Shown: one piece after another, positions 1-64,000 of the stretch | Numbering within the stretch: position 1 is the first letter of the stretch | Layout: each line of letters opens with the position of its first letter | Origin: an uncultured Omnitrophica bacterium | GTDB lineage: Bacteria; Omnitrophota; Gorgyraeia; JACQQV01 | Assembly: GCA_947085655.1 (NCBI GenBank) | Contig: CAMTXH010000013.1 | Coordinates: 23,513 to 87,512 of the forward strand | DNA: 64,000 bases | Direction: 5' to 3' | The notes under the pieces: generated by a model | The model's database searches: none | The model's input: the letters and a program-made list of their open reading frames with translations, nothing else | Told to the model about the DNA's origin: nothing | Made by a program: the position numbers and the translations under genes

Positions 1-757
1 TCCCTATGGTGGCGCCAATCTCGGCTCAAACGGAGATGTCGGCACCAATGCCACCGGTCCCGATTCGATTCACCTGGACAGCAACGCCAGGGTGAACGGC
101 GATGCGTTTGCCGGACCGGGTGCCGATCCTGACGAAGCGATTACCACGGACAGCAACGCAGATATCACTGGGCAGGAGACCGCCTTGTCGAGCCCGGTTG
201 TGCCGATTTCGATGGTCCCGCCGGTTCTTCCGCTGTACTCGGCGATCAACTTAAACGGCAACAATACGCTGACCATCAGCACAAGCGGAAAGTATCCGTC
301 CATTACGCTGAACAGCAACTCCGAGTTGATTATTAACAGCAGCGTTACCCTCCATGTGACGGGCGGCGTTGAGTTGAACAGCAACAGCGAATTCACCATT
401 ACCAACGGGGCAAAGGTGGAGATCTACATTGACGGATGGCTCGTGCTGAACAGCAACACCCAGGTCAATAACCTCAGTCAGGATCCGACGAAACTCCTTA
501 TTTATGGGACGGATAACATGACAACGCAGCCGAACGGAGACCCCGGCGTGGAATATAACTCCAACTCCGACTTTTTCGGGTTGATCTATGCGCCGACCGC
601 CGATATCGATATTGACAGTAACGCCGGAGTCTTCGGCGCGGTCTTTGGGAAGACGGTGAACCTTGATTCGAACGCGAGAGTCCATTACGACGAGGCGCTG
701 GCCGATTTGGACGATTTTGAAACGGACCTTCAGGTAATCGCCTGGCAGGAAAAATAG
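1..757 (+). CDS. C-terminal fragment of a repeat protein (degenerate 'L/V-x-L-[ND]-S-N-[SA]-x' repeats, beta-helix-like); the ORF is open to the window start
   Basis: The reading frame from position 2 has no stop before the ORF-track GTG at 92 (translation ...PYGGANLGSNGDVGTNATGPDSIHLDSNARVNGDA...). Short motifs recur: LNSNSE, LDSNARV, IDSNAGV. A rho-independent terminator follows. Confidence 0.5.
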   Translation, partial: PYGGANLGSNGDVGTNATGPDSIHLDSNARVNGDAFAGPGADPDEAITTDSNADITGQETALSSPVVPISMVPPVLPLYSAINLNGNNTLTISTSGKYPSITLNSNSELIINSSVTLHVTGGVELNSNSEFTITNGAKVEIYIDGWLVLNSNTQVNNLSQDPTKLLIYGTDNMTTQPNGDPGVEYNSNSDFFGLIYAPTADIDIDSNAGVFGAVFGKTVNLDSNARVHYDEALADLDDFETDLQVIAWQEK

Positions 758-852
758 CCCTTTGTCAAGGTCAATAATATAAGAGTTGACCTGATGAGGA
801 TTGTATGATACGCTACTCCTGTGTTAGCTTGGTTTAGCGATAAGCGAAAGCA

Positions 853-889
853 ACCGTTTAGGCCGGGCTCGGCCTAAACGGTTTTTTTG
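853..889 (+). terminator. Rho-independent terminator (GC-rich hairpin ccgtttaggccg-ggct-cggcctaaacgg followed by TTTTTTT)
   Basis: Perfect inverted repeat plus a T7 run directly downstream of the repeat-protein stop and immediately upstream of the desaturase start. Confidence 0.65.
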
Positions 890-898
890 GATGGAAAA

Positions 899-1720
899 AT
901 GACGCAACCACAACTATTACAAAGGATTAAATGGCCGACGCTGATAGCGATTAGCGCCATTCACATCGGGGCGCTCTTCGCCTTTTGGACGTTCAGCTGG
1001 AAAGCACTTTTACTCTGCCTTGTGCTTTATTGGCTGACGGGCAGTATCGGTATCACCTTTGGATTCCACCGCCTGTTTGCCCATTCAAGTTTCAAAGCCC
1101 CCAAGATCATCGCCTATCCTGCCGCGTTTCTCGGGACCCTTGCCGGCCAATCGGGACCGATGTGGTGGGTGGCGGGACACAGAACCCATCACAAATATTC
1201 CGACAAAGAAGGGGATCCGCATACGCCGGAGGACGGCTTCTGGTGGTCCCACATGGGATGGCTTTTTGTCCGTTCGGAACTGGACGATCCCAAGGTCTAT
1301 CAAAAACTTGTCCCGGACATGATGCGGGATCCTTTTTACCGGTTCCTGGACCGATACCACCCGCTCCTGGTCATTCTACTTGCCGGTCTTCTGTACTGGT
1401 GGGGAGGGGCTCCGTTTTTGGTGTGGGGGATAGGAGTTCGGATGGTCCTTTTGTATCACGCCACCTGGTTTGTCAACTCGGCCACCCACAAGTGGGGTTA
1501 CCGCAGTTACAAGACGGATGATAATTCCCGCAATCTCTGGTGGGTTTCTCTCCTTTCTTTCGGGGAGGGATGGCACAATAATCACCACGCCTTTCAGGGC
1601 TCGGCCCGACACGGGTTCAGATGGTGGGAGATTGATCTCACCTACCTTCAGATCCGTCTTCTTTCGCTCCTCGGTCTTACTCGCGATATCAAGCTTCCGC
1701 TTTCTTCCTCCCTTCGGTAA
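899..1720 (+). CDS. desC: Acyl-lipid/acyl-CoA delta-9 fatty acid desaturase (membrane di-iron, stearoyl-CoA desaturase family)
   Basis: Three His boxes are present (HRLFAH, HRTHHKYSD, HNNHHAF), and the N-terminus is a hydrophobic TM region. The ORF-track start at 887 is a TTG; the first ATG is at 899. Confidence 0.85.
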   Translation: MTQPQLLQRIKWPTLIAISAIHIGALFAFWTFSWKALLLCLVLYWLTGSIGITFGFHRLFAHSSFKAPKIIAYPAAFLGTLAGQSGPMWWVAGHRTHHKYSDKEGDPHTPEDGFWWSHMGWLFVRSELDDPKVYQKLVPDMMRDPFYRFLDRYHPLLVILLAGLLYWWGGAPFLVWGIGVRMVLLYHATWFVNSATHKWGYRSYKTDDNSRNLWWVSLLSFGEGWHNNHHAFQGSARHGFRWWEIDLTYLQIRLLSLLGLTRDIKLPLSSSLR

Positions 1721-1833
1721 ATTCTTCGAAGATCCCCTTCAGGGAGACCCCGTAAAGATGCACTCATAGGAAGTCTTCCTTAATTTTCATCAAAATTGAT
1801 TTATTTGTTGCATTTCTCCCGGAGAGGAGTAAA

Positions 1834-3573
1834 ATGAATATTTGCCTCAAGAAGGGGGATGACACGATGAAAGAGTTCGGGGAATCCCGCTATCCGGTGA
1901 CCGAGCGCCGATTGGTCTCGGACCTTATCCGGTACACCCTCGTCCAGAAAGAGGCGGAGGAGACCCTCAAAGCGCGCACTGAGCGGATCATCCGCCTTCA
2001 AACAGCCCTCCTCGGTCTTGCCAAGGAAAACTACACGACTCGAGAAGAGGCCTTCCGGAAAATCACGGAGACAGACGCCAAGACGCTTTCTGTGAAACGG
2101 GTCAGCATCTGGTTTTTCACAGAGGACCGCTCGGAGATTGTGTGCGAAGATCTCTATATCCTGGACCGCAACTCCCACGAAAAAGGGATCCGGCTCCAGG
2201 CCGAAAAATACCCCAACTATTTCAAGGCCCTCGAGGAATCCCGTACCGTTGCCGCGGATGACGCGCAACAGGATCCCCGGACAAGCGAATTTACCCTGGA
2301 TTATCTAAAACCTCTCGGGATCACCTCGATGATGGATGTGTCGATCTGGCATCAGGGGAAATTGGTCGGGATCGTCTGTCATGAGCATGTCGGGCCCAAA
2401 AGACAATGGCAGCCGGAGGAACAGGATTTTGTAGGATCCATTTCCGATATGGTCTCTCTCGCCTTGGAATCTTCCGAACGTCAATCGGCGGAGGAGCGGT
2501 TTCGGCTTATGGCCCAGGCGACAAATGATGCGGTGTGGGACTGGAACTTGGTGACGAACGGCGTCTGGTGGAATGAAGGAGTTCGCTCCCTGTTCGGATA
2601 TACAGAAGAGGAAATCGGGCCGGAGGCCACATGGTGGTATGAGCATATCCACCCCGAAGAGAAGGAGCGGGTCGTCGAAGGAATCCACCGCCTCATCGAA
2701 AGCGACGGGCGGTTCTGGTCGGATGAATACCGGTTCGCCCGCGCGGACGGAAGCTATGCGCATGTTTACGACCGCGGTTATGTCATCTGCGACGAAGAAA
2801 GAAAGCCGGTCCGGATGATCGGCGCGATGATGGACATCACCGAGCGGAAACTCCTTGAGAAAATGAAGGATGACCTTTTTCGGGATGCGGCTCATGAACT
2901 GAGGACCCCCTACGCCATGATTCAGATGGGACTGGACCTGATGGAAAGGGGATTCCGTCAGAATAACCGAAGAAAAATCTTCACCGGCAAAAAAATTATC
3001 GGCATCAATGTGGATCGGTTGGAGCATGACGTGGAAAATCTTCTCGACATTTTTAAACTCGAAGCGGGCGTCCAGCAGACAAAAGAGGAAACTTTGACGG
3101 TGGCCGCCAACGGCTTTTTCAAAGAAGCACTCCGGCTGTATCAGCCGCAGATTCAGGAGAAAAAACTGAAACTTGAATTGAAAATCCGGCGGGGACTTCC
3201 CCCCTTGAGGATCCCGCGAACCGACCTTCTGCGGGCGTTTCGGAATGTACTGGACAATGCCGTTAAATTCACCGACCGGGGATCCATCACGGTCTTTGTC
3301 CGCAAACAGGAAAATTTCGCGGCCATCCATGTTCAGGATACGGGAAGGGGAATCCGGAAAGAAGACCTTGGCCGCGTGTTTGAAAAATTCTTCAAGGCCT
3401 CTGCCGGTGTTCAGGGGGTGGGATTGGGTCTTCCCATTGCCAAGCTTCTCGTTGAAAAGGCGGGGGGAAGAATTGCGGTTCATTCGGGGGGACTCGGCCG
3501 TGGCACGGAGGTAACCCTTTTTGTCCCGCTTGCAGAGAGAAAATTGGTTGCCAAAGGGAGGGAAGCGGCATGA
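1834..3573 (+). CDS. Sensor histidine kinase (GAF - PAS - HisKA - HATPase_c)
   Basis: GAF-like N-terminal region; PAS (AVWDWNLVTNGVWWNEG...); H-box HELRTPY; G-boxes DTGRGI and GLGLPIAK. An alternative ATG lies at 1864. The stop overlaps the downstream regulator gene (ATGA). Confidence 0.85.
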   Translation: MNICLKKGDDTMKEFGESRYPVTERRLVSDLIRYTLVQKEAEETLKARTERIIRLQTALLGLAKENYTTREEAFRKITETDAKTLSVKRVSIWFFTEDRSEIVCEDLYILDRNSHEKGIRLQAEKYPNYFKALEESRTVAADDAQQDPRTSEFTLDYLKPLGITSMMDVSIWHQGKLVGIVCHEHVGPKRQWQPEEQDFVGSISDMVSLALESSERQSAEERFRLMAQATNDAVWDWNLVTNGVWWNEGVRSLFGYTEEEIGPEATWWYEHIHPEEKERVVEGIHRLIESDGRFWSDEYRFARADGSYAHVYDRGYVICDEERKPVRMIGAMMDITERKLLEKMKDDLFRDAAHELRTPYAMIQMGLDLMERGFRQNNRRKIFTGKKIIGINVDRLEHDVENLLDIFKLEAGVQQTKEETLTVAANGFFKEALRLYQPQIQEKKLKLELKIRRGLPPLRIPRTDLLRAFRNVLDNAVKFTDRGSITVFVRKQENFAAIHVQDTGRGIRKEDLGRVFEKFFKASAGVQGVGLGLPIAKLLVEKAGGRIAVHSGGLGRGTEVTLFVPLAERKLVAKGREAA

Positions 3574-3941
3574 AAAAGGAAATCTTGGTCGTCGAAGACG
3601 ATCCCCAAATGCATGATATTTACCGCGACATGCTCGGGGAGCAACAGTTTAATCTGACCGTCACCGATGAGCCGCTTCGGGCCCTTCAGATGATTCAACG
3701 GAAGGAGAAGCGCTTTGATTTGATTCTCCTGGATATCCTCATGAAGGAGAGTCTTCTGGACGGGAGGGTCTTTTTTGTGCAGCTCCGGGAGGCGCTTCAG
3801 GATAAAACCCCGGTGATTGTCGTCAGTGTCTTGAACGAGGATCAGGTGGGTGATTTGAAACAGATTAACAATATCTCTTTCCTCCATAAACCGATCAAAC
3901 GCCAGGAACTCCTTTCGGAAATCCGCAAAACGCTCTTTTGA
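3570..3941 (+). CDS. Single-domain response regulator (CheY-like receiver)
   Basis: ILVVEDDP...DLILLDILM receiver motifs; 4-nt overlap with the kinase stop indicates an operon. Confidence 0.85.
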   Translation: MKKEILVVEDDPQMHDIYRDMLGEQQFNLTVTDEPLRALQMIQRKEKRFDLILLDILMKESLLDGRVFFVQLREALQDKTPVIVVSVLNEDQVGDLKQINNISFLHKPIKRQELLSEIRKTLF

Positions 3942-4001
3942 ATTGACAGAGCCAAAGAAGCCGGGGTATAATGAAGCAACTTTTTTTGAAAGGAGTCATC
4001 C

Positions 4002-4442
4002 TTGGCAAAGGACAAACAGGGTTTTCTCACCGATATCAAAGAACTCCGGCGAAGGGCAAGAAAACACATTTATAAGCGGCACTACTTCATGGCCCAGGGG
4101 ATTCATGCCGAACCGGTTGCCCAGGAATTTCTCCAGCATGCCAATGACGAACAAACCCATGCGGACCAGATCGCAGCCCGGATTACCCAACTGGGGGGAG
4201 AGCCGGATTTCAGCCCGGAGGGATTGACGACCGGAAGCCATGCCGAATACGCCGAAGGGGATTCCTTGATTGATAGGGTGAAGGAAGACCTGGTTGCGGA
4301 GCGGATTGCGATTGACTCCTACGGAGAGAAGGATCCCACCACGCGCCGGATGCTCGAAGGGATTCCCGCCATGGAGGAAGAGCATGCGGACGACCTTGCC
4401 AATATCCTCTCAACGCTTGACCCGCGAAAAACCCCCTCTTGA
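4002..4442 (+). CDS. Ferritin-like di-iron protein (bacterioferritin/Dps superfamily)
   Basis: E-x-x-H di-iron ligand pattern (FLQHANDEQTHADQIAARI...EEEHADDLANIL) of the ferritin-like four-helix bundle; TTG start. Confidence 0.55.
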   Translation: MAKDKQGFLTDIKELRRRARKHIYKRHYFMAQGIHAEPVAQEFLQHANDEQTHADQIAARITQLGGEPDFSPEGLTTGSHAEYAEGDSLIDRVKEDLVAERIAIDSYGEKDPTTRRMLEGIPAMEEEHADDLANILSTLDPRKTPS

Positions 4443-4470
4443 TCCGAAGGCCTATCTCGGAACCCGGACG

Positions 4471-5718
4471 ATGATCGAGTTTATTGAGCACCTTGGAGAA
4501 AAGATAGACGCCTCATGGGGAAAGAAGGGGTACGCCCTGGAGGCCTTTTCGCAGATTGCTTTTCAAACCCTTCAGCAGGCCGGACTGCATAGGGTATTTA
4601 CGGTCGAAAAACTTCTGGATTCCCTCTGGACGAAGAAGGACCTTCCCAAACAGCTTTCCCTATTTAACGGATTCGGACAGCCCCCCATTACGCTCTATCG
4701 CAATCAGCAACACAACTTTCTGATCGATCTTTATTTCTGGATTCAGCCCGAAATCTCCATCCACTCACACGGGTTTCGGGGCGCGTTTACAGTCCTGGAG
4801 GGTAGGAGCTTCCAGTGCCGGTACGATTTTTCCATCCGTGATAACCTCGAAAATACCATTTTATTCGGTGACCTGACGCTTCGGGATACGACACTCCTTC
4901 ATCCGGGGGATGTTCAGGAGATTTTGGCCGGACCGTCCTATATTCATCAGGTCTGGCATCTCAGTTTTCCGACCCTCTCGCTGGCGGTCCGTACCCTTGA
5001 ACCACAACAGACCCAGTACGTCTATTTGAGGCCCCATATGGCCTTCTTGGCCCGTTCGAACGCGATGTCTTTGACAGAAGAGAATACAGCCTATTTCCCT
5101 CTTCCAAGTAAAAAGATCGATACCCTCGTCTGTTTGAACGCGACCCGGTATCCGCTAGAGGGCCGCAGCCCCCGCGCATGGCTGAAAGCGTTGATTGCAG
5201 AAACCCCTCCCCACGAAGGGTTTCTTCATCTCATAAAGTATTATGACCTCACCCGCGATATCGAGGCGATTCAGGATGTTCTAAACAGTGCCCCATCACT
5301 CGGAAAGTGGGCTCCGGAATTTCTCGCCACCTTGAGCCGGATGCATGGGGTGCAGATCAAGTGGACCCAGATCCGGGAGGAGGGGGAGCGGTTTCTCCTG
5401 GCGCTTCTTTTCTCCCTTGAAGAACAAAGTGATATCATGCGGTTGGTTCGGGCCTACAACCCTGCGGAAGCACCCGAGGCCCTCATCGTCAAGTGGTTGG
5501 CCGGTCTGATGCACCGTCGGGATGTGAATATTCAGATGAATCATACCGCGCTCACAGTCCTGGAACGGTTCCTTTACGGCGATTCCGAGGAGGAAGTTTG
5601 CAGACATCTTTCCCGGATCTACAAGGGGACGGATCCGCAAATCTTAAAGGAAGATGTCCGACAGATCCGGGATCGACTCCGTTCCGACGGACTGCTGAAG
5701 GCATTACAAAAAGGTTGA
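4471..5718 (+). CDS. Hypothetical protein with an N-terminal cupin-like domain
   Basis: The ORF-track ORF (4294) overlaps the ferritin-like gene; the first in-frame ATG after that gene's stop is at 4471 (MIEFIEHLGEK). It carries a cupin-like H-x-H...E motif (IHSHGFRGAFTVLEG) and a second His-containing motif (IHQVWH). Confidence 0.5.
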   Translation: MIEFIEHLGEKIDASWGKKGYALEAFSQIAFQTLQQAGLHRVFTVEKLLDSLWTKKDLPKQLSLFNGFGQPPITLYRNQQHNFLIDLYFWIQPEISIHSHGFRGAFTVLEGRSFQCRYDFSIRDNLENTILFGDLTLRDTTLLHPGDVQEILAGPSYIHQVWHLSFPTLSLAVRTLEPQQTQYVYLRPHMAFLARSNAMSLTEENTAYFPLPSKKIDTLVCLNATRYPLEGRSPRAWLKALIAETPPHEGFLHLIKYYDLTRDIEAIQDVLNSAPSLGKWAPEFLATLSRMHGVQIKWTQIREEGERFLLALLFSLEEQSDIMRLVRAYNPAEAPEALIVKWLAGLMHRRDVNIQMNHTALTVLERFLYGDSEEEVCRHLSRIYKGTDPQILKEDVRQIRDRLRSDGLLKALQKG

Positions 5719-5816
5719 GCGAATACCCATCAGGAATTATTCAAAAATCTTTCGTTCCGGCCCTTATTTTGTTCGGTTCCGCCTTGGGTATGGCGCTGAC
5801 GTTTGCGGGGGAAGGC

Positions 5817-6350
5817 ATGAAGAAAGAGGATCTCGGAAAAGCGACTTTTGCCGGCGGATGCTTCTGGTGTATGCAGCCGCCGTATGATGAACTGGAGGGC
5901 GTCGTTTCCACGACGGTCGGCTATACCGGGGGAGCCAAGAAAAATCCGACCTATGAGGAGGTCTCTTCCGGCACCACCGGGCATGCGGAGGCGGTGGAAA
6001 TCACCTACGACCCCTCAAAGATTTCCTACGAGGCGTTATTGGAGGCCTTCTGGAAAAATATCGACCCCACCACCCAGAACCGGCAGTTCGCCGACATCGG
6101 GACGCAGTACCGGACCGCCATCTTTTATCATGATGAAGAACAGAAGCGGCTCGCGCTCGCCTCAAAGGAAGGATTGGAGAAGTCCGGAAAATTCAAAGGC
6201 CCCATTGTCACCGAAATCGTTCCCGCCTCCGTCTTTTACCCTGCCGAGGACTATCACCAGGATTACTACAAGAAATGTCCCGTCCCCTACAACCTTTATA
6301 AAGTCGGTTCGGGAAGAGCGCAGTTTTTGAAAAAACAGTGGGGGAAATGA
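5817..6350 (+). CDS. msrA: Peptide-methionine (S)-S-oxide reductase MsrA
   Basis: GCFWC active-site motif. The protein is near-collinear with short MsrA proteins of the MSEKKEIATFAGGCFWC type, including TGHAEAV, QF-DIG, YR-AIFY and DYHQ-YY motifs. The ORF-track start (5493) overlaps the upstream gene; ATG at 5817 (MKKEDLGKATFAGGCFWC) is preferred, with ATG at 5790 as an alternative. Confidence 0.9.
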   Translation: MKKEDLGKATFAGGCFWCMQPPYDELEGVVSTTVGYTGGAKKNPTYEEVSSGTTGHAEAVEITYDPSKISYEALLEAFWKNIDPTTQNRQFADIGTQYRTAIFYHDEEQKRLALASKEGLEKSGKFKGPIVTEIVPASVFYPAEDYHQDYYKKCPVPYNLYKVGSGRAQFLKKQWGK

Positions 6351-6658
6351 TGTCTGTCGAGAAATGGGAGCCGAAGAAGGACGGGCCATTTTCGGAAAAG
6401 GCCCTTCGCCGGAAACTGGAATCCCGCGGATATCAAGTTTATCAGTATACGTATCCGCCGGGAACCGTTTTTCCGAATCATACGCATGGGATCGACAAAA
6501 TCGATGGGGTGGTCTCCGGCCGCTTCCGGATGAAGATGAAGGGACTGGATGTCATCCTGGAGGCGGGGGATTGTCTGGCGGTGCCGCGCGGTACGGTCCA
6601 TTACGCAGAAGTGGTGGGGGATGAACCGGTCGTCAGTCTGGATGCGACCCGGGAATGA
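6338..6658 (+). CDS. Cupin-domain protein (cupin_2)
   Basis: PGTVFPNHTHGIDKIDGVVSG...GDCLAVPRGTVHYAE cupin motifs. Its start is coupled to the msrA stop (ATGGGGGAAATGATG; alternative ATG at 6347). Confidence 0.65.
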   Translation: MGEMMSVEKWEPKKDGPFSEKALRRKLESRGYQVYQYTYPPGTVFPNHTHGIDKIDGVVSGRFRMKMKGLDVILEAGDCLAVPRGTVHYAEVVGDEPVVSLDATRE

Positions 6659-7545
6659 GCCGGGCTACGCTCATTTATAATCCGGTTGCCGGAGATCCGC
6701 AAGGCAATCTTCTCCAAAAGGTCCGGCATGTTCTTGAAGAAGAGGGAATCTCCCATCTCTTTAAACCGACCCGTGAAGCGCGGGAGGGAACCCGGCTTGC
6801 CAAAGAGGCGGCTCAAGAGGGAAGTGACCTTGTGATTGCCGCCGGCGGGGACGGCACAGTGAATGAAGTGGTGAACGGTCTCGTCGGGACCGAGGCGATA
6901 CTCGGCATCATTCCGATGGGAACCGGGAACCTTGCCGCTTATGAATTCGGCGTTCCCCTTGATCCGTTGGAGGCGGCTCGCGCCATTCCGAAAAGCCGGG
7001 TTGAACGGATTGACGTCGGAAAGGCGAACGACCGTTATTTTTTGATGATGACAAGTGTCGGTCTGGACGCCAAAGCCCTTCGGGATGCCCCCCGCTGGGG
7101 ATACAGGGCGCTTCACTGGTGGGCTTTTTTTTGGACCGGGTTTCTCAATCTTTTTGTGACAAGGCCGTTTCCCCTCCGGCTTCAGACCGCACAGAGGGAG
7201 ATGGCCTATACGACCCGCCTTCTGGTTGTTTCCAACATTAAAGGATACGGCCTTCCGGGATGCGAATTTCTTTCGAATGCGGATACCGCCGACGGATTTT
7301 TGGATGTCGGTTTTTTCAAATCGGAGAATCTTTGGTGTTACCTTCGGGGACTTTCCGCTCTCGGGCGGCGCAGGCCGATATCGCCGCATCTCGTCCAGCG
7401 AGGCCGGGTGGAAAAAGTCCGGATTGCGGCGGATATCCCGGTCCCGGCACAAGTCGACGGCGATTTCTACGGCTACACACCGCTTGAGGTTTCTGTGGTT
7501 CCAAAGGCCCTTTCCATTTTAATTCCCCAGAAAGATGTTCCGTAA
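6655..7545 (+). CDS. Diacylglycerol-kinase-family lipid kinase (YegS/BmrU-like, DAGK_cat)
   Basis: [10 protein letters not shown]...[19 protein letters not shown]...[11 protein letters not shown] motif set. Confidence 0.8.
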
Positions 7546-8275
7546 GATTGTCGTCCTGACCGGCGCCGGGATTTCGGCCGAATCCGGCATCAAAACATTC
7601 CGGGATGCCGGAGGGCTTTGGGAGAATTACCGGATTGAAGATGTGGCGACCCCCGAAGGATACGCGCGGAATCCGGAACTTGTCCTCAATTTTTATAATG
7701 AAAGGCGGAGACATCTTCTCGGGGGAACGATCCGGCCGAATCCGGGGCATTTGGCGCTTGCAGAACTTGAGAAAAATTTCCCGGGGGGATTTCTCCTTGT
7801 CACCCAGAACGTGGATAACCTTCACGAACAGGCCGGAAGCCGGAATGTTCTACATATGCACGGGGAGCTTCTAAAAGTCCGGTGTGCCCGGTCAGGGAAG
7901 GTATTTCCGGCGGAGGAAGACGTTCACACGGAGGATCGTTGTCCCTGCTGCAACCTGGCCGGCGCCTTGAGGCCCCATGTCGTCTGGTTCGGGGAGATCC
8001 CGCTTGAGATGAACCGGATTTTCGAAGCCCTGAGCCGTTGTGACCTTTTCATCTCGGTTGGCACCTCAGGCGTTGTCTATCCGGCGGCCGGGTTTGTGCA
8101 GGTGGCGCGGGAGGCAGGGGCGCATACGGTGGAATTGAATCTTGAACCCTCCGCAGTTCAGTCCCTTTTTGCCGAAAAAATCTACGGTCCGGCGAGCCGA
8201 GCGGTCCCGGAATACGTTCAGAAATTTTTTGCCAACAAGCACCACGTCGCAGACGAGACCTCCGAAAAGGCGTAA
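7535..8275 (+). CDS. cobB: NAD-dependent protein deacylase (sirtuin, Sir2/CobB family)
   Basis: [26 protein letters not shown], Zn ribbon C-x2-C...C-x-C (CARSG...CPCC), and [12 protein letters not shown]. Confidence 0.85.
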
Positions 8276-8310
8276 ATTCCTCTTCGAGATGGCTTTGATG
8301 AAAGTCCCCC

Positions 8311-8339
8311 TTGCACTCATGATGACATCCTTGTATAAT
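8311..8339 (+). promoter_or_regulatory. Sigma70-type promoter, TTGCAC-17 nt-TATAAT, upstream of the yceI/DUF2282 operon
   Basis: Near-consensus hexamers with an exact 17-nt spacer, about 70 nt upstream of the yceI-like ATG at 8411. Confidence 0.5.
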
Positions 8340-8410
8340 ATCATTCCGTCCTGAAACCTTTGGGTTTTTCCCGCATCTATACCAGCAGAACAAGAAGGGC
8401 GGTGTTTCTC

Positions 8411-8998
8411 ATGCGTCGTGTTGGCTGGATGTCTGCTTTGCTCCTATTGTACTTATTGGTTTCTCCCCTTTGGGCGGCCACCTATAAAGTGGATCCCCAC
8501 CATACGACCGTCGGTTTCAAAATCCGCCATCTTTTTTCATGGGTGCACGGCACGTTTAACGAATTTGAGGGAACCATTGAATATGAACCGGCAAAACCGG
8601 AAAGTTGGTCCGCCTCGGGCACCATTCAGGCGGCCAGTATTGATACGCGGGTTGCCCCGCGGGATAAACACCTTCGCTCCGGTGATTTCTTCGATGTGGA
8701 GAAGTATCCGACGATTGACTTCCGGACAACCCGGATCGATGATGTCGGCGCCAACAAGGCCAAGCTGCACGGCTTTCTCACGATTCACGGTGTTGAAAAA
8801 GAGGTGGAGTTGGATGTGGAAGTCCTCGGAATTGCCAACGATCCATGGGGAAACACCGTGGCGGGATTTTCCGCCACGACCACCTTTGACCGTCGGGACT
8901 TTGGATTGACATGGAATGAGACGTTGGAGACCGGAAGTGTCCTCGTAGGGAACGAGGTTCAGATCACCCTCGACATCTCCGCGCTCCTTCAAAAGTAA
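8411..8998 (+). CDS. YceI-family periplasmic (polyisoprenoid-binding-like) protein
   Basis: Signal peptide MRRVGWMSALLLLYLLVSPLWAATYKV, then YceI motifs (HTTVGFKIRHL, HGTFNEFEGTIEY, YPTIDFRTT). The ORF-track start at 8360 has no RBS; ATG at 8411 is preceded by GAAGGG. Confidence 0.8.
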   Translation: MRRVGWMSALLLLYLLVSPLWAATYKVDPHHTTVGFKIRHLFSWVHGTFNEFEGTIEYEPAKPESWSASGTIQAASIDTRVAPRDKHLRSGDFFDVEKYPTIDFRTTRIDDVGANKAKLHGFLTIHGVEKEVELDVEVLGIANDPWGNTVAGFSATTTFDRRDFGLTWNETLETGSVLVGNEVQITLDISALLQK

Positions 8999-9008
8999 GA
9001 TAAAGGAG

Positions 9009-9311
9009 GTGAACATGGCGTCGGTGAAACCAAAACGGAACAAAAGACAAACGCTGGTGGCCGCGTCTGTCGCGGGCCTTCTCGCTTTGGCGGCTGTCCC
9101 CGGCATGGTGCAGGGGCATCTGGAAGCGGCCGAGGAAGGGAAGACGAAGTGTTACGGCGTCAACAAGTGTAAGGGCACCGGTGACTGCGGTGGAAAGGGT
9201 CATTCCTGTGCAGGACTGAATGCCTGTCAGGGGCAGGCGTGGATTTATCTTCAGGAAAAGGACTGCCTTCGGATCCAGGGCGGGCGCTTGACTCCCGAAG
9301 AAGAAGGATAA
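9009..9311 (+). CDS. DUF2282-family secreted Cys-rich small protein (bufferin BufA-like RiPP precursor candidate)
   Basis: Sec signal peptide (LVAASVAGLLALAAVPGMVQG), then KCYGVNKCKGTGDCGG-HSCAG-NACQGQAW...DC, matching the conserved Cys-containing DUF2282 core as I recall it. An AAGGAGG RBS lies 7 nt upstream. Its stop codon overlaps the downstream ATG (TAATG). Confidence 0.7.
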   Translation: MNMASVKPKRNKRQTLVAASVAGLLALAAVPGMVQGHLEAAEEGKTKCYGVNKCKGTGDCGGKGHSCAGLNACQGQAWIYLQEKDCLRIQGGRLTPEEEG

Positions 9312-11002
9312 TGTGGCCTCTTCTCGGGTGCGGGGTCGGTCTTCGGACGGATCATTATGACCTGATTACCCGCGAATGGCCCGGGATGGACTGGTTTGAG
9401 GCTGTCTCCGAGAATTTTATTGATTCTGGGGGACGGCCTCTTTCTGTTTTGGAGAAGGTCCGGGCCCGTTATCCGGTGGCCCTCCACGGCGTCTCTCTTT
9501 CCATCGGTTCGGCCGATCCGCTGGATGAAACATATCTCAAAAAATTAAAAACGCTTGCGGATCGGATCGAACCGGTCTTGGTAACGGACCACCTTTGTTG
9601 GAACGGTGTAGCGGGGGAGTGCCTGCACGATCTTCTGCCCCTTCCATTTACGGAAGAGGCGATCCGGCATGTGGTACGGCGGGTCCAAAAGGTCCAGGGG
9701 TTTCTTGGCCGGCGGATTCTCCTTGAAAATATCTCCACTTACATTACGTACAAACATTCGGAGATGCCGGAATGGGTTTTTCTTTCGGAAATTGCCCGCC
9801 GTTCCGGATGCGGCATCCTTCTTGATTTGAACAACCTCTATGTCAATTCCGTCAATCACCGTTTCGAGCCGGAGGAAACCCTCCGGAATATTCCGGGAGA
9901 ATTCGTCGGACAGTTCCATCTGGCCGGGCATACCGACAAGGGAAAATACCTTTTTGATACCCATAATAGCCGTGTGATCGAGCCGGTCTGGGAGTTGTAC
10001 CGGAAGGCCCTTTGTCAGTGGGGGGCGGTGGCTACCCTGATTGAATGGGACGAGGCGATCCCCGATTTTCCAGGTCTTTCGGAGGAGTCGAAAAAAGCGC
10101 GGGCGATTTATGAGGAAGTGACGAAAGGCAAAAAAGATGCTTTAGAAGCAGCTCCTTCCCAAAAACCGGTCATCCGCCCCCGGCCGCCGGAGGGGCCAGA
10201 TCTTGCAACGCTTCAGTGTTGGATGAAATCCCAGATTCGGCCGAGCGGCGGTGGGAAAGAAACTTTTTCCGAATCTCCCCTGAATCCGCAGGGGGGAGAC
10301 CCGGGAATAGTCCGGATGGAGGTGTACGCATCCGGGTATCTGGCGAGGATGAAAGAAGCGCTTGAAGAGGTTTATGAGGCGGTGCACCACCTGACGGGCG
10401 AGGGGGTCTTTTCACGCCTTGCAACCGACTACGCGAAACAATTTCCCTCCCGGCATTACAATTTAAGCGCGGCCGGGGTCCATTTCAGCCGTTTTTTGGA
10501 GATGGCGGAAATCACCGAAAAGCTTCCCTTTCTGCCGGATCTTGTACGGCTTGAGTGGAAGGTGAATCAGGCCTTTCACGCTTTTGAAAAACCGCCCCTC
10601 TCACCGGAGATCTTTCAATCCGTTCCGGAGGAAAAGTGGGATGACTTGGTTTTTGAGTTTCAACCCTCCGTCGGCATCGTCTCCTCCGGGTGGCCTATTC
10701 TGGACCTTTGGCAGGCGCGGAAAACTCCTCGCAAGGAAATCGATATCCAGGTCGTGGACCGCCCCCAGACAGTGCTTATTTTCCGGAAGGGTTTTCAGGT
10801 CCGGTGCGAAAATCTTGAAAGAGGAGAGGCCGCGCTTCTTGAGGGGCTTCTTGCCGGCCGAAGCCTCGGCGATGTCTGCGGTTCGCTTGCCGACTTTTCA
10901 AAAGATCTGTTGCCCGATCTCACCGGAACTTTCCGCAATTGGATGCAAAAAGGCCTTCTGATATGTTACAATGCAGGTAGGATTGGGCACGATGCAAAAT
11001 AG
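9311..11002 (+). CDS. Fused DUF692 (MbnB/BufB-like TIM-barrel di-iron enzyme) and DUF2063 (MbnC/BufC-like) protein
   Basis: The N-terminal ~280 aa show DUF692 hallmarks (GVGLRTDHY, FEAVSENF, HGVSLSIGS, VTDHLCW, LLPLPFTEE, ILLENISTY, GCGILLDLNNLYVNS, FHLAGH). After a Pro-rich linker the C-terminal ~250 aa are DUF2063-like. It is one uninterrupted ORF. The ORF-track start (9239) overlaps bufA; ATG at 9311 (MWPLLGCGVGLRTDHY) is preferred. Confidence 0.75.
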   Translation: MWPLLGCGVGLRTDHYDLITREWPGMDWFEAVSENFIDSGGRPLSVLEKVRARYPVALHGVSLSIGSADPLDETYLKKLKTLADRIEPVLVTDHLCWNGVAGECLHDLLPLPFTEEAIRHVVRRVQKVQGFLGRRILLENISTYITYKHSEMPEWVFLSEIARRSGCGILLDLNNLYVNSVNHRFEPEETLRNIPGEFVGQFHLAGHTDKGKYLFDTHNSRVIEPVWELYRKALCQWGAVATLIEWDEAIPDFPGLSEESKKARAIYEEVTKGKKDALEAAPSQKPVIRPRPPEGPDLATLQCWMKSQIRPSGGGKETFSESPLNPQGGDPGIVRMEVYASGYLARMKEALEEVYEAVHHLTGEGVFSRLATDYAKQFPSRHYNLSAAGVHFSRFLEMAEITEKLPFLPDLVRLEWKVNQAFHAFEKPPLSPEIFQSVPEEKWDDLVFEFQPSVGIVSSGWPILDLWQARKTPRKEIDIQVVDRPQTVLIFRKGFQVRCENLERGEAALLEGLLAGRSLGDVCGSLADFSKDLLPDLTGTFRNWMQKGLLICYNAGRIGHDAK

Positions 11003-12464
11003 AGAATCACTGCAAGCCATTATCAGAGAAAGAGTCAGCAACGAGCTCTTTGTCGTTGTTTCAAACCGCGAACCCTATATCCATCAATTTAAAGGGGAGG
11101 AGATTGTCTGTCAGGAGGCGACCAGCGGACTGATCACCGCACTCGACCCGGTGATGCAGGCCTCAAGCGGTATCTGGATCGCGCACGGAAGCGGGGATGC
11201 GGATCAAAAGGTGGTCGATCAAAAAAATCATGTCCGGGTGCCGCCAGAAAACCCCTCTTACACCCTTCGCCGTGTCTGGCTCACCAAAGAAGAGGAGGAC
11301 GGCTACTATTACGGCTTTTCGAATGAAGCCCTCTGGCCCCTTTGCCATGTGGCCTATACCCGTCCGGTTTTTAACGATGCGGATTGGAAAACGTACTGTG
11401 CCGTCAATCAGAAATTTGCGGATGCGATTCTTGAAGAAGTGGGAAGCCGGAAGGCCTTTGTCTTTATCCAGGATTATCACTTCACGCAACTGGCGCGACT
11501 CCTCAAGCGGCCGAATATCCGGACCGCGCATTTCTGGCACATCCCCTGGCCGAATCCCGAGGTTTTCCGGATTTGCCCCTGGGCGACCGAAATCCTCGAC
11601 GGGCTTTTAGGAAACGACCTCCTCGGTTTCCACACGCGGCTTCACTGCCAAAATTTTCTGGACAATGTCTGGACGATGCTCAAGGCAAAGGTAGATTATG
11701 AGCGGTTTGAGATCAGCCGGGATGGAGCCACCACATCGGTCCGTCCCTTCCCGATCAGCATCGATTTTGAAGCGACCTCCGAGGACGCCCGGAGCGCCGA
11801 GGTGGAAACGGAGATGGAAAACCTCCGGAAAAAATACGGGCTTCGGAATATGTTGATCGGGCTCGGGGTGGACCGGGTTGACTATACGAAAGGGATTCCG
11901 GACCAATTCCGGGCGCTGGACCGGTTTCTGGAGCGGTATCCGGAGTATCAGGGGCGGGTGATGATGGTGGAAATCGGCGTTTCCAGCCGGGCGCGAATCC
12001 CGACGTATCAGAGAGTGAACGACGAAATCGACCAGATTGTGGAAGAGGTCAACTGGAAATATCAGAAGGGGGGATGGAAGCCGATTCTCTATCTGAAGGA
12101 AAGGGCTCCGGCGACAACACTGCACGCCTGGTACCGGCTGGCAAACTTCTGCGTGGTCAGTTCCCTGCACGATGGAATGAATCTGGTGGCCAAGGAGTAC
12201 GTTGCTTCCCGCAATCAGGAGGACGGCGTTCTTCTCCTCAGCCGCTTTACGGGGAGCGCCCGCGAACTGACCGACGCCATTTTGATTAATCCCTATGCCA
12301 TCGACCATATGGCGGAGGCCTACCGCGAAGCCCTGACCATGCCGCTGAAGGAGCAAAAAAATCGGATGCGGCAACTCCGCGCGCATGTGCAGGATCACAA
12401 TATCTACCGGTGGGCCGCTCAGGTCCTCTCATCCCTCTTTCAGTTTGAATTTGCGGAGAAATGA
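10992..12464 (+). CDS. otsA: Alpha,alpha-trehalose-phosphate synthase (GT20)
   Basis: GT20 motifs (VVSNREPY, GGL..AL, WIAHGSG, GFSNEALWPLCH, FIQDYHF, FFLHIPWP, HDGMNLVAKEY). An ATG at 10992 overlaps the bufBC stop (ATGCAAAATAG), indicating translational coupling; the ORF-track start is 10971. Confidence 0.85.
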   Translation: MQNRESLQAIIRERVSNELFVVVSNREPYIHQFKGEEIVCQEATSGLITALDPVMQASSGIWIAHGSGDADQKVVDQKNHVRVPPENPSYTLRRVWLTKEEEDGYYYGFSNEALWPLCHVAYTRPVFNDADWKTYCAVNQKFADAILEEVGSRKAFVFIQDYHFTQLARLLKRPNIRTAHFWHIPWPNPEVFRICPWATEILDGLLGNDLLGFHTRLHCQNFLDNVWTMLKAKVDYERFEISRDGATTSVRPFPISIDFEATSEDARSAEVETEMENLRKKYGLRNMLIGLGVDRVDYTKGIPDQFRALDRFLERYPEYQGRVMMVEIGVSSRARIPTYQRVNDEIDQIVEEVNWKYQKGGWKPILYLKERAPATTLHAWYRLANFCVVSSLHDGMNLVAKEYVASRNQEDGVLLLSRFTGSARELTDAILINPYAIDHMAEAYREALTMPLKEQKNRMRQLRAHVQDHNIYRWAAQVLSSLFQFEFAEK

Positions 12465-12467
12465 TTT

Positions 12468-13265
12468 TTGAAGCATCCCCCGAAATTTTTCCTTTTCGCC
12501 GATTATGACGGAACCCTCACCCCGATTGTCTCCCACGCCAAAAAAGCGCGCCTTTCCAAAAAATTACGGCGCCTTTTAAAAAAACTTTCCCGAAAGCCGG
12601 GATGCATCCTCGGGATTGTGAGCGGCCGCGCGCTCCCGGAACTGAAGCGCTTCGTCGGAGTCCCCGGCCTTGTCTATATCGGAAACCACGGATTTGAACT
12701 TGAGTCCAGCCGGTTTTCCTTCGTTCATCCTTCCGCACGCCGCGCACGCCCCCTCATGGAACGGATTGCCGATACCTTGGAGGAGTCTCTCAAAGAGTTC
12801 CGGGGGGCATGGGTGGAGCGGAAGGGATGGACGGTGAGCGTTCACTGGCGGGGCGTTTCTCCGCGGAAGCAAAGCCGTTGCCGGCGCCGGATTCTGGTCG
12901 CTGTGGCCTCCGCCCGCAGAGCGCACAAAATCCGTCTGACGCATGGGAAATGCGTCACAGAAATCCGTCCACCGGTCCTTTGGAATAAAGGGACGATGAT
13001 TGAATGGGCGGTGAAACGGCTTGCGGGAAGAAACAGGCGTTTTGGGTCATGTTATCTGGGGGATGACCGGACGGATGAAGATGCGTTCCGGGTCGTCAAT
13101 CGTCTCGGGGGGATTTCCATTTTTGTTGGAAAAGACAAGAAACATTCCCGGGCGTGTTATTCTTTGAAGAATCCCAACGACGTCCAAGTGTTTTTTAAGC
13201 ATCTTCTCGATGATTTACCCGTCGCCGAGGCCGTTTGTCAAGGCGGCGGCGTTCTGTTACCATAG
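12468..13265 (+). CDS. otsB: Trehalose-6-phosphate phosphatase (HAD-IIB)
   Basis: FLFADYDGTLTPIV (DxDGT HAD motif I); later motifs S/T and K-x(n)-GDD (YLGDDRTDEDAF); only a 3-nt gap after otsA. Confidence 0.8.
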   Translation: MKHPPKFFLFADYDGTLTPIVSHAKKARLSKKLRRLLKKLSRKPGCILGIVSGRALPELKRFVGVPGLVYIGNHGFELESSRFSFVHPSARRARPLMERIADTLEESLKEFRGAWVERKGWTVSVHWRGVSPRKQSRCRRRILVAVASARRAHKIRLTHGKCVTEIRPPVLWNKGTMIEWAVKRLAGRNRRFGSCYLGDDRTDEDAFRVVNRLGGISIFVGKDKKHSRACYSLKNPNDVQVFFKHLLDDLPVAEAVCQGGGVLLP

Positions 13266-13289
13266 AAGAAGCGGACGAGGAAGGAGCCT

Positions 13290-13691
13290 ATGACAGCGAA
13301 GGAAAGATTGCTGAATGTGGGGCTATTGTGGCTTCGGGTGCTGGTGGGACTCGGAATCGCATCCCACGGCTACCAGAAAATTTTCGGCGGGCAGTTGAGT
13401 TTGTTAATCAACAGCGTGACGGAAATGGGGTTTCCCCAGCCGGTCCTCCTTGGCTGGGCAGCGGCTCTCTCGGAATTTGCCGGAGGGATTCTGATCGTGC
13501 TCGGGCTTGGCACCCGTGTCGCCGCCTGCTTTGTCTTTGCCACGATGAGCGTTGCCGCATTTATCGCGCATGCTTCGGATCCTTTCCAAGTAAAGGAGTT
13601 GGCTCTCGCCTATTGGACGATGGCCGGCTTTTTGATTTTAAGCGGAGGAGGCATATTTTCGTTGGATGCGAAGTGCTTCCGGGAGGGATAA
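13290..13691 (+). CDS. DoxX-family membrane protein
   Basis: Four TM segments, WLRVLVGLGIASHGYQKIFGG, and an overall DoxX pattern. Confidence 0.8.
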   Translation: MTAKERLLNVGLLWLRVLVGLGIASHGYQKIFGGQLSLLINSVTEMGFPQPVLLGWAAALSEFAGGILIVLGLGTRVAACFVFATMSVAAFIAHASDPFQVKELALAYWTMAGFLILSGGGIFSLDAKCFREG

Positions 13692-13850
13692 ATGGTCGGC
13701 GTGATCATGGGGATCGTCGTATTGACGATGGTGGTCTTGGCTTTTACACTGGATCCGCAGGTCAAGCGCTGCGAACATTGCGAGGGTCCGGTCACGCTGA
13801 AGGAATTCTGGTCGCATTTTAAGAGGTGTTCTGAAACCAAAAAGAAATGA
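13692..13850 (+). CDS. Unannotated 52-aa micro-ORF: single TM helix plus C-x2-C...C cluster (MVGVIMGIVVLTMVVLAFTLDPQVKRCEHCEGPVTLKEFWSHFKRCSETKKK)
   Basis: An ATG sits immediately after the DoxX stop, and the ORF's TGA overlaps the sigma-factor ATG (ATGA), so it would be coupled on both sides. It is below the 60-aa cut-off of the ORF track. Confidence 0.4.
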   Translation: MVGVIMGIVVLTMVVLAFTLDPQVKRCEHCEGPVTLKEFWSHFKRCSETKKK

Positions 13851-14470
13851 ACCGCATCTCAACAGGAGACCAAGCACTGATTCGCCGGCTGAAAGTGCGT
13901 GACGAAACGGCGGTGGGGGAGCTCATGACCCAGTATCACGCGAAGGTGATGGGCCTCGCCCTCCGGCTCACCGGCAATCGTCAGGACGCGGAAGAAGTGC
14001 TCCAGGACGTTTTTTGGACGGTGGTTCAAAAAATCGGGGGCTTCCGGGAAGAGTCGAGTCTTTCCACTTGGATTTACAGGATTGCCACGAATGTCGCATT
14101 GATGAAACTCCGCAAACGCCCCAAAATCGAGGAACTTCCCCTTGACGAAGAACTCGGCCCCAAGATAACCGGAGAAGGGATGATTGCCGAGACGGTGACG
14201 GATTGGTCCAATCTTCCGGATGGTGCCGCATCCCGCAAGGAATGGATGCAGCATCTGGAGGAGGCGGTCCGGAGACTCCCTCCGGAATACCGGACTGTTT
14301 TTGTCCTTCGGGATGTGGAAGGACTCTCTGCCGAAGAAGCATGCAAGATCCTGAATCTTTCTATTCCGGCCCTGAAAAGCCGGCTGCACCGGGCGCGGCT
14401 TTTCCTTCGAAAGGAGATGGCGGATGTGGCGGAGACCCGGCCGATCGGAATGAGGTCACCCCATGCTTAA
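13847..14470 (+). CDS. ECF-type RNA polymerase sigma-70 factor
   Basis: Sigma70 region 2 (VLQDVFWTVVQKIGGFREESSLSTWIYRIATNVALMKLRKR) and region 4 (YRTVFVLRDVEGLSAEEACKILNLSIPALKSRLHRAR). Confidence 0.85.
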   Translation: MNRISTGDQALIRRLKVRDETAVGELMTQYHAKVMGLALRLTGNRQDAEEVLQDVFWTVVQKIGGFREESSLSTWIYRIATNVALMKLRKRPKIEELPLDEELGPKITGEGMIAETVTDWSNLPDGAASRKEWMQHLEEAVRRLPPEYRTVFVLRDVEGLSAEEACKILNLSIPALKSRLHRARLFLRKEMADVAETRPIGMRSPHA

Positions 14471-14750
14471 ATGCAGGGACATCAACGGATTGCTTCATGA
14501 TTATGCGGAAGGGCTCTTGGAGCTCTCCGTTCACAAAGAGCTGGACCGGCATCTTTCGGATTGCCCCGGCTGTCTCGCTTTTGTGAAGACCTATAAAGAA
14601 ACCATCCGCCTTTCGAAAGACCTTCGCACCGGGGAGATGCCTCCCGAACTTCAAGAGAAGCTCGAGAGTTTCCTCAAAGCCAAACTCGCTGAAAAACCCA
14701 AAACCCTCTGGGACCGGCTCCGCTCCCGCTTCGGCCGGGGCTGTTGTTAG
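14463..14750 (+). CDS. Anti-sigma factor, zf-HC2 type (soluble, ChrR/RsrA-like)
   Basis: H-x3-C-x2-C motif (HLSDCPGC); its start overlaps the sigma stop (ATGCTTAA). Confidence 0.7.
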   Translation: MLKCRDINGLLHDYAEGLLELSVHKELDRHLSDCPGCLAFVKTYKETIRLSKDLRTGEMPPELQEKLESFLKAKLAEKPKTLWDRLRSRFGRGCC

Positions 14751-14790
14751 AGTTTCCCTTGAGCCGGGGCCGTAAACGGCCTATAATGGA

Positions 14791-15876
14791 ATGGAGATGA
14801 ATAAAGAACTTTTTCAGGAATTTCTTGCAAAAGAAGTCTTCGGAAACACCGCTCAGGCCTACCTGGTCTCGCTCTGTGTCTTTTTCGGTTTCCTGGTGGG
14901 ACTCCGGATCTTCAAGGTGATGGTGATTCACCGGCTCCGCCAATATGCCAAGACCACGACCAGCGATATTGACGATTTCCTCGTCCAACTTCTTGACCAG
15001 ATCAGTCCCCTTGTCTATTTTTTCCTGCCGCTTTACGTAGCAACCCGCTCCCTGACTCTGAATCAGAGTCTTGCAGGCATTCTCCATACCGCTTTTGTGA
15101 TTGTCCTCACCGTCAAAGCCATTCATGTCCTCCAGGCGGTCTCCACCTTTTTCCTGAACCGGTGGGCTTCTAAAACCGAGGAAGACGACCTGACCAATGC
15201 GATGGTGGTCCGGAATGTGAGCAAGGTGCTGAACATCGTCCTTTGGGTCGTCGGCATTATCTTCATCTTGGACAACGTCGGTGTGAATATCGCCTCGATC
15301 GTTGCGGGCCTTGGGGTCGGCGGGATCGCGGTGGCGCTTGCCGCCCAGTCCATCCTGGGGGATGCCTTCAGCGGGTTTCTGATTTTTGTGGACAAGCCCT
15401 TCAAGGCGGGGGATTTTATCATCGTCGGGGATCTTCTCGGGACAGTGGAGCATATCGGTTTCAAGACGACCCGGATCCGGAGTCTTCACGGAGAGCAGCT
15501 GATTTTCTCCAATACCGATTTGACCTCCAGCCGGATCCGAAACTACAAGCGGATGGAGACCCGCCGGATCCTCTTCAAAATCGGGGTGATCTACCAGACG
15601 CCGCTCGAAAAACTTAAGACAATCCCAAAAATGATTGAAAACATTGTCCAGGAAAACAAACTGGCCAAGTTCGACCGGGCCCATTTCCAGAGTTACGGCG
15701 ATTTCGCCCTGATTTACGAAATCGTCTATTACGTGCTGACGGCGGACTACAATCAATACATGGATGTCCAGCATTTCATCAATGTCCGGATCAAGGAGGA
15801 GTTCGAAAAGGCGGGAATCGAATTTGCCTACCCGACCCAACAACTTTTTGTCACCCAGGTGGGATCGCCTCAGTGA
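14791..15876 (+). CDS. Small-conductance mechanosensitive channel (MscS family)
   Basis: TM region followed by the MscS beta-domain (AGDFIIVGDLLGTVEHIGFKTTRIRSLHGEQLIFSNTDL). Confidence 0.85.
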   Translation: MEMNKELFQEFLAKEVFGNTAQAYLVSLCVFFGFLVGLRIFKVMVIHRLRQYAKTTTSDIDDFLVQLLDQISPLVYFFLPLYVATRSLTLNQSLAGILHTAFVIVLTVKAIHVLQAVSTFFLNRWASKTEEDDLTNAMVVRNVSKVLNIVLWVVGIIFILDNVGVNIASIVAGLGVGGIAVALAAQSILGDAFSGFLIFVDKPFKAGDFIIVGDLLGTVEHIGFKTTRIRSLHGEQLIFSNTDLTSSRIRNYKRMETRRILFKIGVIYQTPLEKLKTIPKMIENIVQENKLAKFDRAHFQSYGDFALIYEIVYYVLTADYNQYMDVQHFINVRIKEEFEKAGIEFAYPTQQLFVTQVGSPQ

Positions 15877-17552
15877 GTCTCTTCTGGGTTGCGATTCTGG
15901 CCTTGGGCCTTTTTGTCGCGGCCTATTTCCTTTACGGCCGTCTCGTTTCCCGGCTATTCGAGTTATCTCCCGAAAGAACCACCCCCGCCCACCAGATGCG
16001 CGACGGAATGGACTATGTTCCGGCGAAAGCGCCCCTCCTTTTGGGTCAGCACTTTTCCGCCATTGCGGCCGCAGGCCCGATTGTCGGGCCGATTTTGGCG
16101 GGACTTTGGTTCGGGTGGCTTCCGGCGCTTCTCTGGATCGTCCTCGGAGCCATTTTTTTCGGGGCGGTGCATGATTTCTCAAGTCTCGTCGGTTCCATCC
16201 GGCATCAGGCCCGCTCCATCGTGGAGATTGTGCGGGATCACCTCGGGCGGAGAGCGCACCTCTTTTTCATGGGATTTGTGTGGCTTTCGTTGGTCTATGT
16301 CATCATCGCCTTTACCGATTTAACCAGCAGTTCCTTTGCGGGGGTCGGATACGGCGGAGGGATTGCGACGTCGTCGCTCTTGTATCTTTTCGTCGCGGTG
16401 GCGATGGGGATCGCCCTCTATCGGTTCCGGATGCCGCTTTGGGTTGCGACACTCCTCTTTGTTCCTGTCGTCGGTGGCGTCATCTGGTTCGGACAGAAAG
16501 TGCCGATCGTTCTTCCTGAGGGGGGAGCGATCCGGCCGCAACTGGTATGGAACGGGATCATCCTCTCGTATTGTTTTATTGCCTCCATTATTCCGATGTG
16601 GATTCTCCTTCAGCCCCGCGGATACCTCGGCGGTTTTTTTCTTTATATTACTTTGGCCGGCGGCGTCGTCGGCCTTTTTTTGGGAGGGGATACCATTCAG
16701 TACCCCGCTTTTCTCGGATGGACGAGCCAGCGGGGATTTCCGCTCTTCCCGATGCTCTTTGTGACAGTGGCCTGCGGTGCCTGTTCCGGATTCCACGGGA
16801 TTGTCTCTTCCGGCACCACCTCCAAACAGATCGACGGGGAGCCGGACTGCCGTCTGGTCGGATACGGCGGGATGCTTCTTGAGGGACTGGTGGCGGTCAT
16901 TGCCCTTGCCACCGTGATGGTGCTTGCGCCGGGCGATCCGTTGACCCGGCAGTCCCCGGATCGGATTTATGCCAGCGGCCTCAGTCACTTTGTAGAGCGA
17001 TTCGGCATCCACCGCGAATTTGCCATGGCCTTTGTCCTTTTGGCCTTTGCCACCTTTATCTATGACACGCTCGATGTGGCGACCCGGCTGGGCCGCTATC
17101 TTTTTCAGGAACTGACCGGATGGAAGGGGAGAAGCGGCAGAATCGGCGCAACGCTCTGCACCCTGGCGCTTCCCGCCTTTTGCGTGAGTCTGACGGTCAA
17201 AGATTCCTCCGGCAACATCATTCCCGCCTGGAAAATCTTCTGGACAATTTTCGGAACTTCCAACCAGCTCCTTGCAGCCCTGACGCTCCTCACGGTCACG
17301 GTCTGGCTCAAGCGGAGCGGGAAACCTTGGTGGATCAGTGCCGTCCCGGCTTGCTTCATGCTGACGATGACGCTCTGGTCGCTTCTGTTTCTGATGTGGC
17401 CGTGGCTTTCCACTGTTGTTCAAGAAGGGCGGTGGACGGTCGACTGGGTCGCCCTGATCGCCTTTGTCCTCTTTGGTCTTGCGCTTTTAGTCATGATCGA
17501 AGCGCTCAAGACCTTTTCGCATCTCATTCCCTCCTCCCGCCCCGCTCCTTAA
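15873..17552 (+). CDS. cstA: Carbon starvation protein A (CstA peptide/pyruvate transporter family)
   Basis: DYVPAKAPLLLGQHFSAIAAAGPIVGPILA... matches the E. coli CstA N-terminus closely, and the protein is polytopic. Confidence 0.85.
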   Translation: MSLFWVAILALGLFVAAYFLYGRLVSRLFELSPERTTPAHQMRDGMDYVPAKAPLLLGQHFSAIAAAGPIVGPILAGLWFGWLPALLWIVLGAIFFGAVHDFSSLVGSIRHQARSIVEIVRDHLGRRAHLFFMGFVWLSLVYVIIAFTDLTSSSFAGVGYGGGIATSSLLYLFVAVAMGIALYRFRMPLWVATLLFVPVVGGVIWFGQKVPIVLPEGGAIRPQLVWNGIILSYCFIASIIPMWILLQPRGYLGGFFLYITLAGGVVGLFLGGDTIQYPAFLGWTSQRGFPLFPMLFVTVACGACSGFHGIVSSGTTSKQIDGEPDCRLVGYGGMLLEGLVAVIALATVMVLAPGDPLTRQSPDRIYASGLSHFVERFGIHREFAMAFVLLAFATFIYDTLDVATRLGRYLFQELTGWKGRSGRIGATLCTLALPAFCVSLTVKDSSGNIIPAWKIFWTIFGTSNQLLAALTLLTVTVWLKRSGKPWWISAVPACFMLTMTLWSLLFLMWPWLSTVVQEGRWTVDWVALIAFVLFGLALLVMIEALKTFSHLIPSSRPAP

Positions 17553-17666
17553 AAAAGCGCATGAAACCCCCTGACATTCGGAAAGATTTCTCCCTCCGAC
17601 CGCGCCCAATATATTGCCACTGTCGAAAAGGTCGTGAAGATTTTCTCGGAGAAAAAGTCCTTATGA

Positions 17667-17858
17667 ATGAATTTCTGGAAACGCTTCTGTCTCACACTGA
17701 TATTTATTGCACTCGGCCCCCTTTTTCTGGCGGAAGGGAATGAGCCGCTCACGCTTTCCGACTGCTATAGGCTGACGCTCCGGCAGAGTGAAAAGGTGGC
17801 CCTTCAAAAAGAATTGATCGAGGAGCCGAGACGCGCGTTCCGATGGCCATTGCGGTGA
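17667..17858 (+). pseudogene. 5' remnant of a TolC-family outer-membrane efflux protein gene (signal peptide plus the first helix only)
   Basis: MNFWKRFCLTLIFIALGPLFLAEG is a signal peptide; EPLTLSDCYRLTLRQSEKVALQKELIEE resembles the conserved N-terminal motif of OMF proteins. The ORF ends after 63 aa. Confidence 0.45.
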
Positions 17859-17965
17859 TCGGAGGGATAGCGCTCTCAACCCTCCTCACGCTTTTCGTCG
17901 TCCCCTGCGCCTACAGTCTCCTTGCAAAATTCGAGCATAAACACTATACTCCGGTTAAAAGCTGA
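17843..17965 (+). pseudogene. 3' remnant of an RND efflux permease gene (last TM helix, MAIAVIGGIALSTLLTLFVVPCAYSLLAKFEHKH...)
   Basis: Near-exact match to the conserved C-terminal TM12 of AcrB/CzcA-type RND pumps (IGGM..STLLTLFVVP..Y). It directly abuts the OMF remnant in another frame. Confidence 0.45.
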
Positions 17966-18044
17966 AGGAGATTAAAGGAAAAAAAGTGGGCAAAAAAGAA
18001 GTGTGTTGTTTTAGAGGGAGAGAGCGCCGGTGAGAAACGTCAGG

Positions 18045-18272
18045 TTAGGTCTTGCCCGCTTTAACAAGTTTTTCTGCCTGGAGCCAGTCCTCGAGATCGT
18101 AGCCGTCGATACGGCCTCTTTTCTCGTACAGTTCGTACGCCTTTTTCTGGATCTCTTCCTGAGAGACCTTTCGGAAGGCGGGTTTTTGAGGGGTGGAGAT
18201 CATCTCGAAGAACCCTTTCGTGGACGGACCCTGTCGGGTGTTTTTTGACCGTTTGTTCATACGGGTCAACAT
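18045..18272 (-). CDS. DUF2934-family small protein
   Basis: KKAYELYEKRGRIDGYDLEDWLQAEK is the DUF2934 signature as I recall it. Confidence 0.55.
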   Translation of the reverse strand: MLTRMNKRSKNTRQGPSTKGFFEMISTPQKPAFRKVSQEEIQKKAYELYEKRGRIDGYDLEDWLQAEKLVKAGKT

Positions 18273-18381
18273 CGTATCTCCTTTATTTCAAACCGGATAC
18301 CTAAAGGGGGCTTTCACTTCGAAAGGCAAACCCTTTTCGGCCTATCCGGAAATAGTTTATCCGAAAAAAGGGAAATGTCAA

Positions 18382-19260
18382 GTGATATTCCGAAGGTTTC
18401 TTTTTCTTTCAGGGGCGTTACTGGTGTGGGCAGGCACCGTCTCGGCAGAGCCGGTCGGAATCGCCTCGGCCACAAGCGAAGCAGGTGGACATGAAGCCCG
18501 AAACGGATATGACGGCTCCCTCGCCACAAGCTGGAAAGCCGAAACCGGAAGCGGCCCTGTTTCTCTTTTGTATCTTTTTCCTGAATCCCGGCCGCTTCAA
18601 AGTATCCGGACCGCTTTCCCGGTCGGGAGGGCCTACCTTTACCGGATTGATGTGACCCAAGAGGATCCCCGAGAAAAGGGGGAGGCAACCTCCTGGCTTC
18701 CGGCGGTTCCTGAAAAAATCGGGGAAGGGGTGGTAACCGATTCATTCGGGCCGATCCAGGTTAAGGCGGTGAAGACGACCCTCCGGAATCTTTTGAAAAA
18801 CAGCGGATTCGAGGAAGGGAAGGAGCTGTCCGTGTGGCATCTCGCCGACGGAAAAATCATTACGGAACTGACCAAAGTCCACACCGGAAGGCGTGCCGTC
18901 GGAGCCGAAAGCGGTTATGTCGTCATGGTCTATCCCCTCGAGCTGGAATTCGAAGAGCGGAAAACGTTCACCTTTTCATTTTACGGCATGTCGCCCGACA
19001 AGGGAACCGGGTATCTTGTCCTTTTTGCCGAAAAACAGGATGGGACACCGGTGACGCTGGAGAAATCACTCGGCATGTTCCGCCCGGAGTACACTTTTCA
19101 CCGGGCCAGTTTCTTCCTCGACCCTGAAATCGTCTATCTGAAACGGGCCAATTTCTACCGCTTTGCTCCCCAGGGTTCGGTTTACTACGACGATATCTTT
19201 TTGACGGAGGGATGGACACCGACCGATATCCCCGAGATCCGGGAACAGCATTTCGAATAA
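18382..19260 (+). CDS. Secreted protein with a discoidin/F5-8 type C-like and a CBM4/9-like carbohydrate-binding domain
   Basis: The ORF-track start (18193) overlaps the minus-strand gene. GTG at 18382 (RBS AAGGGA) gives the signal peptide MIFRRFLFLSGALLVWAGTVSA. Domain hints: GYDGSLATSWKAETGSGPVSL (discoidin-like) and LLKNSGFEEG...WHL (CBM4_9-like). Confidence 0.55.
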   Translation: MIFRRFLFLSGALLVWAGTVSAEPVGIASATSEAGGHEARNGYDGSLATSWKAETGSGPVSLLYLFPESRPLQSIRTAFPVGRAYLYRIDVTQEDPREKGEATSWLPAVPEKIGEGVVTDSFGPIQVKAVKTTLRNLLKNSGFEEGKELSVWHLADGKIITELTKVHTGRRAVGAESGYVVMVYPLELEFEERKTFTFSFYGMSPDKGTGYLVLFAEKQDGTPVTLEKSLGMFRPEYTFHRASFFLDPEIVYLKRANFYRFAPQGSVYYDDIFLTEGWTPTDIPEIREQHFE

Positions 19261-19265
19261 AAAAC

Positions 19266-19294
19266 TTGTTATGAGTTCCCATCTGTGTTATACT
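19266..19294 (+). promoter_or_regulatory. Candidate sigma70 promoter TTGTTA-17 nt-TATACT upstream of the DUF47-pit operon
   Basis: Hexamers with a 17-nt spacer, about 60 nt upstream of the ATG at 19352. Confidence 0.4.
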
Positions 19295-19351
19295 GTCTCC
19301 GGTTTGTGTCGGATTACCCCACGTTTTAGATAGAACCGCGGTGAAGGACAG

Positions 19352-19975
19352 ATGGCATTCACACTGATTCCGAAAGAAGAAGCATTTCTTGACCTGTTTG
19401 AGAAGGCGTCCAATACGCTCCTGACCGCGGCGCATCTTTTTGTCGAAACGATGAAGGCCTTCGATAAAGTGACGGAGAACGCACAGCGGATGGAGCGGCT
19501 GGAGCACGATGGCGATCAGCTCGTCCATGACATCATGGCCCGCCTCAACCGCACCTTCATCACTTCGCTGGACCGGGAAGACATTCATCGGCTTGCCTCC
19601 GCCCTCGATGATGTGCTCGACTACATTGAGGCGACGACGGAACGGTTTGTTCTTTTCAAGGTCAAGGCAGTGACTCCTGCCGCCGTAGAAATGGCAGAGA
19701 TCGTTGCGAAACAGGTAGAGGAGATTCATTCGGTCATTCCGCGCCTTCGGGACATGCGCCACCAGGATATCCTGAAGCACTGCATCGAAATCAACCGCCT
19801 CGAGAATGCAGGAGACCGTGCCCTGCGGAAGGCGGTCACGGAGTTGTTCGACACCCAAACCGACCCCCTTTATGTCATCAAATGGCGGGAACTCTATGAA
19901 CTGATGGAGATGGCGACCGATGCCTGCGAGGATGTGGCGGTCGTCATTGAGGGGATCGTCCTCAAGAATGCTTAA
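19352..19975 (+). CDS. DUF47 (PhoU-like, TIGR00153) phosphate-transport regulator homolog
   Basis: Helical protein with DUF47 motifs; immediately followed (1 nt) by a PiT transporter gene, the canonical pairing. Confidence 0.8.
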   Translation: MAFTLIPKEEAFLDLFEKASNTLLTAAHLFVETMKAFDKVTENAQRMERLEHDGDQLVHDIMARLNRTFITSLDREDIHRLASALDDVLDYIEATTERFVLFKVKAVTPAAVEMAEIVAKQVEEIHSVIPRLRDMRHQDILKHCIEINRLENAGDRALRKAVTELFDTQTDPLYVIKWRELYELMEMATDACEDVAVVIEGIVLKNA

Positions 19976-20968
19976 TTGGAAATTTCCACCGCAACGCTGA
20001 TCGTCCTCATGCTGGTGCTGGCCGCGGAATTCGTCAACGGCTGGACCGATGCCCCGAACGCCATCGCGACCGTCGTTTCGACCCGTGTTCTTTCCCCCGG
20101 CAAGGCCGTCCTTCTTGCAACGATCCTGAACGCTGTCGGTACGCTTTCGGGGACAGCCGTTGCCGCAACCATCGGAAAGGGCATCATACAGTCTGACTTT
20201 ATCACCGTCCACACCGTCGGTGCGGCGATGGTGGGCATTGTCTTCTGGAGCACCCTGGCGTGGTATTACGGCTTGCCGACAAGTGAATCCCATGCGCTTA
20301 TCGCGGGCCTCACCGGAGCGGGGTTGGCCACTGCGGGACCGACTGTTCTGATCTGGTCGGGCTGGAAAAAGGTCTTGATCGGTCTTCTCTTTTCAACCTT
20401 TCTCGGGTTTGGCGGCGGACTTTTGCTCATGGGACTCATCTATAACCTCTTTGCCAGGCAGACCCCTTCCTTCATCAAACGCCTCTTCGGCAAACTTCAA
20501 ATTCTCTCCGCCGCCTTTATGGCATTCAGCCACGGTTCAAACGATGGGCAGAAATTCGTCGGCGCCTTCTGCCTGGTGTTGCTCCTCGGGGGTATCCTTC
20601 CCGCATTTCAGGTGCCGCTCTGGGTCATTCTCCTCTGTGCCACGGTGATGGGTTGCGGGACAGCGATCGGGGGATGGCGGATCGTCAGAACCATGGGACT
20701 CCGCCTCACCAAGTTGGAGCCGGTTCACGGGTTTGCGGCGGAAACCAGTGCTGCGCTTACCATTGAACTTGCGTCACGTCTCGGAATCCCTTTGAGCACC
20801 ACTCACACCATTAACACCGCCATCATGGGGGTGGGTGCCACCCGCCGCCTCTCCTCTGTCCGCTGGGGCGTCAGCCGGAACATCATCATCGCCTGGATCT
20901 TGACCTTTCCGGTCTGCGGTTTGATTGCGTTCTCTGTGACTAAACTCATTCTTTTGCTCCTTCCGTAA
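19976..20968 (+). CDS. pit: Inorganic phosphate transporter, PiT (PHO4) family
   Basis: [21 protein letters not shown], and the duplicated PHO4 motif [10 protein letters not shown]; TTG start. Confidence 0.85.
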
Positions 20969-20999
20969 CTTTTCTGACGACCTCTTCCGTTGTGCTATA

Positions 21000-23018
21000 A
21001 TGATAGGCCTGAAACGGCCCGACAAGGAAAGACAGATAACAGCGAAGCCAACCTCCTCCATCGAAGTCCTTCTTCGGGAAGGACGCAGCTTTCCACCCCC
21101 AAAGGCGTTTCGTGAAAGCGCCTATGTTCAAGACGAGTCTGTCTACGAGAAGGCCGCCAGGAATCCGGAGTCTTTCTGGGCAGAGTGGGCCCATGCGCTC
21201 GACTGGATCAAGCCCTGGAACAAGGTCCTGGAGTGGAATCCCCCGCATGCCAAGTGGTTTATCGGGGGAAAAATTAACGCCTGCGTGAACTGCGTTGACC
21301 GGCATGTTTTTCCTAGGGAGGGAAAACCCTCCCGACGGAATAAGGCGGCCATTGTCTGGGAGGGGGAGCCGGGGGATGCCCGGACATTGACCTACTGGGA
21401 CCTTTACCGGGAGGTGAACCGGTTTGCCAATGTTCTCAAGAAACTCGGCATCCGAAAAGGGGACCGGGTGGCGCTTTATCTTCCGATGGTGCCGGAGTTG
21501 GTGGTTGCCTGCCTTGCCTGCGCCCGGATCGGGGCGGTCCACAATGTGGTCTTCGGGGGATTCAGTGCGGAGGCCCTCCGCGACCGGATCAACGATGCCG
21601 GCGCCAAACTTTTAATCACCGCCGACTTTGGCTGGCGGAGGGGAAAACAGATTCTTCTCAAGAATGCGGCGGATGAAGCAATCACCGGGTGCCCCTCGAT
21701 TCAGAATGTTGTTGTGGTGAAACGGCAAGAGGCGGCATCGGCCCAATGCCATATCCGGGAGGGGCGGGATCATTGGTGGCACCGCCTGATGCAGGATGCC
21801 GAACCTTATTGCGAACCGGCAGTCACTGACGCGGAGGATATGTTGTATGTCCTCTACACCTCCGGAACGACCGGGAAACCGAAGGGGATTGTTCATACCA
21901 CCGGCGGGTACCTGACCGGCGTGTATGCCACCATGAAGTGGGTCTTTGATTTAAAAGAGGAAGATCTTTTCTGGTGCACCGCCGATATCGGATGGGTGAC
22001 CGGCCATAGTTACATCGTTTACGGTCCGCTCGCCAACGGGGCGACGGTTCTCATCTATGAAGGGGCACCGGACTGGCCGGAGAAAGACCGTTTCTGGAAG
22101 CTCATCGAAAAATACGGCGTCACGATTTTCTATACCGCCCCGACCGCGATCCGTGCCTTTATGAAATGGGGAACCGAATGGCCGAAGAAGGCAAATCTTT
22201 CTACACTCCGTCTTCTGGGGACCGTGGGAGAACCGATTAATCCGGAGGCCTGGATCTGGTACCACGAAAATATCGGAAGAAAAAAATGTCCCATTGTGGA
22301 TACCTGGTGGCAGACGGAAACGGGCATGATCCTCATCACTCCTCTCCCGGGCCTTACCACCACCAAGCCCGGCTCTGCCACAAGGCCCTTCCCCGGAGTT
22401 TTCGCGGAGGTTCTGACGGAAAAAGGGGAACGGGTCAAGGTGGGAGGGGGATATGTGGCGATCGCCAAACCCTGGCCTTCGATGCTCCGGACCATTCTGA
22501 ACGACGACGAACGGTATGTGCAGCAGTACTGGACCAAATGGGAAAACGGTTTTTATTTTCCCGGAGACGGGGCCAAGCGGGACGAGGACGGCTACTTTTG
22601 GTTTTTGGGGCGGGTGGATGACGTTATGAATGTGGCGGGACACCGGATCGGGACGATGGAGGTGGAGAGTGCTTTAGTGGACCATCCATCGGTTGCGGAG
22701 GCGGCGGTGGTCGGGAAAGTTCATGATATCAAGGGTCAGGCGATCATTGCCTTTGTCACGCTGAAAGAGAGCGTCAAAAGCTCTCCGGCGATAGTTGAGG
22801 AGTTGAAGGGGCATGTGGTAAAGAAAATCGGTGCCTTGGCCAGACCCGAAGATATTCTTTTTTCGGCCGATCTTCCCAAGACCCGTTCCGGGAAAATCAT
22901 GCGGCGTCTTTTGCGGGACATCGCCGAAGGGAAAGCCCTCGGAGACACCACAACACTTGCCGACCCGGCCGTTTTGGAGCGGCTGCGTCAGCAGTATGAA
23001 GAAGTGGAAGGGGTATAG
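21000..23018 (+). CDS. acs: Acetyl-CoA synthetase (acetate--CoA ligase, AMP-forming)
   Basis: Full-length ANL-superfamily collinearity with Acs: [41 protein letters not shown] and the Lys of the A10 motif. The annotated ATG lies inside a TATAAT-like element, so the true start or transcription start is uncertain. Confidence 0.9.
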
Positions 23019-23020
23019 AC

Positions 23021-23851
23021 ATGAAAAAGCTCATTTCAGTTATTTTGATCGTCTTTGTTGTATTCATCGGCCTTTCCATTGCAAAAAATGCGATCGCCAA
23101 GACGGCCATCTCAAGCAGTGTGAACCTCATGACCGGCATGCGGCTCAATATCCGGACCATGAATGTCGGCGTCTTGAGGACATTGGTGGCGATCAAGGAC
23201 CTCACGGTTTTTAATCCCGCCGGCTTTCCCGATAAGATCATGGTTGACCTCCCGGAAGTGTATGTGAATTACAAACTCGGGGCATTCTTGAAGGGAAAAG
23301 TGCACCTCGAGGAAGTCCGGCTTCACCTGAGGGAATTGACCATCGTCAGGAACGAAAAAGGAGAATTGAACGTGGATGCGCTGAAGCGGTCCCAGGAAGA
23401 AGGGGAAAGGAATGCCGCCTCTTCCGGAAAAAAGGGAACCGTCCCCTCGGTCCAAATCGACCTTTTGGACCTTAAAGTGGGGAAAGTCATCTATAAGGAT
23501 TATACGGGAAAGGGAACTCCGAGAGTCATGGAATTCAACGTGAATCTCCACGAGCGCCATCGGAACATCACCAATCCTTATCTTTTGGCAGGACTGATTG
23601 TCACCCGTGCGACGTACAATACCGCCATTGCCCAGTTGGCTTCCTTCGACCTTGAGAAACTTCAGGCCTTAAGCGGACAGATGACCGGAATGGTCAAAGG
23701 TTACAGTGACCAAGTAACCCAAGTTGCGAGTCAGACCACCCTCATCGGGAAGGAAACGGTCGGCACCGCGAAAGAAGCAGCCGGCAAGGCAAAAGAAGCG
23801 GCTTCAGAGACCGTGGACGCCCTCAAAAAAATCATTCCCTTCGGAGAATAA
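23021..23851 (+). CDS. Hypothetical membrane-anchored protein (N-terminal TM; AsmA/DUF748-like is only a guess)
   Basis: N-terminal TM helix MKKLISVILIVFVVFIGLSIA. Good codon structure and coupling to acs (2-nt gap). No motif I can assign firmly. Confidence 0.5.
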   Translation: MKKLISVILIVFVVFIGLSIAKNAIAKTAISSSVNLMTGMRLNIRTMNVGVLRTLVAIKDLTVFNPAGFPDKIMVDLPEVYVNYKLGAFLKGKVHLEEVRLHLRELTIVRNEKGELNVDALKRSQEEGERNAASSGKKGTVPSVQIDLLDLKVGKVIYKDYTGKGTPRVMEFNVNLHERHRNITNPYLLAGLIVTRATYNTAIAQLASFDLEKLQALSGQMTGMVKGYSDQVTQVASQTTLIGKETVGTAKEAAGKAKEAASETVDALKKIIPFGE

Positions 23852-23864
23852 CGAAAATCTTTCC

Positions 23865-24809
23865 ATGAAAGTTGTGCTGGCCGGCGGGACCGGATTCATC
23901 GGAAAAGCCCTTCTCCATCGCCTCATCGAAGAGGGGCATCGGGTTGTCCTTCTCACCCGGAGCCCCTCGGCGCACAAAGAGCTGGCTACCGACAAGGTAC
24001 AGCTTGCCAAGTGGGATGCGAAATCAGTCGGCGCCTGGGCCGATTTCGCGGAAGGGGCGGAGGCGGTTTTGAATTTGGCGGGGGAGCCGCTCGTCGGGAA
24101 ACGGTGGACCAAAAAACAAAAGGCAAGACTTCTCGAAAGCCGCCTCTCTGCAACGCGGGCCATCACCTCCGCCATTGCTCAGGCAGGAAAACGTCCTTCC
24201 GTTTTCATCAATGCCTCCGCGGTCGGATTCTACGGGGATGTCCCGCAGGGAGAGGTGACCGAATCTCATCCCAAAGGCCGAGGATTCTTGGGTGACGTTT
24301 GTGAGAGGTGGGAAGTGGAGGCGCGCCGGGCGGAAGAAAGAGGGGTCCGGGTAGTCTGTCTTCGCATCGGCATTGTCCTTGAGAAAGAAGGAGGCGCCCT
24401 TTCCCGGATGATCCCCCCTTTTCAATATTTCATCGGCGGGCCGCTCGGGAGCGGCCGTCAGTGGGTGCCCTGGATCCATCGGGAGGATTTGCTAAGCATC
24501 ATTCTTTTTTTAATGGCGCGTCCCGATATCAATGGGGCGGTGAACGGGACCGCCCCGAATCCGGCCACCATGAAGGAATTTTGCAAAGCGGTCGGAAGCG
24601 CCCTGCATCGTCCTTCCTGGGCCCCGGTTCCGGCGTTTGCCCTTCGGGTTCTTCTCGGTGAAATGGCGGAGGTTCTTTTAACCGGTGCCCGTGTTGTTCC
24701 GCAAAAGCTCGAAGAAGCCGGTTTCCCTTTTCGTTATCCCGCCTTAGACGGCGCATTAACCGCCATTTTATCCTCCCCGAACCCAGGGACATCTAAGGGG
24801 ACATGCTAA
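23865..24809 (+). CDS. NAD-dependent epimerase/dehydratase family protein with C-terminal DUF1731 (YfcH/TIGR01777-like)
   Basis: MKVVLAGGTGFIGKALLHRL Rossmann motif; C-terminal conserved region; the ORF-track start at 23724 overlaps the upstream gene. Confidence 0.8.
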   Translation: MKVVLAGGTGFIGKALLHRLIEEGHRVVLLTRSPSAHKELATDKVQLAKWDAKSVGAWADFAEGAEAVLNLAGEPLVGKRWTKKQKARLLESRLSATRAITSAIAQAGKRPSVFINASAVGFYGDVPQGEVTESHPKGRGFLGDVCERWEVEARRAEERGVRVVCLRIGIVLEKEGGALSRMIPPFQYFIGGPLGSGRQWVPWIHREDLLSIILFLMARPDINGAVNGTAPNPATMKEFCKAVGSALHRPSWAPVPAFALRVLLGEMAEVLLTGARVVPQKLEEAGFPFRYPALDGALTAILSSPNPGTSKGTC

Positions 24810-24907
24810 GTGCCAGTCTATAGCGTGTCCCGGTCGGTTAGACGAGACAATATTTAGAAATTGACCTTGTATTCCCCCTCAAGATGGGGTATACTTATAT
24901 ATAGAAA

Positions 24908-26134
24908 ATGCGAATCCGAACGAAGAATTGGGGTTTTTTGGGATCTGTCTTCCTCGTCTGTCTCCTTTGGAACGGGTCTGCCTGGGGGGCTTATCCCTAT
25001 TCGGACGACGAGCTTCGGACAAAAAGGACGGAGGCGCTTACCTGGGTCGATGCGCGGCGGAACGGGGGAGACTGGGTTGCGGCCACCGAGACGGCCGATT
25101 TCGGATACACCTATGACAATGCCCTTATGGTCATTGCCTATGTCATGGGCGGGGATGCCGGGAGTGCCGTGCCGATTCTTGATTTTCTGGCAGCCCATCA
25201 GCTTCCGGACGGCTCCTGGTATGATGCCGTGCGTCAAGCCACCGGCGCCGGCATTGTATTGGCGAGGAGCAGCGGCAACCAAGCCTGGGCCATTTATGCC
25301 ATCTGCGTGTATACCGATCAAACGGGCGATTTCACCTATCTTCCGGTGGCCCACAAGGCCGCCTCCTGGCTCATCGCCCGTCAGGATTTGAGCGACGGGG
25401 GAGTCACTGGCGGATTGAATTCAGATGGAACGGTACGGCCCTGGACAAGCACCGAACATAATATCGACGCCTATTTCGCCTTAAAACTCCTTTATCGTCT
25501 CAGTCGGCGTTCCGAGCACTGGTATGCAATGAACCGGTGCAAATCGTGGCTTCTGAATGTTGCCTGGAACGCCGCAGAGGGACGCTTTAACCGTGGCGAA
25601 AATGACACTCTCCAAGCCTTGGATGCCAACACACTCGGCTCGCTCTTTTTGCACGATATCGGCGAATATGCAAAAGAAGCAAGTGCCATCGCCCACCTGG
25701 ACACCTATTGGCTTTTGACAGAGCGCTTCCGGCGGGGAAAACGGGTCCGCTATGAAGGATTTAAAGACCATGTCCTCGATGAGGAAGGAAACCCCGGCCG
25801 TCATTGGCAGGAGGGGACGGAACAGGCCGCTGTGTCTTATCTCCGGCGGGGACAGGGTCCCGCCCGTTATTACATCCAGGAAGTGGTCAAAAGCGACGAT
25901 CCCAATTTTTTGATCGGTCATTCGGACGATGACAATGACGGAGACAGAGGCCTTCTCTATTACATGACAGGGGATGAGGCAACAGGCCTCGTCGAAAAAC
26001 CGGCTCCGGGCATCTGGATGATTTTTGCCATCAACGAATATCTGGGCGACCGTGAAAAGATTTTTTACCCTGTCACGGTGACCCCTCCGCCTAGCGGTGG
26101 CGAGGGAAAACTCCCCTTTAAACTCACCCCCTGA
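24908..26134 (+). CDS. Secreted hypothetical protein (possible alpha/alpha-toroid, prenyltransferase/terpene-cyclase-like repeats)
   Basis: Signal peptide; LPDGSWYD- and 'GGW'-like repeat motifs. The function call is weak. Confidence 0.45.
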   Translation: MRIRTKNWGFLGSVFLVCLLWNGSAWGAYPYSDDELRTKRTEALTWVDARRNGGDWVAATETADFGYTYDNALMVIAYVMGGDAGSAVPILDFLAAHQLPDGSWYDAVRQATGAGIVLARSSGNQAWAIYAICVYTDQTGDFTYLPVAHKAASWLIARQDLSDGGVTGGLNSDGTVRPWTSTEHNIDAYFALKLLYRLSRRSEHWYAMNRCKSWLLNVAWNAAEGRFNRGENDTLQALDANTLGSLFLHDIGEYAKEASAIAHLDTYWLLTERFRRGKRVRYEGFKDHVLDEEGNPGRHWQEGTEQAAVSYLRRGQGPARYYIQEVVKSDDPNFLIGHSDDDNDGDRGLLYYMTGDEATGLVEKPAPGIWMIFAINEYLGDREKIFYPVTVTPPPSGGEGKLPFKLTP

Positions 26135-26200
26135 CTTTCCATTGACCCTTTTCCATTTGCTGCTAAAATAAGAGGAAACCCGCATCCAAAAAAGGGAAAG

Positions 26201-26524
26201 ATGCCTATGTCGGATGAATTAACCGTACAGCACAAGCCGGCAGAAAACCGCTTCTCGGTCTTTTTGGAAGGGTATGAGGCCTGTCTGATGTACCGCCTCA
26301 AAGGGAAGGAGATCGACCTTTACCATACGTATGTCCCGGGAGTCTTCCGCGGACGGGGACTCGCAGAGCGGCTCTGTAAAGCCGCATTTGAACATGCGAA
26401 GCAAGAGGGTCTCACCGTGATTCCTTCCTGCTCTTATATTTCCGACTATTACCTGAAGCGTCACCCCGAGTACAAACCGCTGACAAGGTCCGGCGGAACC
26501 TCCAATCCGATTGTCTCCGGATGA
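26201..26524 (+). CDS. GNAT-family N-acetyltransferase (small YjdJ/Acetyltransf_CG type)
   Basis: HTYVPGVFRGRGLAERLCKAAFEHAKQEGLTVIPSCSY pattern. Confidence 0.65.
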   Translation: MPMSDELTVQHKPAENRFSVFLEGYEACLMYRLKGKEIDLYHTYVPGVFRGRGLAERLCKAAFEHAKQEGLTVIPSCSYISDYYLKRHPEYKPLTRSGGTSNPIVSG

Positions 26525-27333
26525 CGCGGCGCGAACTTGCCGCGCGGATTGCGGAACGCCTCGCGCGCGAGAAACCAGCCCTGACCCAAAAGTGGCAGAG
26601 AGAGAAAAACCCGTTCCGTCATCTGGTGATCGACCGGGTCCTTCCGGATGACGCGGCGCGCGCGATTTATGAGGCGTTCCCGGAGCCGGAGGCGATGGTT
26701 CTGAAAAAGGACCTTCGGGAGAAAAAACGGATTGCGGTCCAGATGGACCGATTCCACCCGCTTCTTTCCGAAACGATCTATGCGTTTCAGGACCCTGGAG
26801 TCATCGACATCCTTTCGGAGATCACCGGGATCAGGCGGCTTTTTCCGGATGAGACGCTGTATGCGGCCGGATTGAGTCTCATGTCCCAAGGGGACTTTTT
26901 GGCGCCCCATATCGACAACTCCCATGACGAGGCAAGGCAACGTTACCGCGTGCTGAATCTTTTGTATTATGTTTCTCCGGAGTGGGAGGGGAATTTCGGA
27001 GGGAATCTGGAGCTTTGGGACGGGCGGGTGACGACTCCCAAAACAGTCGTGCCGGCGTTTAACCGGGTTGTCCTCATCGAGACCCACACCGCTTCATGGC
27101 ATTCGGTGAGTCCGGTCCGGGCGGACCGGAACCGTTGTTGCGTCTCCAACTACTATTTTTCGGACCAAAGCCCCGTCGGGAGGGAGTATTTCCAAGTGAC
27201 CAGTTTCACCGGATGGCCCGGCGAGAGGTGGCGGCGCGCCATTCTGGCCGGCGACCGGATGTTGCGGAACGGTATCCGCTTCATCCTTCCGAAGGGAATC
27301 GTCAAAACAGAGCATGTCTTCAGGAGGCGTTGA
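26521..27333 (+). CDS. 2OG-Fe(II) oxygenase superfamily protein
   Basis: HxD...H facial triad (APHIDNSHD ... THTASWHSV) and a jelly-roll consensus region; 4-nt overlap with the GNAT gene. Confidence 0.7.
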   Translation: MTRRELAARIAERLAREKPALTQKWQREKNPFRHLVIDRVLPDDAARAIYEAFPEPEAMVLKKDLREKKRIAVQMDRFHPLLSETIYAFQDPGVIDILSEITGIRRLFPDETLYAAGLSLMSQGDFLAPHIDNSHDEARQRYRVLNLLYYVSPEWEGNFGGNLELWDGRVTTPKTVVPAFNRVVLIETHTASWHSVSPVRADRNRCCVSNYYFSDQSPVGREYFQVTSFTGWPGERWRRAILAGDRMLRNGIRFILPKGIVKTEHVFRRR

Positions 27334-27358
27334 ATTCTGAAAAGAAAGGAAGAAAGGA

Positions 27359-27898
27359 ATGCTGAAAAAAAGCGTGTTTGTTTTGGGAGCCATTTTTCTT
27401 TTTTTGGGGGTGTCGTCAGGACAAGCGGAGGAGACCGTGAAGATTATCCTTAAAACGACCGAAGGGGAGATCCAGGCGGAGTTATATCCGGAAGAAGCGC
27501 CGAAGACGGTGGAGAATTTTTTGACCCTGAGCCGGAAGGGGTTCTATGAGGGGGTCATCTTTCACCGGGTGATTCCGAATTTCATGATTCAGACCGGAGA
27601 TCCGACCGGCACCGGCAGGGGCGGTCCCGGTTATTCCTTTGAGGATGAATTTTCCCCGAATCTCCGGCATGACAAGCCGGGCGTTCTTTCCATGGCGAAC
27701 AGCGGCCCCAATACGAACGGAAGCCAATTTTTCATTACAGAGGTTCCGACTCCCTGGCTCAACGACCGTCATTCGATTTTCGGCCAGGTCACGGAGGGGA
27801 TGGAGGTGGTGAGTACGATTGCCAATGCCCCCCGCGACGCCGGAGATAAACCCTTGCAGCCCATTAAGATAGAAAAAATCGAGATTGTGGGGGAATAG
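27359..27898 (+). CDS. ppiA: Peptidyl-prolyl cis-trans isomerase, cyclophilin type (secreted)
   Basis: Signal peptide plus FHRVIPNFMIQTGDPTGTGRGGPGY...MANSGPNTNGSQFFIT. Confidence 0.9.
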   Translation: MLKKSVFVLGAIFLFLGVSSGQAEETVKIILKTTEGEIQAELYPEEAPKTVENFLTLSRKGFYEGVIFHRVIPNFMIQTGDPTGTGRGGPGYSFEDEFSPNLRHDKPGVLSMANSGPNTNGSQFFITEVPTPWLNDRHSIFGQVTEGMEVVSTIANAPRDAGDKPLQPIKIEKIEIVGE

Positions 27899-27974
27899 TG
27901 CCGAAAGAGGTTTTGCCGGCGTCAAGTTTTGTGATATAATATAAAGAAAGAAAGGGAAAAAAGGAGTCCAAATC

Positions 27975-28244
27975 ATGAGCGAGGAACTCAAACAGAAAGT
28001 CCAGAAGGTGATTGACGAGTTGATCAATCCGGGAGTGGCGCAGCATGGCGGCCATGTGGCTTTGGTCGACGTCAAAGACAACAAAGTCATCCTCCAATTC
28101 AGCGGCGGGTGCCACGGATGCGCCTCATCCATGATGACCTTGAAAATGGGAATCGAAACGACACTGAAGGAAGAAGTATCACCCGATCTCGAAGTGGTTG
28201 ACGCAACGGACCATTCCACCGGCACCAACCCGTATTTCACATAA
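27975..28244 (+). CDS. NifU-like Fe-S cluster scaffold/carrier (Nfu-type)
   Basis: GGHVALVDV...ILQFSGGCHGC CxxC motif. Confidence 0.8.
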   Translation: MSEELKQKVQKVIDELINPGVAQHGGHVALVDVKDNKVILQFSGGCHGCASSMMTLKMGIETTLKEEVSPDLEVVDATDHSTGTNPYFT

Positions 28245-28272
28245 GTGCTCCTCTTTGTTCGGAAAATCACCC

Positions 28273-29634
28273 GTGAAGCACGAAGCAGTTCTCGAAGCCC
28301 TTTCCTCGGTTCAGGATCCGGGAAAAGGAAGGGACATTGTCTCTCTCGGCTACGTTCAGGATTTGCGAGTCGACGGGGGAAAGGTCCGCTTTCGAATCCA
28401 GTCCCCGATTCCTCCCGGGGAAGTGCGTGACCATCTTCGGGAAGCGGCCCACGAGGCCGTTTCAAAACTTTCGGGCGTGACAGAGGTCGGCGTGGTGATG
28501 ACCTCCCTCATTCAAAAACCCGAAAGAACCGCTTCTCCTCAAGAAACCGTTTCTCCCTCTTCCGCCAAGGAACGTCTTATCCCGAACGTGAAATCGGTGA
28601 TTCCGGTTGCAAGCGGAAAAGGAGGCGTCGGAAAATCGACGGTGAGCGTGAATCTGGCGCTCGCCCTGGCCCATCGCGGCGCCCGTGTCGGGATTATGGA
28701 TGCGGATGTTTACGGGCCGACGATTCCGACCCTTTTGGGGATTGCGAAGCAGCCGGACGCACTCGACGACCATCGACTGATCCCGGTCGAACAATACGGC
28801 CTCAAAGTGATGTCCATGGGATTTTTCCTGAAAGAGGATGATGCGGTCGTCTGGCGCGGCCCGATGCTTCACAAAGCGATTGAACAGTTTCTCGGCGGCG
28901 TGGCGTGGGAAGAACTCGATTATTTAATCGTCGATCTGCCGCCCGGAACCGGCGATATCCAATTGAGTCTTTGTCAAACCATTCCCCTCACGGGTGCGGT
29001 GATTGTTTCCACGCCGCAGGATGTGGCTCTCCGGGTGGCTCAAAAAGCGATCGCGATGTTCCATAAACTGAACGCCCCGATTCTGGGGATGATCGAAAAT
29101 ATGAGTCATTTTATCTGCAGTCATTGCGGAAAGCGGGAGGATATCTTCGGAACGGGCGGCGCGCGAAAGGCGGCGGAGCGGCTCGGCATTCCTTTCCTCG
29201 GGGAGATTCCCCTTGCGACACCGGTCCGGGTTCAGTCGGACGAGGGAAAACCGATTGTGATTTCAGACCCAAACTCACCGGTCACCCAGGCCTTTATTCA
29301 GGCGGCGGAGAAATTGGCCGAAGAGGTGAAAAGCCGCGACAAAGCGCCCGAACTCCCCGACATCACCCGTCCCGACGCCCATCACATCCGGATTCAGTGG
29401 AAAGACGGCTATGAGCGTCTTTTCCCGGTGCGGGAGCTGCGCCTTGAGTGTCCTTGTGCCGGTTGTCTTGATGAGATGACCGGAAAACGGCGGTTCGACC
29501 CGGCCACCATCCCGCCGGATGTCCACCCCCTCCACATTTCTCTCGTCGGTAATTATGCGATTAATATCCGCTGGAGTGACGGCCACCAGACCGGTATTTA
29601 CTCCTTCACAAAACTTCGCGGCCCCCGCCCCTGA
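28273..29634 (+). CDS. apbC: Mrp/ApbC-family Fe-S cluster carrier ATPase with N-terminal DUF59 and C-terminal DUF971
   Basis: DUF59 (EAVLEALSSVQDPGKGRDIVSLGYV); deviant Walker A (VASGKGGVGKST); CxxC (CSHCGK); DUF971 tail (IQWKDGYERLFPVRELRLECPCAGC). The start is uncertain: GTG 28273 or TTG 28255. Confidence 0.85.
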   Translation: MKHEAVLEALSSVQDPGKGRDIVSLGYVQDLRVDGGKVRFRIQSPIPPGEVRDHLREAAHEAVSKLSGVTEVGVVMTSLIQKPERTASPQETVSPSSAKERLIPNVKSVIPVASGKGGVGKSTVSVNLALALAHRGARVGIMDADVYGPTIPTLLGIAKQPDALDDHRLIPVEQYGLKVMSMGFFLKEDDAVVWRGPMLHKAIEQFLGGVAWEELDYLIVDLPPGTGDIQLSLCQTIPLTGAVIVSTPQDVALRVAQKAIAMFHKLNAPILGMIENMSHFICSHCGKREDIFGTGGARKAAERLGIPFLGEIPLATPVRVQSDEGKPIVISDPNSPVTQAFIQAAEKLAEEVKSRDKAPELPDITRPDAHHIRIQWKDGYERLFPVRELRLECPCAGCLDEMTGKRRFDPATIPPDVHPLHISLVGNYAINIRWSDGHQTGIYSFTKLRGPRP

Positions 29635-29641
29635 GAATTCA

Positions 29642-30766
29642 ATGTCTATCGTTTTTAAAATTTGCCGGATGATCCTCTGCTGGGTTCTTATCGGGGGAAG
29701 TGTTTCTGTAGCGGCCGCGGCGGAGGAGGGAAGATTCGGCGTCATTGTCGGCGGAAAGGGGAAACTTCCCAATCTGGTGGATGTCGTCCAGGACCTCGGC
29801 GCCGATTGGGTCAGAATGAATTATTCCCTCGGTGAGAAGAATCAGGACCCGAGACGGTTCTTTGAAGCCGGGATCCATGTGGTGATGACCTTCAACAACA
29901 CGGATCCGACGAATATCGATACCTCCTATGGAACCCTTGACGCTTTTCCGAACGCCGGTTTTCCCTTTAAGTCAAAACGAATTTATCAGGAAAGCGTAAG
30001 GGCAGCGCTTAAACCCCTCCTTCCTTATCTTGCCAAAGGCGCCCAGGTCTGGGCTCAATGCGAAAACGAAGTGGGCGATGCTTCCCTCAATCCGAAATCG
30101 CGATACTGGCGAGGAACCATGGACCAATATCTGGTGCAGTTGGACGCTTTTTACGAGGCGGTGAAATCTTTGAATCCTTCGATTCCGGTGGTCCTTACCA
30201 GTTTTCCCTCGGAATCACTCGACCATGCTCTCGACAAAGGGGACGACCGCTCCAAATATGCCGCCAGCCGCATCACCGCCCTTCTCTCAAAAGGACGGTA
30301 CGATGCCGTGGACCTTCATTTCTACGGATGCGTCGAGGAGATTCCTGCAAAGGTGCGGTGGGTTAAGAGCCAGTTGGCCCCCGGCAAGCGATGGATCTCG
30401 ACGGAGAATGGGGGTCCTGATTCCCGGTGCCCCGCCACACCTTTGACGTGGGAGGAAAATCCGGGGCAATTTGAAAAAATCCAGGCCCAACAGGTGGCCG
30501 GCCGGCTTTCGGCATGCGCTGAAAACGGAGGGAGTATCTGTCTATGGTTCTCACTTTTGGATCTAAGGAAAGAAGTCGAAGTCTTCAGGCACCTGGGCCT
30601 CATCGACCAATCCTCTGTGAAAGAGACATTCGTTGGAAAAGGGGTTCGTCCGAAGAAGAAACGTCCTTCCGCGCTTCCGGCGGAGAAAACAGAGGACATT
30701 CTGAAATCGATGCGCAGAAAGCCCGCCTACCAGGCCTTCAAGACCTTCACGGCTGCCCATCGTTAA
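29642..30766 (+). CDS. Secreted TIM-barrel glycoside-hydrolase-like protein (GH5/GH39-like, tentative)
   Basis: Signal peptide (ILCWVLIGGSVSVAAAA); candidate acid/base NE (QCENEV) and nucleophile E (ISTENGG) at the spacing typical of clan GH-A. The ORF-track start at 29519 overlaps apbC. Confidence 0.5.
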   Translation: MSIVFKICRMILCWVLIGGSVSVAAAAEEGRFGVIVGGKGKLPNLVDVVQDLGADWVRMNYSLGEKNQDPRRFFEAGIHVVMTFNNTDPTNIDTSYGTLDAFPNAGFPFKSKRIYQESVRAALKPLLPYLAKGAQVWAQCENEVGDASLNPKSRYWRGTMDQYLVQLDAFYEAVKSLNPSIPVVLTSFPSESLDHALDKGDDRSKYAASRITALLSKGRYDAVDLHFYGCVEEIPAKVRWVKSQLAPGKRWISTENGGPDSRCPATPLTWEENPGQFEKIQAQQVAGRLSACAENGGSICLWFSLLDLRKEVEVFRHLGLIDQSSVKETFVGKGVRPKKKRPSALPAEKTEDILKSMRRKPAYQAFKTFTAAHR

Positions 30767-30772
30767 TCCGGT

Positions 30773-31276
30773 TTAGAGACTGCCTCTCTTCAATTTTGGA
30801 AACCAGCGGGGGATTTTTCGTTTATATTCCCGGTAGGCCTTCCCGAAGCGCCTCTCCAGCTCCGGCTCCTCAAAGAAAATAAGCCACACATTTCCGATGA
30901 TCGAAAGGATGCCGAGATACCCCAGTAGAATCTTGGAGCGGAAAAAGAGCGCTTCGGCAAGAAGGATGAGAAAGACACCTGCCATGAGAGGATTCCGCAT
31001 GATCCGGTAAGGACCTTCGGTCACGAAATGTTTCGGCGGATCGAGCGGCATGGGAGTGCCAAGGCCTATCCGGTTGAAAAGATCGACGGACCAAACCGTT
31101 AATGCGATGCCCATCGCAAAAATAAATATTGCAATCATTGCAATCGTATCCCATCTCACCACCCCTTCTTCCTTAAAAAGGAATTTAAATCCCATCGGGA
31201 TCACGACCAAGATCGATCCGAGAAAAAAGAGTGCCCAGCCGAGCGTTTTCCATCGGACCCGCGTCAGTTCTTTCAT
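30773..31276 (-). CDS. Isoprenylcysteine carboxyl methyltransferase / phospholipid methyltransferase family membrane protein
   Basis: GPYRIMRNPLMAGVFLILLAEALFF plus the C-terminal EE..L...FG..Y..Y motif. Confidence 0.7.
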   Translation of the reverse strand: MKELTRVRWKTLGWALFFLGSILVVIPMGFKFLFKEEGVVRWDTIAMIAIFIFAMGIALTVWSVDLFNRIGLGTPMPLDPPKHFVTEGPYRIMRNPLMAGVFLILLAEALFFRSKILLGYLGILSIIGNVWLIFFEEPELERRFGKAYREYKRKIPRWFPKLKRGSL

Positions 31277-31283
31277 CCGTTTG

Positions 31284-31775
31284 TTATCGCTTCAGTTTTG
31301 CCCGGAGTTTGCTTAAGTTGACGACATCTTCCTGGTTATAGGTGAGAAGTTTCCGGAGGGAGGATGCATTGCCGGCGCGGTATTGATACCAGAGTTGCAC
31401 CGCCATCCAGCCGTCCACATCCCACGTTTTCCGGGGGATACGAAGCAGCCGTTCCACCACTTTTAATCCGCCGTACAACCCCCGCTCCCAGCAAGCAAAC
31501 ATCAAGTCTTCATGGCGGCATTTTTTTTCGACTCTAACGCCGGTTTTGGCTTCGATGAAGGGAAGGTCAAAACGGGTCCCATTGTAGGTGTAGACGGTAT
31601 CGACAACCGAAAGGGTTTTCCTGAGGAGGCGCGGGGTGATCTGTCTGCCGTAAGGTTGGGTCAGAATCGCGCGGTTTCGGTCATAAACTACATAAAGGCC
31701 CACGACAGTCAGTTCTGCGCTTTCGGGACTGAATCCAGTTGTCTCGATATCAAGATAACCCGCTACTCGCACCAT
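31284..31775 (-). CDS. RNase H-like 3'-5' exonuclease-fold protein (YprB/RNase_H_2-like)
   Basis: DIETTG (Exo I), YNGTRFDLPF, and YNQEDV (Exo III) motifs. Confidence 0.6.
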   Translation of the reverse strand: MVRVAGYLDIETTGFSPESAELTVVGLYVVYDRNRAILTQPYGRQITPRLLRKTLSVVDTVYTYNGTRFDLPFIEAKTGVRVEKKCRHEDLMFACWERGLYGGLKVVERLLRIPRKTWDVDGWMAVQLWYQYRAGNASSLRKLLTYNQEDVVNLSKLRAKLKR

Positions 31776-32022
31776 AGATTCGCATTATATCACGCAAGGG
31801 ACGCTTTCACATAAATATTAGTCAAAGCAAAGTGCCGTCCCGATTCATCCTTGAACCGCTTTATTCTGATACCTACACGCTCTTCCACCCGATGGGCCAT
31901 TGTGTTCCTCTGATGAATAGTATAAGATAAAAACAGAATGTGTCACCTTCCTTAATCTTTAAAGAAAGAGGACACTTCTGGGAGCAGAACTAGAAACGTC
32001 TCCTAAAGGAGAGGGAGGGAAG

Positions 32023-32196
32023 ATGGGAACCACATTTGGAAAGAGTCAGAAAGTTGAAGAGGTCGCCAAGCAGGTTATCGATCTATTGATGGGTGAGAAT
32101 CTTGTGGCGAACGAAATTTTCGATGTCATTTCGGAAGTGCAAAAATACGCGCTTCATAAAATGATCGGGGAGGACTTCCGCGCCCTGACGGGATGA
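32023..32196 (+). CDS. Unannotated 57-aa acidic small protein (MGTTFGKSQKVEEVAKQVIDLLMGENLVANEIFDVISEVQKYALHKMIGEDFRALTG)
   Basis: A strong RBS GGAGAGGGAGGG sits 3 nt upstream of the ATG. The frame is open and the protein is below the ORF-track size cut-off. A large hairpin terminator follows. Confidence 0.35.
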   Translation: MGTTFGKSQKVEEVAKQVIDLLMGENLVANEIFDVISEVQKYALHKMIGEDFRALTG

Positions 32197-32278
32197 AGAT
32201 CCTGGTCAGGACAGGCCCTCTTCGATTGATGGTCTTCCCATCAGCGACTGGGTGCCGAATGAAATACTCCAAATCTTT

Positions 32279-32342
32279 GGGACGTTTTCGAAAGTGTCCC
32301 TTGTATCACCCTTACGCTAGGGACACTTTCTGAAAACGTCCC
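32279..32342. terminator. Long inverted repeat (22-nt arms GGGACGTTTTCGAAAGTGTCCC / GGGACACTTTCTGAAAACGTCCC, 19-nt loop): bidirectional terminator between convergent genes
   Basis: The arms are reverse complements apart from one inserted T. The repeat sits between the stop of the small + ORF and the stop of the minus-strand PCD gene. Confidence 0.55.
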
Positions 32343-32701
32343 TATTTCAATTCCTTGGGGAGTGCCTCGATCTTCGAGGCAAGGATGAAGTCGTTTTCAG
32401 AGAGCCCCTTGATCGCATGCGTGGAGAGCTCCACCCGGAGTTTCCGGTAGCCGGTAAGGTGCAGATCCGGATGGTGATCTTCCCCTTCGGCCACCTCTGC
32501 AATTTTCTGGATGAGCCGGACCGCGGACAAAAAATCCTTCATGACAAAGGTCTTCTGAATGGCATTTCCGTTTTCTCCTAAGGCCCATCCTTCCAATACG
32601 TTAAGATAACCTTTTGCGGTCTCTGCATTCATCGGTGACATGCCGCCCTCGCACGGCCTACACTTTTTTCGACACAGTTCATCCGCATTCGGAACTCCCA
32701 T
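32342..32701 (-). CDS. Pterin-4a-carbinolamine dehydratase (PCD/DCoH family)
   Basis: EGEDHHPDLHLTGYRKLRVELSTHAIKGLSENDFILASKI signature. ATG at 32701 is preceded by AAGGAGGG 5 nt upstream; the longer ORF-track version (to 32851) overlaps the divergent CBS gene. Confidence 0.8.
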   Translation of the reverse strand: MGVPNADELCRKKCRPCEGGMSPMNAETAKGYLNVLEGWALGENGNAIQKTFVMKDFLSAVRLIQKIAEVAEGEDHHPDLHLTGYRKLRVELSTHAIKGLSENDFILASKIEALPKELK

Positions 32702-32711
32702 GGCACCCTCC

Positions 32712-32740
32712 TTGTGTTTCAATTTCAACTGCGTTATAAT
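32712..32740 (+). promoter_or_regulatory. Candidate sigma70 promoter TTGTGT-17 nt-TATAAT for the CBS/korAB genes, in the divergent region shared with PCD
   Basis: Hexamers with a 17-nt spacer, about 25 nt upstream of the ATG at 32763. Confidence 0.4.
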
Positions 32741-32762
32741 ATTATAAAGGGTGCAAGCGGCC

Positions 32763-33230
32763 ATGTCAGCGAAAACATTTTTCGGAGAAGCGAAGGTCAC
32801 GGAATGTCCGATCACGACGCCGGTCGTAGTCTCCCCAACCACCTCTCTCATCGAGACGGTTGAGAAGATGCGGGAGCGGGGTCGGGGCTACGCCATGATC
32901 TGTGTCAAAAACAAGCTCCGCGGGCTCTTTACCGAAAGGGATTTTCTTTACAAAGTGATCGGGAAGGACATTCCGCCGGATACGCCCATTCAGAAACTTA
33001 TGCGGACGAATCTGATCACCATTACCAAAGAAGCGACGCTGGCGGAGGCGATTGAATTGATGGACAGGCACAAGTACCGTCGGCTGCCGCTTGTGGATGA
33101 GAAGGGAAATGCGATCGGAATGATCACCGTCTTCGACATTATCCGTTATCTGTCGGAACATTTTCCGGCGGAAGTGGGGAATCTTCCGCCGAAACTCGAT
33201 CAGAAAAGTCTCACCCCGGAGGGGGGTTGA
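32763..33230 (+). CDS. CBS-domain pair protein
   Basis: Two CBS motifs (VVVSPTTSLIETVEKM...; LITITKEATLAEAIELMDRHKYRRLPLVDEKGNAIGMITVFDIIR). Confidence 0.75.
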   Translation: MSAKTFFGEAKVTECPITTPVVVSPTTSLIETVEKMRERGRGYAMICVKNKLRGLFTERDFLYKVIGKDIPPDTPIQKLMRTNLITITKEATLAEAIELMDRHKYRRLPLVDEKGNAIGMITVFDIIRYLSEHFPAEVGNLPPKLDQKSLTPEGG

Positions 33231-33236
33231 TTCAAA

Positions 33237-35150
33237 ATGGTTCGGGGAGCACCCAGAGGAACACAGGGCAGCACCAACGAGGAGGATTCCGACCCGCACG
33301 CCCGTGCCGTTTCCAAAAAAACACGGCAGGGGATCGATCGGATCGTGGTCCGTTTTGCCGGTGACTCGGGCGATGGAATGCAGCTTGCCGGCATGCAGTT
33401 TACGGATACGACGGCTCTCGTCGGAAACGACTTAAGCACTTTTCCGAGCTTTCCGGCGGAGATTCGCGCCCCGGCCGGCACGCTTCCGGGGGTGAGCGGG
33501 TTTCAAATTCACTTTTCGGACGAGGACATCAAAACACCGGGGGACGAACCGAATGTCCTGGTGGTGATGAACCCTGCCGCACTCAGGGTGAATCTTTCCG
33601 ATCTCCCCGAAGGAGGTGTCATCATTGCCAATCGCGACACCTTCACCGAAAACAATCTCGATAAAGCGGGTTATAAGGAAAACCCCCTTACCGACGGCTC
33701 TCTTTCAAAATACCGGGTGATTTCGCTTCCAATCAGCACCCTGAATGCGGAGGCGGTGAAGGATATCCCGGAGCTGACCCGAGCCCAAGCCGACCGGTGC
33801 AAAAACTTCTTTGCCCTCGGCATTATGTTCTGGCTGTACGACCGGCCGCTGGATTATACCCTTCAGTGGATCCGGGAAAAATTTTCCAAGATGCCGAGTG
33901 TGGCGCAGGCGAACGAAAAAGCCCTTAAGGGGGGATACACCTTTGCCATCGCGACAGAACAGCTGCCGGTTCAGTATCACGTTAATCCGGCTCCCATCGA
34001 ACCGGGCCTTTACCGGAATATCACCGGAAACGAGGCGGTTGCCGTCGGTTTGATTGCGGCCGCCAAACTTACCGGCAAAACGGTTTTCTACGGGAGTTAC
34101 CCGATCACTCCGGCGAGCGACATCCTCCATGAACTTTCAAGATACAAAAACTTCCATGTTAAGACGTTTCAAGCCGAAGATGAAATCGCCGCTGTCTCTG
34201 CGGCGATCGGCGCCTCCTTTGCGGGTCAACTGGGTGTTACCGGCACGAGCGGCCCCGGATTCGCTCTGAAAGCGGAGGCGATTAACCTCGCGGTGATGAC
34301 GGAACTTCCCCTCATCGTCATGGATATCCAGCGGGGAGGGCCGAGTACGGGATTGCCGACCAAGACCGAACAGGCAGATCTGCTCCAGGCCTTTGCAGGC
34401 CGCAACTCGGAAAGTCCTGTTGCCATTGTCGCAGCGGCCACTCCCGGAGACTGTTTCTATATGATCCTGGAGGCGGTCCGGATTGCCATAACCTATATGA
34501 CGCCCGTCGTCTTCCTTTCGGACGGATATCTGGCCAGTGGTTCCGAGCCCTGGAAAATCCCGAAGGTCTCCGAACTTCCCAAATTCCATATTGTCCACTG
34601 GACCGCTTCGGAAGGTTTTTATCCGTATCTTCGGGATCCGAAAACCCTGGCCCGCCCGTGGGTCATTCCCGGAACGCCGGGCCTTGAGCACCGGATCGGC
34701 GGCCTTGAAAAATCGGATGTCACCGGAAATGTGAGTTACGATCCGTTGAACCACCAGAAGATGACGGAGCTCCGGGCAAAGAAGATTGCCGGGATCGCGG
34801 AGACGATTCCGGATCTCGAGATTTTCGGGAAAGAGGAAGGGGAACTCCTTGTCGTCGGCTGGGGTTCGACTTACGGGGCGATCTATGCGGCCGTGGACCG
34901 GGTTCAGAAAAAAGGCCGGAGCGTTTCAGCCATTCACCTGCGTTATCTGAATCCCTTCCCACGGAATTTGGGGGAGGTCCTCCGCCGCTTCAAAAAGATC
35001 CTGGTTCCGGAGGGGAACCTGGGCCAGCTCCTCCTCCTTTTGCGGGGGAAGTACCTTGTGGAGGCGACCGGCCTTCATAAGGTTCAGGGAAGGCCTTTCC
35101 AGATCCGGGAGATCGAACAGAAAATCGAGGAGATGTTGCGTTGGCGATGA
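33237..35150 (+). CDS. korA: 2-oxoacid:ferredoxin oxidoreductase alpha subunit (long KorA type, 2-oxoglutarate/2-oxoacid)
   Basis: VVRFAGDSGDGMQLAG N-terminal gamma-like domain, a second core domain, and the YPITPAS motif. Confidence 0.85.
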   Translation: MVRGAPRGTQGSTNEEDSDPHARAVSKKTRQGIDRIVVRFAGDSGDGMQLAGMQFTDTTALVGNDLSTFPSFPAEIRAPAGTLPGVSGFQIHFSDEDIKTPGDEPNVLVVMNPAALRVNLSDLPEGGVIIANRDTFTENNLDKAGYKENPLTDGSLSKYRVISLPISTLNAEAVKDIPELTRAQADRCKNFFALGIMFWLYDRPLDYTLQWIREKFSKMPSVAQANEKALKGGYTFAIATEQLPVQYHVNPAPIEPGLYRNITGNEAVAVGLIAAAKLTGKTVFYGSYPITPASDILHELSRYKNFHVKTFQAEDEIAAVSAAIGASFAGQLGVTGTSGPGFALKAEAINLAVMTELPLIVMDIQRGGPSTGLPTKTEQADLLQAFAGRNSESPVAIVAAATPGDCFYMILEAVRIAITYMTPVVFLSDGYLASGSEPWKIPKVSELPKFHIVHWTASEGFYPYLRDPKTLARPWVIPGTPGLEHRIGGLEKSDVTGNVSYDPLNHQKMTELRAKKIAGIAETIPDLEIFGKEEGELLVVGWGSTYGAIYAAVDRVQKKGRSVSAIHLRYLNPFPRNLGEVLRRFKKILVPEGNLGQLLLLLRGKYLVEATGLHKVQGRPFQIREIEQKIEEMLRWR

Positions 35151-36175
35151 ACCCAGAAACCTTGCCGAATGAACCGATAAAACTGACGCCCAAGGATTTT
35201 GTTTCGGGCCAGGACGTCCGGTGGTGCCCCGGCTGCGGGGATTACTCCATTCTTTCCCAGATGCAGAAGGCCCTTGCGGATGTGGGGCTCCCGAGGGAAA
35301 AATTTGTCTTTGTCTCGGGGATCGGCTGCGCGGCCCGTTTTCCGTATTACATGAACACCTACGGATTTCACACGATTCACGGACGCGCCCCCGCCATCGC
35401 GACCGGTTTGAAATGCGCCAATCCGGATCTCTCCGTCTGGGTCATCACCGGGGACGGGGACGGTTTGAGCATCGGCGGAAACCACCTGATTCACTGCATC
35501 CGCCGGAATCTTGATCTCAACATCCTCCTTTTCAACAACAAAATCTACGGGCTGACAAAGGGCCAGTACTCCCCAACATCCGAATTCGGGAAGAAAACCA
35601 AATCATCCCCCGACGGTTCGATCGAACATCCGATCAATCCCCTCTGCATCGCCATCGCCGCGGAGGCGACGTTTGTGGCGCGTTCGATCGATGTCTACAC
35701 CCAGCATCTTGTCGAAACGATTAAGCGGGCAGCGGCCCACAAAGGAACCTCTTTTGTGGAGATTTATCAAAACTGCATTGTTTTTAATGACAAGGCATTC
35801 GGGGACGTGACGGACCGTGCGGTCCGGGATGACCGGATCCTGGTGTTGGAGCATGGGAAACCGATGCGCTTCGGGAAAAACAAAGAATTCGGCATCCGTC
35901 TGAAAGGGCTTCAGCCGGAGGTGGTCAAGGTGGATGAAGTCGGTGAGAAGGCCCTCTTGGTCCATAATGAACAAGACCCCGAGCCGAATCTGGCGTATCT
36001 TCTGACCCAGATGCAGAATCCTGATTTTCCGGTGCCGATCGGTGTCTTTCGGTTTGTAGAGCGGCCTACCTACGACGGCATGCTGAACCAAAAAGTCACC
36101 GAGCTGATTCAGCAGCAGGGAGAAGGGAATCTGGAAGAGGTCCTTCGAGGCCCGGCCACCTGGACGGTAAAATAA
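35141..36175 (+). CDS. korB: 2-oxoacid:ferredoxin oxidoreductase beta subunit (TPP-binding)
   Basis: WCPGCGDYSIL and GIGCAARFPYY; TPP motif GDGDG-S-GGNH; 10-nt overlap with korA. Confidence 0.9.
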   Translation: MAMNPETLPNEPIKLTPKDFVSGQDVRWCPGCGDYSILSQMQKALADVGLPREKFVFVSGIGCAARFPYYMNTYGFHTIHGRAPAIATGLKCANPDLSVWVITGDGDGLSIGGNHLIHCIRRNLDLNILLFNNKIYGLTKGQYSPTSEFGKKTKSSPDGSIEHPINPLCIAIAAEATFVARSIDVYTQHLVETIKRAAAHKGTSFVEIYQNCIVFNDKAFGDVTDRAVRDDRILVLEHGKPMRFGKNKEFGIRLKGLQPEVVKVDEVGEKALLVHNEQDPEPNLAYLLTQMQNPDFPVPIGVFRFVERPTYDGMLNQKVTELIQQQGEGNLEEVLRGPATWTVK

Positions 36176-36182
36176 GGAGGAA

Positions 36183-36725
36183 ATGATGGTCCTCATCTGC
36201 CCGCATTGCGGACACGAAAATATCGCCGGCGCGGACTTTTGCGAGGCCTGTCGCCATGATTTGCAGCCCGAGTCCATTCCGCAGCCGACCGAGGGTCTTC
36301 AAAAACGGATTATGTCGGAGTCCCTTTCCCGGCTGCACCCCTCCACGCCGATTTTGGTCACAGCCGAAACACCCCTGTCGGACGTTATCCGGCAGATGCA
36401 GGAGAGACAACAGGGAAGCGCTTTAATTGTGAATGAGGAGGGGGAGTTGATCGGCATCGTTACCGACCGGGATATCATTCAAAAGGTCGGTTTTCGCTCC
36501 TCGGGATTGGAGAAACTGCCGGTTGGAGAAGTGATGACGCATGACCCGGTGGCCCTGAAAAGGGAAGACTCCATCGCCTTTGCACTCAACAAAATGTGCG
36601 TGGGAGGGTTTCGCCACATCCCGATCGTGAAAGACGGAAAACCGACCGGGACCCTCACCGTCAAGGACCTTTTCCACCACCTATGTCAACCGGAGTCAGA
36701 GGCCGAAACACCTTACCCTGACTAA
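36183..36725 (+). CDS. Zn-ribbon plus CBS-pair protein
   Basis: N-terminal CPHCGHEN...CEAC zinc ribbon, then two CBS motifs. Confidence 0.7.
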   Translation: MMVLICPHCGHENIAGADFCEACRHDLQPESIPQPTEGLQKRIMSESLSRLHPSTPILVTAETPLSDVIRQMQERQQGSALIVNEEGELIGIVTDRDIIQKVGFRSSGLEKLPVGEVMTHDPVALKREDSIAFALNKMCVGGFRHIPIVKDGKPTGTLTVKDLFHHLCQPESEAETPYPD

Positions 36726-36740
36726 CAACCGGGTCTGAGA

Positions 36741-37082
36741 TTACTTGGAGAAGAGTTGGTTGCCGTTTTCCGGAAGCGGAACATCGACGCTCGTGATCGG
36801 AAAGGTTCCCAGATGAAGCGCCCCGCCGACCGTCTGTCCCACCGTGTTGAAAATCCCCTTTCCGAACCCGACCGCAAAGTTACCCCCTTCACGGCTTTCA
36901 TCCACCGGCTGAGTGAAAATTTCTGTCCAACCGAGGGCGGTATTTTTCAACCCGAAACCGAACTTGGCATTGGCCCGGTTGACGTAGCCATACTCCTCCG
37001 TCCACGGACTTCCTGCAAACGCGGCGGTAGGAACGGCCACCAAGGCCAGGACGACCGCCAGAGTGAATATCCTCTTTAACAT
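36741..37082 (-). CDS. Small secreted protein, TIGR04073-like (exosortase-system-associated family, tentative)
   Basis: Signal peptide MLKRIFTLAVVLALVAVPTAAFAG; core KFGFGLKNTALGWTEI...GFGKGIFNTVGQTVGGALHLGTFPI resembles that family's G-rich core as I recall it. Confidence 0.45.
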   Translation of the reverse strand: MLKRIFTLAVVLALVAVPTAAFAGSPWTEEYGYVNRANAKFGFGLKNTALGWTEIFTQPVDESREGGNFAVGFGKGIFNTVGQTVGGALHLGTFPITSVDVPLPENGNQLFSK

Positions 37083-37110
37083 CCGTCACCTCCTCTTGTT
37101 GTGAACCCTT

Positions 37111-38997
37111 TTGATTTTAATACAATCTTCGATGCAGTTGCAACAAAAAAATGAAATGAGAAATAAGCCCCTCATGGTCTATGACGGCGATTGTGCTTTT
37201 TGCCGCCGCTGGATTCTCCGCTGGAACTCCCTGACAAAAGGGCGGGTCGAGTATGCTCCTTTTCAGGAAGTGGCCCAAGAATTTCCTGAAATACCGCGGG
37301 AAGCGTTCGAGAAGTCGGTTCAGTTGATTCTGCCCGACGGAAACGTCTTTTCAGGGGCAGAAGCAACTTTTCGATGTCTTGCCGAAGGAGGGAAGTGCTG
37401 GCCTTTGCGGTTCTACCGGTATCTTCCGGGCGCGGCGCTCCTTGCGGAATGGGGGTATGCTCTTGTTGCGCGCCACCGCATTTTTTTCTCAAAAGTCAGC
37501 CGGTGGCTTTGGGGAAAGGAACTCGAACCGCCCACTTTTGAAACTACACGGATGGTCTTTCTCCGGGGGTTGGGTGTAGTCTACGGCATCGCCTTTGTTT
37601 CCCTCTGGACGCAGATTGCAGGCCTCGTCGGAACAAACGGCATCCTTCCGATGAAGCCGTATCTGGAGACGGCCCGTCTTTTTCTGGGGGGTGAACGCTT
37701 TTGGTCTTTACCGACCCTTTTTTGGATGAATCAGGAGGACGTCTTTCTTCACCTTGTCTGCGGAGGAGGGACGCTTCTTTCCCTTGTTCTTATCGCCGGG
37801 ATTGCGCCGGTTCCGGTTCTCGTTTTGCTTTGGTTTTCCTACCTTTCCCTCGCGGTCGTCTCCCGAGATTTCCTTCAGTTTCAATGGGATGCTCTTCTTC
37901 TTGAATGCGGGTTTTTGGCTATTTTTCTGGCTCCCTTCGGGTGGTTGCCCCGCTCGTTTCATCGTTCTCCTCCTTCACGAGCGGTCCTCTGGCTATTCGC
38001 CTGGCTCCTTTTCCGGCTCATGTTTTCCTCCGGCATGGTGAAACTTGCAAGCCATGACCCGACCTGGCGGAACCTTACCGCCCTTCAATATCATTATGAA
38101 ACGCAGCCCCTCCCGACCTGGATCGGGTGGGCCGTCCATCAACTCCCGGCCTGGTTTCAAAAGGGATCTGCGGCCGGGATGTTTGCGATTGAACTCGGGG
38201 TCCCCTTTCTGATTTTTATGCCGAGACGGATCCGGTATTTCGGCTGTGCGGTTTTAATCGGCTTTCAGATACTCATCGCGGCAACCGGAAACTACTGCTT
38301 CTTCAATCTCATCACCGTCCTTCTTTGTCTTCTCCTTTTGGAGGATTCCTTCTGGCGGAGGTGGCTACGGCGGGGAACGCCTTTTCTCGAGAAGTCCGAA
38401 TCCTTCCGTTCGCGACACTGGCCCCGATGGATCCTGGTCCCTCTTTTCGCGCTCATCATCCTCGCGACACTGGCCCCGATGGTCGATCTTTTCCATCCGC
38501 GCTTCCGGTGGCCCAACGCGGTGATCGCACTTTATCGGGATTTGATTCCCTTTCGAAGCATCAACTCCTACGGTCTTTTTGCGGTCATGACGACCGACCG
38601 ACCCGAAATTATTGTGGAGGGCTCAAACGACGGGGAAAATTGGGTTCCGTACGCGTTCAAATACAAACCGGGCGATTTAAAAAGGCGTCCCGGTTTTGTC
38701 GCCCCGCATCAGCCGCGGCTCGACTGGCAGATGTGGTTTGCGGCACTCGGGCCTTATCAACAAAGTCCCTGGTTCCTCCATTTCTGCGAGCGTCTCCTTG
38801 AGGGGTCCCCGGAGGTCCTTGCCCTTCTTGAGACGAACCCCTTCCCGGATGCCCCTCCGCGCTATCTCCGTGCTGTCCTTTATGATTACCGCTTCACCCA
38901 CTTTGGTATTTGGCGCGAAAAGGGGCATTGGTGGCAAAGGACCCCCCGCGGTTTTTACCTGCCGCCTATCACCCTTCGTGATTCGGAATTTCCTTAA
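37111..38997 (+). CDS. Fusion of DUF393 (thiol-disulfide oxidoreductase DCC) with a lipase-maturation-factor (LMF) family polytopic membrane domain
   Basis: VYDGDCAFCRRW (DCC motif) at the N-terminus, then about 10 TM segments including a YHYETQPLP-type LMF region. The probable start is ATG 37156 (MRNKPLMVYDG). Confidence 0.7.
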   Translation: MILIQSSMQLQQKNEMRNKPLMVYDGDCAFCRRWILRWNSLTKGRVEYAPFQEVAQEFPEIPREAFEKSVQLILPDGNVFSGAEATFRCLAEGGKCWPLRFYRYLPGAALLAEWGYALVARHRIFFSKVSRWLWGKELEPPTFETTRMVFLRGLGVVYGIAFVSLWTQIAGLVGTNGILPMKPYLETARLFLGGERFWSLPTLFWMNQEDVFLHLVCGGGTLLSLVLIAGIAPVPVLVLLWFSYLSLAVVSRDFLQFQWDALLLECGFLAIFLAPFGWLPRSFHRSPPSRAVLWLFAWLLFRLMFSSGMVKLASHDPTWRNLTALQYHYETQPLPTWIGWAVHQLPAWFQKGSAAGMFAIELGVPFLIFMPRRIRYFGCAVLIGFQILIAATGNYCFFNLITVLLCLLLLEDSFWRRWLRRGTPFLEKSESFRSRHWPRWILVPLFALIILATLAPMVDLFHPRFRWPNAVIALYRDLIPFRSINSYGLFAVMTTDRPEIIVEGSNDGENWVPYAFKYKPGDLKRRPGFVAPHQPRLDWQMWFAALGPYQQSPWFLHFCERLLEGSPEVLALLETNPFPDAPPRYLRAVLYDYRFTHFGIWREKGHWWQRTPRGFYLPPITLRDSEFP

Positions 38998-39068
38998 AAG
39001 GTGGGTTGACGCATTACCCTCTTTTGTAGTAGACTAAAAAAGTCTGGATTCAAGGTCATTGAAAGGGG

Positions 39069-39401
39069 GTGCCTATGCCGAAGTATCTTATTGTCGAAAG
39101 CCGCGATTTGATGGAATACAAAGAGAGCGATTTTGCCCTGAATCTGGCCGGTTCCCTGAAGAAAAAGGGAAATGAGACAACGCTTTATCTTATTGAAAAC
39201 GGCGTCCTTGCCGCCAGAAAAGGATCCGAGGCGGCGGCCAAACTCACCGCTTTATCCAAGGAAGGGGTCAAGGTTCTGGCGGAAGACCTCTCGCTTAAAA
39301 TGCGCGGGGTCAAAGAGCGCACGGAGGGGGTTTCCGAATCGAGCATGGATGCCCTCGCGGATCTCATTTTGAACGGCGCAGATAAAGTCATCTGGTATTA
39401 A
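39069..39401 (+). CDS. DsrE/DsrF-like (YchN fold) sulfur-relay family protein
   Basis: YLIVESRD...LYLIENGVLAARKGS...ADKVIWY pattern typical of DsrE/TusD-like proteins. Confidence 0.65.
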   Translation: MPMPKYLIVESRDLMEYKESDFALNLAGSLKKKGNETTLYLIENGVLAARKGSEAAAKLTALSKEGVKVLAEDLSLKMRGVKERTEGVSESSMDALADLILNGADKVIWY

Positions 39402-39412
39402 ATGAAGACACA

Positions 39413-39459
39413 ACTTACGCCTGCCTGCCGGCAAGGCAGGGAACGTTAGTGACGTAAGT
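39413..39459 (+). other. Nested stem-loop element (outer 7-bp stem ACTTACG/CGTAAGT enclosing CCTGCC-N-GGCAGG) between two dsrE-like genes
   Basis: A perfect 7-bp outer inverted repeat with an inner GC-rich hairpin; no canonical T-run. Confidence 0.35.
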
Positions 39460-39519
39460 CGTTGTCTGAATTTATCCCGAGCGAGGCCGAAGGCCGAGTC
39501 GAGGGATCAGGAGGTTATT

Positions 39520-39945
39520 ATGACTTCAGAAACGAAACCGAAAGTTGTGACCATCGGCATCGCAACCGCCTCTTACCAAAGGGAGGCGCCGACGACGGTT
39601 CTGCGGCTTACCGAAAAACTCCTTCAAAGAGGCGCCCATGTCAATATCTGGACTTTTGAAGAGGCGGTGACCCTCACCAACAAAGACCAGAAGGATCATC
39701 AGGAGCCACCCGGCCTTCATGAGGTGGCCGGCCGCCAGCATACCTATGTCGGTAAATTTGTCGACGGAATCATGAAGGCCGCGCTCCATAGCGGTGCGCT
39801 CAAATGGGTGGTTTGCATCCTCTGTGTGCAGGAGCGGGGCGTGGACGCGCACCAGATGAACGGCGTCATTATCGGAACCTTCGGCGATTTCTGGAAATTC
39901 GCGAACGCCTCCGACCGGCTCATTATGATTCCGACCTATCGGTAA
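39520..39945 (+). CDS. DsrE-like family protein (divergent, Cys-containing)
   Basis: KVVTIGIATASY...AHVNIWTFEEAV and a conserved Cys cluster (WVVCILCVQERG); the fold assignment is inferred. Confidence 0.5.
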   Translation: MTSETKPKVVTIGIATASYQREAPTTVLRLTEKLLQRGAHVNIWTFEEAVTLTNKDQKDHQEPPGLHEVAGRQHTYVGKFVDGIMKAALHSGALKWVVCILCVQERGVDAHQMNGVIIGTFGDFWKFANASDRLIMIPTYR

Positions 39946-39964
39946 GACAAAAAAGGAGAAAGCG

Positions 39965-40354
39965 ATGATCGAAAAAGTGTTAGCAGTTTTCGAAAAACCG
40001 ATTTACTTAAGTTTCGAACCGAACGACCCGCACCTTCTCCATGTCGGATTCGGCTCCGTCTCAAGCGGCGTGAAGGTGAATGTCCTTCTCCGGGGATCTG
40101 CCGTGAACTACGCCGTGAAGGAACAACATCAGACCGATGCGAAACTTCTGGGTCAGCCCCTTGCGGAAGTGGATACCTCGCCGGCCAAGGTGATGGAACT
40201 TATCGCCAAAAACGGCGGGGAACTTTCCGTCGTGAAAGAGGATCTTGCGAAACGCGGGCTTTCACAAGCGGAACTCATCCCTCAAGCAAAGCTCGTCTCA
40301 GAATCGCAGGTTGCAGACCTTGTCGCCGCCAACGACGCCGCCTTTATATGGTAG
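39965..40354 (+). CDS. DsrE/DsrF/DsrH-like family protein
   Basis: KVLAVFEKPIY...VNVLLRGSAV pattern. Confidence 0.5.
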   Translation: MIEKVLAVFEKPIYLSFEPNDPHLLHVGFGSVSSGVKVNVLLRGSAVNYAVKEQHQTDAKLLGQPLAEVDTSPAKVMELIAKNGGELSVVKEDLAKRGLSQAELIPQAKLVSESQVADLVAANDAAFIW

Positions 40355-40608
40355 AGAGCGTGGCGAAGCCGGATAAGACCTTGGATGCGCGGGCTTTTTT
40401 CAACCCGATCGACTGCCGGAGTCTCGATGTGATCCGCGAGGAATTAAAGACGATGGCGGTGGGGAATGTCCTTGAAATCTACGCAAACGCCTTTCAAAAG
40501 CGGGAAATCGAAAGTTGGGCGAAGAAATTCCGGCACCCGATCCTCTCTGTAACCGACAACGAAGGTCTTATCACCATCCATCTTCAGAAGGGCCCGCCTC
40601 TCGGATAG
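40348..40608 (+). CDS. TusA-like sulfur-carrier-fold protein (non-canonical Cys position)
   Basis: LDARAFFNPIDCRSLDVIREELKTMAVGNVLEIYANAFQKREIESWAKKF follows the TusA layout (LDxRGL-CP-P...G-VLEV...D...W), with the CPxP replaced by NPIDC. Confidence 0.45.
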   Translation: MVESVAKPDKTLDARAFFNPIDCRSLDVIREELKTMAVGNVLEIYANAFQKREIESWAKKFRHPILSVTDNEGLITIHLQKGPPLG

Positions 40609-40614
40609 CCCTCC

Positions 40615-41028
40615 ATGAAAAAAATCGCGATCCTCGTCTCCCGCGGAAGTTACAACTCACTCGTCCAGGTCATGACCCTTGTCATGGCCTGTATGGTTTC
40701 AGAGATCAAAGTGCGCCTTTTTTTCCGCGATGAATCGGTCTTTAAACTGACCCCGAAAGAGGCAGGAAAAATTAACCTCACCGAGTTCTACAAAGGGCAG
40801 GAAGCCGCTGTTCTCGAGCGGCTCAAACAAAATAAACTGGAAAACCTCCAGTCTCTCCTTAAAGAAATCAAATCAAAAGGGGACATCCGCGTCGCGGTCT
40901 GCTCCTCTTCACTCGCCATCTGCGGCTTAAAGCACGAAGACCTCATCCCCGAAGTCGATGAGGTCCAAGGCCTCACCTCATTTCTCCTCGAAGAAATTGC
41001 CACCGCGGATCAGGTGCTTACCTTTTAA
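40615..41028 (+). CDS. DsrE-like family protein
   Basis: KKIAILVSRGSYNS...VRLFF...IRVAVCSSSLAICGL pattern. Confidence 0.5.
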   Translation: MKKIAILVSRGSYNSLVQVMTLVMACMVSEIKVRLFFRDESVFKLTPKEAGKINLTEFYKGQEAAVLERLKQNKLENLQSLLKEIKSKGDIRVAVCSSSLAICGLKHEDLIPEVDEVQGLTSFLLEEIATADQVLTF

Positions 41029-41038
41029 ATCTCCTTCT

Positions 41039-44000
41039 TTACTCAGGACCGGGGAATTCGTCCTTAGGCCGACGCGGCTTGGTTCCAAATCGGGCCGGGA
41101 TCCGCTGAGTGACCCATGTTCCGTCATAGTCTCTGACAGTCACACGGATTTCATCTGCATAGGTCTCATCTACAGGTTGGAGGGGTTCGTATCGAAACGT
41201 CCATTTAGCTTGGCTGATTCCGGGTCCATAATAAGGCGCTCCCATCGGGATAATGGTTGCTCCTGACATGGTTCGATAACTGATATAGTTGGTATGATTC
41301 TGATACCGGAAATTATTGTCAAGGTCATTTGCTTTAATGACAAAGGTGTACCCTGTAACCCCTGGCTGAACATAGATTCCCCTGGTACTTCCTCCAAGGT
41401 CAGGGACGTAATTGGCATGATGGACCCATACGTTCCGGCTTAATGTCGATATCCCCCCATCAGGGTGCATCGCCTCAAAGGTAATTGTATAGGGCCCCTG
41501 CGGGCTAGGATTGGGAGGTGGAGGGATTGGAGGATTTGCGGCAGGATCAATCGGCGCCGCTGCAATCCCTGGATCCGGGTTCCAGAGTAAACTAACGGAG
41601 GGGTTGGTGGGATCAAGAGCCACCCAATCCCATATACTGACACCCCCTCTACTCCACAAGGCATCTGGCGTTAAGGGAGCCGTGGTGGTGGAAGCGACTC
41701 GCACCCGAACTGTCTCAGAGACTGCAGGATTCCGAGCGATCGGAAAGGTTGCAGTAATATCTTCTGTAACATCAAAGGGGGAAGGAGTATTGTTGGTAAT
41801 GAGTTTGACATCATTCACATAAATGGAAATGCCGACCATACTCACACTGTGTCCATCTGAAATATTTACCGAGAGATTAAATCTTCTGGGAGCGGCTCCA
41901 TCCGCCACGATACTGTAAGTTGGTTGCCAAGTGAACTCTGCCGTAGCAGGCCGGGCTGTCCCCGAGCCGGTGCTTCTAAACTGGGCTCCAAGGGTGGGAT
42001 GAGGAGTGCCGTCGGAAGGAAGGAGGTCTCCGTCTAAATAAACCCAGAAGGAGAGATTGTCGACACATTCTGGTGCCGATCCACTATTGGGCTCATTTCC
42101 CTCAAACCGAAGGATAAAGCTTTCTCCTTCGTTCCTTGTTGTGGAGCCGGAGACAAACCTCACTCTCGGATAATGGGGCTCACATCCTGCGAGGGCTGTC
42201 CGTGTCGGATTTCCGCGGAACATCGGCCAAGATGCCTCGCCAGAAAGATTTTGAGGCAACTCACCGATCTTTAAAGATCCTTCTTTTCCGATAAAGACGA
42301 ACTCATCTTTTGGATCAGCGTCGATATTCCCCCAGAAATAGCCTTTTGCAGCAGGGAGATGCCCTCCCAAAATCAGGGAAGAAAGATTATCGTTATTGAG
42401 TAGTCGTAAGCCAAACGAGGAAACCTTGATAGGGTCGTAACGGGCATAGGGATGATAGAGTCGTGAAGGTGCAACAAAACCGATGGGGCCGATTGGGGTT
42501 GCAATGGGAGAAAAATCTTCTCCAAAAAACCTCTCCATCTCAATTGTGGGTGGTTGGAAATAGGTATCAAACTTCTCAATAAAACTGCTGTATCGTGTCC
42601 TGCTCCAGTTGTAGCTATCCGGACCGTTTGAGGCAGTTTCATAGCATTTAAGATACCAGCCCCAATGGGGGTACTCGAAATCGCAAGGACTCGCGGGACA
42701 GAAACCGGTGAGCCAATCCCAAAAACCGCAATCTCTCTCGCAACCGGTCCATACCCCTTCGTATGCCATGAGGAGTACCGACATCCTTCCGTCTGAATTT
42801 CTCATGAGGATCGGAGAACCATAATAGACTTCATAAATATAGTTGCTATTCCCATAGGTTACCGAATGTTCAATTTCTCCTGCATTGCCTCGGTGTGTCA
42901 AAATATAAAGGATTGAGGAACCAGCTCGGCTACCGTCGAAGCCTGAGGGGACAGCCACTACCACTTCAAGTGTTCCATCGTTGTCAATGTCCCCAATGAC
43001 CGGTGCGGCATCAACTTTTGCATAGGGATTTGTATATGAAACTAACCAATCATTTGGATTAGGTGGATTATAACTATAAGAAATCCCCGGGAAGGGGCCC
43101 CACCCGGGGAGGGGTTGACTATTCCATTGAAGCGCAAAGAGGCCTTGGTCAGTGGCCGCAACTACTTCCCTCGTCCCATCTCCGTTCAAATCGGCCACGG
43201 CGGGGCTCGAGATGGCTTTAACCGGCTGGGCTGTATGAAAATCTACAGGCCCCCAACCAGAGACAAAGGTTCCATCCGCACGGAAGGCATAGAGTTGATC
43301 GCCGACAGACACGATGACTTCCGGACGCTCTTCGGCATCATAATCGATATCAGAAATGACAGGGGCTCGATAATATTCCCATCCCCAATATTGATGCGGT
43401 ATCCTTTGTGGCCAACCTGGAAGAACGTCGTCTGTCCCAAGGGTGAGTGCATACAATAAAGTGTTTGGCTCGCGGCCCGCTTGCACGACAATTTCTTTTA
43501 CTCCATCTCCATTCAAATCCCCTGCGGCTGGAATTCCAACCGGATCTCCTAAAAATTTCCATTCTTTTAAAAGGACTCCATTCTGTTGCCACGCTTCGAT
43601 ACCGGGAACCGGGCTTTTAATAGAGAGTACAATCTCCTGGTTTCCATCGTTATCCAGATCGACGAGTAAAGGATTGTGCTTATGGAGTTCCCCATGTTGC
43701 GCGACCCATCCCGGCTGCGCCCCGATGAATATTTTTGCGATGTCTACTTTTATCTGGGGTTGACCTTGGACCGTAAGCCTTATTGTAAATTCTCCCCACG
43801 GAGGAAGGCCATCCGCTGGCCATCCCATTGTGCTTCTGCTTAAAATTCCCAATAAAGGTGTTGCCGAGGGAGTTGTAGAATGGACAATGGTCTGCCAGGG
43901 AATCGCTTCATCTTCCCATCCCCGACGGTACTCCAATGTATATCCTTGAAAGTTTCCACCCAAAGCCATGCCAAATATCGGAATTCCCGCCTCAATTTCA

Positions 44001-45532
44001 TCAACCGAAAACAAGCCCTTTTTAAAGGAAGATAAGAACGTTGCCATAATTGGGCTATTGCGCAAATCGCTTGGACCGCTAACAGTCGCAGTAAAAGTAG
44101 AGAAGAATGTCGCCTCATTTCCGGCTACATCGACCGCCTTGACTGTGATTACCCATTCGCCCGAAGGGATGTTAAATTGGTAATAAGGATTCCCAATAAG
44201 CCCTGAGTTTAATATCGTGATGTTATCTTCGCTGGTGAAAGGACTCCCTGCGAAGTCGAATGTCCATCTGTAGTGAAGGATATATTTTTCGACCTCTGTT
44301 TCTGCATCGTCGGCTTGTGGCCACCTGAGAGTGAAAGAGCCGGATGTAACATCTCCAATCGTTTCAAAAGTCCCTAGGCGGAATGTGGGGGGATTTCTAT
44401 CTGTTACAATATGGATTTGCCCAGGATAGATGAGAACATCGTTACTGCTATCTGTGTCACGAGGTTCGATGACTCTTTGAAGGAGGTAGTAAGTCCCCTC
44501 TGGAACATCCTGTGTTTCAATTACCAATTCATGCGTTCTTGTCTCATTTGAACCCACAATTGGGAAAGGAATATTGGTTCTGCCCACAAACTCGTCAGAG
44601 AGATCCCACAGCTCGTCTTCAGAAAGGTAGAATTGCACTTCGGGATTAGCGATGTCAAAAAGGGGACCTTGGTTGTCGACACTGAATCTAAAACGGGATC
44701 GTCTGCCCTGAGGAAGACGTCTGTCATCAGGGGGTAGGCCTTCGATAGTTGGTATGATCCCGAGCGATCTGGAATCACCCTCTGGATCCGCATACTCATA
44801 ATTCGTCATCGAGAAGTCCCACTGGGGGAGATTATTGGGATCATCGGAAGGATACATCATCAACATGGCCTCGGCGTCATCCCCGTAAGTCCGCTCAGGA
44901 TTTCCAGCGTGCAACCCTCTAACGGACATAATGGAAAGGATTGGATCTCCAAAGGTTCCTTGATCGGAATGGCTGAGCCCAAGGGTATGGCCGATTTCAT
45001 GAATTGCGACGTGCCGAAAAGAAGCTACTCCATAGAAATTGGGCCATTCCTCAAATCCCGGGTAAATATTTGATGGATGTGGGTCGTAGAATTCTATGAA
45101 CCAATGTTTCCTCGTATTAAAATAAAGAAAGGCATAATCGATAAATCCATTGTTATCACCATCAATAGAAGGTGAGTACCCCGCGGCATCAGGATTAAAA
45201 CCCCGCTCCTCAAAATCAGCGAAGCCAACGACGATATCCCCGTCACGAGCTTGGTAGTTACAATTTTCGATGGTAAATCCAAACGTGAAGAAGGTGGGGG
45301 GAGGAGCATACCAACGTGATCCCTTGACTGCCCACTGAGGAATCGACTCTGTAAAGGCATTGATAAACTCATTGCGCGTTGGGTTTCCGGAAGGCCAACC
45401 GCAATCCACTATCCGGAAATTAGGTATAACTCCCTCAGGCCAAGGGATGTCCTCCTCGAAGGCCTCTCCTTTGGAGACTCCCAAAAGAAACACCAAGCAT
45501 GCAGTTAAGATGACTCGCTTTGCCATGGTCAC
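41039..45532 (-). CDS. Giant secreted zinc metalloprotease (metzincin, matrixin/M10-like HEIGHTLGLSHS) with FG-GAP beta-propeller repeats and Ig/Fn3-like beta domains
   Basis: Signal peptide MTMAKRVILTACLVFLLGVSKGEA. The motif HExxHxxGxxH+S is followed by a Met-turn (SIM). At least four DxDxDG FG-GAP repeats are present (DLDNDGNQEIV, GDLNGDGVKEIV, ADLNGDGTREVV, GDIDNDGTLEVV). It is 1497 aa, and the gene's GC looks lower than in neighbouring genes. Confidence 0.8.
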   Translation of the reverse strand: MTMAKRVILTACLVFLLGVSKGEAFEEDIPWPEGVIPNFRIVDCGWPSGNPTRNEFINAFTESIPQWAVKGSRWYAPPPTFFTFGFTIENCNYQARDGDIVVGFADFEERGFNPDAAGYSPSIDGDNNGFIDYAFLYFNTRKHWFIEFYDPHPSNIYPGFEEWPNFYGVASFRHVAIHEIGHTLGLSHSDQGTFGDPILSIMSVRGLHAGNPERTYGDDAEAMLMMYPSDDPNNLPQWDFSMTNYEYADPEGDSRSLGIIPTIEGLPPDDRRLPQGRRSRFRFSVDNQGPLFDIANPEVQFYLSEDELWDLSDEFVGRTNIPFPIVGSNETRTHELVIETQDVPEGTYYLLQRVIEPRDTDSSNDVLIYPGQIHIVTDRNPPTFRLGTFETIGDVTSGSFTLRWPQADDAETEVEKYILHYRWTFDFAGSPFTSEDNITILNSGLIGNPYYQFNIPSGEWVITVKAVDVAGNEATFFSTFTATVSGPSDLRNSPIMATFLSSFKKGLFSVDEIEAGIPIFGMALGGNFQGYTLEYRRGWEDEAIPWQTIVHSTTPSATPLLGILSRSTMGWPADGLPPWGEFTIRLTVQGQPQIKVDIAKIFIGAQPGWVAQHGELHKHNPLLVDLDNDGNQEIVLSIKSPVPGIEAWQQNGVLLKEWKFLGDPVGIPAAGDLNGDGVKEIVVQAGREPNTLLYALTLGTDDVLPGWPQRIPHQYWGWEYYRAPVISDIDYDAEERPEVIVSVGDQLYAFRADGTFVSGWGPVDFHTAQPVKAISSPAVADLNGDGTREVVAATDQGLFALQWNSQPLPGWGPFPGISYSYNPPNPNDWLVSYTNPYAKVDAAPVIGDIDNDGTLEVVVAVPSGFDGSRAGSSILYILTHRGNAGEIEHSVTYGNSNYIYEVYYGSPILMRNSDGRMSVLLMAYEGVWTGCERDCGFWDWLTGFCPASPCDFEYPHWGWYLKCYETASNGPDSYNWSRTRYSSFIEKFDTYFQPPTIEMERFFGEDFSPIATPIGPIGFVAPSRLYHPYARYDPIKVSSFGLRLLNNDNLSSLILGGHLPAAKGYFWGNIDADPKDEFVFIGKEGSLKIGELPQNLSGEASWPMFRGNPTRTALAGCEPHYPRVRFVSGSTTRNEGESFILRFEGNEPNSGSAPECVDNLSFWVYLDGDLLPSDGTPHPTLGAQFRSTGSGTARPATAEFTWQPTYSIVADGAAPRRFNLSVNISDGHSVSMVGISIYVNDVKLITNNTPSPFDVTEDITATFPIARNPAVSETVRVRVASTTTAPLTPDALWSRGGVSIWDWVALDPTNPSVSLLWNPDPGIAAAPIDPAANPPIPPPPNPSPQGPYTITFEAMHPDGGISTLSRNVWVHHANYVPDLGGSTRGIYVQPGVTGYTFVIKANDLDNNFRYQNHTNYISYRTMSGATIIPMGAPYYGPGISQAKWTFRYEPLQPVDETYADEIRVTVRDYDGTWVTQRIPARFGTKPRRPKDEFPGPE

Positions 45533-46164
45533 TCCGAAATCTCCCCTTTCCCTCCCCCTTGAGGTAAAAGATTGCGGATAAGACGGTGGAATTGATCACG
45601 GCTCATCAAAAGAACCGGTTTTGAAAGACTCTCCTGGGTCGTATAGAAATTCAGTTCCCCCGTTGAGTCATCGAATTCTCTTGCAACCAGCTCCCCAGAG
45701 GCATTTTCAAGGACAGTCGCTTGAGGTATGGGCAGAACCTGTTCCCTCACTTTAAACGCCCCCTCCCATACGCCCATAATGGTGTTATTAGAGTTCAGAA
45801 AGAGAATTATCTTCTCCCCAACTTCGACTTGAGGGGTTCCTGGGGCACTCATCCTCATCGTGCCAACCGTCCCTCCGGGAAGGCTTATGGTGAAGGGATC
45901 TGTTCTCTCTCCTTTAATCACGGTGAGATTTGTCAACACAACATCTGTCACAATCATACCCGGGAAGCCACCACTACCAGGGATAAGTCTAGGATTCTTC
46001 GACGCCACCGTCCCCTCCACAATCGCATCCGCCTCCCGGCACATCTGGGCGAAGGGGGTATGGATGATGGTGGTGGCGTGGGTGATTGTTTGAGCGGTAA
46101 GGAGGGAAATACCCAATAGAACCGCAACCAGGGAAGGCAATCTAACCGAGAAAAGTTTCTTCAT
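45529..46164 (-). CDS. Secreted hypothetical protein co-transcribed with the metalloprotease
   Basis: Signal peptide MKKLFSVRLPSLVAVLLGISLLTAQT; its stop overlaps the protease start by 4 nt (ATGA). Confidence 0.6.
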   Translation of the reverse strand: MKKLFSVRLPSLVAVLLGISLLTAQTITHATTIIHTPFAQMCREADAIVEGTVASKNPRLIPGSGGFPGMIVTDVVLTNLTVIKGERTDPFTISLPGGTVGTMRMSAPGTPQVEVGEKIILFLNSNNTIMGVWEGAFKVREQVLPIPQATVLENASGELVAREFDDSTGELNFYTTQESLSKPVLLMSRDQFHRLIRNLLPQGGGKGEISE

Positions 46165-46422
46165 CTTGAAGGCACCTCAAATGATTTATAAACCTCTAAA
46201 GAATCGGGCAAATAAAAAACCCAACCCCAGGGAGCCGGGTTAGTTATAACCATTTTAAAGTATACCCCAAGAGGGCAAAAAATCAATATAGAGATTTACT
46301 TATCTTTTACAAATATTTAAAGTTATGGAAACTTCCAATTGTTAAAAAGCACAACTTTAGGGGACCTCCATTGTTTTTTATCTCTTTTTGTGGTATGATC
46401 TTAGGAGGAAAGGAAGTGTTGC

Positions 46423-55673: not shown

Positions 55674-56470
55674 CCCGCCGTCTCCTTTTGATTTTTCTGC
55701 CGGTCGTTCTGGTCAGTTTGGGTCTGGCCTGGATCATCACCCCGTTTGTTCCTTATCCTTATTTCCGCGTCTTCAACCGGTGCCTTTACGTTCTCGGATT
55801 CTTCGCGATCCTTTTTTTCCAGCGGCGGATCCGAAAAAAAAGTTTCCTGGATCTGGGTCTTGGGGGACGCGGGAAGGCCCTTTCCGATATTTCAGCCGGC
55901 GTCTTGTTGAGCCTCGTTTTCTTTACGGCCGTTACCCTTTTCAGTCTTTATGCCGGATTCAGTGAACTTCATTACCATCCTCCCCTAGCGCGAAAACTGA
56001 TGAATTATGTCCTGGGGAGTATCTTGATCGCTTTTTTTGAGGAAGTAGTCTTTCGCGGCCTCTTCCTCCAGACCCTCATGGATGATTTTTCAACCACGGT
56101 GAGCGTTCTGGTTTCAAGTGCCATCTATGTGCTGGTTCATTTTGTCCGCCCTCTCTTAACCCAACCGGAGGACCTCTCCCAGTTTCCGATGGAGTCCGCC
56201 GGTCTTTTCCTCTTCGGGCTCCTCCTCTGTTACGCCTTCCTTCGAACCGGCTCCCTCTACCTCTCCATGGGACTCCATGGGGGATTTGTCCTCTTGCTCA
56301 AGTTGGACGGCATTGTCGTAGACCGGCTGATGCACCCCCCTGTCTGGCTCTTCGGAGAAGAGCGCCTTGTGGGGGGAGTCGTGACTTGGCTTGGGCTCCT
56401 TCTGATCTTCCCCTTGATCTACTGGTTGACCCGAAAACGGCACCCAAGCAGGATTCGGGTTAGTTTCTAA
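55670..56470 (+). CDS. CPBP-family intramembrane metalloprotease (CAAX protease/Abi)
   Basis: EEVVFRGLF (motif 1), YVLVHF (motif 2), and polytopic topology. Confidence 0.75.
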   Translation: MTRRLLLIFLPVVLVSLGLAWIITPFVPYPYFRVFNRCLYVLGFFAILFFQRRIRKKSFLDLGLGGRGKALSDISAGVLLSLVFFTAVTLFSLYAGFSELHYHPPLARKLMNYVLGSILIAFFEEVVFRGLFLQTLMDDFSTTVSVLVSSAIYVLVHFVRPLLTQPEDLSQFPMESAGLFLFGLLLCYAFLRTGSLYLSMGLHGGFVLLLKLDGIVVDRLMHPPVWLFGEERLVGGVVTWLGLLLIFPLIYWLTRKRHPSRIRVSF

Positions 56471-56586
56471 CGCTCTTAAAACAAAAAAGTTGTGGACTTT
56501 TCCACAATTTTTTGCTATAATTAATCCCAATGTCGTAGACCCTGCAAACGTGTCTGTGGGGTCGAAAGTAAGGGAGGTATGGCCGA

Positions 56587-57258
56587 ATGAGCGATTTAAA
56601 CGCGTTGTTGAGGGAACCGGTGGTGGCAATGCTGACCAAGGTCTGGAGCTATGTTCCGAACCTGGTGGCAGCCATAGTCATCCTTTTGGTAGGGTGGCTT
56701 TTGGCGAAGGTGATTGCAAGCATTGTCGAGAGGGTTCTGGAGGTCGCCCGGGTGGACATGGCGGCAGAGAAGGCCGGCTTGAATGACATCCTGGCCAAGG
56801 GGGATGTGAAGAAGTCGTTTTCCGAAATCCTGGCTGCAATCGTCTATTGGCTCATTATCCTGGTGGTGATCGCAACCGCTGTGCAACCCCTCCGGCTGAC
56901 CGTAGCCGCGGATTTGATGTCCCGCTTGATTGACTATATCCCGAACATCGTCGCTGCCATCTTCGTGCTGATTTTCGGAGGGCTTCTTTCAACTTTTTCG
57001 GGAAGCATTGTGCAGACGGCGGCCGGTAATGCCAAGCTCCGTCATGCGAGGACCTTCGGACAACTGGTCCGGGTCGTTATCATGATCCTGGCGATTGTGG
57101 TCGCCCTTGAGCAGCTCGGGATCGGGCGGACCATCAGCGTCGCACTCAACATTCTCCTCTGGAGTATAGGGCTCGGATTCGCGATTGCGGTCGGGCTGGG
57201 GTGCAAGGACCTGGTGGCCAAATGGGTCAATAATTTCGTCAATAGCCTGAAGCCGTAA
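56587..57258 (+). CDS. Membrane protein made of 'conserved TM helix' repeats (MscS N-terminal-like) without a channel domain
   Basis: Three repeats of a TM helix plus a short amphipathic segment (YVPNLVAAIVILLVGW..., YIPNIVAAIFVLIFGG..., ALNILLWSIGLGFAIAVGLG). Confidence 0.55.
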   Translation: MSDLNALLREPVVAMLTKVWSYVPNLVAAIVILLVGWLLAKVIASIVERVLEVARVDMAAEKAGLNDILAKGDVKKSFSEILAAIVYWLIILVVIATAVQPLRLTVAADLMSRLIDYIPNIVAAIFVLIFGGLLSTFSGSIVQTAAGNAKLRHARTFGQLVRVVIMILAIVVALEQLGIGRTISVALNILLWSIGLGFAIAVGLGCKDLVAKWVNNFVNSLKP

Positions 57259-57389
57259 CCCCAGAAATGGCCCATTGAAGGATAGGGGGTAGGGAGGACC
57301 GGCGGAAAGACCGGTCCCCCCTTTTTTTGTCCTGTTTTTCTTGACAGACCGTCGCTGGCGTTGTATACTGAATAGTGAAGGAGGTTTTC

Positions 57390-57701
57390 ATGCCCTACGT
57401 GATTACCGAGAAATGTCTGGGTGAGCGCTATGGGGTTTGTGTGGGGGTCTGTCCGGTTGACTGCATCCACCCCGGAGAGTATAAAGGCGAAGTCTTTATG
57501 ATTATCGATCCGGAAACCTGCATCGACTGCGGGGCATGCCTTCCGGAGTGTCCCATCGAGGCGATTGTTGACTCGGCGGACAAGGACCCTGCTTACGCGA
57601 AGATCAATGCGGAATTAACTCCCACATTCAAAAACAATCCCAAAGCCGAGGAGCGGCCAAAGAACGATCCGCCTCGCAAGCCGACGAATAAACTGGTCTA
57701 A
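57390..57701 (+). CDS. fdxA: Ferredoxin, 7Fe (3Fe-4S plus 4Fe-4S) FdxA type
   Basis: PYVITEKC...CVGVCPVDCI...CIDCGACLPECP. ATG at 57390 has AAGGAGG 6 nt upstream; the ORF-track ATG at 57375 lies within the RBS. Confidence 0.85.
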   Translation: MPYVITEKCLGERYGVCVGVCPVDCIHPGEYKGEVFMIIDPETCIDCGACLPECPIEAIVDSADKDPAYAKINAELTPTFKNNPKAEERPKNDPPRKPTNKLV

Positions 57702-57726
57702 TCGGTCATTATTTTTCACAGTCTTT

Positions 57727-59190
57727 TTGGGAATTGCCCTCGGACTGTATGCCAACAGTCTCGGGGGCGATTTCATTTGGGACGATGAGTTTCTGATCCA
57801 AAAAAACCGCTTCCTGGAAGGATGGCATCAGCTTCCGGAAATCTTCCGCAGTCCCCTCCATCTCTTTTCCCCCATCCCAAGCCCTTATTACCGGCCGCTT
57901 GTGACAATCAGTTTTTTGATGGACCGGACGTTGTGGGGCGGTGCGGCGTGGGGGTTTCATTGGACCAACGTCCTCCTCCACGGGACCGCCGGTTTTCTGG
58001 TTTTCCGGCTTGCCCTTGCTTTGGGTCTCGGGGGAGGGATCTCTTTTTGGGTGGGGCTTTTTTTTCTGGTTCATCCCCTTCACACCGAGGCGGTCAGTTA
58101 CCTTTCAGGGCGGGCCGATCCCTTGGTTGCCTGTTGGCTTTTTCTGGGGTCCCTTTCGTTCCTTCGCTTCCTGACCCGTCTCTCCTGGATTAGTTATGGC
58201 GCTTCTCTCGGCTTTTTCGCACTTGCCCTCCTTTCCAAGGAGATTGCTGTCCTTTTCCCCCTTTTTCTGGCGCTTTTGTTGTGGTATAGGGGTTCCCGGG
58301 AGGTCCGTTACCTTTTTCCCTTCGCAGCCCTTTTAGTCCTTTATGGGCTCTTCCGTCTGACACTGCAGGGATTTCCTCCTTTTCCTGAAGGGGACGCTGC
58401 GTTCCTTCAGAGAGGAAAAGTCAGCATTCAGAGTCTCCTTTTATATTTGAAACTGATTTTGTTTCCGTTTCCGCTCTATATGGAGCGGCGGCTTCCCTAT
58501 GACGGCCCTTTCTGGCGGGGAGAGACGATCATGGGTGGGGTGGCGGCGATTCTTTTTTTCATCCTTTGCCTTCGCTCCGGAAGGAAAAGAACGATCCTTT
58601 TCGGATGGGGGTGGTTCGCCGTCACGGTTTTTCCGACGCTGGGTCTTTTCCTGAGAACAAACCGCGTTGCGGAACATTTTTTGTATCTTGCCCTTTTTGG
58701 AATGGCGGTGGCGGTTGTCCCGGCGGTAAGGGAAGTTTTCGGACGGAGTGCCCTTTGGGTGGGGGTGTTTTTTGTCTTTTGTTTTTCAGTCTTGACCTAC
58801 CAGCAAAACCGAATCTGGGAAACGCCGGAGCGGTTTTACCGGCATCTTTTGGCCCATAATCCAGAAAGCGTTGTCGGACTCAATAATCTGGGCACGCTTC
58901 TTCTTGAGAAAGGAAAGTATGAAGAGGCGGTTCGGATGTTTGAGGAGGGACTGCGCCAAGCTCCAAACCATCCCCGGCTTCGTCATAATCTTGCCAACGC
59001 CTATCGGATGGCCGGAAATTGGGAAAAAGCGGTTTCTCTCTTTCAGGAGGCGCTTAAATGGAATCCTGATTCGGTGGAGAGCCGCTATTTTTTGGGGAAG
59101 ACGTACGAAGCGATGGGAAGAAGGTCTCTGGCCGAAGAACAGTATCGCATGCTCGAGGAACGCGGCATCCGCGTCAAAGAGCGCCCCTGA
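57727..59190 (+). CDS. TMTC/PMT-like polytopic membrane protein with C-terminal TPR repeats
   Basis: YANSLGGDFIWDDEFLIQKN plus the SPYYRPLVTISF motif, typical of bacterial TMTC-like proteins. The C-terminal TPRs include NNLGTLLLEKGKYEEAVRMFEEGLRQAPNH. The in-frame region upstream of the TTG start still encodes hydrophobic residues with no canonical start, so the N-terminus is uncertain. Confidence 0.65.
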   Translation: MGIALGLYANSLGGDFIWDDEFLIQKNRFLEGWHQLPEIFRSPLHLFSPIPSPYYRPLVTISFLMDRTLWGGAAWGFHWTNVLLHGTAGFLVFRLALALGLGGGISFWVGLFFLVHPLHTEAVSYLSGRADPLVACWLFLGSLSFLRFLTRLSWISYGASLGFFALALLSKEIAVLFPLFLALLLWYRGSREVRYLFPFAALLVLYGLFRLTLQGFPPFPEGDAAFLQRGKVSIQSLLLYLKLILFPFPLYMERRLPYDGPFWRGETIMGGVAAILFFILCLRSGRKRTILFGWGWFAVTVFPTLGLFLRTNRVAEHFLYLALFGMAVAVVPAVREVFGRSALWVGVFFVFCFSVLTYQQNRIWETPERFYRHLLAHNPESVVGLNNLGTLLLEKGKYEEAVRMFEEGLRQAPNHPRLRHNLANAYRMAGNWEKAVSLFQEALKWNPDSVESRYFLGKTYEAMGRRSLAEEQYRMLEERGIRVKERP

Positions 59191-59547
59191 TTATTTAACC
59201 GCTTCTTTGACCCCTTCAACCGGAGCCATGACGGCATCCCGGGTTGTCTCGTAGGTGGTGGTGGCTGCCCCCTTTACCGGTTCGACCACGATTCCGACGG
59301 CTGCCTCTTTGCTTCCTGTCAAGGCCTCGCCCACATTCTCAACCTCACCGGTTCCGATGGCAACAGTCTTGGTCGTCGCTTGTGTGGCAACGCCGACCGA
59401 CTTCTCCGTTGTTTTGGCAGGAGCGCGGAAAAGTCCCCGGAAGAAACGGGTAAAGGCGTTTTCAGACTGTTCCGCCGCCTCCGCGGCCACCGTCAGCGCC
59501 AGGAAACCGACAACGACAAGCCCAATCAACCATTTGTGACGACGCAT
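59191..59547 (-). CDS. Small secreted/anchored Ala-Thr-rich hypothetical protein
   Basis: Signal peptide MRRHKWLIGLVVVGFLALTVAAEAA; low-complexity mature part. Confidence 0.45.
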   Translation of the reverse strand: MRRHKWLIGLVVVGFLALTVAAEAAEQSENAFTRFFRGLFRAPAKTTEKSVGVATQATTKTVAIGTGEVENVGEALTGSKEAAVGIVVEPVKGAATTTYETTRDAVMAPVEGVKEAVK

Positions 59548-59619
59548 TGCAATGCCTCCTTTTGGCTATTCATTCTACCACAAGTTGGCTCATTTTGTTA
59601 GAATACAATTAATTGTTCC

Positions 59620-60225
59620 ATGAAGAAAGACGCCCTTCTTTTGGTTGATGTTCAGAATGATTTCTGTCCCGGCGGGGCCCTGGCCGTTCCGGAAGGGGAC
59701 CGGGTCATCCCTGTCCTGAATCAGTATGTGGCACAATTTCAGAAAGCGGATCTTCCCATTTTTGCCTCCCGCGACTGGCATCCCGCCGTCACCAAACATT
59801 TCAAGGCCTATGGCGGACCCTGGCCGCCCCACTGCATCCAGGGAACAAAAGGGGCGGACTTTCATCCCGGACTCAAACTCCCCAAGGGTGCGGTCGTGAT
59901 TTCGAAGGGGATGGATCCTGAAAAGGACAGTTACTCCGCCTTTCACGGTTATACCGAGGGCGGAACCGATTTTGAAAAGGCGTTGAAAAAAGAAGAAATC
60001 ATCCGGATTTACATCGGCGGCCTTGCGACCGATTACTGCGTGAAGCATAGTGTGCTGGATGCTCTGAAAAAAGGCTTTGAGACTTTTTTGTTGGAAGATG
60101 CGGTCCGTGGCGTGGAGGTTCATCCGGGAGATTCGGAGAAGGCGGTCAAGGAGATGGTGGGTGCAGGGACAGGAAGGATTCGTCTTCAGGATTTAACGTT
60201 TGACCGACACAATTTAAAACGCTGA
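59620..60225 (+). CDS. pncA: Nicotinamidase/pyrazinamidase (isochorismatase family)
   Basis: ALLLVDVQNDFCPGGAL...HCIQG; catalytic Cys in the ATDYCVKHS region. Confidence 0.85.
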   Translation: MKKDALLLVDVQNDFCPGGALAVPEGDRVIPVLNQYVAQFQKADLPIFASRDWHPAVTKHFKAYGGPWPPHCIQGTKGADFHPGLKLPKGAVVISKGMDPEKDSYSAFHGYTEGGTDFEKALKKEEIIRIYIGGLATDYCVKHSVLDALKKGFETFLLEDAVRGVEVHPGDSEKAVKEMVGAGTGRIRLQDLTFDRHNLKR

Positions 60226-61188
60226 TTTGTAGAAGTTCCGGACCCAGGCATGTTTTTTTGCTTCCCGGAGTTCCTCCACCGTAAAATACCTTCCATCGGA
60301 GACCGCTGTATTTTCCTCCACATGTTCCGGGCGGCGCATGCCGGGAATCACGGCCGTCACAGCGGGGAAACTCAGGCAGAATTTGAGCGCGGCCTGCGCC
60401 ATTGTTTTGATCTCACCGCGGATTAAAAACTTCATCCCCTCCACCCGTTCGCACGTCTCCAAAAGCCGCTCACCGGCAAAATAACGGCTTCGGAAATCAT
60501 TCCGATGGAAACGGGTTCCGGGAGTCAGTTTGCCTGAGAGCCCCCCTTCATCCAGCGGCACCCGGACAATCACGGCGGTTTTTGTTTTTTGGCAGAGGGG
60601 AAAGAGTTTTTCGGCGGGGGAGTGGTCGAAGAGGTTGAAAATTACCTGGACGCTGTCCACCATCCCGCTTTCCACGATCCGAATGGCCGAGTCGGGATCA
60701 TGGTCATTGATGGAGATTCCGAAGGCGCGGATTTTTCCGGAGCGTTTCAGTTTGTCGACCCCTTTTTTCCATTCCTCTGCATCCGTCCACCGGTCCGACC
60801 AGACATGGAGTTGCTGGAGATCGATCGTATCGGTCTTTAGATTTTTTAGACTTTTTTCCGTGCATTGAAGGATCCAATCTTCGGGAAAGGACTTTTGGCA
60901 GGGGACATCCTGCGCCGGCCAGGTTTTGTTCTTGGGGGGAATCTTCGTGGCAATGAAAAGATTCTGCCTTTCTTTCTTGAAGGCCTTGGCGATCAACCGT
61001 TCACTGTGGCCCTCTCCATAGACAAGGGCGGTGTCGTAGAAATTGATGCCGCATTCGAACGCCCGTTTCAGCGCCTTCAGGGAACGGGAATCCCACGTCG
61101 GTCCCCACCACCTTTTTCCGATTCCCCAGGCGCCGTAGCCGATTTCGGAAACAGACCAACCGGTTTTTCCGAAGATTCGTTTTTGCAT
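60214..61188 (-). CDS. Aldo/keto reductase
   Basis: GKTGWSVSEIGYGAWGIG...INFYDTALVYGEGHSE; 12-nt convergent overlap with pncA. Confidence 0.85.
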   Translation of the reverse strand: MQKRIFGKTGWSVSEIGYGAWGIGKRWWGPTWDSRSLKALKRAFECGINFYDTALVYGEGHSERLIAKAFKKERQNLFIATKIPPKNKTWPAQDVPCQKSFPEDWILQCTEKSLKNLKTDTIDLQQLHVWSDRWTDAEEWKKGVDKLKRSGKIRAFGISINDHDPDSAIRIVESGMVDSVQVIFNLFDHSPAEKLFPLCQKTKTAVIVRVPLDEGGLSGKLTPGTRFHRNDFRSRYFAGERLLETCERVEGMKFLIRGEIKTMAQAALKFCLSFPAVTAVIPGMRRPEHVEENTAVSDGRYFTVEELREAKKHAWVRNFYKSAF

Positions 61189-61241
61189 AACCCCACGCTA
61201 ACAGACAGGGACAGCGAAGTCAATTCTGTTATAATTGATCC

Positions 61242-62111
61242 ATGTGGGTTGCCCTGGCACTCCTATGTGCGCTTTTCATCGGGACAGGGGATGTCCTTTC
61301 AAAATTCGCCCTCCGGAAATCGGATGAGGGAATCGTGGGACTGGGGCGGCTCCTCTTTTCCATCCCCATTTTGGCAGGGGTGGCCATGGTGAAGGAGTTT
61401 CCCACCTTTCCCCCTTCCTTCTGGCGGATCTTCCTTTTTCTGATTCCCTTTGAACTCGCTGCCTATTTACTCTATCTTCGCGCAATCCGGGTGGCTCCCC
61501 TTTCCCTCGCCGTTCCCTTTTTGACGTTCACGCCGGTCTTCACCATTGTCACTTGCTGGGTCCTTCTCGGAGAGAGGGTTTCCCGCACAGGGGCTCTCGG
61601 CATCGTGATCATTACGGCCGGGGCCTATCTTCTATATCTGGAGACGGCCGAGGAGGGATGGTTTTCTCCGATCCGCGCCATTTTCCGGGAACGGGGAAGC
61701 CGTTACATGGTCACCGCTGCTTTTCTCTACAGCATTACGTCCAATTTGGGAAAACGGGCCATTCAGCTTTCCGATCCCTATGCCTTTGCTTTTTTCTACC
61801 AACTGAGTGATTCGGTGATTCTTTGGCTTGTGATGTGGAGGGTCTTTGGGCGGCGTTCCATTGGGAGGGAGGTCCTATCTCAGTGGCGCATTTATATTCT
61901 ATTGGGATCGGTGATGGCGTGCGCTTTTCTCGTTCATTGTATCGGGATCGTTCAGGCGCCGGTTCCGTACTTCCTCGCCATCAAACGGACGAGTCTTTTA
62001 ATCGGCGTCCTTTATGGGGGATTGTTGCTGAAGGAGGAAAGACTGGCACAGCGGCTTACGGCCGCCGTCCTCATGGTGTTGGGAGTGGGACTGATTGCTT
62101 TTTTAGGGTGA
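61242..62111 (+). CDS. EamA/DMT-family transporter
   Basis: Ten TM segments with a duplicated EamA domain. Confidence 0.75.
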   Translation: MWVALALLCALFIGTGDVLSKFALRKSDEGIVGLGRLLFSIPILAGVAMVKEFPTFPPSFWRIFLFLIPFELAAYLLYLRAIRVAPLSLAVPFLTFTPVFTIVTCWVLLGERVSRTGALGIVIITAGAYLLYLETAEEGWFSPIRAIFRERGSRYMVTAAFLYSITSNLGKRAIQLSDPYAFAFFYQLSDSVILWLVMWRVFGRRSIGREVLSQWRIYILLGSVMACAFLVHCIGIVQAPVPYFLAIKRTSLLIGVLYGGLLLKEERLAQRLTAAVLMVLGVGLIAFLG

Positions 62112-62283
62112 ATCTTTCAGCAGACAGTGAATTTGTCTGCGCTGCGCCATCGCGAAGGCGAGATCTTTTGGTTTGGTCTTTCGGGAACTTCCGCCTTTCG
62201 CGCACTTCACCCGCCTGACGGCGGCTTTTTCCGTCGTCACGGCCGCGGCCGTAACCCTTTGATCGGTCATGTTAAGATCTGAA

Positions 62284-62622
62284 TCAGACCGCTTCTTCGG
62301 CGATGAAAGGGTCCTGAAGACGGCGCGAGAAGAAGCGAATTTCTACCGTCCTTTCGAGATGGTCGATATTGTAGGAAAGAGGCCCGTCGTAGTCGCCGCA
62401 GACCACCGCGCAATCAGCCTGTTTTTCTTCTAACGCGGTAAACATCTGATCAAGAGCCGAATCTTCATCATACTCCGCGGTCTCGCTTTCAAAGAAACGG
62501 AGGAGCTCCATCCGCCGCTTGCGACAGAACCGCCGGATCGCCAACCGCTGGGCCTCGAGCCACGCCGCGTTGTGGGCCGTATCGAGCGTCGGCTCCCGGC
62601 GCAGGTATCCAAAGGCTTCCAT
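62284..62622 (-). CDS. Hypothetical protein; weak resemblance to a serine-recombinase catalytic-domain layout without the nucleophilic Ser
   Basis: The call rests on a positional analogy only (FGYLRREP vs IGYARVSTxxQ; a distal D...R-rich segment). It is adjacent to an AT-rich segment. Confidence 0.35.
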   Translation of the reverse strand: MEAFGYLRREPTLDTAHNAAWLEAQRLAIRRFCRKRRMELLRFFESETAEYDEDSALDQMFTALEEKQADCAVVCGDYDGPLSYNIDHLERTVEIRFFSRRLQDPFIAEEAV

Positions 62623-62949
62623 CTGCCACCCCCCTTCGTTGATCAGGCCGCGGTGGACGGCACGGGGGTGCGCCGTCCTTACCGTGGCCGATTGAATCCG
62701 CCTTTTGATGGCGGACCCGCTAAGTACTGGCAGGAAACTTACACGACTTGCTTCTCAAGCATTAAAAGTTTAGCATGAATTTTAGGGAGTGTGTGACAAA
62801 TTAATATTTGAGAAAATGGAAAATTGGCATATTATATCTTTTTTATTTACAAATAGTTAAGTATATATGAGGGGCTTGTAAATAAAAGTTAGTAGGTGTA
62901 AAACGATGCAAAAATTTTTAAAAGTTTTTAAAATGTTTGGCGCAAAATC

Positions 62950-62978
62950 TTGCCTAATTTGACAAAGCATGTTAGAAT
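62950..62978 (+). promoter_or_regulatory. Candidate sigma70 promoter TTGCCT-17 nt-TAGAAT in an AT-rich ~240-bp intergenic region upstream of lacD
   Basis: Hexamers with a 17-nt spacer; GGAAGGAG RBS and ATG about 36 nt downstream. Confidence 0.4.
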
Positions 62979-63013
62979 ACTCCGAATCTTTCAGGGAAGG
63001 AGAACCGGCGATC

Positions 63014-64000
63014 ATGCGAATTACCGAAGGAAAATTAAGAGGACTCCAAGCGGTTTCAACCAACAAAGGAATCATTGCGGCCGCCGCCATGGACCAGCGG
63101 GGATCCCTGAAAAAATCAATTGCCAAGGAAAAGGGAGTCGATCCGAAAGAGGTGACACCGGCGATGCTTGCCGAGTTCAAGATAACCGTTTCCAGGATCC
63201 TCACCCCTTATGCGAGCGCCATTCTTCTGGATCCCGAGTACGGTCTCGAGGCGGTAAAGGTCCGGGCGAAAGGGACCGGCTGTCTTTTGGCTTATGAGTC
63301 CACCGGCTACGACCAGACACAGGAGGGCCGGATTCCCCAACTGATTCCAGGGTGGTCAGTCAAAAAGTCGATCGAGGCGGGAGCGGACTGCATTAAAATT
63401 TTGATGTACTACACCCCTTTTGAGAAGGAAGAAGTCAATCAAATCAAGCATGACATTGTCAGGCAAGTCGGCGAGGAATGCGCACGCGAGGATATCCCTT
63501 TCTTCCTTGAATTTGTCGGATACGAACCGGAAAGGGGCGATGAAAAGGGACTTGCGTTTGCGAAAAAAAAGCCCGAGGTGGTTCGGAAGAGCATGCGGGA
63601 ATTTTCCAAACCGGAATACCAAGTGGATGTGTTGAAAGTGGAAATCCCGGTGAATCTCCAGTACACCGAGGGAACGGAGGCCTCCCGAAGCAGAAAAGAA
63701 GAGGGATTCGCCTACACGCGGGAGGAGGCAAAGGCCCATTATCGCGCATGCGCCGAGGCGTCGAGCAAACCGTTTATTTATTTAAGCGCCGGGGTGAGCG
63801 ATGAGCAGTTCCGGGAGAGTCTCGCGCTTGCCATCGAAGCCAATATTCCTTTTAATGGCGTTCTTTGCGGTCGGGCCACATGGAAGGACGGCATCCCTCA
63901 TTATGCCAAAGGGGGTGTGGCCGCCTTTGAAAAGTGGCTCCGGGACCGCGGCGTCAAGAATATCCAGGCCTTGAACAAAATACTCGAGCAGGGCGCCCAG
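63014..64000 (+). CDS. lacD: Tagatose-1,6-bisphosphate aldolase (class I, LacD family); 3' end lies beyond the window
   Basis: Collinear with LacD: ALAFDQRG-like (AAAMDQRGSL), SAILLDPEYGL, LLAYESTGYD, EAGADCIKILMYY, EDIPFFLE, DVLKVEIPVN, YLSAGVS, FNGVLCGRATW. The frame is open to the window end, and this ORF is absent from the six-frame track. Confidence 0.8.
   Translation, partial: MRITEGKLRGLQAVSTNKGIIAAAAMDQRGSLKKSIAKEKGVDPKEVTPAMLAEFKITVSRILTPYASAILLDPEYGLEAVKVRAKGTGCLLAYESTGYDQTQEGRIPQLIPGWSVKKSIEAGADCIKILMYYTPFEKEEVNQIKHDIVRQVGEECAREDIPFFLEFVGYEPERGDEKGLAFAKKKPEVVRKSMREFSKPEYQVDVLKVEIPVNLQYTEGTEASRSRKEEGFAYTREEAKAHYRACAEASSKPFIYLSAGVSDEQFRESLALAIEANIPFNGVLCGRATWKDGIPHYAKGGVAAFEKWLRDRGVKNIQALNKILEQGAQ

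What the first reader, a model, noticed from the sequence alone, without database searches (positions are those of the whole stretch)
39069..41028. Compact cluster of five small DsrE/DsrF/DsrH-like and TusA-like sulfur-relay proteins with an intergenic nested hairpin
Five consecutive same-strand genes (110, 141, 129, 86 and 137 aa) all have YchN/DsrE-like or TusA-like sequence patterns, and several carry conserved Cys (CILC, NPIDC, AVCSSSLAICG). No dsrAB, sox, hdr or molybdopterin genes are in the window. It is a stand-alone persulfide-relay module of unknown destination, possibly feeding Fe-S or thio-cofactor biosynthesis (Nfu and ApbC lie 11 kb upstream), or sulfur oxidation encoded elsewhere. 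The TusA-like member has a displaced Cys (NPIDC instead of CPxP).
Basis: partly seen in the sequence, partly recalled or inferred. Interest (0 to 1): 0.6.

Follow-up and report, generated by a model that had tools for sequence, protein, structure and literature searches.

The report
Conserved five-gene DsrE/TusA sulfur relay
Five small adjacent genes encode sulfur-carrier proteins (a probable three-subunit DsrEFH-like complex, a TusA-like protein and a DsrE2-like protein); in some related bacteria this set lies next to sulfate-assimilation and thiolation enzymes, so it most likely moves sulfur for biosynthesis and not for energy.

Summary
Five co-oriented genes lie at 39075-41028. They are g1 (108 aa), g2 (141), g3 (129), g4 (86) and g5 (137). 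Pfam places g1, g2 and g5 in the DsrE family and g4 marginally in TusA. g3 is DsrH-like only at profile level.

The set is a conserved unit. It occurs in Nitrospirota, including cultured Leptospirillum ferriphilum, and, with a canonical TusA, in Rokubacteria and other phyla.

Only g2, g4 and g5 carry conserved cysteines. g2 Cys99 is replaced by an in-frame TGA with a SECIS-like hairpin in 15 species, which marks it as the catalytic residue of a C/U-x-x-C motif. The g4 cysteine lies at the TusA active-site position in a model, although the CPxP motif is absent.

The window itself has no sulfur-metabolism partners. In relatives, g5 or the whole set lies beside siroheme sulfite reductase, ATP sulfurylase, an assimilatory AprA-like reductase, a ThiF-rhodanese E1 and PP-loop thiolases.

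Best reading: a biosynthetic persulfide relay, not a dissimilatory one. It is a new variant of a known kind.

The hairpin between g1 and g2 is a lineage-specific inserted palindromic element and has no evident link to the system.

The parts
39006..39035 (+). Sigma-70-like promoter candidate (TTGACG-18-TAGACT), about 40 nt upstream of g1
   Evidence: Consensus scan, 9 of 12 matches. This is a consensus match only and was not tested.
39075..39401 (+). g1: a 108-aa DsrH/DsrE-fold protein with no cysteine in this genome. Presumed non-catalytic subunit of a DsrEFH-like hetero-oligomer.
   Evidence: Pfam DsrE 40.7 bits and DsrH 30.2 bits. TIGR03011 TusB/DsrH 32.8 bits, below the cut-off of 49.2. hhalign against the g3 family gives 91.6% probability. 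It is always first in the g1-g2-g3 order in 28 GTDB-species loci. Most Nitrospirota orthologues have 'SC[KNQR]xRG' where the window has 'SLKMRG'.
39402..39519 (+). g1-g2 spacer carrying a roughly 105-nt inserted palindromic element (nested hairpin plus a second GGCC-GAA-GGCC hairpin), followed by the g2 Shine-Dalgarno sequence AGGAGG
   Evidence: Fold z = -3.0. The element is unique in the window and has no Rfam match. The spacer is only about 10 nt in the closest relatives L063-L065 and is not conserved in other Nitrospirota loci. A related element lies at another intergenic site of relative L064 (76% identity).
39520..39945 (+). g2: a 141-aa DsrE/YchN-like protein and the presumed catalytic subunit, with Cys99-x-x-Cys102 (CILC)
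   Evidence: Pfam DsrE 31.2 bits. The family profile hits YchN 1JX7 (E 5e-5, aligning the CxxC motifs) and A. vinosum DsrE 2HY5_A. C99 and C102 are invariant. C99 is replaced by an in-frame TGA plus a SECIS-like hairpin in 15 species.
39965..40354 (+). g3: a 129-aa DsrH/TusB-like protein with no cysteine. Presumed non-catalytic subunit.
   Evidence: Pfam scores are below cut-off (DsrH 22.1, DsrE 17.6). The family profile hits DsrH 2HY5_C (E 2e-4), YchN and TusB 2D1P_C. The family is narrow: 41 cluster representatives among 1.84 billion proteins.
40348..40608 (+). g4: an 86-aa TusA-fold protein with the motif FNPIDCRSL in place of CPxP. Its start overlaps the g3 stop (ATGGTAG).
   Evidence: Pfam TusA 29.1 bits against a cut-off of 28.6. 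AlphaFold2 model has pLDDT 77 and Cys23 sits two residues before helix 25-34. Foldseek best hits are E. coli TusA 1DCJ and 3LVJ_C, TM 0.71-0.78. N19, P20 and C23 are conserved in 48-49 of 49 loci.
40615..41028 (+). g5: a 137-aa DsrE2B-like protein (PF13686) with invariant Cys96 (VCSSS) and a variable Cys103
   Evidence: Pfam DsrE 40.6 bits and DrsE_2 28.4 bits. The profile hits 2QS7 (SSO1126) at E 1.5e-15; PMC4175335 names that protein DsrE2B. C96 is conserved in 77/77 loci and C103 in 50/77. It is the member most often found next to sulfite reductase and ThiF-rhodanese in relatives.

Best explanation
The five genes encode a cytoplasmic relay for sulfane sulfur (protein persulfide) used in sulfur assimilation and thio-compound biosynthesis.

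Proposed anatomy:
- g1, g2 and g3 are three paralogous DsrE-fold proteins. They most likely assemble like DsrEFH/TusBCD into a hetero-oligomer in which only g2 is catalytic (Cys99, backed by Cys102 in a C-x-x-C motif).
- g4 is a TusA-fold carrier with its cysteine at the N-cap of helix 1.
- g5 is a DsrE2B-like, probably homotrimeric, carrier with one invariant cysteine.

Proposed function: sulfur made available by the assimilatory branch (siroheme sulfite reductase in relatives) is held as Cys-persulfide. It is passed between g5, g4 and g2 to acceptors such as the rhodanese domain of a MoeZ-type ThiF E1 (sulfur-carrier-protein thiocarboxylation) and PP-loop thiolases.

What is shown: family and fold membership, conservation of the gene set, which cysteines are conserved, the Cys/Sec exchange at g2 Cys99, and the gene neighbourhoods in relatives.

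What is inferred: hetero-oligomer formation, persulfide chemistry, the order and direction of transfer, and the identity of donor and acceptor in this genome. Here the partners are not encoded within 64 kb.
For: Family and fold:
- Pfam places g1, g2 and g5 in DsrE, g5 also in DrsE_2, and g4 in TusA.
- Profile hits to solved structures are YchN and DsrE for g2, DsrH and TusB for g3, and DsrE2B 2QS7 for g5.
- The g4 model matches E. coli TusA with TM 0.74-0.78.
- g1 and g3 are paralogues (hhalign 91.6%). The g2 and g5 cysteines fall in the same column.

Conserved unit:
- The g1-g2-g3-(TusA-like)-g5 order occurs in about 28 GTDB species representatives from Nitrospirota, Methylomirabilota/Rokubacteria, Gemmatimonadales and Binatia.
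- It also occurs in about 25 metagenome loci and in cultured L. ferriphilum.

Catalytic residues:
- g2 C99 is Cys in 37 and TGA in 15 of 52 loci. C102 is conserved in 52/52, g4 C23 in 48/49 and g5 C96 in 77/77.
- In the TGA cases the downstream frame stays open. An 8-bp hairpin 13 nt after the TGA is invariant even at synonymous sites.

Partners in relatives:
- Nitrospiria L006/L080/L084/L097 carry Rrf2, TauE, AprA-like, ferredoxin, a Sir-HEPN-2xTusA fusion, g1-g5 and Sat. The AprA-like protein matches the assimilatory PAPS reductase 8A8O at E 7e-196.
- L014 has Sir-TusA, g5 and Sat. Rokubacterial L037 has a Sat-Sir ORF upstream of g1-g3 and g5.
- About 15 Omnitrophota-type loci have Sir, g5 and ThiF+Rhodanese.
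- L066 and L069 have PP-loop, ThiI-like PP-loop with an NFACT-R domain, g4, g5 and ThiF+Rhodanese.
- A TtuA-like PP-loop gene lies within about 4-5 kb in five Rokubacteria/Binatia loci.
Against: - In the window, and in most Nitrospirota loci with long flanks (L020, L042, L045, L056, L073-L079, L086-L088, L092, L099), no sulfite reductase, Sat, ThiF-rhodanese or thiolase lies within 10 kb. The functional link therefore rests on a minority of lineages and mostly on g5.
- Sulfite reductase releases sulfide (S2-), whereas DsrE/TusA proteins carry S0. How sulfide would become a persulfide is not explained.
- The C/U-x-x-C motif is typical of thiol-disulfide oxidoreductases and could point to redox chemistry and not to pure transfer.
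- No DsrC/TusE-like acceptor is encoded nearby.
- All NCBIfam equivalog models for TusA, TusB, TusC and TusD score far below cut-off.
- The g2 structure prediction was of low confidence (pLDDT 52). Hetero-oligomer formation could not be modelled.
Confidence: 0.55

Rival explanations
1. The set is a dedicated tRNA-thiolation relay. It would be a functional analogue of E. coli TusA/TusBCD/TusE, delivering cysteine-desulfurase sulfur to MnmA- or TtuA-type enzymes, with g5 in the place of TusE.
For: - It consists of five small proteins with the same fold composition as the Tus system, apart from TusE.
- JGI pipelines name g2 homologues 'tRNA 2-thiouridine synthesizing protein D'.
- In L069 a ThiI/MnmA-like PP-loop protein with an RNA-binding NFACT-R domain lies directly upstream of g4-g5.
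- A TtuA-like gene lies near the cluster in five Rokubacteria/Binatia loci.
Against: - The TusA/B/C/D equivalog models score 15-33 bits against cut-offs of 49-104.
- There is no TusE/DsrC-like gene.
- No mnmA, iscS or sufS lies next to the cluster in the window or in most loci.
- The strongest neighbourhood signal is with sulfite reductase, Sat and ThiF-rhodanese.
- This reading overlaps with the best explanation, as one possible destination.
Confidence: 0.15
2. The set is a thiol-disulfide or persulfide-reducing redox system and not a carrier relay. g2 would use its C/U-x-x-C motif to reduce persulfides, polysulfides or sulfenates (detoxifying reactive sulfur or selenium species, as proposed for YedF), with g4 and g5 presenting the substrate.
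For: - The C-x-x-C motif is invariant, and Sec replaces the first Cys in 15 species.
- Zhang et al. 2005 listed the 'DsrE-like' UxxC selenoproteins among thiol-dependent redox proteins (PMC1088965).
- YedF combines TusA-like and DsrE-like domains with a CGxC motif and is linked to selenium metabolism (PMC5322559).
- JGI names g5 homologues 'peroxiredoxin family protein'.
Against: - The YedF model scores 16 bits against a cut-off of 110.
- No selD/selA, thioredoxin reductase or glutaredoxin is a conserved neighbour in the loci mapped.
- The TusA and DsrE2 families are established sulfur carriers.
- Association with biosynthetic sulfur enzymes in several phyla fits trafficking better.
Confidence: 0.15
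3. The set feeds a dissimilatory sulfur-oxidation pathway (rDsr- or sHdr-type) encoded elsewhere in the genome, as canonical TusA-DsrEFH or DsrE3/TusA sets do.
For: - The fold composition resembles the TusA + DsrEFH + DsrE2 sets of sulfur oxidisers (PMC11094781).
- The Nitrospiria operon with an AprA-like protein, Sat, TauE and Sir superficially mirrors a reverse Dsr-Apr-Sat route.
Against: - No dsrAB, dsrC, hdr, sox, sqr or lbpA gene lies in the window or in any Pfam-annotated related locus.
- The AprA-like neighbour is closest to the assimilatory PAPS reductase of a methanogen.
- Hosts include L. ferriphilum and Manganitrophaceae. By established knowledge these are iron or manganese oxidisers, not sulfur oxidisers.
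Confidence: 0.05

Closest known systems
DsrEFH (type I, Allochromatium vinosum, PDB 2HY5) and TusBCD (E. coli, PDB 2D1P)
   Same: There are three adjacent genes for paralogous DsrE-fold subunits of about 100-140 aa. Only one subunit (the DsrE/TusD-like g2) carries the conserved cysteine at the active-site column. They are accompanied by a TusA-type protein. The g3 profile hits DsrH and TusB, and the g2 profile hits DsrE.
   Different: - Equivalog models are missed by a wide margin.
- Both non-catalytic subunits look DsrH-like, with no clear DsrF/TusC.
- The catalytic subunit has a C/U-x-x-C motif instead of a single Cys.
- There is no DsrC/TusE partner and no dsrAB or mnmA context.
- Hosts are not sulfur oxidisers.
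DsrEFH type II (cable bacteria and sulfate reducers; Plum-Jensen et al. 2026, PMC13293266)
   Same: Both are divergent three-gene DsrEFH-like sets missed by standard annotation, syntenic with a tusA-like gene, with one conserved Cys in the DsrE-like subunit. Nitrospirota are among the carriers.
   Different: - The type II trimer is about 33 kDa with active Cys67. Here the sizes are 108 + 141 + 129 aa, about 42 kDa, with Cys99.
- Type II is syntenic with yeeE and co-occurs with dsrAB (74% reductive type). No yeeE or dsr lies near any locus here.
- All 46 cultured type II carriers are sulfate reducers or disproportionators, whereas L. ferriphilum carries the present set.
- A direct sequence comparison was not possible.
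TusA (PF01206; E. coli YhhP, PDB 1DCJ and 3LVJ)
   Same: g4 has the same two-layer alpha/beta fold (TM 0.74-0.78). One conserved Cys lies just before helix 1.
   Different: - The CPxP motif is replaced by the invariant FNP[IV]DC[RQ]SL.
- The loop before the Cys is three residues longer.
- The Pfam score barely reaches the cut-off and omits the motif region.
DsrE2B (SSO1126, PDB 2QS7; Mcup_0682)
   Same: g5 matches at E 1.5e-15 over nearly its full length and belongs to PF13686. The 'vCsss' cysteine is aligned.
   Different: - The archaeal proteins sit in dsrE3A-dsrE2B-tusA clusters next to Hdr-like sulfur-oxidation genes. Here the partners are sulfite reductase and ThiF-rhodanese or g1-g4.
- The function of DsrE2B is itself unknown. 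It was unreactive with thiosulfate and tetrathionate in the study of PMC4175335; this detail is recalled from that paper and was not re-read here.
YchN (E. coli, PDB 1JX7) and the 'DsrE-like' UxxC selenoprotein family (Zhang et al. 2005)
   Same: YchN is the best solved-structure hit of the g2 family, with its C-x-x-C aligned. Orthologues of g2 in Rokubacteria and other phyla are UxxC selenoproteins.
   Different: YchN is a homo-oligomer of unknown function and is not known to sit in such a five-gene set. The 2005 report named the selenoprotein family only, with no partners or pathway.

Membership tests
DsrE/DsrF-like family (PF02635) | The whole-protein score reaches the Pfam gathering cut-off (22.7 bits) | tested here: met
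   g1 scores 40.7, g2 31.2 and g5 40.6 bits. g3 fails with 17.6 bits and is only DsrH-like at profile level.
DsrH/TusB (PF04077, TIGR03011) | The score reaches the curated cut-offs (24.4 bits for Pfam, 49.2 bits for TIGR03011) | tested here: inconclusive
   g1 passes Pfam (30.2 bits) but fails TIGR03011 (32.8 bits). g3 fails both (22.1 and 23.1 bits). The g3 family profile nevertheless hits DsrH 2HY5_C at E 2e-4 and TusB 2D1P_C at E 0.006.
TusA (PF01206) | The Pfam gathering score is reached and the protein has the TusA fold | tested here: met
   29.1 bits against a cut-off of 28.6, which is marginal. Foldseek gives TM 0.74/0.78 to E. coli TusA 1DCJ at probability 1.00.
TusA (PF01206) | A Cys-Pro-x-Pro active-site motif at the N-terminus of helix 1 | tested here: not met
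   The motif is FNPIDCRSL. Alignments put Asn19 on the Cys column. Cys23 is nevertheless invariant (48/49) and lies two residues before helix 25-34 in the model.
DsrEFH type I / TusBCD | The equivalog models TIGR03010/03011/03012 (TusC/B/D) reach their cut-offs | tested here: not met
   The best scores are 23.5, 32.8 and 15.1 bits against cut-offs of 94, 49 and 89.
DsrEFH type I / TusBCD | Three different DsrE-fold subunits are encoded together, with only the DsrE/TusD-like one carrying the essential Cys | tested here: met
   The g1-g2-g3 order is conserved in 28 GTDB-species loci. g1 and g3 of the window have no Cys. g2 C99 is invariant or Sec.
DsrEFH type I / TusBCD | Hetero-hexameric (alpha2 beta2 gamma2) assembly and sulfur transfer to DsrC/TusE | not testable with these tools
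   No multimer prediction was available. No DsrC/TusE-like gene appears in any annotated neighbourhood.
DsrEFH type II (PMC13293266) | A trimer of about 33 kDa, synteny with yeeE and tusA, and co-occurrence with dsrAB | tested here: not met
   The subunits here sum to about 42 kDa. No YeeE/YedE or Dsr Pfam hits occur in annotated loci. The cultured carrier L. ferriphilum does not fit the paper's list of 46 cultured carriers, all of them sulfate reducers or disproportionators. Sequence-level comparison with type II proteins was not possible.
DsrE2B / DrsE_2 (PF13686; PDB 2QS7) | The PF13686 cut-off is reached and the protein is homologous to SSO1126 with the aligned Cys | tested here: met
   g5 scores 28.4 bits against a cut-off of 25. 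The profile hits 2QS7 at E 1.5e-15 with 'vCsss' aligned to 'aCstt'.
'DsrE-like' UxxC selenoprotein family | An in-frame UGA at the first position of an xxC motif in a PF02635 protein, with a downstream SECIS hairpin | tested here: met
   This is met for 15 orthologues (L010, L017, L022, L027, L030, L031, L034, L037, L039, L041, L044, L046, L051, L053, L054). The window protein is the Cys form (TGC at the codon for Cys99).
YedF (TIGR03527) | Fused TusA-like and DsrE-like domains that reach the model cut-off (110 bits) | tested here: not met
   The domains are on separate genes. The only hit is g1, at 16 bits.

The most novel reading that the evidence does not exclude
The set could be the missing link of a 'sulfide-free' assimilation route. 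In this route, sulfur leaving a siroheme sulfite reductase is captured directly as protein persulfide. In some relatives that reductase is itself fused to two TusA domains. The DsrE2B-like g5, the TusA-like g4 and a Cys/Sec-x-x-Cys DsrEFH-like complex (g1-g3) would hold it and hand it to a MoeZ-type E1-rhodanese. Cysteine, methionine or thio-cofactor synthesis would then be fed through thiocarboxylated carrier proteins without free H2S. This would amount to a third, assimilatory type of DsrEFH-like complex.
Probability: 0.2. Interest if true: 0.75.

Novelty: new variant of a known kind. Interest (0 to 1): 0.5.

Why it matters
DsrEFH/TusBCD-type complexes are known from two settings: dissimilatory sulfur metabolism and gammaproteobacterial tRNA thiolation. 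Here a divergent, conserved five-gene set occurs in iron- and manganese-oxidising Nitrospirota, Rokubacteria and others that do not live on sulfur. Its catalytic cysteine is interchangeable with selenocysteine. In several phyla it is linked to assimilatory sulfite reductase and to E1-rhodanese enzymes.

If the link is real, two poorly understood points become testable: how the toxic product of sulfite reduction is handled in aerobes, and where MoeZ/TtuC-type E1 enzymes obtain their sulfur. Because cultured Leptospirillum ferriphilum carries the set, experiments are feasible.

For annotation, the labels 'tRNA 2-thiouridine synthesizing protein D' and 'peroxiredoxin family protein' are unsupported. 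In addition, 15 species have a g2 homologue that is truncated in databases at an unrecognised Sec codon.

Tried and rejected
1. Hairpin as a regulatory part of the system: rejected. It is not conserved in other Nitrospirota loci and is absent from the closest relatives, whose spacer is about 10 nt. It has no Rfam hit. A related element lies elsewhere in a relative.

2. Nfu/ApbC link: rejected. The genes are not adjacent and not conserved.

3. Upstream LMF1/DCC1 thiol-disulfide oxidoreductase fusion as a partner: rejected. It is conserved only in the closest relatives.

4. Aldo/keto reductase as a recurrent partner (upstream of g1 in L. ferriphilum and in the Sir-g5 operons): rejected. The proteins are only 28-30% identical, so they are not orthologous.

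5. AlphaFold2 model of g2: pLDDT is 52 and the active-site region is below 50. The model was not used for fold search.

6. Naive longest-ORF gene calling in high-GC loci picked antisense ORFs. It was replaced by conservation-weighted ORF selection.

7. Word-indexed homologue search with g4 found only relatives of at least 74% identity, so the g4 alignment is shallow.

8. Literature searches found no paper describing this five-gene set or a Sir-DsrE2/TusA link.

9. The organism could not be named. The record is MAG GCA_964374045.1, and the closest relatives of the set are Nitrospirota.

10. Direct comparison with DsrEFH type II sequences was not possible, because the sequences are not in the held text or supplements.


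Full report
**Observation.**
The five + strand ORFs are present exactly where reported. They are g1 39069/39075-39401, g2 39520-39945, g3 39965-40354, g4 40348-40608 and g5 40615-41028. The gene call in the source MAG and the N-termini of orthologues favour ATG 39075 for g1, giving 108 aa. The source record is GCA_964374045.1, contig CAYJWX010000001.1.

g2 to g5 are tightly packed. The spacers are 19 nt and 6 nt, and the g3 stop overlaps the g4 start. g2 has an AGGAGG Shine-Dalgarno sequence. A sigma-70-like site lies at 39006-39035. A convergent 1497-aa gene ends 10 nt after g5.

**Family placement.**
- Pfam puts g1 (DsrE 40.7 bits, DsrH 30.2), g2 (DsrE 31.2) and g5 (DsrE 40.6, DrsE_2 28.4) above the curated cut-offs.
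- g4 just passes TusA (29.1 against 28.6), and only for profile positions 18-70.
- g3 is below cut-off (DsrH 22.1, DsrE 17.6).
- All NCBIfam equivalog models for TusA, TusB, TusC, TusD and YedF are missed by a wide margin.

With family profiles built from orthologues:
- g2 hits E. coli YchN (1JX7, E 5e-5), with its C-x-x-C aligned to that of YchN, and also A. vinosum DsrE.
- g3 hits DsrH (2HY5_C, E 2e-4), YchN and TusB.
- g1 gives only weak hits but is a paralogue of g3 (hhalign 91.6%).
- g5 hits 2QS7 at E 1.5e-15. This is SSO1126, classed as DsrE2B by Liu et al. 2014 (PMC4175335).

An AlphaFold2 model of g4 (pLDDT 77) has the TusA fold. Its best Foldseek matches are E. coli TusA 1DCJ and 3LVJ (TM 0.71-0.78). 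Cys23 lies two residues before helix 25-34, where TusA has its active Cys. The linear CPxP motif is absent, and alignments put Asn19 on the Cys column.

**A conserved gene set.**
A scan of one genome per GTDB species with the g5 family returned 51 loci. A metagenome scan with the g4 family returned 35 more. Mapping all five proteins and candidate partners onto these loci gave three arrangements:
- **A.** g1-g2-g3-g4-g5 in Nitrospirota. This group includes Manganitrophaceae, Troglogloeales, 'Nitrospiria' and the window, as well as cultured Leptospirillum ferriphilum (108/148/128/84/136 aa).
- **B.** g1-g2-g3-TusA-g5 in Methylomirabilota/Rokubacteria, Gemmatimonadales and Binatia. The fourth gene here is a better TusA (48 bits, motif GMLCAQG).
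- **C.** g5 alone, between a siroheme sulfite/nitrite-reductase-family gene and a ThiF+Rhodanese gene, in about 15 Omnitrophota-type MAGs.

Sub-variants also exist, such as g4-g5-ThiF/Rhodanese in L066 and L069. The g3 family is small: 41 cluster representatives at E <= 1e-3 among 1.84 billion proteins.

**Which residues matter.**
g1 and g3 of the window contain no cysteine. Most group-A g1 proteins have one ('SC[KNQR]xRG'), but the window and group B do not.

| Residue | Conservation over non-redundant loci |
|---|---|
| g2 Cys102 | 52/52 |
| g2 Cys99 | Cys in 37, in-frame TGA in 15, of 52 |
| g4 Cys23 | 48/49 |
| g5 Cys96 | 77/77 |
| g5 Cys103 | 50/77 |

In all 15 TGA cases (every group-B locus) the frame continues, conserved, for 42-43 codons. 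The sequence reads NWYV-U-GLCCVERGV, against DWVS-C-ILCVQERGV in group A. An 8-bp hairpin (GUGGAACG-GGG-CGUUCCAC) starts 13 nt after the UGA. It is invariant even at synonymous positions, while flanking codons vary. This fits a bacterial SECIS element.

A 'DsrE-like' UxxC selenoprotein family was already listed by Zhang et al. 2005 (PMC1088965). The window protein is its Cys form. A Cys/Sec pair is strong in-silico evidence that g2 Cys99 is the reactive residue.

**Context.**
The window holds no sulfur-metabolism partner. Pfam annotation of essentially all 64 kb shows no dsr, sox, hdr, Moco, sir, sat, cys, isc/suf or thiF genes. Nfu and ApbC lie about 10 kb upstream behind unrelated genes, and that arrangement is not conserved elsewhere. 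The upstream LMF1/DCC1 fusion is conserved only in the closest relatives.

Relatives are more informative:
- In 'Nitrospiria' (L006-L008, L080, L084, L097) the five genes sit inside an operon of Rrf2, TauE, AprA-like, ferredoxin, [Sir + HEPN + 2 canonical TusA domains], g1-g5 and ATP sulfurylase. The AprA-like protein is closest to the assimilatory PAPS reductase alpha subunit of Methanothermococcus thermolithotrophicus (8A8O, E 7e-196).
- L014 has Sir-TusA, g5 and Sat.
- A Rokubacterium (L037) has a Sat~Sir ORF upstream of g1-g3 and g5.
- Group C has Sir, g5 and ThiF-Rhodanese.
- L069 has ThiC, then a PP-loop ATPase, a ThiI/MnmA-like PP-loop protein with an NFACT-R RNA-binding domain, g4, g5 and ThiF-Rhodanese.
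- A TtuA-like gene lies within about 4-5 kb in five Rokubacteria/Binatia loci.

Most group-A loci with long flanks are as isolated as the window, and L. ferriphilum has the set among cobalamin genes. The functional link therefore rests on several independent but minority arrangements, and most strongly on g5.

**Mechanism proposed.**
By analogy with DsrEFH and TusBCD, only DsrE/TusD Cys78 accepts sulfur from TusA (established from the work of Dahl, Stockdreher and Ikeuchi, summarised in PMC11094781). On that basis, g1, g2 and g3 most likely form a hetero-oligomer with g2 as the active subunit. g4 and g5 would be further persulfide carriers.

The neighbourhoods point to biosynthetic traffic. 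The source would be sulfate assimilation. The sinks would be an E1-rhodanese that thiocarboxylates carrier proteins, and PP-loop thiolases.

Two points are unexplained:
- Sulfite reductase yields sulfide, not S0.
- The invariant C/U-x-x-C motif is typical of oxidoreductases. It might convert sulfide plus an enzyme disulfide into a persulfide, or it might release sulfide reductively. Either would make g2 more than a passive carrier.

I put 0.55 on the biosynthetic relay reading. The confidence that this is a DsrE/TusA-type sulfur-handling module at all is much higher, about 0.85.

**Rivals.**
- A dedicated Tus-like tRNA-thiolation relay (0.15). This overlaps with the main reading as one destination.
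- A persulfide or selenium redox/detoxification system in the manner proposed for YedF (0.15).
- Dissimilatory sulfur oxidation (0.05). This is disfavoured by the absence of dsr, hdr or sox in any related locus, by the assimilatory type of the AprA-like neighbour, and by hosts that are iron or manganese oxidisers.

**Comparison with what is known.**
The set works like TusA + DsrEFH/TusBCD + DsrE2 but is not a member of DsrEFH type I or TusBCD, because the equivalog models are not met. It does not fit the recently described DsrEFH type II (PMC13293266):
- The type II trimer is about 33 kDa with Cys67.
- It is syntenic with yeeE.
- It co-occurs with dsrAB.
- All cultured carriers are sulfate reducers or disproportionators.

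Here the three subunits sum to about 42 kDa, no yeeE or dsr lies nearby, and L. ferriphilum carries the set. A sequence-level test against type II was not possible. No paper describing this five-gene set or a Sir-DsrE2 link was found. I therefore rate it a new variant of a known kind.

**The hairpin.**
The structure is real (z = -3.0), but the 118-nt spacer is an insertion. The closest relatives (g2 95% identical) have about 10 nt between g1 and g2, and other Nitrospirota have short or unrelated spacers. A related element (76% identity, with the same ends and a different terminal hairpin) occupies another intergenic site in relative L064. It is unique in the window and has no Rfam match. It is best read as a small palindromic repeat element. 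It may incidentally affect g1 versus g2-g5 expression, but it is not part of the system.

**Verdict.**
Interest is moderate (0.5). The family assignment is ordinary. What adds value is the following:
- The five genes form a conserved unit.
- Its catalytic Cys is interchangeable with Sec.
- It occurs in bacteria that do not metabolise sulfur for energy.
- In several phyla it is linked to sulfite reductase and to E1-rhodanese.

Together these define a testable and apparently undescribed assimilatory-type sulfur relay.

Noticed in passing
L010:910-1344, L017, L022, L027, L030, L031, L034, L037, L039, L041, L044, L046, L051, L053, L054 (g2 orthologues): All 15 Rokubacteria/Gemmatimonadales/Binatia orthologues of g2 carry an in-frame TGA at the Cys99 column. 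A conserved SECIS-like hairpin and 42-43 more conserved codons follow. These are selenoproteins (UGLC motif) that ORF calling truncates at 100 aa.
   Followed up: yes
window 39402-39505; L064:11256-11352: The g1-g2 spacer is a roughly 105-nt insertion that is absent from close relatives. A related palindromic element sits in a different intergenic region of a related genome. This suggests a small REP/MITE-like repeat family in this lineage.
   Followed up: partly
L006:1453-6338 (also L007, L008, L080): A 'Nitrospiria' operon encodes an AprA-like flavoprotein nearly identical in architecture to the assimilatory PAPS reductase of a methanogen (8A8O, E 7e-196). It also encodes a small ferredoxin and an 895-aa sulfite reductase fused to a HEPN-like region and two canonical TusA domains (GVACPFN, GIGCPFN).
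   Followed up: partly
L004:4450-9588 and about 14 similar loci (L011, L012, L015, L016, L021, L024, L028, L032, L033, L035, L036, L038, L048, L055): In Omnitrophota-type MAGs there is a conserved operon of radical SAM, aldo/keto reductase, fused NirD/L-like siroheme-decarboxylase-type protein, NIR_SIR reductase, g5-like DsrE2 and ThiF+Rhodanese. Its pathway was not worked out.
   Followed up: partly
L037:4148-7066: A single 972-aa ORF combines ATP sulfurylase (PUA_2 + ATP-sulfurylase) with a complete NIR_SIR sulfite reductase in a Rokubacterium. It was not checked whether this is a true fusion or a sequencing or assembly read-through.
   Followed up: no
L069:4055-8129: The gene order is a PP-loop ATPase (295 aa), a ThiI/MnmA-like PP-loop protein with a C-terminal NFACT-R RNA-binding domain (362 aa), a g4-like TusA, a g5-like DsrE2 and ThiF+Rhodanese, downstream of ThiC. 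This looks like a compact thiolation cassette.
   Followed up: partly
window 37111-38997 (+): A 628-aa protein fuses a DCC1-like thiol-disulfide oxidoreductase domain to lipase-maturation-factor (LMF1 and LMF1_C) domains, directly upstream of g1. It is conserved only in the closest relatives.
   Followed up: partly
window 41039-45532 (-): A 1497-aa protein has faint FG-GAP repeats and a zinc-metalloprotease-like HExxH segment (HEIGHTLGLSH). It converges on the cluster, and its stop codon lies only 10 nt from the g5 stop.
   Followed up: no
window 9239-11002 (+): An MbnB/TglH/ChrH-type RiPP-modification enzyme is fused to a DUF2063 domain. A gene with a weak, sub-threshold PqqD-like match lies at 4294-5718. 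This may be a peptide-modification locus.
   Followed up: no

Follow-up and report, generated by a model that had tools for sequence, protein, structure and literature searches.

A secreted matrixin-like protease without a prodomain and its linked small secreted protein, a proposed inhibitor, in an Omnitrophota genome

The window analysed here is a stretch of 64,000 nucleotides from an uncultured Omnitrophica bacterium (assembly GCA_947085655.1, contig CAMTXH010000013.1), in which two adjacent genes on the reverse strand encode a small secreted protein and a giant protease. The first gene, referred to below as the partner gene (45529..46164, minus strand), specifies a 211-residue secreted protein of an unannotated family, with a predicted OB-fold closest to TIMP/NTR. 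The protease open reading frame that follows (41039-45532, minus strand) reads as 1497 residues if translation begins at GTG 45532. The ATG at 45526 is the likelier start because the gene caller and all orthologs use the equivalent ATG, placed 4-6 nt past the partner stop. The gene then spans 41039..45526 on the minus strand, with its stop codon at 41039-41041, and encodes 1495 residues; its ATG follows the partner gene after a 2-nt spacer and has a GGAG Shine-Dalgarno sequence 5 nt upstream. Both open reading frames are real, and their lengths are as first annotated (1497 residues from the GTG, and 211), whereas the 4-nt overlap that had been described between them exists with the GTG start only. 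No terminator lies between the partner and protease genes, and we infer that they are co-transcribed.

Upstream of the partner gene, an AT-rich intergenic region (46165..46422; 34.9% GC) separates it from a divergently transcribed gene (46423..47526, plus strand) for a response regulator with an EAL (c-di-GMP phosphodiesterase) domain, as assigned by Pfam matches. The segment 46165-46400, at 33.9% GC, is indeed the lowest among all inter-ORF intervals of the window. The first-pass annotation had taken it as a boundary of the cassette, which holds on one side but not on the other. This AT-rich stretch is an ordinary divergent promoter region, common to the cassette and the EAL regulator gene. 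A consensus scan gave a sigma-70-like promoter candidate, TTGATT-16-TATACT, at 46259..46286 (minus strand; 9/12 matches), and a second candidate overlapping the first at 46285-46312 (minus strand). The region can be partly aligned with the equivalent spacer in a relative, L003, where the candidate hexamers are kept (TTGAAT...GATACT). About 50 nt upstream of the partner ATG, the 5' leader contains a terminator-like hairpin, AACCCGGCTCCCTGGGGTTGGGTT, followed by a T-run (46208..46241, minus strand). In L003 the stem ends ACCCG/CGGGT, the T-run and then GGTTTATAAAT are all kept, and the hairpin may act as an attenuator or as a 5' stabiliser. Neither the leader nor the rest of the window matched a riboswitch or other known RNA in Rfam; a c-di-GMP riboswitch, considered in view of the EAL neighbour, thus found no support in that search. 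An EAL regulator with 71% identity occupies the equivalent site in L003; conserved next to the cassette, this regulator could conceivably act on it.

Sec-type signal peptides can be read from the sequence of both proteins, in agreement with the secretion proposed earlier. In the protease it covers residues 1-22 (...SKGEA↓FEE; 45461..45526, minus strand), and the catalytic domain begins at once with F23, the first residue of the mature protein; orthologs and bacterial M10 relatives share the A↓F/Y junction. Motifs and profiles assign residues about 23-230 (44837..45460, minus strand) to a matrixin-like (M10) catalytic domain. The first-pass annotation had named an HExxH motif and a Met-turn, and both are present. 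The sequence HEIGHTLGLSH (residues 176-186; 44969-45001, minus strand) is an HExxHxxGxxH zinc motif; all nine homologs compared have the same H176, E177, H180, G183 and H186. The Met-turn is M200 in LSIMSV (44921-44935, minus strand), and helix C, within 44837..45460 on the same strand, runs from D216-D217 to Y225-P226; M200, D216, D217 and P226 are again invariant in the nine homologs, Y225 is conserved, and helix C aligns with the DD..GIQ..Y motif of MMP-16 and MMP-13. The sequence MMYP, which resembles an MMP-type Met-turn, is instead the end of helix C (DDxxAMxxxYP, corresponding to DDxxGIQxLYG in MMPs), the real Met-turn being SIMSV.

Pfam barely detects this domain: Peptidase_M10 (PF00413) scores 24.0 bits, exactly the cut-off of 24.0, over only 24 matched residues, and the orthologs score 19-28 bits. 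Profile comparison reaches much further. A four-ortholog profile matched five bacterial M10 domains, which themselves pass PF00413 with 26-53 bits, with an hhalign probability of 99.1% (E 1.5e-18) over 192 columns. A combined profile found only MMPs in the PDB, the best being the MMP-16 catalytic domain, aligned near end to end (E 9e-12) from 13 residues after F23; the ortholog-only profile reached PDB MMPs at E about 1e-3, over the motif region only. Matches to PPR proteins in the PDB sequence search were summed-repeat artefacts. An AF2 model of the catalytic domain, built on a 9-sequence alignment of remote homologs, has an order of secondary-structure elements that fits a metzincin fold. 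As structure prediction of this domain nevertheless failed (pLDDT 50.7), the assignment of the fold rests on the sequence profiles. The Foldseek matches of the model, beta-sandwich look-alikes such as laccases and cupredoxins, were driven by the beta-sandwich domain and were discarded as evidence. From its motifs and profiles, we read the domain as a divergent but complete matrixin (M10), and the earlier description of a secreted matrixin-type metzincin that also carries beta-sandwich domains and an FG-GAP propeller is borne out. Neither a prodomain nor a PRCG/cysteine-switch motif (PRCGxPD) occurs in the protease sequence. The cysteine-switch prodomain defines the animal MMP zymogens, not the matrixin catalytic family.

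The rest of the protein is a chain of non-catalytic domains. Homology matches place a CARDB-like beta-sandwich at residues about 258-375 (44402..44755, minus strand). Nearly all of the 109 matches from an exhaustive search align to residues about 260-390, and those that were sampled are Pfam CARDB repeat proteins; Pfam itself made no direct CARDB call on the giant protease. Two more beta-sandwiches, with approximate boundaries, follow at residues about 378-482 (Fn3-like, with only a sub-threshold Pfam fn3 match, E 0.012) and about 483-615 (unassigned; together 43682..44395, minus strand); both are kept in orthologs. The FG-GAP beta-propeller region (residues about 616-1095; 42242..43681, minus strand) carries five calcium-type loops of the form D-x-[DN]-x-D-[GA], at residues 623, 670, 726, 779 and 846, in line with the at least four repeats counted previously. 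Searched with residues 600-1100, Pfam returned FG-GAP_3 (PF13517; 65.6 bits) and FG-GAP (PF01839; 51.4 bits), both above their cut-offs. A Cys-rich insert in the propeller region, C929-C961, is absent from two orthologs. The C-terminal region (residues about 1096-1495; 41042..42241, minus strand) is probably Ig-like, as Big_9 is found in the ortholog L006; it has a Pro-rich linker, IAAAPIDPxANPPIPPPPNPSPQG, kept in orthologs, and shows no Pfam or PDB sequence match and no recognisable sorting signal. Run on separate segments, Pfam gave no assignment for residues 240-400, 480-630 and 1090-1495.

Bacteria repeatedly combine an M10 domain with a CARDB behind it (as in P0081 and P0078), and M10+CARDB proteins of about 350 residues exist. 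The full set of M10, CARDB-like domain, two sandwiches, FG-GAP propeller and Ig-like region was found in only four assemblies, in orthologs about 36% identical. These orthologs were reached only through the neighbours of the partner gene, since contig ends truncate their gene products. A word-index search with the whole 1497-residue protein returned only the protein itself, and no full-architecture ortholog appeared among GTDB species representatives, which yielded distant relatives only, or among JGI metagenome contigs, which yielded no relative. Propellers with calcium-loop FG-GAP repeats are common in large bacterial surface proteins of the FG-GAP/VCBS kind. As a large secreted multidomain hydrolase, the giant protease is of an ordinary kind; its combination of domains is rare.

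The partner begins with a signal peptide of SPase I type, read from the sequence (residues 1-30, ...TITHA↓TT; 46075..46164, minus strand), without a lipobox cysteine. The mature protein of 181 residues is predicted to start with TTIIHTPF (46051..46074, minus strand). A30, T31 and T32 are kept in 7/8 representatives sharing <60% identity, and an A-TTV[IV] junction occurs in 66 of 80 metagenome homologs, so that the A↓TT junction matches the core glycines in conservation. The partner also has an invariant PGGTVG loop (45862..45879, minus strand), in which G97 and G98 are invariant and V100 is conserved at 88%. The family comprises at least 586 sequence clusters, whose named members are mostly soil Verrucomicrobiota (Chthoniobacterales), with one homolog in a Nitrospiraceae MAG. 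The protein has no match in Pfam or NCBIfam at E <= 0.1, and no PHROG model either.

In L003, L004 and L006 the gene in front of the orthologous protease is a partner homolog. Three loci retrieved by the protease alone, from Verrucomicrobiota and Nitrospiraceae MAGs (L008, L009 and L011), have a partner homolog immediately upstream (E 1e-23 to 1e-26). Conversely, five loci retrieved by the partner alone (L013-L017) have an adjacent same-strand M10 gene too, as do all 21 of the 21 partner-retrieved metagenome loci with both flanks available, and adjacency is kept whichever gene comes first. Moreover, in P0078 the two are naturally fused, in the order signal peptide, partner domain (E 3e-15), M10 and then CARDB x4. 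One partner homolog, L007, has no M10 within its 2.9-kb contig. The linkage of the partner family with M10 is near-obligate, with occasional fusion. Since the partner is retained by small M10 proteins (430-570 residues) whose C-terminal domains differ widely, the catalytic domain is the common element.

The predicted fold of the partner resembles that of the tissue inhibitors of metalloproteinases more than any other, albeit weakly. Its AF2 model (pLDDT 83.6, pTM 0.75) has a low-pLDDT N-terminus that fits the signal peptide. In a Foldseek search against the PDB, TIMP-2 or TIMP-1 took ranks 1, 2, 4, 7 and 10, and the agrin NtA and PCOLCE NTR domains came at ranks 3 and 5, all at weak scores (E about 0.01, none <=0.001; TM about 0.3; 90-100 aligned columns). 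Like metazoan TIMP/NTR proteins (MEROPS I35; PF00965, PF01759), the partner is secreted, has about 180 residues and is built of two parts, the N-terminal one a predicted OB-fold. TIMPs target matrixin-type catalytic domains, and here the adjacent M10 domain is the proposed target. Conservation is seen in both right behind the signal peptide, and the second mature residue is Thr in the partner and in TIMP-2 (checked against its sequence) and Thr or Ser in other TIMPs. The free N-terminus of TIMPs inserts into the protease cleft. Unlike TIMPs, the partner lacks the six cysteines, Cys1 included, and the three disulfides; residue 1 is Thr, and no cysteine is conserved across the family. There is no detectable profile similarity: the partner profile found nothing among PDB sequences, and hhalign against TIMP-2 gave a probability of 0.08%. 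In a gapless comparison of the mature partner with TIMP-2, A15-D16 and then hydrophobic residues at 18-19 fall in the same register, which we note as a lead only.

In Tannerella forsythia, the potempins are co-transcribed, upstream-encoded inhibitors of the KLIKK peptidases, and the OB-fold PotA specifically inhibits the MMP-like karilysin (PMC9890683). Stop and start codons of these pairs overlap or sit at most 5 bp apart; the potempins reported for that species are lipoproteins of 98-132 residues with a lipobox Cys, and PotA blocks the cleft by loops, in a 'bilobal' mechanism, not by its N-terminus (PMC9890683). Karilysin has a propeptide and a T9SS C-terminal domain, and the potempin protects the envelope of the producer (PMC9890683). 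As with potempin A and karilysin, a small secreted protein, with an OB-fold that here is predicted, is encoded immediately upstream of an M10 protease. However, the mature partner has 181 residues, its THA↓TT site has no lipobox Cys, it belongs to a different, widespread family, PotA is not in the top 50 fold matches, and the protease, unlike karilysin, has no propeptide.

[quoted passage not shown] The pair occurs in Firmicutes and prophages, with a CI/Cro-like switch and in the order metzincin then Tim. Tim is cleaved by Mtz and the pair sensitises the cell wall; inhibition is not reported in what that study shows, where serralysin inhibitors are mentioned alongside (PMC8235301). The locus described here likewise joins a secreted bacterial metzincin to a predicted TIMP-like protein, but the partner has no lipobox and is encoded before the protease. 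Neither PHROGs nor tblastn against phage genomes gave a sequence link from the partner family to the mtz-tim of Listeria or prophages. The serralysin inhibitors AprI/Inh of Pseudomonas, Serratia and Erwinia are periplasmic eight-stranded barrels of about 105 residues, whose N-terminal residues reach into the active site and touch the zinc, protecting the periplasm from M10B serralysins that are exported by a T1SS. They too are encoded with a prodomain-less secreted M10 metzincin; they are not among the fold matches of the partner.

We propose, with a probability of about 0.6, that the two genes form a vertically inherited operon in which the partner is the cognate inhibitor or latency factor of a prodomain-less matrixin protease. 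Of the three roles suggested for the partner in the first-pass annotation (chaperone, inhibitor or anchoring factor), inhibition is the best supported, and the functional link that all three imply stands; the partner is probably the built-in inhibitor of the enzyme. A single promoter in the AT-rich divergent spacer would drive the partner and, 2 nt later, the protease. As it has neither a prodomain nor a cysteine switch, the protease would gain activity immediately on folding outside the cytoplasm. Its CARDB-like, Fn3-like and other sandwich domains, calcium-binding FG-GAP propeller and Ig-like domains presumably bind a substrate or surface. The OB-fold partner, made in step with the protease, would fill the enzyme's active site, either in the periplasm or at the envelope, and thereby do in trans what a prodomain does in cis.

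Bacterial matrixins are numerous, and their history of exchange with animals has already been studied (PMC12587646). A linked protein partner had two isolated precedents, the potempins of one oral pathogen and the Mtz-Tim pair of Listeria, and the present family, without a Pfam, NCBIfam or PHROG model, is separate from both. If it is inhibitory, it would represent a general means by which bacteria keep matrixins latent, and a new scaffold on which to design selective MMP inhibitors. Reviews describe TIMPs as a metazoan family (PMC9409782, PMC4860685). That the partner family is the true bacterial counterpart of the metazoan TIMP/NTR module seems to us unlikely. If it were, the MMP-TIMP pair would have existed as linked genes in bacteria and could have passed from bacteria to animals or back along with the MMP catalytic domain; a resemblance due to common descent would thus bear on the origin of TIMPs.

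Alternatively, the partner could be a substrate or pro-effector from which metzincin cleavage frees an active fragment acting on the envelope or on other cells. [quoted passage not shown] We nevertheless consider it distinctly unlikely: the Rosetta-stone fusion puts the partner domain exactly at the prodomain position, the proteases lack any other latency device, the partner has no lipobox, and the searches tied its sequence to neither the Listeria nor the phage family. About as unlikely is a role of the partner as folding chaperone, secretion adaptor or surface anchor that leaves catalysis untouched. Co-transcription and adjacency in either order would fit any obligate protein-protein partnership, and no sorting signal can be recognised in the giant protein itself. 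However, the partner has neither a membrane anchor nor a lipobox, its best fold matches are protease inhibitors, and what the small M10 proteins with other C-termini share is the catalytic domain.

We then considered the origin of the cassette, which had been described as a horizontally acquired island of lower GC, reminiscent of eukaryotic proteins and possibly silenced by nucleoid proteins at its AT-rich flank. Checked against the other ORFs of the window, the composition of the protease does deviate: 53 other ORFs average 0.625 in GC3 (sd 0.053), while the protease has 0.461 (z = -3.09, the second lowest), and the deficit is even along the whole gene. The lower GC claimed for both genes is clear for the protease; the partner is no outlier by itself (GC3 0.542, z = -1.56), although its synonymous-codon likelihood is low (z = -2.46) and that measure is about -2.4 for both cassette genes. 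These values, the spacer at 34% GC and the inter-kingdom transfer history of bacterial MMP genes as a class (PMC12587646) speak for such an island. On the other hand, no integrase, transposase or other mobility gene, tRNA gene or flanking direct repeat is present around the cassette. Moreover, L003, the only relative with a readable flank, has the same gene order (thiolase, EAL regulator, divergent spacer, partner, protease), with an EAL regulator and a thiolase 71% identical to those here, and its cassette shows the same drop in GC3 (0.35-0.43 versus 0.58-0.63). Recent import should have ameliorated at that divergence; a deficit that survives it is therefore a property of the genes, not the mark of un-ameliorated import. 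The eukaryotic-like reading of the architecture is not supported either, as M10, CARDB, FG-GAP and Ig-like domains are standard modules of bacterial surface proteins and all relatives found are bacterial. Recent horizontal transfer of the cassette is thus not supported and the island is quite improbable, whereas an ancient transfer into the common ancestor may have occurred.

Finally, that the giant protein is mainly an adhesin with a vestigial metzincin domain, as might be thought from the about 85% of its length made up of binding modules (CARDB-like, FG-GAP and Ig-like) and from a catalytic domain so divergent that Pfam barely detects it, is highly improbable, because no change in the three zinc histidines, the catalytic E177, the Met-turn or helix C is seen among orthologs only 33-42% identical, which argues for purifying selection on catalysis.

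The protease and its partner, a small secreted protein, stand in a bicistronic arrangement on the minus strand. The partner ORF (45529-46164, 211 aa) starts at an ATG, and the protease ORF (41039-45532) encodes 1497 aa if started at a GTG. The first-pass annotation had described these genes as overlapping by 4 nt. They do adjoin each other, but a 2-nt spacer is more probable than an overlap because the public gene call for the contig, CAYJWX010000001.1 (172,949 bp) of MAG GCA_964374045.1, sets the protease start at ATG 45526 (1495 aa), the ortholog proteases all begin at an ATG 4-6 nt past the partner stop, and a GGAG lies 5 nt 5' of ATG 45526. Coupled translation would remain possible with such a spacer. 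Both products carry Sec-type signal peptides, MAKRVILTACLVFLLGVSKGEA followed by FEE in the protease and MKKLFSVRLPSLVAVLLGISLLTAQTITHA followed by TT in the partner, and a lipobox cysteine is absent from both. The partner leader (46208-46312, minus strand) has a promoter-like site and, no more than about 10 nt beyond it, a hairpin resembling a terminator and its T-run, some 50 nt 5' of the ATG. Site and hairpin are both kept in L003 (1985-2075), a contig carrying the same locus in another organism, although the two partners are just 50% identical. No Rfam family matches this leader, and the hairpin may act as an attenuator or stabilise the 5' end.

We then asked what the two products are. With Pfam, Peptidase_M10 (the matrixin-type metzincin catalytic domain) reached the protease at 24.0 bits, exactly the cut-off, across 24 residues; FG-GAP_3 and FG-GAP exceeded their thresholds. 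Protease orthologs were reached solely through the neighbours of partner homologs. Over the whole length available, the protease shares its domain order and about 36-37% identity with the orthologs of contigs L006 (at least 1324 aa) and L004 (at least 1076 aa); with the L003 homolog (at least 343 aa) it shares 33% identity. When a profile of the four N-terminal domains was aligned by hhalign with a profile of five bacterial M10 domains, which pass PF00413 at 26-53 bits, the probability was 99.1% (E 1.5e-18, 192 columns). The combined profile retrieved only MMPs from the PDB, with MMP-16 on top (E 9e-12, nearly the entire catalytic domain aligned); the ortholog-only profile reached MMPs just at about 1e-3. 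H176, E177, H180, G183, H186, M200, D216-D217 and P226 are invariant in all nine sequences. M200 is the Met-turn methionine, in LSIMSV, and the stretch from D216 to P226 is the counterpart of the MMP helix-C motif DDxxGIQxLYG. The protease has a complete M10 active site, which bears out the N-terminal metzincin domain and Met-turn previously proposed. The catalytic domain begins directly at F23, the first residue of the mature protein, the A-F/Y junction is conserved, and both a prodomain and a cysteine switch are absent. A structure prediction of the catalytic domain from the nine-sequence alignment was too poor for use (pLDDT 50.7).

The remainder of the protease also agrees with the early description of a chain of beta-sandwiches and at least four DxDxDG repeats. 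Residues ~258-375 are CARDB-like; nearly all of the 109 matches from an exhaustive search fall here, those sampled being CARDB repeat proteins, and there are M10+CARDB proteins about 350 aa long. Two more beta-sandwiches (~378-615) precede an FG-GAP propeller with five calcium-type loops (~616-1095). The propeller contains a lineage-specific insert with five cysteines, CERDCGFWDWLTGFCPASPCDFEYPHWGWYLKCY, at residues ~929-961 (within window 42700-42850, residues ~925-965), which is missing in the L004 and L006 orthologs. The C-terminal region (~1096-1495) is unassigned but probably Ig-like, with Big_9 found at this place in the L006 ortholog. A Pro-rich linker, IAAAPIDPxANPPIPPPPNPSPQG (window 41500-41580, residues ~1316-1340), is near-identical in the orthologs, including the L006 end; this is unusually strong conservation for a linker, the rest of these proteins being about 36% identical. 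The full architecture is rare: it was found in four assemblies, while JGI metagenome contigs yielded no relatives and GTDB species representatives yielded distant ones only. The protease is an ordinary type of protein with a rare domain combination.

The partner has no match in Pfam, NCBIfam, PHROG or PDB sequences. A profile search nevertheless recovered at least 586 clusters, all annotated 'hypothetical protein', the few with an organism name belonging to Chthoniobacterales or Verrucomicrobiota. Its linkage to M10 was examined from both sides. Among five loci retrieved with the protease only, three had a partner homolog immediately upstream (E 1e-23 to 1e-26): L008 and L009 from Verrucomicrobiota and L011 from a Nitrospiraceae MAG. 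With the partner only, 80 metagenome loci were retrieved, and a same-strand adjacent M10 gene was present in all 21 with both flanks readable. Where the upstream sequence was long enough (27 loci), M10 lay upstream of the partner in 24; it lay downstream in 5/39. These loci are not all independent, since at 60% identity the 80 ORFs collapse to just 14 clusters, and at 45% to 5. On three long Verrucomicrobial contigs the partner has an M10 gene on either side. In the Verrucomicrobial loci L009 (7844-11437), L013, L015 and L017, the two M10 genes that flank the partner are paralogs of about 430-500 aa, and in most soil metagenome loci M10 is upstream of the partner, the opposite of the window order. 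As M10 is found upstream, downstream or on both sides, the order is therefore variable and the pairing constant. One weak partner homolog, in L007, has no M10 within its short contig. Moreover, a natural fusion protein of 966 aa (P0078) comprises a signal peptide, a partner domain (residues 8-141, E 3e-15) at the prodomain position, M10, Flg_new_2 and four CARDB domains, which is Rosetta-stone evidence for joint action of partner and protease. Altogether, the partner family is near-obligately linked to M10, with one case of fusion.

A TIMP-like or AprI-like inhibitor (TIMPs being the animal MMP inhibitors) had been guessed ahead of any fold search, on the grounds of N-terminal conservation and genomic context. 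AlphaFold2 modelled the partner from a 62-sequence alignment with a pLDDT of 83.6 and a pTM of 0.75. The model shows a beta-barrel core (strands 47-61, 70-84, 91-96, 118-123 and 136-141), with a short helix ahead of the barrel and a small beta/alpha subdomain behind it. Against the PDB, Foldseek ranked TIMP-2 first (2e2d_C, E 9e-3, probability 1.00) and second (1br9, E 1e-2), followed by Agrin NtA, which has an NTR-type fold, TIMP-1 fourth, the PCOLCE NTR module fifth, and TIMP-2 again at ranks 7 and 10. The scores are marginal, none reaching 1e-3, with TM values of about 0.3 over 90-100 aligned columns. The TIMP/NTR occupancy of seven of the ten top places does not look like chance, because this family is a tiny fraction of the PDB. 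The predicted OB-fold of the partner is thus closest to TIMP/NTR. At the sequence level no TIMP signal was seen: hhalign of the partner with TIMP-2 (the sequence of 1br9) gave a probability of 0.08%, the partner profile retrieved nothing from PDB sequences, and the TIMP cysteines are all absent. The signal-peptide junction, A30 followed by T31-T32, is kept in 7/8 representatives below 60% identity, a conservation equal to that of the core glycines G85, G97, G98, G116 and G135, and A-TTV[IV] occurs in 66 of the 80 metagenome homologs.

In TIMPs and AprI, the free N-terminus is inserted into the protease cleft. We propose that the partner would bind the catalytic domain and play the part of a prodomain in trans, holding the protease inactive on the envelope or within the periplasm, possibly by inserting its own free N-terminus into the cleft in the same manner. 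By analogy, the nearest functional counterparts would be the potempins of Tannerella forsythia, each encoded upstream of a peptidase, co-transcribed with it and inhibiting it specifically; PotA, which has an OB-fold, inhibits the MMP-like karilysin (PMC9890683). However, potempins are short lipoproteins that act through loops, and karilysin has a propeptide (PMC9890683), whereas the partner lacks a lipobox and the protease a prodomain. The only published bacterial pair of a metzincin and a TIMP-like protein that we found in the literature is Mtz-Tim of Listeria, in which Tim is a lipoprotein cleaved by Mtz, and its authors state that they could trace no further TIMP-like protein reported from bacteria (PMC8235301). 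A 2025 paper on the phylogeny of bacterial MMPs makes no mention of inhibitors (PMC12587646). Given the potempin and Mtz-Tim precedents, the pair is a variant of a known sort rather than a new one. The part worth pursuing is the partner, as a widespread, unannotated, M10-linked family with a predicted TIMP/NTR-like fold.

The lower GC content reported earlier for this gene pair holds. Compared with the 53 other ORFs of the window (GC3 0.625 ± 0.053), the protease has a GC3 of 0.461 (z -3.09), uniformly low across all five 300-codon blocks, and the partner 0.542 (z -1.56); synonymous-codon likelihood gave z values of -2.42 and -2.46, respectively. The 258-bp spacer between the partner and the divergent EAL response regulator gene (46423-47526, plus strand) is 34.9% GC, the minimum among inter-ORF intervals of the window. 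In L003 the arrangement is as in the window: thiolase, EAL regulator, divergent spacer, partner homolog and protease homolog. Between the two organisms, identity is 71% for the thiolase and for the EAL protein, whereas it is just 50% for the partner and just 33-42% for the protease. The pair was therefore already present in the common ancestor and is fast-evolving. The L003 pair shows the same deficit (GC3 0.35 and 0.43 vs 0.58 and 0.63 in the flanks), so the codon composition is a lasting property of these genes and no trace of recent import. An ancient transfer into the common ancestor is conceivable. The horizontal acquisition initially suggested is not borne out, with no tRNA gene in the window, no direct repeats at the borders of the pair, no integrase or transposase nearby, and the same locus and GC3 drop in L003.

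The pair is surrounded by DsrE/DsrH/TusA-type sulfur-relay genes and by genes for an LMF1 protein, the EAL regulator, an SNF transporter and a thiolase. The divergent EAL regulator is a conserved neighbour and, speculatively, may tie expression of the pair to c-di-GMP signalling. The SNF-family sodium symporter gene (47541-49130, plus strand), between EAL regulator and thiolase, is missing in the otherwise collinear L003, where the gap is 36 bp; it is a lineage-specific insertion or deletion right beside the pair. Downstream of the protease and convergent with it, with 10 bp between stops, is a DsrE, DsrE/DsrH-like and TusA-like run (37111-41028, plus strand), preceded by a DCC1-like thiol-disulfide oxidoreductase fused with a lipase maturation factor (LMF1) domain. 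Nine conserved window proteins are each alone or one of two in their 90%-identity cluster among ~15 billion proteins; the source organism is poorly sampled. By composition, foreign origin is more plausible for a 109-aa ORF (53748-54077, plus strand) than for the protease and partner genes. This ORF encodes an ORF6N (KilA-N-like) domain, and its GC3 of 0.409 is the minimum in the window; the adjacent aminotransferase gene (50829-52028) has a low GC3 as well (0.498).
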